Source of the DNA: Methylorubrum extorquens
Lineage (GTDB): Bacteria; Pseudomonadota; Alphaproteobacteria; Rhizobiales; Beijerinckiaceae
NCBI GenBank assembly: GCA_900234795.1
Contig: LT962688.1
Span: 5,520,001 to 5,552,000 of the forward strand
DNA length: 32,000 nucleotides
Reading direction: 5' to 3'
Shown here: one piece after another, positions 1-32,000 of the stretch
Layout of the letters: the number at the start of each line of letters is the position of its first letter
Position numbering within the stretch: position 1 is the stretch's first letter
Notes under the pieces: model-generated
The model's database searches: none
Told to the model about the DNA's origin: nothing
The model's input: the letters and a program-made list of their open reading frames with translations, nothing else
Translations under genes and position numbers: made by a program

Positions 1-9174: not shown

Positions 9175-11487
9175 ATGCGAAGTAAACCGAAAGACTCATT
9201 CGCAGTGGTCCAACACGGCGAGGCATCATTATCATCGGACAGCATCGAACAAGATGGAGTCGAAATCAGTACGGCTGTGGCCGATGCAACCGAAGCTGTA
9301 GCGTTTATCGCAGAAGCAGCATTCTCAGAGAATGACACAAGGATACGCGGCAGCTCCGTATCGACTGACGTGCACACCTACGAATTCTCAAATATTGCAA
9401 GCGTAGAAGCCTATTTTCGTGCGGCGCTATCTTCATCACAGGCAGAAGTCGTGGCCGAAAAATCGATCACGGCAGAAACTCTGCCTATCAGAGTAACTAG
9501 TGGGTTTGCTTCGAAGGGCAGATCCTCCTTCAAGGAATTACGAGCTCAAGCCGCCGAACGCGAGCAAGCGGCTGAAGCGGGGTGTAATGAACGCCGGCAA
9601 CGCAAGCCAGCGAAGCAGAAGCGCGTCATTGCCGCCTTGCGAGCCCAAGTGGAAAATGATCCGCAATACAAATCAGCATGTGAGGAGGCGAAGCGGGTGC
9701 AGCAGCGCTACGCTGCCGCGCTTAAATCACAGTCTGACAGCTCGCCGGTAGCGCGTCGCTCCCTTACGGAAGTCGAGAATGCTGCAAATTTCGCCCAAGA
9801 TTTCTACCTTGTGAATCTCGCGGCGATAGCAACCCGGATAGAACGGTGTGGCTCTGAGGACGCCTTCGCTTGCGGCTCGGACTATTGCCCACACTGCAGA
9901 AAACGCTTCGGCGCCAGGCTCCTCGAAGATACGCAGGTGCAACTATCGCGTCGTTACGGTCAGGATTTGGAACAAGCTCGCAACGAGCTTGTTCATGTTA
10001 CCATCCTCAATGACATCGTGATCCCGGATCCGGACCTTGATAGAGATTACCTGGCGAATTTCTCCGCTTCTACAATCCGCCGTGACCATCGTGAGCTGCT
10101 AGCTTACTTGAAGAGGTGGCAGTCTGATCGCCGCAGCGCGATGTCTCACTTGCTTGCTAAGCGAAAGCTGAGCATGGAGCTTATCGAAGATTGGATGACG
10201 GCAGAAAATCGGGACAGACGGTTCTATAGTGCTGATAATCTGTACGCAGACGCTATTCAGCTCGTTAGATTCAACGAGTTAATCGAAAGCGCGCACCGTA
10301 AGTTCAAAAGAAAGCGGGACTGGCTTAAAAATCCGCCGAATGATTTTGTCTCTTGGCGCGCTGCTGAAGATGTGGATCCCTATATGTGGCAGCTAAGAAA
10401 GGCTCAGACTCTCAGCAGAGACGACATATTCAAGCTCGCGCACGGACTACAATGCCTCGACCGGCAATTCGAAGGTCTCACGAAAACTAATTTCCCCGAA
10501 AGGCTTAAGTTTAAGAGTTCGATTGAGAAGGTAATGAGGAGGGAGCGAAGTAAGCTATATCGACTCAATAAGGACTTGCCGGGAATTTCGCTCATCGGAC
10601 AGTTTGAGCTCGAGTTGGTTGATTTGCGTCATTCGATCGGGGGCACCCATCAGCATCGGACCAAATCGCAGACGTTGCGAGCGCTCGCATCGCAGCCCCG
10701 AAAGCCATTAAAGCCGCGAAAATCAGACGAGCCACCTTCAGCTGAGGCAGAGCGCCGTCGGATAAAGCAGACCGCAAAAGCTCGGCTACTCGACGAAGCA
10801 CGCGAACGGATTACAGGAAATCGCGAACTGCCTGAAAGCGACTTTCCCGGCCTGCAGTTTGCTGTCCTTCTGCATATCCACGCGTTCGTAGACCTAAACG
10901 GTCACTCTCGAGATGACCTCGAACGATGGTTGTCTGGCAAGCAGGTCGGAACACGGAAGTTCAAAGGTTTCTGGAGGCTCCCATATCAGGTGATGGTGAA
11001 GAAGTTATTCGAAGCTAAGCCTATCAACGATAGCCTTCGGGATATCAGCTTCTACCCCTTTAAGGGTCCAACGACTTTCAATTACGAAAACACGGCTCCA
11101 AAGCACGATGAGGATCTGCCAGATGAGGATCCTGCCAACTTTTCCGATGAAGCGCTCGCGCTGCTCGCATGGCTGCAGGTCGGGATCGGGCACGAGAGTC
11201 TAAGGCTTTCGATCAACTGGCCGAGCGTGGACCGAGAGCGTCGTGGCCGGAAGCCGAACAAGACCGTCATCCCAAAAGTGACTGAGGAAGAGTTCTACGA
11301 GGAGATCGAGCCGATGCTGGCTGAGCGGGGGCTGAGCCTTCCCACAGAACCTTCAGGTCAGACAGATCTGAGCGAGCTGTTCGAGGCTGAAGACATTCGA
11401 GAGGGTATGAGTAGAGGCTCGCGCAATGACGAATGTGAGGAAGAGGGCGATATTAACGACACTGCTGCATCTCCCTCCCAGGATTAG
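9175..11487 (+). CDS. large HUH-superfamily protein, Rep_1-like rolling-circle initiator/relaxase candidate
   Basis: 770-aa ORF in a ~50% GC patch. Ordered motifs: Cys cluster RIERCGSEDAFACGSDYCPHCRKR (9847-9906); motif I-like LVHVTILND (HVTIL at 9994-10008); QFELELVD; HUH motif LLHIHAFVDL (HIH at 10873-10881); Tyr motif ISFYPFKG (Tyr at 11053-11055, Y-x-x-K). Long acidic or low-complexity N- and C-terminal extensions. Confidence 0.6.
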   Translation: MRSKPKDSFAVVQHGEASLSSDSIEQDGVEISTAVADATEAVAFIAEAAFSENDTRIRGSSVSTDVHTYEFSNIASVEAYFRAALSSSQAEVVAEKSITAETLPIRVTSGFASKGRSSFKELRAQAAEREQAAEAGCNERRQRKPAKQKRVIAALRAQVENDPQYKSACEEAKRVQQRYAAALKSQSDSSPVARRSLTEVENAANFAQDFYLVNLAAIATRIERCGSEDAFACGSDYCPHCRKRFGARLLEDTQVQLSRRYGQDLEQARNELVHVTILNDIVIPDPDLDRDYLANFSASTIRRDHRELLAYLKRWQSDRRSAMSHLLAKRKLSMELIEDWMTAENRDRRFYSADNLYADAIQLVRFNELIESAHRKFKRKRDWLKNPPNDFVSWRAAEDVDPYMWQLRKAQTLSRDDIFKLAHGLQCLDRQFEGLTKTNFPERLKFKSSIEKVMRRERSKLYRLNKDLPGISLIGQFELELVDLRHSIGGTHQHRTKSQTLRALASQPRKPLKPRKSDEPPSAEAERRRIKQTAKARLLDEARERITGNRELPESDFPGLQFAVLLHIHAFVDLNGHSRDDLERWLSGKQVGTRKFKGFWRLPYQVMVKKLFEAKPINDSLRDISFYPFKGPTTFNYENTAPKHDEDLPDEDPANFSDEALALLAWLQVGIGHESLRLSINWPSVDRERRGRKPNKTVIPKVTEEEFYEEIEPMLAERGLSLPTEPSGQTDLSELFEAEDIREGMSRGSRNDECEEEGDINDTAASPSQD

Positions 11488-11731
11488 ATCCACCGGTTCT
11501 GAGAAAATATCTCGCTAACCCAACAACTTAATCTATGCCGCGGTTTGCTCTGAAGCCAAACCGATAAGGCGTGCTGTCGAATTCGCATAAAATTATGCAT
11601 CCCAGTCAAATGGGCGTGCACGCAGACCTTGCAACCAAAAAATCCGCGATGAACTCGATGCCTCGCTTTCCGCAAGCGAGAACGGCCGAGCCTTGCCTCG
11701 GGCGATCGGGTCGTCGTGCCCACCTACGAGG

Positions 11732-12058
11732 ATGACCATGACCATCGACCCTACCCGCATCGACAGAGACAGGCTGGATCAACTCCGACGCGACGTTGCC
11801 GAGAAGCACGGCATCGACCTGTACCTTCAGTATACGGAACAGCAGGCTGCCTTCCTGCTGATCCGCCCCGACGAACGGTCCGCAAGGCGTGCTGACTGCT
11901 CGACGCTGAAGCGCAAGCGCCGCGCAGGCAAGATCCCTCACGTGCCCCTAGGGAACAACTCAGTCGCCTACTTCGGGATGATGCTGTGCGATTTCCTAAT
12001 GTTCGGCGAACAGTCCGTCACGCTTTGGGGTGCAAGCGACGAGCGATCCCAACAGTAA
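11732..12058 (+). CDS. AlpA/excisionase-like HTH protein (putative Xis/regulator)
   Basis: YTEQQAAFLL....STLKRKRRAGKIPHVPLGNNSVAYFGMMLCDFL resembles the MerR-superfamily excisionase/AlpA (HTH_17) core, with an insertion. It sits directly upstream of the integrase. GAGG precedes tandem ATGs at 11732 and 11738, and the second is better spaced. Confidence 0.55.
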   Translation: MTMTIDPTRIDRDRLDQLRRDVAEKHGIDLYLQYTEQQAAFLLIRPDERSARRADCSTLKRKRRAGKIPHVPLGNNSVAYFGMMLCDFLMFGEQSVTLWGASDERSQQ

Positions 12059-12134
12059 GTCTCAGCAGACGGAGCTGCTCTTCCATTGTGAGATAGGGGA
12101 GGGCGGTGTGTGAGATTGGAGGCAGGAGGGTGAG

Positions 12135-13268
12135 GTGGGCCGATACACGAAGCGTGAGCACGTGGCGGGCAGGTTCTGGCTCGACAAACGATCAAACAGC
12201 CCTGCCTACTGTATCTGCTGGCTAGAAGGTCGCCAGGTCAGGCGCAAATCGACCGGGACCGACGACCTCGATGCGGCAATCCGGGTGCTGAAGGCGCACT
12301 ACCTGTCGGAAGATTCGCCCGAAGTCCAAGACGTCTCTCGCGTTCCGCTCGCGGATGTCGTGCAAGCGTACTACCTGCAACACGGTCAGCATCTCCCCGC
12401 GGCCAAGTGGCTGAGATACGCTGTTGCCCACTGGGTTCGCTTCTTTGGCGAGACGATTAGCGTTTGGAATGCGACCCGTCCGCCTCGGATTGAGCGGTTC
12501 ATCGATGACTTGCGGGAGCGGGGGCTAAAGCCTTCGTCGATCAATGCGGTCCTTACGGCGGGCAAGGCTGCGCTGAATCGATCGTGGAGGCGAGGCGAGC
12601 TAACCCGGCAGATCCATGTGCCTAGTATCAAGGTAACGAGAATGCAGCCAAAGGGGCGGCCGCTGTCGGTTGAAGAATGTGCAGCCTGGCTCGATGCCTC
12701 GGCCCCGCACTTCCACACCTTGTTATTCGTTTGCCTTGCTACCGGCAGCCGACCTGAGGCCGTGAAAGAACTCCGATGGGAGCAGGTCGACTTCGAGGAC
12801 GGGCTCCTCCATCTCAACCCTGAAGAGCGTGAGCAAACGAGCAAGCATAGGCCCGTCGTGAAGATGCCGCCGATTCTCATCGCGTATATGCGTCAGCTTC
12901 CACGAGAATCGGATTTCGTGGTCAGCTATCGAGGCAGGCCGGTCGACCGGTACTACACCGCGCTAGGCGAGGGTCGTAAGCGGGCCGGACTCGATGAGCG
13001 GGTCAACCTTTACAGTGCACGTCATACGGTGGCGCGCTGGATGCGTAAGGAACGTGTACCAATCGAGGAGATTTCCGGCCAGCTTGGCCACCGCGTCAGG
13101 GGATTTGCAATTACAGAGATCTACGCTGCGTACTCGCCGGACTACCAACAAAATGCGACCTCGGCGCTGGAGCGGCTGTTGCACGCGATCGCGACACGGG
13201 CACAGTCATGCCACACCCTCATTGGATCTAGTACAACCAATGTTGGGGATCGAATTCTGGCCGACTGA
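12135..13268 (+). CDS. tyrosine site-specific recombinase (phage-type integrase)
   Basis: 377-aa ORF. SAM-like N-domain (...AKWLRYAVAHWVRFFGE...FIDDLRERGLKPSSINAVLTAGKAAL). Catalytic-domain signatures LLFVCLATGSRPEAVKELRWEQVDF, YSARHTVARWM, GHRVRGFAITEIYAAY (R..H-x-x-R..Y). GTG start preceded by GGAGGCAGGAGG. Confidence 0.9.
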   Translation: MGRYTKREHVAGRFWLDKRSNSPAYCICWLEGRQVRRKSTGTDDLDAAIRVLKAHYLSEDSPEVQDVSRVPLADVVQAYYLQHGQHLPAAKWLRYAVAHWVRFFGETISVWNATRPPRIERFIDDLRERGLKPSSINAVLTAGKAALNRSWRRGELTRQIHVPSIKVTRMQPKGRPLSVEECAAWLDASAPHFHTLLFVCLATGSRPEAVKELRWEQVDFEDGLLHLNPEEREQTSKHRPVVKMPPILIAYMRQLPRESDFVVSYRGRPVDRYYTALGEGRKRAGLDERVNLYSARHTVARWMRKERVPIEEISGQLGHRVRGFAITEIYAAYSPDYQQNATSALERLLHAIATRAQSCHTLIGSSTTNVGDRILAD

Positions 13269-13353
13269 CTTGATTCTTTGGAAATTCGCTCACAACATCC
13301 ATCTTATCTGCCTCATGTGATCAGCAAATAGTGGCACGCAGTCAGAGGGTTGA

Positions 13354-13378
13354 CCGGCGGCTCCGCCGGATCGCTTTT
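13354..13378 (+). terminator. hairpin plus T-tract downstream of the integrase
   Basis: CCGGCGG-CT-CCGCCGG perfect 7-bp stem (13354-13369), followed by ATCGCTTTT. About 85 nt after the integrase stop. Confidence 0.4.
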
Positions 13379-13673
13379 ACTTGGGCAAATTCCACAGCAT
13401 CTCGTAAGCGGACGCTGTGGCGGCCGGCATCTCGGGTGTCATTCGCCAGCCCTAAGCTGACGCCGCTCGGGCGCACCCATTGCGTGATGTGCCAGGACGT
13501 CGGCCCCGGCGTGGTCGCCGATCCCGACCGGCGGGGCGGCCTGAGGATGGTCTTCACGTTGGACCCAGCGAGCCTATGTCGGCGAGCTCGGACCGGCGGC
13601 CGAGGGGGCTGCGTGGGACACTGTTGGGTACACGCGTTTCCTGCGTTTCGGTGCCTACCCGATCCCGGGCGAC

Positions 13674-14381
13674 GTGAATGGCCTTTCGGACGGAGGCCTC
13701 TACTTCAAGGCTGCCTCGCCGAAGCGCTTCGACTGTGAGGACTTCAGGGCGTTCTACGATGGGCTCGTCGCAAACAGGGAGCCGGGGGACGATGACCCGC
13801 TTTGGATGCGGCAGCACCTGCCGGTGACGCCTGAAACCTGCCGGATGCTGTTGGTCAACGACGAGCGGACCGCGTTCGGTATCTGGCGCTCCTTCGCCGA
13901 GCTCCCGGAGCCGTCAGTACTGCCGCGGGATGCGGAAGACGATGTGGGACCGGGACGCGGTTCTCGGGAGCCGGGTCATGAGGCGGCCGTGGTTCCTGTA
14001 GGCGACGGGCCTACCGTCGCAGCCGTCCGGGCCGGGCTCGTGGCAGCCTCCGGGGTCGACGCCGACGCATCGCTGCCGCTGGCGTTCCGCGCGTTCGTCC
14101 TCGACGAGCACGAGCCCCTGGCCGACCTCGCATCCCGGGCGGCGCAAGCGTTCCGCAATCCCGGGGAGCGGTCGGCCGTGCACGTCGCGACGCTGGGGTA
14201 CGCCTCGGCTGCCCGCCGCTTGCCGGCCCCTCTTATCCCGACCCTCGCGGATGGCATCCAATGGCTTGCTGAGCGGCCTTGGCACAGACCCTTGCGAGAG
14301 GCCACGCTGGAGGTCGACGGCATCGCTATGCTGGGGGTGGCGCTCGGGTCGCGCGAAAGCGACGGCACGCGCCCGGTCTAA
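13674..14381 (+). CDS. hypothetical protein (possibly 5'-truncated)
   Basis: 235-aa high-GC ORF with a GTG start. The same frame stays open and protein-like upstream to 13545 (AAWDTVGYTRFLRFGAYPIPGD) with no start codon. No family recognised. Confidence 0.4.
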   Translation: MNGLSDGGLYFKAASPKRFDCEDFRAFYDGLVANREPGDDDPLWMRQHLPVTPETCRMLLVNDERTAFGIWRSFAELPEPSVLPRDAEDDVGPGRGSREPGHEAAVVPVGDGPTVAAVRAGLVAASGVDADASLPLAFRAFVLDEHEPLADLASRAAQAFRNPGERSAVHVATLGYASAARRLPAPLIPTLADGIQWLAERPWHRPLREATLEVDGIAMLGVALGSRESDGTRPV

Positions 14382-14447
14382 GCTAGGACGTTGTTTTTGT
14401 TGAGGTTGTTCCCGGCGGGTGCGCCGCTGTAGAGCGTGCTCGCGCGT

Positions 14448-15668
14448 TCAGTGGTGACGTCTCCGCTTCACCGCACCTCGAAGAATGCGGGCGAGCTCAT
14501 CAGCCGAGTAGGGCTTGCGCAGAACCTCGAACCCATGCGCGTCATCCTGCGCAAGCACGTGGCTGTAGCCGGACGTCAGAACCACTGGCAGGTCCGGATG
14601 GATGTCTCTGAGCCTTCTGGCGAGCTCGATCCCTCCTATGCCGGGCATCACCACGTCGGAGAACACCGCATCAAAGTTGGACGCCGACTCCTCAACAGCG
14701 TCGAGCGCTGCTTCCGCGTTCTGGGTCCAGACAGGGCTGTGACCGAGGTCCTCCAAGATCTGCGTGCAGAAGCGTCCAACCTCCAGATTGTCCTCCACTA
14801 CCAGGATGCACAGACCCAAATCACCCGCAGTCTCTTCCGGCTGATTCGCCGCGGGGGTACCCATGTTTTTTGGGAGGTCGACCTGCGGCAGGTAGAGGAT
14901 GAAGGTCGTGCCCTCGCCCAGGGTACTGCGCACGTCAACGTCACCGCCCGACTGCTTGGCAAAGCCGATGACTTGGCTCAGGCCGAGCCCTGTACCCTTG
15001 CCAATCTCCTTCGTCGTGAAGAACGGCTCAAAGATGCGCGTAAGGTCGGCCTGAGCGATGCCCCTGCCGGTGTCCGTGACCGACACGGCCACGAACCGGC
15101 CGGAGGAGGCACCGGCGTGCCCGCGGATCGGTGGCATCGGGGTCCCAGCATTGAGGTGCAGGGTGAGCCTGCCCTCGCCGTCCATCGCGTCCCGCGCGTT
15201 TACTGCGATGTTGACCAGCGCCGTCTCGAACTGGCTGGCGTCGGCCCGAACGTAGCAGTGCTCGCCGGGCAAGTCGGTGACGACCCGAATGCGAGCGCCA
15301 GTCACCGCGTCGAGCATGTCCGAGATGGCCCGAAGACGCTCCGAAACCTCGAACACCTCGGGCCTGAGGGGCTGCCGCCGCGCGAAGGCCAACAGCTGGC
15401 TGGTCAGCTTCGCCGCCCGGTCGACCGTATCCGATACCGCGTTCAGATAGCGACGCTTGCGCTCCTCCGCCAAGTCGGGCCGGCGCAGGAACTCGACGGA
15501 GGAGCGGATGATGGTCAGGAGGTTGTTGAAGTCGTGTGCCACGCCGCCTGTGAGCTGACCGATGGCCTCCAGCTTCTGCGATTGCCGCAGCGCTTCCTCT
15601 GCCAGGCGCTGCTCCGTGATGTCGCGGCCGAAGCCGTACAGCACCCCATCCTCGGGAACGTCGTGCAC
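14448..15668 (-). pseudogene. hybrid sensor histidine kinase/response regulator, 5'-truncated (sensor domains lost)
   Basis: The ORF opens in the last strand of a PAS domain (GVLYGFGRDITEQRLAEEALRQSQKLEAIGQLTGGVAHDFNNLL = H-box). It continues through HATPase_c (NARDAM, DTGRGI, GKGTGLGLS) and a REC domain (ILVVEDN...DVVMPG...KPY). A stop lies immediately upstream (D*IDSHGVHDV), and only an alternative GTG start is available. Confidence 0.75.
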
Positions 15669-15703
15669 GCCGTGGCTGTCGATCTAATCTGAGGTTCTTC
15701 CAG

Positions 15704-15734
15704 CCCCGCCCGGCTCAGCCGCGGCGGGGTTTTT
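15704..15734 (+). terminator. orphan rho-independent-terminator-like hairpin
   Basis: CCCCGCC (15704-15710) / GGCGGGG (15723-15729) followed by TTTTT (15730-15734). It lies exactly where the truncated kinase homology ends, and no plus-strand gene ends here. Confidence 0.45.
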
Positions 15735-15975
15735 CGTACGCGCAGCTCATTGAGCGTGCCGTTCAACGGCGGGCCCTCCCCAATTTTCCGTCTCGCCACC
15801 AGGGAGGTGCCGCCACCTAAGATAGACGGCGTTCCAGACATTCCTGCACCATAATTTGTGCGGTCTTAAGCTTCGACCATTCAAATCATGTAATTTGATG
15901 CCAAAAATCGCGCGCTTGAACCAATGCCTTATCTAACGACTTTCATTGATGAGGCAGAATTTATTGGCGGATAAG

Positions 15976-16212
15976 ATGACTATGAAATGTTCTGTATTCC
16001 TACTCGCCATAGCAGCGTGTGGATCATCCGCGCTCGCTCAGGAGGAGTCTGCTGCCACTCGCACATCCGCTGATGAGGCTCCTTGGCAAAAGCAGTGCAT
16101 GGACAAAGCGAACCACGACAAGCTTGGAACGAATCGGCGGCTGACATTTATGATTCAATGCGTAGCAGGCGCCAAGCTTGATGCTTCTTCGAAGCCCGCG
16201 CCGCAAAAGTAG
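15976..16212 (+). CDS. PsiF-like small secreted protein
   Basis: Signal peptide MKCSVFLLAIAACGSSALA, then WQKQCMDKANHDKLGTNRRLTFMIQCV, which resembles the PsiF repeat (Q..C...A....L.G..R..FM..C). The start is ambiguous (15946, 15976 or 15982). Confidence 0.55.
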   Translation: MTMKCSVFLLAIAACGSSALAQEESAATRTSADEAPWQKQCMDKANHDKLGTNRRLTFMIQCVAGAKLDASSKPAPQK

Positions 16213-16335
16213 AGGCTCCGCGCCAGCAAATGGAGCATTCACATTCAATCAAAGTAAGACCATGGCCACCTTTGCGGCTGCGCCGATAGAGGACCCTGCG
16301 AGGCGATTTCCCCCGAGCCAGTCCTGCTTTGGCAG

Positions 16336-16707
16336 CTACGAAAGGGCGACAGCGACAAGGATGCCGGTCAGGAAGATGGCCGCGAAGATAGGGACTACCC
16401 GATGCTCGATGTTCTGCCCACGCATGAACACGAAGGCACTGAGGATTGCATAGGCGATCCCGCCGCCCAGCGCTTCTCCCACTGCCGCAACAAAGAATAT
16501 TTCGGTGTATGTTGCGAGCGATTGCCCTCTTATAATATAAAATCCACTCATTGATAGAGCGCCATAAAGCATCAACCCAGAAGATAAGAGCCAAGACTGC
16601 CGGCCACTGCCGCGCTCTCTCTGAAACGCCCTCCAGGCAAGTGCGAACAGGAACGCGTTAAGGACCGTAGCAGCAGCAATCGGCGGCAACAGGCTGGTGA
16701 GCGGCAA
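16336..16707 (-). CDS. small integral membrane protein (about 4 TM), hypothetical
   Basis: 123-aa ORF with four hydrophobic segments. Lower GC than the surroundings. No family recognised. Confidence 0.5.
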   Translation of the reverse strand: MPLTSLLPPIAAATVLNAFLFALAWRAFQRERGSGRQSWLLSSGLMLYGALSMSGFYIIRGQSLATYTEIFFVAAVGEALGGGIAYAILSAFVFMRGQNIEHRVVPIFAAIFLTGILVAVALS

Positions 16708-16831
16708 GGCATTGGTGTCCTGACGAGTTTTTTATGTGGCGAGTGCTGTCGCGCTCGGCAACTCGTCCGTTCTCTGGAACCTGCCACATTGCTCATACGG
16801 CCCTACAGAACTCTGTAAAGGCCGCTTTGCC

Positions 16832-17038
16832 TCAGCTGTGACTTATGATCATGGGCTGAACCTTGAGCGTAACAGCTTCGACCATGAGGCCGCCGTCTCG
16901 GACCTCGTCGGGCAAGTCCGAGTAGTCATAGTACCCAGCCTCATGCGCCATAGCGTCGAGCGCCCCAACCTCATTGTGGGCCGAGCCCACCCACAACACA
17001 GCGTCCGTACTGCGCTGCCTGACTTGAAAAACCTTCAT
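16832..17038 (-). CDS. small hypothetical protein
   Basis: MKVFQVRQRSTDAVLWVGSAHNEVGALDAMAHEAGYYDYSDLPDEVRDGGLMVEAV... GGGAGG lies 6 nt upstream of the internal ATG at 17038, so the ORF-track start at 17140 is probably too early. Confidence 0.4.
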   Translation of the reverse strand: MKVFQVRQRSTDAVLWVGSAHNEVGALDAMAHEAGYYDYSDLPDEVRDGGLMVEAVTLKVQPMIISHS

Positions 17039-17735
17039 CGCCGCCTCCCGCCATACCGCCCGAGAGGCAAGCGCCGGGTGGCACTGGGTGTTCCGTTCCC
17101 CTTTGCAGCGGCTCTGCCGGGTCGGAACTCTGTCATTCATCGGTCCTTCTCCCTATCGAGGCAAAACAAGGGAGGCGTTTCGCGCCCGATTAGAGCACTG
17201 CGCAAATCAGAGTCGTAGGCTCTCATCCTCCCGACCATACCCTGGGCAAGGGTCACAAGCCTGAAATGCCGTCTGGCCTCCCTTGCCCGGTGCGGTGAAG
17301 CCGGACAATGATCGAAGGTCGCCGCACAATTTATGGTAGCTTTGTTCGCTGTCGGCGCTTCGGCACACCTTTGAGACTTATCGACTGCCGACGCGTACCC
17401 CGTGTCTCCTAGCCCATGATCGGCCTCCAACGCCTCATGGTGGCAATGACATCACTGCCGTCAATCATGCTTGAGCTTGAGCTTCACCTTGGCCCCATGA
17501 CCTTCGAAAGGTACGATGCGCATGAATATTAGGAAGTTTAGCACCTTTTTCACAGAAATATATTATAAGATAATATCAGGCAAATAAGTCCGCAGGGGTT
17601 TTAAATAAAATCTCGTGCTACCATTTAACTACAGCGAAGCGATCTGAATTAATCGCTTTGCGGCCGAATTTGAATGGGTTGCGTTCTCATCTTCTTCCGG
17701 TGCCTGTATCAAATTATATTTTGAGGGTGGTTCAA

Positions 17736-18341
17736 ATGTCGAACAATCAGAACGCCAGCGTCGGCAAGCAGAATGGCCAGGACGCTCGCATCGCTGAAGC
17801 AGCCAAAGCCAATTCCACCCACGCAGCTGATACAGGCGCCGAGCATGGCAAGCGGTTTGCTGACGCAGCGCAGGAGGGCTTCAACAAGACGGTCGATTTG
17901 CGCGAGAAGGCAACTGAAGCCACAAAGCAGGTGATGCAGAACGGCGTCGACACGGCCACGCAGCAGGCTCGCGAGGCGGCCGATCGCTTCTCAAAGACGC
18001 TCGGCTTCTCAGGCGAGGACAGTGAGCGTCTGGCGCGTCAGTCGAAGCAAAACATCGAAGCCGTCACTCGTTGCGGCACGGTCCTCAGCCAAGCGTTCCA
18101 GGATACCTCACGCAACCTGTTCGATCTCGGTCAGAAGGAGTTCCAGCGAAATCTGGAGGGCCTAACTAAGCTGACCCGGGCTAAGTCGGTTCAGGAGTTC
18201 GCGGCCATTCAGAGCGATCTGATGCGCGAGGGTTTGCAGAACATGGTTCAGGACAGCAGGGCAATTACCGAAACATCCGCCCGAGCAGTTGAGGAGGCGA
18301 GCAAGACCTTCGCCAGTGTCACTGTCGCTCCGGCACGCTGA
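17736..18341 (+). CDS. phasin-family protein (PHA granule-associated)
   Basis: 201 aa, Ala/Gln/Glu-rich and all-helical. The C-terminal half (NLFDLGQKEFQRNLEGLTKLTRAKSVQEFAAIQSDLMREGLQNMVQDSRAITETSARAVEEASKTF) is typical of Phasin_2 proteins. GAGGGTGG SD upstream of ATG 17736. Long AT-rich leader (17430-17735). Confidence 0.75.
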   Translation: MSNNQNASVGKQNGQDARIAEAAKANSTHAADTGAEHGKRFADAAQEGFNKTVDLREKATEATKQVMQNGVDTATQQAREAADRFSKTLGFSGEDSERLARQSKQNIEAVTRCGTVLSQAFQDTSRNLFDLGQKEFQRNLEGLTKLTRAKSVQEFAAIQSDLMREGLQNMVQDSRAITETSARAVEEASKTFASVTVAPAR

Positions 18342-18492
18342 AGTTCGCCGCAATTTATTTGCAGCATACAGCATACGGATCGCAAGCTGATGCTAACCAC
18401 ACAAGGATGAGGCGGCTTCGGCTGCCCTTCCTCACGTCATAGTGGTTTCGGCTTCATCTCCCGGCGACACAGAGCCCGACGTGTCCGTGCTT

Positions 18493-18556
18493 CGATAGCG
18501 TGCAGCCAAAGCGTCATGCTCGGTACCTCGCCCGACGCTTTGGCTGCACGCTATCG
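18493..18556. repeat. 23-bp perfect inverted repeat (large hairpin), 18-nt spacer
   Basis: CGATAGCGTGCAGCCAAAGCGTC (18493-18515) and GACGCTTTGGCTGCACGCTATCG (18534-18556). It lies 6 bp from the IS3 end. Confidence 0.9.
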
Positions 18557-18650
18557 GAAAATGATCGCCCCCACGCGGTGGTCCAAGTTCTAAGTTAGTG
18601 CAGGGTCGGCTTGGAGTTGCCCCAGTTTGTGGTCCACGGCCTATGCAAGT

Positions 18651-19483
18651 TCTCGGGCTGTGACAGCTTGATTGGCGAAGGCTCGGGGCGTCAAGCCGCC
18701 CAGGGCCGTGTGGGGTCGATCTTCGTTGTAGTGGCACCTCCAGTCCTCGATGCGCTCGCGGGCATCGGCCAGCGACAGGAACCACGAGGCGTTCAGGCAT
18801 TCCGCCCCTAGGCGGCCGTTGAACGCTTCGATGTAGGCGTTGTCGGTCGGCTTGCCCGGTCGTGAGAAGTCGATCTCAACTCCGTTCAGGTAGGCCTACC
18901 GGTCGAGCATGCGCCCGGCGAACTCCGGTCCATTGTCCACCCGCAGGCTCTTGGGCCGCCCCCGCAGCCGGACCAAGGCGTCCGGGGCCTCGGTCACCTA
19001 GAAGGCGCGGAAGTTGGCTCTCGGTGTGACCGAGAGCGCCTCTCGCGTATGGCAATCGACCACCGTCAGGATCCGTAACGGACGCTCGTCGAACAGGCGA
19101 TCAGACATGAAGTCCATGGCCCAGACCTCGTTGGGCCCCGCTATGGCCGGCCGCCCTTGCCGGTAGCGCCAGGCCCGTTTGCGCTTGGGCAGCTTGGGTC
19201 GGATCGACAGGCCCTCATCCTGGTAGATCCGGTAGGTGCGCTTGTGGTTTACGGCCCAGCCCTCCCGCCGCAACAGGATGTGCAGCCGTCGGTAGCCGTA
19301 GCGGACCCGTGCGGCAGCGAGCTGCTTCAGCCGCATCCGCAGTGCCACCTGCGGGTCAGAGCGCTTCCTGTAACGCTGGGACGAGCGACCGAAGCCGGTG
19401 GCCTGGCAGGCCCGTCGCTCGCTGACGTCATAGGCCACCTGCAGGTGACCGGCGACCACGCGGCGAGCGGCGGGCCTCACCAC
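18651..19483 (-). pseudogene. IS3-family transposase OrfB (rve integrase core) with two in-frame TAG codons
   Basis: ...YGYRRLHILLRREGWAVNHKRTYRIYQDEGL...NEVWAMDFMSDRL...[94 protein letters not shown]...[24 protein letters not shown]. The stops are at about 18997-18999 and about 18898-18900. Confidence 0.85.
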
Positions 19484-19752
19484 TTTCGCTTGAGCACATC
19501 CTGCAGCATGGAGCGATCCAGCGTCAGGTCGGCGACCCGTCGTTTGAGCTTGCTGTTCTCGTCCTCCAGCTGCTTGAGCCGTCGGATCTCCGGCACGCCC
19601 ATGCCAACGAACTGCTTCTTCCAGCGGTAGAACGTCGGCTCGGACACGCCCATCTTCCGGCAGACCTCGTCCACCGTCGCACCGTTCTCCGCCTGCCGCA
19701 GGGCAAAGGCGATCTGCTCGTTCGTGAAGCGTTTGCGAGGCATGGCATCCAC
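19477..19752 (-). CDS. IS3-family transposase OrfA (HTH)
   Basis: MPRKRFTNEQIAFALRQAENGATVDEVCRKMGVSEPTFYRWKKQFVGMGVPEIRRLKQLEDENSKLKRRVADLTLDRSMLQDVLKRK is a canonical IS3/IS407 OrfA. Confidence 0.9.
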   Translation of the reverse strand: MDAMPRKRFTNEQIAFALRQAENGATVDEVCRKMGVSEPTFYRWKKQFVGMGVPEIRRLKQLEDENSKLKRRVADLTLDRSMLQDVLKRKW

Positions 19753-19828
19753 CCTCCTTCAGGGTTCAGGATGCCCGAAAAACCTGCGCTCGGCGCGGAC
19801 CAGTTTGGTGGGTCAGGGTCAAACCATA

Positions 19829-19850
19829 GCAGACCGGCATGCCGGTCTGC
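19829..19850. repeat. perfect 22-bp palindrome
   Basis: GCAGACCGGCA|TGCCGGTCTGC, 8 bp outside the other end of the IS3 element. Confidence 0.9.
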
Positions 19851-20061
19851 CACATAGCGGACATCATGAGGGTCTGCTTGGGGTGGTGAGCAGTCATTGG
19901 GTTGCTGCCCGAAAGCCAACGTTCGGCTTTGCTCCCGTTGCCGCCGTTCAATCGGTTCGGACGACATCTCCGAACCAGATACTACAGCAGCCGAGCTTCA
20001 CACGTTGGCGACGGCGGCGCCGGTTAGCCGCACCGGCGCCGAACCGCCGGCCAGACCGGTC

Positions 20062-20166
20062 CTAGCCGCGATGGATGGCCGGCCACACCTCCAACGCTCC
20101 ACGGTAGATCATCAGAACCGCCTGCCCGCCGCCCCAGCCCTCGATGCCGACCATCCACCAAGCCAT
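20062..20166 (-). CDS. candidate 34-aa hydrophobic/Trp-Gly-rich small protein (not in the ORF track)
   Basis: ATG at 20166 preceded by GAGGTGATCC, a 10-nt match to the consensus anti-SD complement, with good spacing. Peptide MAWWMVGIEGWGGGQAVLMIYRGALEVWPAIHRG. Confidence 0.25.
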   Translation of the reverse strand: MAWWMVGIEGWGGGQAVLMIYRGALEVWPAIHRG

Positions 20167-20353
20167 CTTGGATCACCTCAGCCGGGCACCGCCATGGCGA
20201 TGCCCGCATTGTGATGCCGTCCTCCACCTCCCACCTTAAGATCAGTCTGCCAAAGTAGTGCTAGAGAGCGGCAGCTGAATGGCGCTCTCCGGCTACGGTG
20301 TTCTGCGGAGCTGCACGGCAGGCGAGAAGCGACCGTCAGCGTAGGGGGTTGCG

Positions 20354-20581
20354 ATGAGTGCGCAGGCTGTCTTTGAGCCAGGGATGGTTCTTGTCTGGGC
20401 CGGTGTGCTGCTTTTCTTCGGTGGCATCCTGCTCACGGCCTTCACGGTGCTCTGGGGCGGACGCTTCAGAGCCAGGACCCGGACGGACAGCGCGGCTGGC
20501 TTCAGCTCTCGGGCGAACTGGCCCGGGCTGCTGATGCTGGCAACTGGCGTCCTCTGCTTCCTAGTTGCAGCTGCGTTCTGA
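20354..20581 (+). CDS. small membrane protein, hypothetical
   Basis: 75 aa with two or three clear TM helices (MVLVWAGVLLFFGGILLTAFTVLWGG, WPGLLMLATGVLCFLVAAAF). GGGGG lies 6 nt upstream of the ATG. Confidence 0.4.
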   Translation: MSAQAVFEPGMVLVWAGVLLFFGGILLTAFTVLWGGRFRARTRTDSAAGFSSRANWPGLLMLATGVLCFLVAAAF

Positions 20582-20674
20582 CGCTGACGTTCACCTCGCG
20601 CGAGGCGCGGCCGCGCTTGCAGTACCCTCGACCTCGCGAACGTGAGAAGGCGCGGTGATCGGTCCGCCTGAGGT

Positions 20675-20917
20675 TCACGGGCGTCGTTCACTGATAAGGC
20701 AGCCCGCATCATCAATGATGCCCTGCCAAACCGCCTCGCAGGTCCGAACCGTGACGCGCCAATACCCCTCATCAGTGCCCTGCCCAGCCTCGATGCGGCT
20801 GGTGACGAGCCCAAGACGCATCTCGTGCCGGAGGTGCGCGGCATTGATCCCGAGCTTGGAAGCAAGCTGCTCCGGATCAATCACCCAGTCGCCGCTCGTG
20901 TCGCGCTCGAAGTGCAT
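20675..20917 (-). CDS. DUF6522-like small protein
   Basis: MHFERDTSGDWVIDPEQLASKLGINAAHLRHEMRLGLVTSRIEAGQGTDEGYWRVTVRTCEAVWQGIIDDAGCLI matches my recollection of the DUF6522 pattern (...L...MR.G.ITS..E.G...D.G..R.T...). Not verified. Confidence 0.5.
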   Translation of the reverse strand: MHFERDTSGDWVIDPEQLASKLGINAAHLRHEMRLGLVTSRIEAGQGTDEGYWRVTVRTCEAVWQGIIDDAGCLISERRP

Positions 20918-21779
20918 GACTTGATTCCCCTTCCAGCTCGGAAGCGGCGGAGGTTCAAGTCGTCGGAAGGCCCACTCCGCTGCAGCCCGCTCGGCTTGGA
21001 CAGCTGCCTAGAGATCTCCGCTCTGCGTGCCATCGCCGTTGAGCGGAAGGTCATTGCCCTTCCGATATCGTTCGATGCCTCTCCAACGACTCGGCGGGGC
21101 TTCCTCCTGCGTCTTCGCTGGTGGCACAACCGAACCGGCCGTCAGGTCGTTGTCGGGGGCGACACCGTGCTGTCGCTCTCTCAACGAGTTGGAGAGCCCG
21201 TTCCGGCCCTCAAAGCCACCCGGATCCATTACAGGCGGGGGGTCCTGCCGGGGCAGGAAGGCTCTGTGCGATCGCGGCGGGTGACACTAGGCCTAGGACT
21301 AAGGCCGGGACGGCGTAAGCGATGTGGATGTTCATGGCGGAGTCCGATCGTGTCGACACGGTCTCCGTCAAATAATTGCGGATCATTGCCGCAAATATTC
21401 GGGGCCACGACCCACTTATAACACGACGATCGCCGCCTCTGGAAATTATCCGCGGCAAGCCGTCTTCCCGTCGCGCATCGGGGTACGGACAGGATCGAAT
21501 GAGGCCATCTCCGTAAGTGTCACTCTCATCGGAGCTATGAGGAAGGTCCGCAAGGTGTTACCTTGCAACAGCCACCTTAGCTGCAAGGGAGGTCCGCTTT
21601 TGCAGTTTGAGTGCGAAAAACAGACTGGCAGCTGTCGGCCACCTTCGGCCATTCGGGGTCGATCAGATCTCCCAAAGGCGGATCTTCCGAAGGTCTGAGA
21701 AGGGTCGGAAGCTACCGCTCGACCGGCCAAGCTGATTGAGTTCACGCCCTAGACTCGCACCATCCCGGAGGTTCGCTCC

Positions 21780-22133
21780 ATGTCCACTCAACCCGAACAA
21801 CTGGTCGCGAAGACCTGCACGCCGTGCCAAGGCGGCATCCCGCCCCTCGCGCCCGACGAGGCCCAGGAACATCGTCGGCAGACGCCCGAATGGGACTTGC
21901 TCGACGACGCACACCGCATCGAGCGCAGGTTCGAGTTCGACACCTTCGCCGACGCCTTCGAATTCGTGCAGCGCGTCGCCGATCTCGCCGAGAGCGAGGG
22001 CCATCATCCCGATGTCACGTTTGGCTGGGGCTATGCCACCGTTTCGCTACAGACCCACAAGATAAAGGGCTTGCACGAGAATGATTTCATTCTCGCAGCT
22101 AAAATAGATCGGGAGGCTTCCAGTCAGCATTAG
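21780..22133 (+). CDS. phhB: 4a-hydroxytetrahydrobiopterin (pterin-4-alpha-carbinolamine) dehydratase
   Basis: CTPCQGGIPPL...EWDLLDDAHRIERRFEFDTFADAFEFVQRVADLAESEGHHPDVTFGWGYATVSLQTHKIKGLHENDFILAAKID is the canonical PCD/DCoH signature (EGHHPD). Confidence 0.9.
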   Translation: MSTQPEQLVAKTCTPCQGGIPPLAPDEAQEHRRQTPEWDLLDDAHRIERRFEFDTFADAFEFVQRVADLAESEGHHPDVTFGWGYATVSLQTHKIKGLHENDFILAAKIDREASSQH

Positions 22134-22297
22134 GGCGACCGCGCTGCATTGGCGCCGTATATGCTTGCACACCTTGCTGGCGCCAACAGCCGTCAGCAGA
22201 CGACTAATGCCCAACGATGACGTCTCGAACGAAACGAGTGCTTGGGCGTTATGCCCTCAAGCGCCCTTGCGCGCCGACTAACTCGGAGGATGTCACC

Positions 22298-22438
22298 ATG
22301 AAGTCGATGTCCGAGATGACACATGAGGTCACGGATGCGGTCAGGAAGGTGTTCGGCCGGCTGACAGGCCGTGTCGATCAGATGCCGCGCACCGGCAAGC
22401 CTTCCGGCAAGTCTGACAGGATGACCGGGAAGAAGTGA
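22298..22438 (+). CDS. small charged hypothetical protein (46 aa)
   Basis: GGAGGA lies 8 nt upstream of ATG 22298. MKSMSEMTHEVTDAVRKVFGRLTGRVDQMPRTGKPSGKSDRMTGKK has ordinary composition. It converges on and overlaps the non-homologous tail of the recombinase ORF. Confidence 0.35.
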   Translation: MKSMSEMTHEVTDAVRKVFGRLTGRVDQMPRTGKPSGKSDRMTGKK

Positions 22439-23012
22439 TTTGGACAGAGGGGGCGCCGATACCGTCCTTCGGCGCCTCTCCCGTCCCATTGGCCTCCGTC
22501 TCACGGGTGCTCGGCCTCTCATAGGGTGCTGCCCGCTCGGCGCCAACCTGCTGATTGCGCAGGTTCGCCGGATTGCCCAGGCGCACACCCCAGGCCTTTG
22601 CAGCGGCCAGCGCGGCCTTCGTCCGGGCTGAGATCATCTTGCGCTCGGCTTGCGCCACCACGGCCATGATCCCGACCACCAGCTCCACCAGCTCGTTGGC
22701 CTCCGGCATGTCGGCAGCGACGAACCGCACGCCGGCCTTCTGCAAGTTCAGCAGGAAGGCGGCGTCGCGCGACAGCCGATCCAGCTTGGCAATGACCAGG
22801 GTGGCCCCATGCAGCCTGCAAAGGGCCAGGGCTTCGGCGAGGCGGGGGCGCGCATCACGCGCCCCGCTCTCGACCTCCACTAGCTCGGCGACATGCCGCC
22901 AGGAGCCACCGGCGAGGAAGTCGGCCACGGCCTTGCGCTGCGCCTCCAGGCCAAGCCCGGACCGGCCCTGTCGCTGGGTCGAGACGCGCAGGTAGGCGAC
23001 AAAGCTGCTCAA
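22341..23012 (-). CDS. serine recombinase (resolvase-domain protein); C-terminal tail non-homologous, probably truncated or replaced
   Basis: [28 protein letters not shown]...[76 protein letters not shown] is a complete catalytic domain. The likely start is TTG at 23012. After about 22545 the sequence ([17 protein letters not shown]...[10 protein letters not shown]) shows no HTH in any frame. Confidence 0.75.
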   Translation of the reverse strand: [223 protein letters not shown]

Positions 23013-23172
23013 GCGGTCCCCGTGACGTGAAGCTGCACCGACGATCAAGGTGCTGTCACAGCGCACGGAGCGGTACGGATAGCTAACTGTCCGCCGTCAG
23101 CACTCCTGAGACATACTGAGGGTCTTCACGAACGGAGGATGGCTGGTTCATCGTAGCCTTCCAGGAGCGAAG

Positions 23173-24531
23173 ATGAAGCAGACGTCCGGGCCGGCACGGA
23201 AGCCGGCAGAAGCCGTGATCAAGGACATCCGTCGCGCGACACGCCGACAGTTCTCGGCCGAGGAGAAGATCCGCATCGTGCTGGAAGGCCTGCGCGGTGA
23301 AGACAGCATCGCCGAGCTGTGCCGGCGTGAGGGCATCGCCAGTTCGATGTACTACGGCTGGTCCAAGGAGTTTCTGGAGGCCGGCAAGAAGCGGCTGGCC
23401 GGCGACACGGCCCGTGCCGCGACCGCTGATGAGGTCCAAGATCTGCGCCGCGAGACGGGTGCGCTGAAGGAACTCGTGGCCGACCTCGTCCTGGAGAACC
23501 GCCTGCTGAAAAAGAGAAAGCATGACCGCGGCTGGGGGCGACGAGGCATGAGGTACCCGGCCTCTGAGAAGCTGGAGATCATCCAGCTGGTCGAGCAGTC
23601 CCACCTGCCGGTGCGCGCTACCCTGGAGAAGCTCGCCATCCCGCGCGCCACTTTCTACCGCTGGTATGACGCTTTCCAGTGCGGCGGCCCCGAGGCATTG
23701 GCGGATCGTCCCTCGCGGCCCAGCCGGGTCTGGAATCGTCTGCCCGCAGAGATCCGCGAGCAAATCGTCGCCCTCGCGCTGGAGCAGCCGGAGCTCAGCC
23801 CGCGCGAGTTGGCGGTGCGCTTCACCGACGAGCGGCGCTACTTCGTCTCGGAGGCAACCGTCTACCGCTTGCTCAAAGCCCAGGACCTGATCACCAGCCC
23901 GGCTTACATCGTCGTCAAAGCCGCCGATGAGTTCCACGACAAGACGACCGCGCCCAACCAGCTCTGGCAGACGGACTTCACCTACCTGAAGGTCGTGGGA
24001 TGGGGTTGGTACTACCTCTCGACCGTGCTCGACGACTTCTCGCGCTACATCGTGGCGTGGAAGCTGTGCACGACGATGCAGGTCGGCGACGTCACCGCCA
24101 CGCTCGACCTTGCGCTGGCGGCGGCCGGGCTCGACCACGTGCAGGTGGCGCATCGGCCACGGCTACTCACCGACAACGGATCGAGCTACGTCGCGGGTGA
24201 TCTGGCCGACTGGCTCGGCAGTCGGGGTATGACCCATATCCGCGCGGTGCGCCGCGCCATCCGCAGACGCAGGGCAAGATCGAGCGCTGGCACCAGACGC
24301 TCAAGAACCGCATCCTGCTCGAACACGCCTACCTGCCCGGCGAATTGGAGGCGCGGGTTGCCGCCTTTGTCGAGCACTACAACCACGCTCGGGCTCACGA
24401 GAGCCTGGGCAATCTCACCCCTGCCGACGTCTACTTCGGCCGCGGCGAGACGATCTTACGTGAACGGGCGCGGATCAAGCGCCAGACCCCTCATGGATCG
24501 CCGCTTGCGCCATCACGCGCAGGCTGCCTAA
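23173..24531 (+). pseudogene. IS3-family transposase (OrfA-like HTH plus OrfB rve core in one frame) with two frameshifts near the 3' end
   Basis: OrfA-like region: FSAEEKIRIVLEGLRGEDSIAELCRREGIASSMYYGWSKEFLEAGKKRL...LENRLLKK. OrfB-like region: YPASEKLEIIQLVEQSHLPVRATLEKLAIPRATFYRWYD...NQLWQTDFTYLKVVGWGWYYLSTVLDDFSRYIVAWKL...LLTDNGSSYVAGDL. Conserved GAPRHPQTQGKIERWHQTLKNRILLEHAYLPGELEARVAAFVEHYNHARAHESLGNLTPADVYFGRGETILRERARIKRQT is in another frame (about 24250-24487). The first frame resumes for LMDRRLRHHAQAA*. Confidence 0.8.
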
Positions 24532-24645
24532 CCTCTTGTAACTTGATCCCACCTTCGCCGGGTATGCTCTTCGGCGCGGTGGCGGGTGAGAGACCGTTAG
24601 CCTCTGGGGCCACCAAGCCCGCAAGTGAGCCAGGGTCCTCGCCCG

Positions 24646-25665
24646 CCGTTCCATCGAACCCGAACAGTCGCTTGGGCCGCTCAACGCGAAGCCCGCTTGC
24701 GCAAGGATGGGATCAGATGGACGCTCCTGTTGTTGGGATCGATGTGGCCCGTGACCGCCTCGATATTCATGTTCATCCCTCTGGAGCGAACTTCGCCGTT
24801 GATCGTACGACCGAGGGTGTGGAGCAGCTGTGCGAACGCCTCCGGCCCCTGAAGCCGAAGCTCGTCGTCCTGGAGGCAACCGGCGGTTTGGAAGCCATGG
24901 TGGCACGTGCTCTCACCACCTGGAGGCTACCAGCCGTGATCGTGAACCCAGCACAGGTCCGTGCTTTCGCTCACGCCTTGGGCCAACGCGCCAAGACCGA
25001 CCGCATCGACGCCACCGTGATCGCCCGGTTCGCGGCGGCCACCAACCCACCCGTTCGCGCTCGGGCCGATGCCGAGACTCAGGCCTTGGCTGATCTCGTC
25101 ACAAGACGCCGTCAGATCGTAGGACTGATCGCGTCCGAGCGGCAGCGAGCGAGCCAAGCTCCACCGTGCATTCGAGACAGCGTCCGGCGCGTCATAGAGG
25201 CGTTGGAGCAGGAGCAGAGTGTGATCGACCGCTCGATCGATGCAGAGGTAGACCGGTCGCTTGAATGGCGCAGGAAGGAGACCCTCCTGACCTCCGTTCC
25301 TGGTGTTGGACCGACGATCGCACGAACCCTGATCGCGGAGCTGCCTGAGCTTGGAAGCCTCAACCGGAAGCAAGTCGCCGCGCTGGTCGGCTTGGCCCCT
25401 TGGACGCGGCAATCCGGTCAGTGGCGAGGGAGGAGCTTCATTGCAGGCGGCCGCGCACCTGTTCGCACGGCGCTGTTCATGGGGGCCATGGTGGCCAGCC
25501 GTCACAATGCCGCGCTGAAAACCTTCCGCGACCGGCTCATCGCAGCCGGTAAGCCCAAGCTCGTTGCCCTGATTGCCACCGCTCGGAAGCTGATCACCAT
25601 CCTCAACGCCATCCTGAGAGACGGAACGCCATGGCAACCCGCTTGACCAGCAAGACAGTCGCTCA
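24646..25665 (+). mobile_element. IS110-family element, copy A (IS110-type layout: long 5' end, about 19 bp after the stop); true left end lies somewhere in 24532-24646
   Basis: Near-identical inverted copy at 30981-32000. Identity ends at 25665 (...CAAGACAGTCGCTCA). The left limit cannot be set because copy B runs off the window. The element sits between the IS3 orfB stop (24531) and the IS3 IRR (25683). Confidence 0.8.
24717..25646 (+). CDS. IS110-family transposase/recombinase, intact (copy A)
   Basis: MDAPVVGIDVARDRLDIHV...LVVLEATGGLE...AKTDRIDATVIARFA (DEDD N-domain) and VPGVGPTIARTLIAELPELGSLNRKQVAALVGLAPWTRQSGQWRGRSFIAGGRAPVRTALFMGAMVA (C-domain). 309 aa. AAGGATGGG SD. Confidence 0.9.
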   Translation: MDAPVVGIDVARDRLDIHVHPSGANFAVDRTTEGVEQLCERLRPLKPKLVVLEATGGLEAMVARALTTWRLPAVIVNPAQVRAFAHALGQRAKTDRIDATVIARFAAATNPPVRARADAETQALADLVTRRRQIVGLIASERQRASQAPPCIRDSVRRVIEALEQEQSVIDRSIDAEVDRSLEWRRKETLLTSVPGVGPTIARTLIAELPELGSLNRKQVAALVGLAPWTRQSGQWRGRSFIAGGRAPVRTALFMGAMVASRHNAALKTFRDRLIAAGKPKLVALIATARKLITILNAILRDGTPWQPA

Positions 25666-25734
25666 ACCCAGGTGGACCAGAGCCTCCGTTCCTGAGCACC
25701 TCAAAGCGTCTCAAATCATCTGACGACGGACAGC

Positions 25735-26500
25735 ATCGTCGGCGCGGTCATCAATGCCGACCAGGTCCGGGTGATGTTTCAGGGCGTGGGCGCGGGCAAG
25801 GCTGACCGGATCAGCCTGACGAACGCCGACGGGCGCTCGCTGGTCGAGTGGGTGGCGGAGGACGGTGGCGGACACCGCGAGGGGGTCGAGCCCGGCGGCC
25901 GGGGCACCGTGTGGGCCGGCAGAAAAGAACGCGCCTATGGAGGCCTTCGCGGCGGCGGAAAGGCTGAAGGTCGGCGACCTTACGGTCGAAGTGTGCCGGT
26001 CGAGTGCCAGTGCCCTGCGTTCCTGGCGCGAGCAGGTCTACCTCGTCGCGGGGGTCGAGGCCGTGCTGCTGGCGGTCGCCGCCCTTGCCGTCCCGGCCAT
26101 CGGACGCCGGCGGGTCCGAAACCTGCGGCAGCAGATCGGCCTGCGCGGGCTCGTGGCCGGATCCTCCGACGTCCAGTTCATCATCGCGGCGAAGCCCGAC
26201 GGCAGGTTCATCCTGGAAGCGCTCACGTTCACCCGTTCCGGCGAGCTCGGCCGCATGTCCGCGCGCTTGGTCGGGCGGACCACGCGTGAGTTCTTCGCGT
26301 CGGAGGACGTGGACCTGATCGAGGCGGATTACCGGTCCGTGCTCGCCTCCGGCCAGACGCGTCGCACGGAACGCCGGGTCCGTCTCGGGGGCGACGAGTT
26401 CACCTGGAGCACCGTCCTAGTCCCCCTGACCGATGCTGGCGGTCGCGGAGGTTACATCTTCGGTGCTGCCACCGAGCTGGCCGGAGTGAGGGGACGGCGA
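25735..26500 (+). pseudogene. N-terminal (periplasmic/TM/PAS) part of a sensor kinase, 5'-truncated at the IS3 end and frameshifted
   Basis: A protein-like frame starts directly at the IS3 IRR (IVGAVINADQVRVMFQGVGAGKADRISLTNADGRSLVEWVAEDG). It shifts frame into LKVGDLTVEV...WREQVYLVAGVEAVLLAVAALAVPAI (TM) and a PAS-like block (VQFIIAAKPDGRFILEALTF...RTERRVRLGGDEFTWSTVLVPLTDAGGRGGYIFGAATEL). It is out of frame with the kinase core that follows; TGA at about 26484 in the core frame. Confidence 0.6.
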
Positions 26501-26501
26501 G

Positions 26502-27179
26502 ATGGAGGGCGGGCTGCGCCGCTTCACCGAGGACGTCCTGCGCCGCGAGGATGCCGAGCGCCGTCGCATCGCGCGCGAGCTTCACGACACGACCGGGCAG
26601 AACCTGATCGCTGCGGGATTCGAACTTGGAGCCGTCGAGCGCGGTTTGATCGATCCGTCCCCGCAGGTCAGCACCGCCCTGTCGCACGCGCGGTCGCTGG
26701 TCGATGCGAGCGTGAGCGAACTGCGCACCTTGGCCTACGTCCTTCATCCGGCCCTCCTCGACGAGGCCGGACTGGGTGTCGCGTTGCCAACGCTGGCCGA
26801 GGGCTTCGAGAAACGCACCGGCGTGCGCGTAGCCATCACGGTCGCGGAAGAGCTGGCCGCGCGGCGCTGGCTTCCTGAAATCGAGATCGCGCTCTACCGG
26901 GTGGCGCAGGAGGCGCTCACCAACGTCCAGCGCCATTCCGCCACGAAGGCAGCCCGCGTTGCACTGCAGCCGTGTGCCCCGGGACACATGGAGCTCGTGG
27001 TCGAGGACGGAGCCGACGGCAGGCCAGGCGATACGCTCGCGCCGCCCGTCGTCGAAGGTGCGGGCATCCGGGGCATGCGGGACCGCATCGACGCCCTCGG
27101 CGGATCTTTGGTAGTCACGCCCCGGGACGGCGGCTTCCGGATCACGGCGACGGTGCCCACCGGTGCGGGCCCTCCCTGA
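26502..27179 (+). CDS. HisKA_3/HATPase_c histidine-kinase core (NarX/DesK type), probably the 3' part of the disrupted gene
   Basis: H-box ERRRIARELHDTTGQNL. N-box YRVAQEALTNVQRHS. G-boxes VEDGADG and GAGIRGMRDRIDALGGSLVV. No cognate LuxR/NarL-type regulator in the window. Confidence 0.7.
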   Translation: MEGGLRRFTEDVLRREDAERRRIARELHDTTGQNLIAAGFELGAVERGLIDPSPQVSTALSHARSLVDASVSELRTLAYVLHPALLDEAGLGVALPTLAEGFEKRTGVRVAITVAEELAARRWLPEIEIALYRVAQEALTNVQRHSATKAARVALQPCAPGHMELVVEDGADGRPGDTLAPPVVEGAGIRGMRDRIDALGGSLVVTPRDGGFRITATVPTGAGPP

Positions 27180-27192
27180 CCTCCAGGCCAGC

Positions 27193-27528
27193 CTATCTGC
27201 GGAAGCGACCACCCCCGTGGAAGCCCCGACCGCCTCCGCGGTAGCCGCGATAAACCCCGACCCGACGTCCGTAGACACCACGGCCGCCATACACGCGTCG
27301 TCCGTAATAGCCGCCACGATACCCGTAGACAGCGCCGCCGCGGTAGTAGCCGGGAGCGCCGTAGACGTTCGGCCGGCAACCGCCGTACGGACCGCGGTGG
27401 AAGCCGACGCCGCAGCCGCCGGCCGCCTGGGCCGTGCCGACCCCAATCCTTCCCTGGTCGAGGGAGCTTGCCGCTACCCAGGCGCCGAGCGCCAATATAG
27501 CCAGCATCAGCGTTTTTGAGAGCCTCAT
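27193..27528 (-). CDS. GCG_CRPN-prefix Gly/Tyr/Arg-rich secreted repeat protein
   Basis: Signal peptide MRLSKTLMLAILALGAWVAASS, then AAGGCGVGFHRGPYGGCRPN, followed by a GY/RG low-complexity tail (YGYRGGYYGRRVYGGRGVYGRRVGVYRGYRGGGRGFHGGGRFRR). GGAGG lies 8 nt upstream of ATG 27528. Confidence 0.75.
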   Translation of the reverse strand: MRLSKTLMLAILALGAWVAASSLDQGRIGVGTAQAAGGCGVGFHRGPYGGCRPNVYGAPGYYRGGAVYGYRGGYYGRRVYGGRGVYGRRVGVYRGYRGGGRGFHGGGRFRR

Positions 27529-28119
27529 AACGATGACCTCCAAAATGAACTCCAGCTAGGCTAAGTCAGGGCTGCCTTCCCGCCTATCGGGGAGAACCCT
27601 TACGTCATCGCGGGAAAGCCCTTAAACGACACCAAGCGTGCGGCATTTGAGATGGAGATCTGCTGGTCTATTCGGCTTCAGCCCGTGATATTTGTCCGCT
27701 TCTGGTTCGATGTCTTCTCGGAGGGGCTGCGGACATCCTGGTTCGGCTCAGAAGTCGTGTCATCTGGGTGGTTGAGTTCCACTAAGGCCTTGTTGCCGCC
27801 TGCATCGTTGCCCGCACCTGCACCTAAAGCGGACCATCCACCGCTTGCAGGCGAAGGCCCGCTGATGGCGCCGTCCCCCATTTTCAAAAATGATCGAACG
27901 GCTGCTCATGGAGACGACGTAGAGCCTCTCCTACGGCGTAGTTGGGTCGAAAGCCGAACGTCCGCTTCTAGACGCGACGCCTATTTCCGCTCCCCACCCT
28001 TTGCAGAAGTCCGGCTTGGGCGGGCTTCGCACCGGCAAGTGAACTCTGGCCGTGCACCCAGAAACGGTCGCGCTCTTGATAGCCGACCAGCGCACTAACT
28101 CAACCAAAAGTAGTTAAGT

Positions 28120-30420
28120 TCACCCGCCCCGCACGGGCCGGAACGCGACAACCCGATCTGCTCCGTCCTCGTGCTTGAGGCAGTCCGCGACCGCGTTAGC
28201 GAGATCGGCTTGTTGGTAGGGCTTGTTCAGCCGAGGCAGCGCAAGGTGGCTGTCCTGCACCACCTCCGCATAGCCCGTCGCAAGGAGGATCGGGATGCGC
28301 GGCCACTCAGCCCTGATCGCCTCCGCGAGGTGCTGGCCCGTCATGCCCGGCATGGCGTAATCTGTGATTACGAGATCGACCTTGCGACCCCTTCGCAAGA
28401 GGGTCAGCGCCTCCTCTCCGGACGAGGCTTCGAGTACCACATGCCCGAGGTCGTCCAGCATCGCGGCTGTGTTCGCCAGGACAAGGGCGTCATCATCGAT
28501 CGCCAGCACTGTCAGCGAGCGCGTCGCTGCGCCAACCTTCTGGTCTGCGTCATTCGCGACCTCGTCGGTTTCCTCTCTGGCCTCGGCAACTGGAAGCCAA
28601 ACCTCAGCGGTCGTGCCCGCGCCAAGGCGGCTCTTGAGGAACAGGGCTCCACCAGACTGCTCGGCAAGGCCATGCACCATGGACAGCCCGAGGCCCGTTC
28701 CCTTACCCACGCCCTTCGTCGTGAAGAACGGCTCCATCGCTTGCCGCAGGGTGGCCTCGTTCATGCCCGTGCCCGTGTCCGATACCCAGAGGCAGACGTA
28801 CTTGCCTGGCGAGAGACCGCGTACCTGATCTGCTCCAACCGTCTGCTCGCGCGCGCCAATCGTGATGGTGCCGCCATTGGGCATGGCGTCCCTCGCGTTC
28901 ACGACGAGGTTCAACAGCGCCAGCTCAAGCTGGTTGGCGTCCGCATAGGCGTCGGGCAATCCCAGAGGGAAGTGCGTCTCGATCTGCACCCGCGGGCCGA
29001 TGGAACGGCGAAGCAGGTCCTCCATGCCTCGCACAAGATCAGGGGGACAGACTGGCTCGGGCCTCAGACTCTGCCGCCGTGCAAAGGACAGCATGCGCTG
29101 CGTCAACGAGGCTCCACGCTCAGCCCCTTGGATCGCGTGCTCGACAAGGCGCGTGAGCCTGGGGTCGTCGGGCAGGCGCTTGCGCAGGAGATCGAGATTG
29201 CCAATCACCACGGCAAGCAGGTTGTTGAAGTCGTGCGCGATGCCGCCGGTGAGGCGTCCAACAGCCTCCATCTTCTGGGCCTGCCGCAGCGCCTCCTCCG
29301 CACGTCGTCTGGCGGTCACATCGACGATGCCGCCAAGCGCGCGCAGGAACCCGCCCTGCGCGTCGCGCTCGACTTGCGAGGATAGGAGAACGTCAAGGGG
29401 CTCGCCGCGTTGGGTCACGAAGCGGTACTCGGCGTCGCGAAGCACGCCGCTCGCCAGGAGCTTGGGCCAATCCTCCTGAACGCGGCGGCGCGCTGATTCC
29501 TCATTCATGAAGTTGATCAAGGGGCGACCCACAACGCTCTCGCGCGGGTAGCCGAGAAGGTCGAGCCAAGCGTCGCTGACCTCCTCGATACGGCCCTCGG
29601 CATCGAGGGCGTGCAGAGGCAGCGGCGTCTTGCGGTAGAGCGCCCGGAACTGCTCCTCACTCCGGCGCAAGGCTACGGCCTCTCGTTCAGCGAGCACAGC
29701 AAAGCGGCGATCGAACATGGCCGCGATTAGCGAGAGGAACAGGATCAGGAACGTGGCGGCGGCGACGGCAAGGGCGAGGTTCGTCTGGCCAATGCTGGCA
29801 TTGCCATGCCCGCCGTCAGTCACCTCGTGAGCGGTGAAGGAGGCAGCATACATGGCCGTGTAGTGCATGCCCGAGACCGCAATGCCCATCACACCTGCGG
29901 CCACGAGCTTTTGCACCAGCCCCGTGTTCTTGAAGGCTAGCCAGAGCGCGATGGTCGAGGCTCCGACGGCGATCAGGATCGAGACGGCCACCCACAGCGC
30001 GTCGTAGCGCAGGGAGGCGGGCACATGCATTGCGGCCATGCCGGTGTAGTGCATGGCCGCAATGCCGATACCCATGAGAAGGCCGCTTGCAGCGAGAGCG
30101 AAGCGGCTCCTCCTAGGCCGGTTCACGACGGCAAAGCCGATCCCGGTGACCGCGACAGGCACGATCAGCGAGAGGAGCGTGAGGCTGACGTCGTAGTGCG
30201 CCTCCATGCCCGGCATGCTGAAGGCGAGCATGGCGACGAAGTGCATGGCCCAGATGCCACCACCCATGGCGAGGGCTGCAGTCGCGAGCCATGCATGCGC
30301 CGCCCAGCCCGTTGCTGCACGGATGCGGCCTGCGAGATCAAGAGCGGTGTAGGACGCGACCGTCGCGATGAGGACCGAGAGGGTGACGAGGGTGCTGTCG
30401 TGGGCTCCTGACACGGACAT
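28120..30420 (-). CDS. MHYT-domain / PAS hybrid sensor histidine kinase-response regulator
   Basis: 766 aa. Three MHYT-type motifs in a 7-TM N-domain (WAMHFVAM, AAMHYTGM, SGMHYTAM). PAS (PLHALDAEGRIEEVSDAWLDLLGYPRESVVGRPL...). H-box GGIAHDFNNLL. HATPase_c (NARDAM, DTGTGM, GKGTGLGLS). REC (VLAIDDD...DYAMPGM...KPY). Confidence 0.9.
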   Translation of the reverse strand: MSVSGAHDSTLVTLSVLIATVASYTALDLAGRIRAATGWAAHAWLATAALAMGGGIWAMHFVAMLAFSMPGMEAHYDVSLTLLSLIVPVAVTGIGFAVVNRPRRSRFALAASGLLMGIGIAAMHYTGMAAMHVPASLRYDALWVAVSILIAVGASTIALWLAFKNTGLVQKLVAAGVMGIAVSGMHYTAMYAASFTAHEVTDGGHGNASIGQTNLALAVAAATFLILFLSLIAAMFDRRFAVLAEREAVALRRSEEQFRALYRKTPLPLHALDAEGRIEEVSDAWLDLLGYPRESVVGRPLINFMNEESARRRVQEDWPKLLASGVLRDAEYRFVTQRGEPLDVLLSSQVERDAQGGFLRALGGIVDVTARRRAEEALRQAQKMEAVGRLTGGIAHDFNNLLAVVIGNLDLLRKRLPDDPRLTRLVEHAIQGAERGASLTQRMLSFARRQSLRPEPVCPPDLVRGMEDLLRRSIGPRVQIETHFPLGLPDAYADANQLELALLNLVVNARDAMPNGGTITIGAREQTVGADQVRGLSPGKYVCLWVSDTGTGMNEATLRQAMEPFFTTKGVGKGTGLGLSMVHGLAEQSGGALFLKSRLGAGTTAEVWLPVAEAREETDEVANDADQKVGAATRSLTVLAIDDDALVLANTAAMLDDLGHVVLEASSGEEALTLLRRGRKVDLVITDYAMPGMTGQHLAEAIRAEWPRIPILLATGYAEVVQDSHLALPRLNKPYQQADLANAVADCLKHEDGADRVVAFRPVRGG

Positions 30421-30980
30421 ACTCGCCGACTCGCCTGGGCGCGACGCGGCTGCCCAGCCAGACCTTAGGAGGCTTTATAGCTGCCTCCAAGTGACTGAGC
30501 TTGTCAGGCAGGATCGTGTTCAGCGAGGCTCGCGAGAACATGGTCCGAGAAGGGTCATGTCCGGCCGCTCACCGCGTCAGGCGAATGACTGCTTCCCACC
30601 CCATCCGGACCTTCGACATCAGCGCCTCGAATGTCCGCAAGGGTCTTTTCATGCCTTCACACAAGCCGCACCCAGGTCCGCTCGTTCGGATTCGGCAGCG
30701 CAGAGCCCAAAGTCCCCAGTCGAATGAGCTCAGCCGTTCTGCTCAGGGTCATTGTGGTTGAGAGACGCTCTGATAACGACACTGCTCATTCTGCCCAAAA
30801 ACGACGGTCGCTCATTTACGCTGAGAAAAATGTTGTAGAGCCAGATGCTTAGCTGATCACAAAGTTGTGCCACACCAGCGCGCACTGGCCCGAGTGGCGA
30901 TTTCGATGCGTCTGCCGGTGGTGATCGGTGCGTGTTGCGTGAGTTGACGGCACCTACCCCCCGAATCACCGGACGCTACG

Positions 30981-32000
30981 TGAGCGACTGTCTTGCTGGT
31001 CAAGCGGGTTGCCATGGCGTTCCGTCTCTCAGGATGGCGTTGAGGATGGTGATCAGCTTCCGAGCGGTGGCAATCAGGGCAACGAGCTTGGGCTTACCGG
31101 CTGCGATGAGCCGGTCCCGGAAGGTTTTCAGCGCGGCATTGTGACGGCTGGCCACCATGGCCCCCATGAACAGCGCCGTGCGAACAGGTGCGCGGCCGCC
31201 TGCAATGAAGCTCCTCCCTCGCCACTGACCGGATTGCCGCGTCCAAGGGGCCAAGCCGACCAGCGCGGCGACTTGCTTCCGGTTGAGGCTTCCAAGCTCA
31301 GGCAGCTCCGCGATCAGGGTTCGTGCGATCGTCGGTCCAACACCAGGAACGGAGGTCAGGAGGGTCTCCTTCCTGCGCCATTCAAGCGACCGGTCTACCT
31401 CTGCATCGATCGAGCGGTCGATCACACTCTGCTCCTGCTCCAACGCCTCTATGACGCGCCGGACGCTGTCTCGAATGCACGGTGGAGCTTGGCTCGCTCG
31501 CTGCCGCTCGGACGCGATCAGTCCTACGATCTGACGGCGTCTTGTGACGAGATCAGCCAAGGCCTGAGTCTCGGCATCGGCCCGAGCGCGAACGGGTGGG
31601 TTGGTGGCCGCCGCGAACCGGGCGATCACGGTGGCGTCGATGCGGTCGGTCTTGGCGCGTTGGCCCAAGGCGTGAGCGAAAGCACGGACCTGTGCTGGGT
31701 TCACGATCACGGCTGGTAGCCTCCAGGTGGTGAGAGCACGTGCCACCATGGCTTCCAAACCGCCGGTTGCCTCCAGGACGACGAGCTTCGGCTTCAGGGG
31801 CCGGAGGCGTTCGCACAGCTGCTCCACACCCTCTGTCGTACGGTCAACGGCGAAGTTCGCTCCAGAGGGATGAACGTGAATATCGAGGCGGTCTCGGGCG
31901 ACATCGATCCCGACAACAGGAGCGTCCATCTGATCCCATCCTTGCGCAAGCGGGCTTCGCGTTGAGCGGCCCAAGCGACTGTTCGGGTTCGATGGAACGG
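30981..32000 (-). mobile_element. IS110-family element, copy B (inverted relative to copy A; truncated by the window edge)
   Basis: The reverse complement of 30981-32000 matches 24646-25665 except for 7 single-base differences. The flank beyond the right end (CGTAGCGTCC in element orientation) differs from that of copy A (ACCCAGGTGG). Confidence 0.85.
31000..31929 (-). CDS. IS110-family transposase/recombinase, intact (copy B)
   Basis: The 309-aa product is identical to copy A in the supplied translations. Confidence 0.9.
   Translation of the reverse strand: MDAPVVGIDVARDRLDIHVHPSGANFAVDRTTEGVEQLCERLRPLKPKLVVLEATGGLEAMVARALTTWRLPAVIVNPAQVRAFAHALGQRAKTDRIDATVIARFAAATNPPVRARADAETQALADLVTRRRQIVGLIASERQRASQAPPCIRDSVRRVIEALEQEQSVIDRSIDAEVDRSLEWRRKETLLTSVPGVGPTIARTLIAELPELGSLNRKQVAALVGLAPWTRQSGQWRGRSFIAGGRAPVRTALFMGAMVASRHNAALKTFRDRLIAAGKPKLVALIATARKLITILNAILRDGTPWQPA

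Follow-up and report, generated by a model that had tools for sequence, protein, structure and literature searches.

The locus and its integrative element

The window, that is, the whole stretch of 32,000 nucleotides of Methylorubrum extorquens DNA that we analyzed, carries at positions 9175 to 11487 of the plus strand an open reading frame with an ATG start that encodes a Rep-like HUH protein of 770 aa. When the surrounding DNA was compared by blastn with three related loci (L043, L040, and L042), the homology of these independent loci broke at the same two points, and we used these breakpoints as the borders of an integrative element. The element and its genes are as follows.

2453–13437, no strand: whole integrative element, approximately 11 kb
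3830–4315, minus strand: what is left of the small serine resolvase of the element, cut short by a deletion at 4270/4271; only 64 aa can be aligned to the 198-aa resolvases of relatives
4748–5407, plus strand: MerR-family regulator, a conserved member of the module (Pfam MerR_1, E = 1.3e-16)
6469–8668, no strand: secondary insertion, missing from L043, with an IS110-family transposase (6984–8033; Pfam DEDD_Tnp_IS110/Transposase_20) and an IS fragment
9175–11487, plus strand: Rep-like HUH protein, 770 aa (23 homologues; overall dN/dS 0.24–0.28; GGTGGCAT conserved immediately 5′ of the ATG)
11693–12058, plus strand: small conserved ORF of 121 aa between the Rep-like gene and the integrase; orthologues 64–71% identical, at the equivalent position
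12135–13268, plus strand: tyrosine integrase (Pfam Phage_integrase, E = 5.4e-11; phrog_1 integrase, E = 3.6e-42)

When searched for att sites, the two ends of the element yielded no perfect direct repeat reaching 10 bp. The order Rep-like gene, small ORF, and tyrosine integrase is the one found in Methylobacterium, where integrase orthologues of about 80% identity lie 3′ of every Rep-like homologue but one (L025). In the distant long relatives a large serine recombinase replaces the tyrosine integrase, and the compact relatives described below also adjoin a resolvase and an integrase. Every long-form locus, even where the recombinase is a serine one, has the MerR gene upstream of the Rep-like gene; in the window copy the secondary insertion separates the two. 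The window copy shows partial decay, with the IS insertion and the truncated resolvase, and it lacks 1.3–2.3 kb that are present in L040, L042, and L043. An intact copy is found, for example, in Methylorubrum extorquens CP077638 at 514–537 kb. The small ORF, which is excisionase-like by position alone, gave no match in our family searches and could not be assigned as an excisionase. No conjugation genes lie in the element.

Conservation and domain layout of the Rep-like protein

We collected 23 long homologues, with identities down to 45% (alignment A1), and 48 compact relatives of about 300 aa, with 21–41% identity to the first sequence of their alignment (A2). The family is rare, with 63 representatives among 1.84 billion clustered proteins, and a scan of genome contigs recovered five Methylobacterium loci and no others. 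Residues 218–681 of the query span the entire compact protein (hhalign of the long against the compact family: probability 100%, E = 1.6e-45), and the 770-aa protein consists of this core plus an N-terminal extension, a helical insertion of 160 aa, a basic insertion of about 45 aa, and an acidic tail. The segments, all on the plus strand, are the following.

9175–9825, plus strand: N-terminal extension, residues 1–217, acidic and Ser-rich, variable, mostly predicted to be disordered; missing from compact relatives
9847–9897, plus strand: four-Cys cluster (C225, C233, C238, C241), putative zinc site; conserved in A1 and A2, aligned with the Cys cluster of Rep_1
9988–10020, plus strand: strand β1/motif 1, LVHVTILNDIV; T276, I277, and L278 invariant, predicted strand E272–282, aligned with FLTLT of Rep_1
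10033–10515, plus strand: insertion 1, residues ~287–447, a five-helix segment of the long form only (helices H304–428); no hhalign counterpart in the compact family, dN/dS 0.15–0.24
10603–10632, plus strand: strand β2, FELELVDLRH, with E478/E480 as candidate third metal ligand; F477, E478, E480, and L481 invariant, E-x-E in at least 90% of A2, strand E472–483
10699–10833, plus strand: insertion 2, residues ~509–553, basic, with a long helix (H523–547); no compact-family counterpart, dN/dS 0.03–0.37
10867–10899, plus strand: HUH motif strand LLHIHAFVDLN (H567, H569); conserved in A1 and A2, aligned with HFHVL of Rep_1, strand E562–573
11044–11064, plus strand: tyrosine motif ISFYPFK (Y627, K630); conserved in A1 and A2, aligned with KYsgK of Rep_1, end of helix H617–625
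11218–11484, plus strand: acidic C-terminal tail, residues 682–770, variable, outside the compact core; dN/dS 0.34–0.63

An earlier note on this DNA, made from the letters alone, had described a Rep_1-like motif series in this frame. The series is present in the order and at the coordinates it gave (C225–R244 at 9847–9906, H567/H569 at 10873–10881, Y627–K630 at 11053–11064), with LVHVTILND starting at 9988; the conservation of the series in A1 and A2 shows that the motifs are not a matter of chance. The description of a protein two to three times the size of classical Rep_1 proteins, with an acidic, Ser-rich N-terminus and an acidic tail, was also borne out. The basic insertion before the HUH motif exists, although its length of about 75 aa was overestimated, alignment to the compact family giving a net 45 aa or so (509–553). 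The largest extra segment, the helical insertion of about 160 aa (~287–447) between the motif 1 strand and FELELVD, had not been singled out.

All 23 long homologues retain C225, C233, C238, C241, T276–L278, F477, E478, E480, L481, H569, Y627, and K630, and 22 of them also retain H567. The only invariant columns in the 48 compact relatives are three Cys, H-x-H, and Tyr, while the fourth Cys, T, G, E-x-E, and K are each kept in at least 90% of them. H567-I-H569 falls within its predicted strand, and Y627 sits 58 residues past H569 at the end of its predicted helix, which is the Rep-class order; the catalytic-type Tyr of the compact family is likewise at the end of a helix (H236–256). The earlier note had staked its reading on the conservation of H-x-H and Tyr among homologues and on these not being structural or regulatory proteins. 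Both motifs are conserved, and every homologue is annotated as hypothetical, none being labelled structural or regulatory.

All segments of the query outside the first ~100 residues are under purifying selection, which is strongest in the catalytic core, in the segments with E-x-E, H-x-H, and Tyr (dN/dS 0.02–0.14). The N-terminal extension is more relaxed (0.5–0.8 at residues 1–99, 0.24–0.39 at residues 100–217), and its model has pLDDT values below 50 at residues 1–71 and 83–142. These data bear on the idea that the protein has retained HUH-like residues but lost the nuclease, acting as a DNA-binding regulator or scaffold whose real function is carried by the insertions. The very unusual size, the two large constrained insertions, and the failure to find an origin in the element or a solved HUH structure among the Foldseek matches (see below) would fit such a protein. 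Nevertheless, we judge it improbable, because selection is strongest precisely on the putative catalytic segments and because those residues alone are invariant across a very divergent compact family, which is the pattern of an active site.

Relationship to Rep_1 and Microviridae initiators

The query, scanned against Pfam, NCBIfam, PADLOC, PHROG, and PDB sequences, matched nothing significantly, and no Pfam family of any sort, RepSA-type included, was reached at E ≤ 10. Pfam Rep_1 was matched neither by the query nor by any of the 23 long homologues, and by just one of the 48 compact members, below threshold (E = 0.16). The profile of the compact family returned a single match among PDB sequences, a spurious one to an antibody. 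The compact-family profile did match a Rep_1 profile built from 13 pC194-type sequences (hhalign, P = 5.6e-5, score 42.0, 178 colinear columns), with the Cys cluster, motif 1, HUH, the "vdir" strand, and the Tyr-Lys motif all in register. Among the controls, the reversed profile scored 26.1 over 13 columns and 40 column shuffles scored at most 21.9. As a positive control, Rep_1 against Microviridae VP4 gave P = 3.2e-5, which places the compact family about as far from Rep_1 as VP4 is. The long family alone did not match the Rep_1 profile significantly (P = 0.073), nor did hhalign against single sequences reach significance (pC194 RepA, P = 0.064; Chp2 VP4, P = 0.17). The compact family against the VP4 profile was not significant either (P = 0.039 over 37 columns), although the part with the Cys cluster and motif 1 was aligned correctly.

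The AF2 model of a compact relative (P0032; pLDDT 90, pTM 0.87) shows the order β1-α-β2-(α, α)-β3(HxH)-α-β4-α-α(Tyr), which we take to be the one expected for Rep-class HUH domains. No solved HUH structure was returned by Foldseek from the PDB, either for this model, which retrieved generic ferredoxin-like folds (best E = 0.064), or for the full-length query model (pLDDT 61), which retrieved noise. Against a viral library, the compact model reached E = 1.8e-4 with a probability of 1.0; the top matches are unnamed, and the named ones are all Microviridae replication initiators (VP4, "replication initiator protein"). TM-scores were modest, ranging from about 0.3 to 0.44–0.46 at best.

Because of the residue conservation, the Rep_1 profile match, and the Microviridae fold matches, we assign the protein to the HUH, Rep_1-like enzymes, which upholds the divergent Rep_1-like HUH enzyme proposed in the earlier note. 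Together, the comparisons indicate a previously unnamed family distantly related to the pC194/pUB110-type Rep_1 initiators and to the Microviridae VP4/gpA initiators, and a query that is a much enlarged relative of these rolling-circle DNA-nicking initiators of small plasmids and phages. With Rep_1 (PF01446) the family has in common the order of blocks: a four-Cys cluster, the motif 1 strand (xxTLT/VTIL), a Glu strand, H-U-H, a short strand, and a helix ending in Y-x-x-K, and the compact relatives equal Rep_1 proteins in size (~300 aa). However, the query remains below every Pfam and NCBIfam threshold, so we consider it a distant relative rather than a member of Rep_1; it is also two to three times larger, with two insertions and two extensions, and the acidic residue that pC194 RepA has four positions ahead of its Tyr is not conserved in A1. 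With the Microviridae initiators (VP4/phiX174 gpA; PHA00330) it has in common the Cys cluster before motif 1. The gpA of phiX174 has two catalytic Tyr, three residues apart, whereas the Rep-like family has a single invariant one. The 2026 Rep-Arvir family, which has a Rep_trans-like rather than an HUH fold, was rejected as an identity for the protein.

Unlike Rep_1 genes, this one is part of an integrative element in the chromosome, and unlike those of the Microviridae it does not lie in a phage genome. A tblastn search of PLSDB (72,556 plasmids) did not find the family and one of GenBank phages found no match for the query, so that there is no known autonomous replicon in which it operates.

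A further possibility is that the protein is an HUH transposase, similar to those of IS91/ISCR or Helitrons, that mobilizes the surrounding DNA by rolling-circle transposition. IS91 transposases have a Cys-rich domain N-terminal to the HUH domain, as here, and weak matches to Pfam Zn_Tnp_IS91 (E ~0.08) occur in 4 of 23 long and 2 of 48 compact members. These matches are sub-threshold, however, and Y2_Tnp is matched nowhere in A1 and A2; the compact family has one invariant Tyr, against the two catalytic Tyr of Y2 transposases. In addition, the gene occupies a fixed place in a larger syntenic module with its own integrase, the borders of the element lie 6.7 and 2 kb away from it, and its linkage to integrases is consistently single-copy. 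We find transposition of this kind highly improbable.

Flanking DNA and search for an origin

Two conserved non-coding segments flank the Rep-like gene.

8831–9174, no strand: conserved AT-rich region 5′ of the Rep-like gene, promoter or operator (origin possible); ~79% identity in 4 relatives
11574–11586, no strand: conserved box CTGTCGAATTCGC (palindrome CGAATTCG), candidate cis site between the Rep-like gene and the small ORF; the best-conserved intergenic block in 5 relatives

The upstream region contains TTGAC boxes, a GGAGC-N5-GCTCC palindrome, and a promoter-like site at 8886–8914. An 11-mer related to the downstream box, CGTGCTGTCGA, is also found at 4619, upstream of MerR. The CTTGATA-type nick site of pC194 has no conserved instance across the Rep-like loci, a further difference from Rep_1; non-coding conservation at these loci does not extend past close relatives, and an 11-mer search for an origin shared by diverse loci gave noise only. 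No origin was found in the element, and neither of the flanking AT-rich regions could be demonstrated to be one.

Proposed role of the Rep-like protein

We think it rather likely that the protein nicks DNA as an HUH enzyme and thereby replicates or mobilizes the excised element of about 11 kb. A divalent metal would be held by H567 and H569, probably joined by E478 or E480, and Y627 would attack a specific phosphodiester in the origin and become covalently linked to the 5′ end, so that the released 3′-OH could prime leading-strand synthesis. The four clustered Cys probably form a zinc site that contributes to holding the DNA. The neighboring integrase would excise the element as a circle, on which the Rep-like protein could start rolling-circle replication, leading to maintenance or amplification; the identical nick might be used for transfer as well. 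Origin binding, oligomerization, or recruitment of host factors are possible functions of the N-terminal extension and of both insertions.

There is precedent for such a module in the actinomycete integrative conjugative elements (AICEs). RepSA of elements such as pSAM2 is an HUH rolling-circle initiator whose gene directly precedes xis-int, and AICEs with tyrosine and with serine recombinases both exist (PMC3218068). The rep-xis-int order equals that of the Rep-like gene (9175–11487), the small ORF (11693–12058), and the integrase (12135–13268) in the window, a likeness of gene order, and the window element likewise has defined ends, at 2453 and 13437. On the other hand, the "xis" position is filled by an ORF without a recognizable family, AICEs belong to actinomycete hosts while the host here is an alphaproteobacterium, and the FtsK/SpoIIIE-type Tra used for dsDNA transfer was found neither in the window element nor in its relatives.

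A second precedent leads to a different role, in which the protein is a non-canonical relaxase that nicks an oriT of the excised element, mobilized as an integrative mobilizable element (IME) by a co-resident conjugative element, with replication being secondary. HUH chemistry, as reflected in the residue conservation and the Rep_1 profile match, is equally expected of a relaxase, and the absence of conjugation genes agrees with mobilization in trans. Most streptococcal IMEs encode putative relaxases resembling rolling-circle replication (RCR) initiators (Rep_2, PHA00330, Viral_Rep, MobT), for which a dual role in replication and transfer has been proposed; 35 of 118 are without a coupling protein, and Rep_1 initiators can serve as relaxases in ICEBs1-mediated mobilization (PMC5704250). 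The streptococcal IMEs resemble the window element in being small integrative elements that have an RCR-initiator-type protein and lack conjugation genes, but they involve other protein families and another host phylum, and no TcpA-type coupling protein is found here. Moreover, none of the examined loci showed a coupling protein, a relaxosome accessory factor, or anything resembling an oriT, the query matches no MOB relaxase family, and its nearest detectable relatives are replication initiators. We therefore give a primarily relaxase role a small but real chance. The relaxase and replication roles of the protein are not mutually exclusive.

Taking the nicking enzyme of the excised element as our preferred reading, a broader one can be formulated, which as a whole seems to us rather unlikely: the protein would found a family of HUH initiators serving a class of small integrative elements of proteobacteria, which would replicate on their own once excised and thus be the Gram-negative equivalent of the AICEs. 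The 160-aa domain inside the catalytic fold and the basic helix of the long form would then bring an additional capability, for instance melting of the origin, loading of a helicase, or coupling of replication to the neighboring recombinase.

If active, the Rep-like protein would mark out a branch of HUH rolling-circle enzymes that is very rare and lacks annotation, and supply a function for a set of "hypothetical" genes. Small alphaproteobacterial integrative islands, and likewise metagenomic relatives with defence or DNA-modification cargo, would then own a replication or mobilization module, an architecture described mostly in actinomycete AICEs and Firmicute IMEs. The long form would also be a natural example of an HUH core that tolerates a domain insertion, which is relevant to HUH tags and protein-DNA conjugation.

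The Rep-like gene and its relatives

The Rep-like open reading frame occupies 9175-11487 (+), opens with an ATG and encodes 770 aa in a patch of ~52-56% G+C surrounded by DNA of ~65% G+C. Its start is supported by GGTGGCAT, which is kept directly 5′ of the ATG in four relatives. We were able to confirm the Rep_1-like motif series that an earlier note had read in this ORF, and all of its motif coordinates were right:

Motifs of the Rep-like protein
9847-9906, +, Cys-cluster span C225-R244
10873-10881, +, HUH pair H567/H569
11053-11064, +, Tyr motif Y627-K630

Searches of Pfam, NCBIfam, PADLOC, PHROGs and PDB sequences with the protein and its family profile gave nothing significant; the sole recurrent weak touch in Pfam was Zn_Tnp_IS91, in 4 of 23 long-form members (E ~0.09). 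These 23 homologues, obtained in a word-indexed search, all come from Methylobacterium/Methylorubrum or metagenome contigs; every one is labelled 'hypothetical' and none carries a Pfam domain. In their alignment (A1; identity down to 45%), C225, C233, C238, C241, T276-I277-L278, F477, E478, E480, H569, Y627 and K630 are invariant, H567 is retained in 22 of 23, and the first ~200 and last ~30 residues are variable. When 1.84 billion representatives were searched exhaustively with a profile, only 63 proteins emerged, namely a few further long forms (P0024-P0028) and ~50 compact ones (270-355 aa). The latter match the long form in two separate stretches (Cys cluster/motif-1 strand and HUH/Tyr region), and their sequences contain the four blocks but lack the long spacers. 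Alignment A2 comprises 48 compact proteins that share 21-41% identity with its first member. Strict invariance there is confined to the columns of three Cys, H-x-H and the Tyr; T, G, E-x-E, K and a fourth Cys each occur in at least 90% of the sequences. This pattern has the appearance of an active-site signature with a putative metal-binding cluster. The family's sole non-Methylobacterium name belongs to P0026 (MDG2570761.1), a 550-aa partial long-form homologue on a 1.6-kb contig deposited as Vibrio parahaemolyticus, which may be a contaminant or may reflect true occurrence in Gammaproteobacteria.

Anatomy and selection of the long form

Alignment of A1 with A2 using hhalign (probability 100%, E = 1.6e-45) placed the whole compact protein on residues 218-681 of the long form, and we computed dN/dS by segment against four close relatives.

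Segments of the Rep-like protein (hhalign, A1 against A2) and their dN/dS
1-217, N-terminal extension outside the compact core; 0.5-0.8 for its start (1-99)
~287-447, insertion 1, between the motif-1 strand and the next helix; 0.15-0.24 (287-447)
448-508, core with E-x-E; 0.02-0.10
~509-553, insertion 2, N-terminal to the HUH strand; 0.03-0.37 (509-553)
554-681, core with HUH and Tyr; 0.08-0.14
682-770, C-terminal tail beyond the compact core; 0.34-0.63

Judged by these values, the gene is functional, both insertions are of consequence, and the extreme N-terminus is almost free of constraint. In the AF2 model of the protein (mean pLDDT 61), insertion 1 forms five helices and insertion 2 one long helix; confidence is low for the last ~45 residues and for most of the N-terminal extension except the helical ~147-224.

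Relation to Rep_1 and VP4 initiators

The block order of pC194 RepA matches that of the family, and hhalign against this single sequence paired the right residues without reaching significance (P = 0.064). We then compared profiles of Rep_1 (13 sequences from PLSDB 'protein rep' genes) and of the Microviridae initiator VP4 (9 sequences).

Profile comparisons by hhalign
A2 vs Rep_1: P = 5.6e-5, score 42.0, 178 colinear columns
A2 vs reversed Rep_1 (control): score 26.1, 13 columns
A2 vs 40 column-shuffled Rep_1 (control): score at most 21.9
Rep_1 vs VP4: P = 3.2e-5, 106 columns
A2 vs VP4: P = 0.039, 37 columns, Cys cluster and motif 1 only
A1 alone vs Rep_1: P = 0.073

The A2-Rep_1 alignment pairs Cys1, C-x4-C-x2-C, FLTLT/VTIL, HFHVL/VHxHxl, the next strand and KYsxK/SYPFK. 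Since the P values are comparable (5.6e-5 and 3.2e-5), the family lies at roughly the distance from Rep_1 that separates Rep_1 from VP4. The insertions in A1 disrupt its alignment, which is why A1 alone missed significance; its link to Rep_1 is transitive, via A2. The protein is outside Pfam Rep_1. Its family is a sister one that is rare and has no name, and within it the long form stands out as an unusual, enlarged version; our literature search found no prior description.

The AF2 model of the compact protein P0032, built with A2 (pLDDT 90, pTM 0.87), has the order beta1(VTIL)-alpha-beta2(FELE)-alpha-alpha-beta3(HxH)-alpha-beta4-alpha-alpha(Tyr at its end), which we take to be the Rep-class HUH order. 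Foldseek gave no significant match in the PDB, generic ferredoxin-like folds only, and two matches with E <= 0.001 in a viral predicted-structure library (best 1.8e-4, probability 1.0, TM 0.44/0.46). The sole named viral entries, 'Putative replication protein VP4' and 'Replication initiator protein [Microvirus mar14]', were weak (E ~0.09 and 0.15). Because of the null PDB search and these weak named matches, the predicted fold is supportive of the HUH assignment, not decisive. The earlier reading of a divergent HUH enzyme is supported at the superfamily level.

The element and the proposed role of the protein

The ~11-kb integrative element spans 2453-13437, as judged from sharp homology breakpoints common to three independent loci. 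Its ends show no perfect direct repeat of at least 10 bp, and the only att-repeat candidate is imperfect: GCCGGCCATTATGGGT (2429-2445, immediately beyond the left end) and GGCCGGCATCTCGGGT (13422-13437). The conserved order is RNase H, 155-aa ORF, small serine resolvase, TM2 protein, MerR, Rep-like gene, ~110-160-aa ORF and tyrosine integrase.

Genes of the element
2751-3182, +, RNase H (Pfam RNase_H, E = 1.6e-39), left end
4748-5407, MerR, upstream of the Rep-like gene
11693-12058, small ORF (~110-160 aa across loci), between Rep-like gene and integrase
12135-13268, tyrosine integrase, last in the order

The best-supported role is that of a predicted HUH nicking/joining enzyme serving the element's excised circle. 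RepSA, the HUH initiator of actinomycete AICEs, is related to the pC194/phiX174 groups and is needed once the AICE has excised (PMC3218068). A relaxase is a real alternative, compatible with action on the excised circle: putative relaxases resembling RCR initiators are encoded by most streptococcal IMEs, and Rep_1 proteins are able to act as relaxases (PMC5704250). That the protein is a transposase is unlikely, because the gene holds a fixed position within a larger syntenic module and the protein lacks Y2_Tnp features. RNase H, whose gene is kept in the M. extorquens chromosomal copy (L043, 3264-3695), could process RNA primers or R-loops in element replication.

The window copy is 92-97% identical to L043 and has gained an IS110-family insertion (6469-8668) between MerR and the Rep-like gene. 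Compared with loci L040, L042 and L043, 1.3-2.3 kb is deleted at 4270/4271, taking the TM2-domain gene and the N-terminal part of the resolvase (truncated remnant 3830-4315, -). Multimer resolution or mobility may be compromised in this copy. On the question of an operon, the Rep-like gene is followed on the + strand by only one terminator-like site, which comes after the integrase (13354-13369); the total site count is at chance level. Between Methylobacterium loci the integrase is ~80% identical and the Rep-like protein ~53%. Beyond the right end, ~940 bp (13438-14376, with a 235-aa ORF of no family at 13674-14381) is replaced in L042 by 178 bp; 98.5% identity resumes at 14377-15634, so the two share one insertion site with a variable junction region.

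The distant long relatives at L036 and L037 retain resolvase, MerR, small ORFs and Rep-like gene, with a large serine recombinase in place of the tyrosine integrase and defence-type or methyltransferase cargo. At compact-relative loci the gene lies between integrases and resolvase, with 7-deazaguanine-pathway or other cargo. Cargo spans are L036 4804-7759, L037 2726-4567 and L038 6665-9246, and the kinds seen are CTD10/DUF2326/MC6 conflict-system genes, an N6_N4 DNA methyltransferase and QueD/FolE/QueC. Since cargo differs between related elements, this suggests that they shuttle defence or DNA-modification modules.

Candidate cis sites

No replication origin was identified in the element, no PLSDB plasmid matched the family and no GenBank phage matched the query. 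TTGAC boxes and a GGAGC-N5-GCTCC palindrome lie in the AT-rich 8831-9174, which is constrained (~79% identity among relatives). In the interval separating the Rep-like gene from the small ORF, the best-conserved block in five relatives is CTGTCGAATTCGC (11574-11586), which contains the palindrome CGAATTCG; an overlapping 11-mer, CGTGCTGTCGA, recurs 5′ of MerR at 4619-4629. Both the 8831-9174 elements and CTGTCGAATTCGC are unlike the nick site of pC194, and a conserved CTTGATA was not found. These conserved elements may be operators, not origins; CTGTCGAATTCGC/CGTGCTGTCGA may serve as an operator common to both places or be bound by the Rep-like protein.

Elsewhere in the window, the similarly sized 766-aa protein at 28120-30420 (-) proved unrelated to the Rep-like protein; it is a hybrid sensor kinase with MHYT repeats, PAS, HisKA, HATPase_c and receiver domains. 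The 32 kb hold three IS110-family transposase genes (one within 6469-8668; 24345-25646, +; 31000-31974, -), a Mutator-family transposase fragment (5436-5909, -) and a phasin gene (17658-18341).
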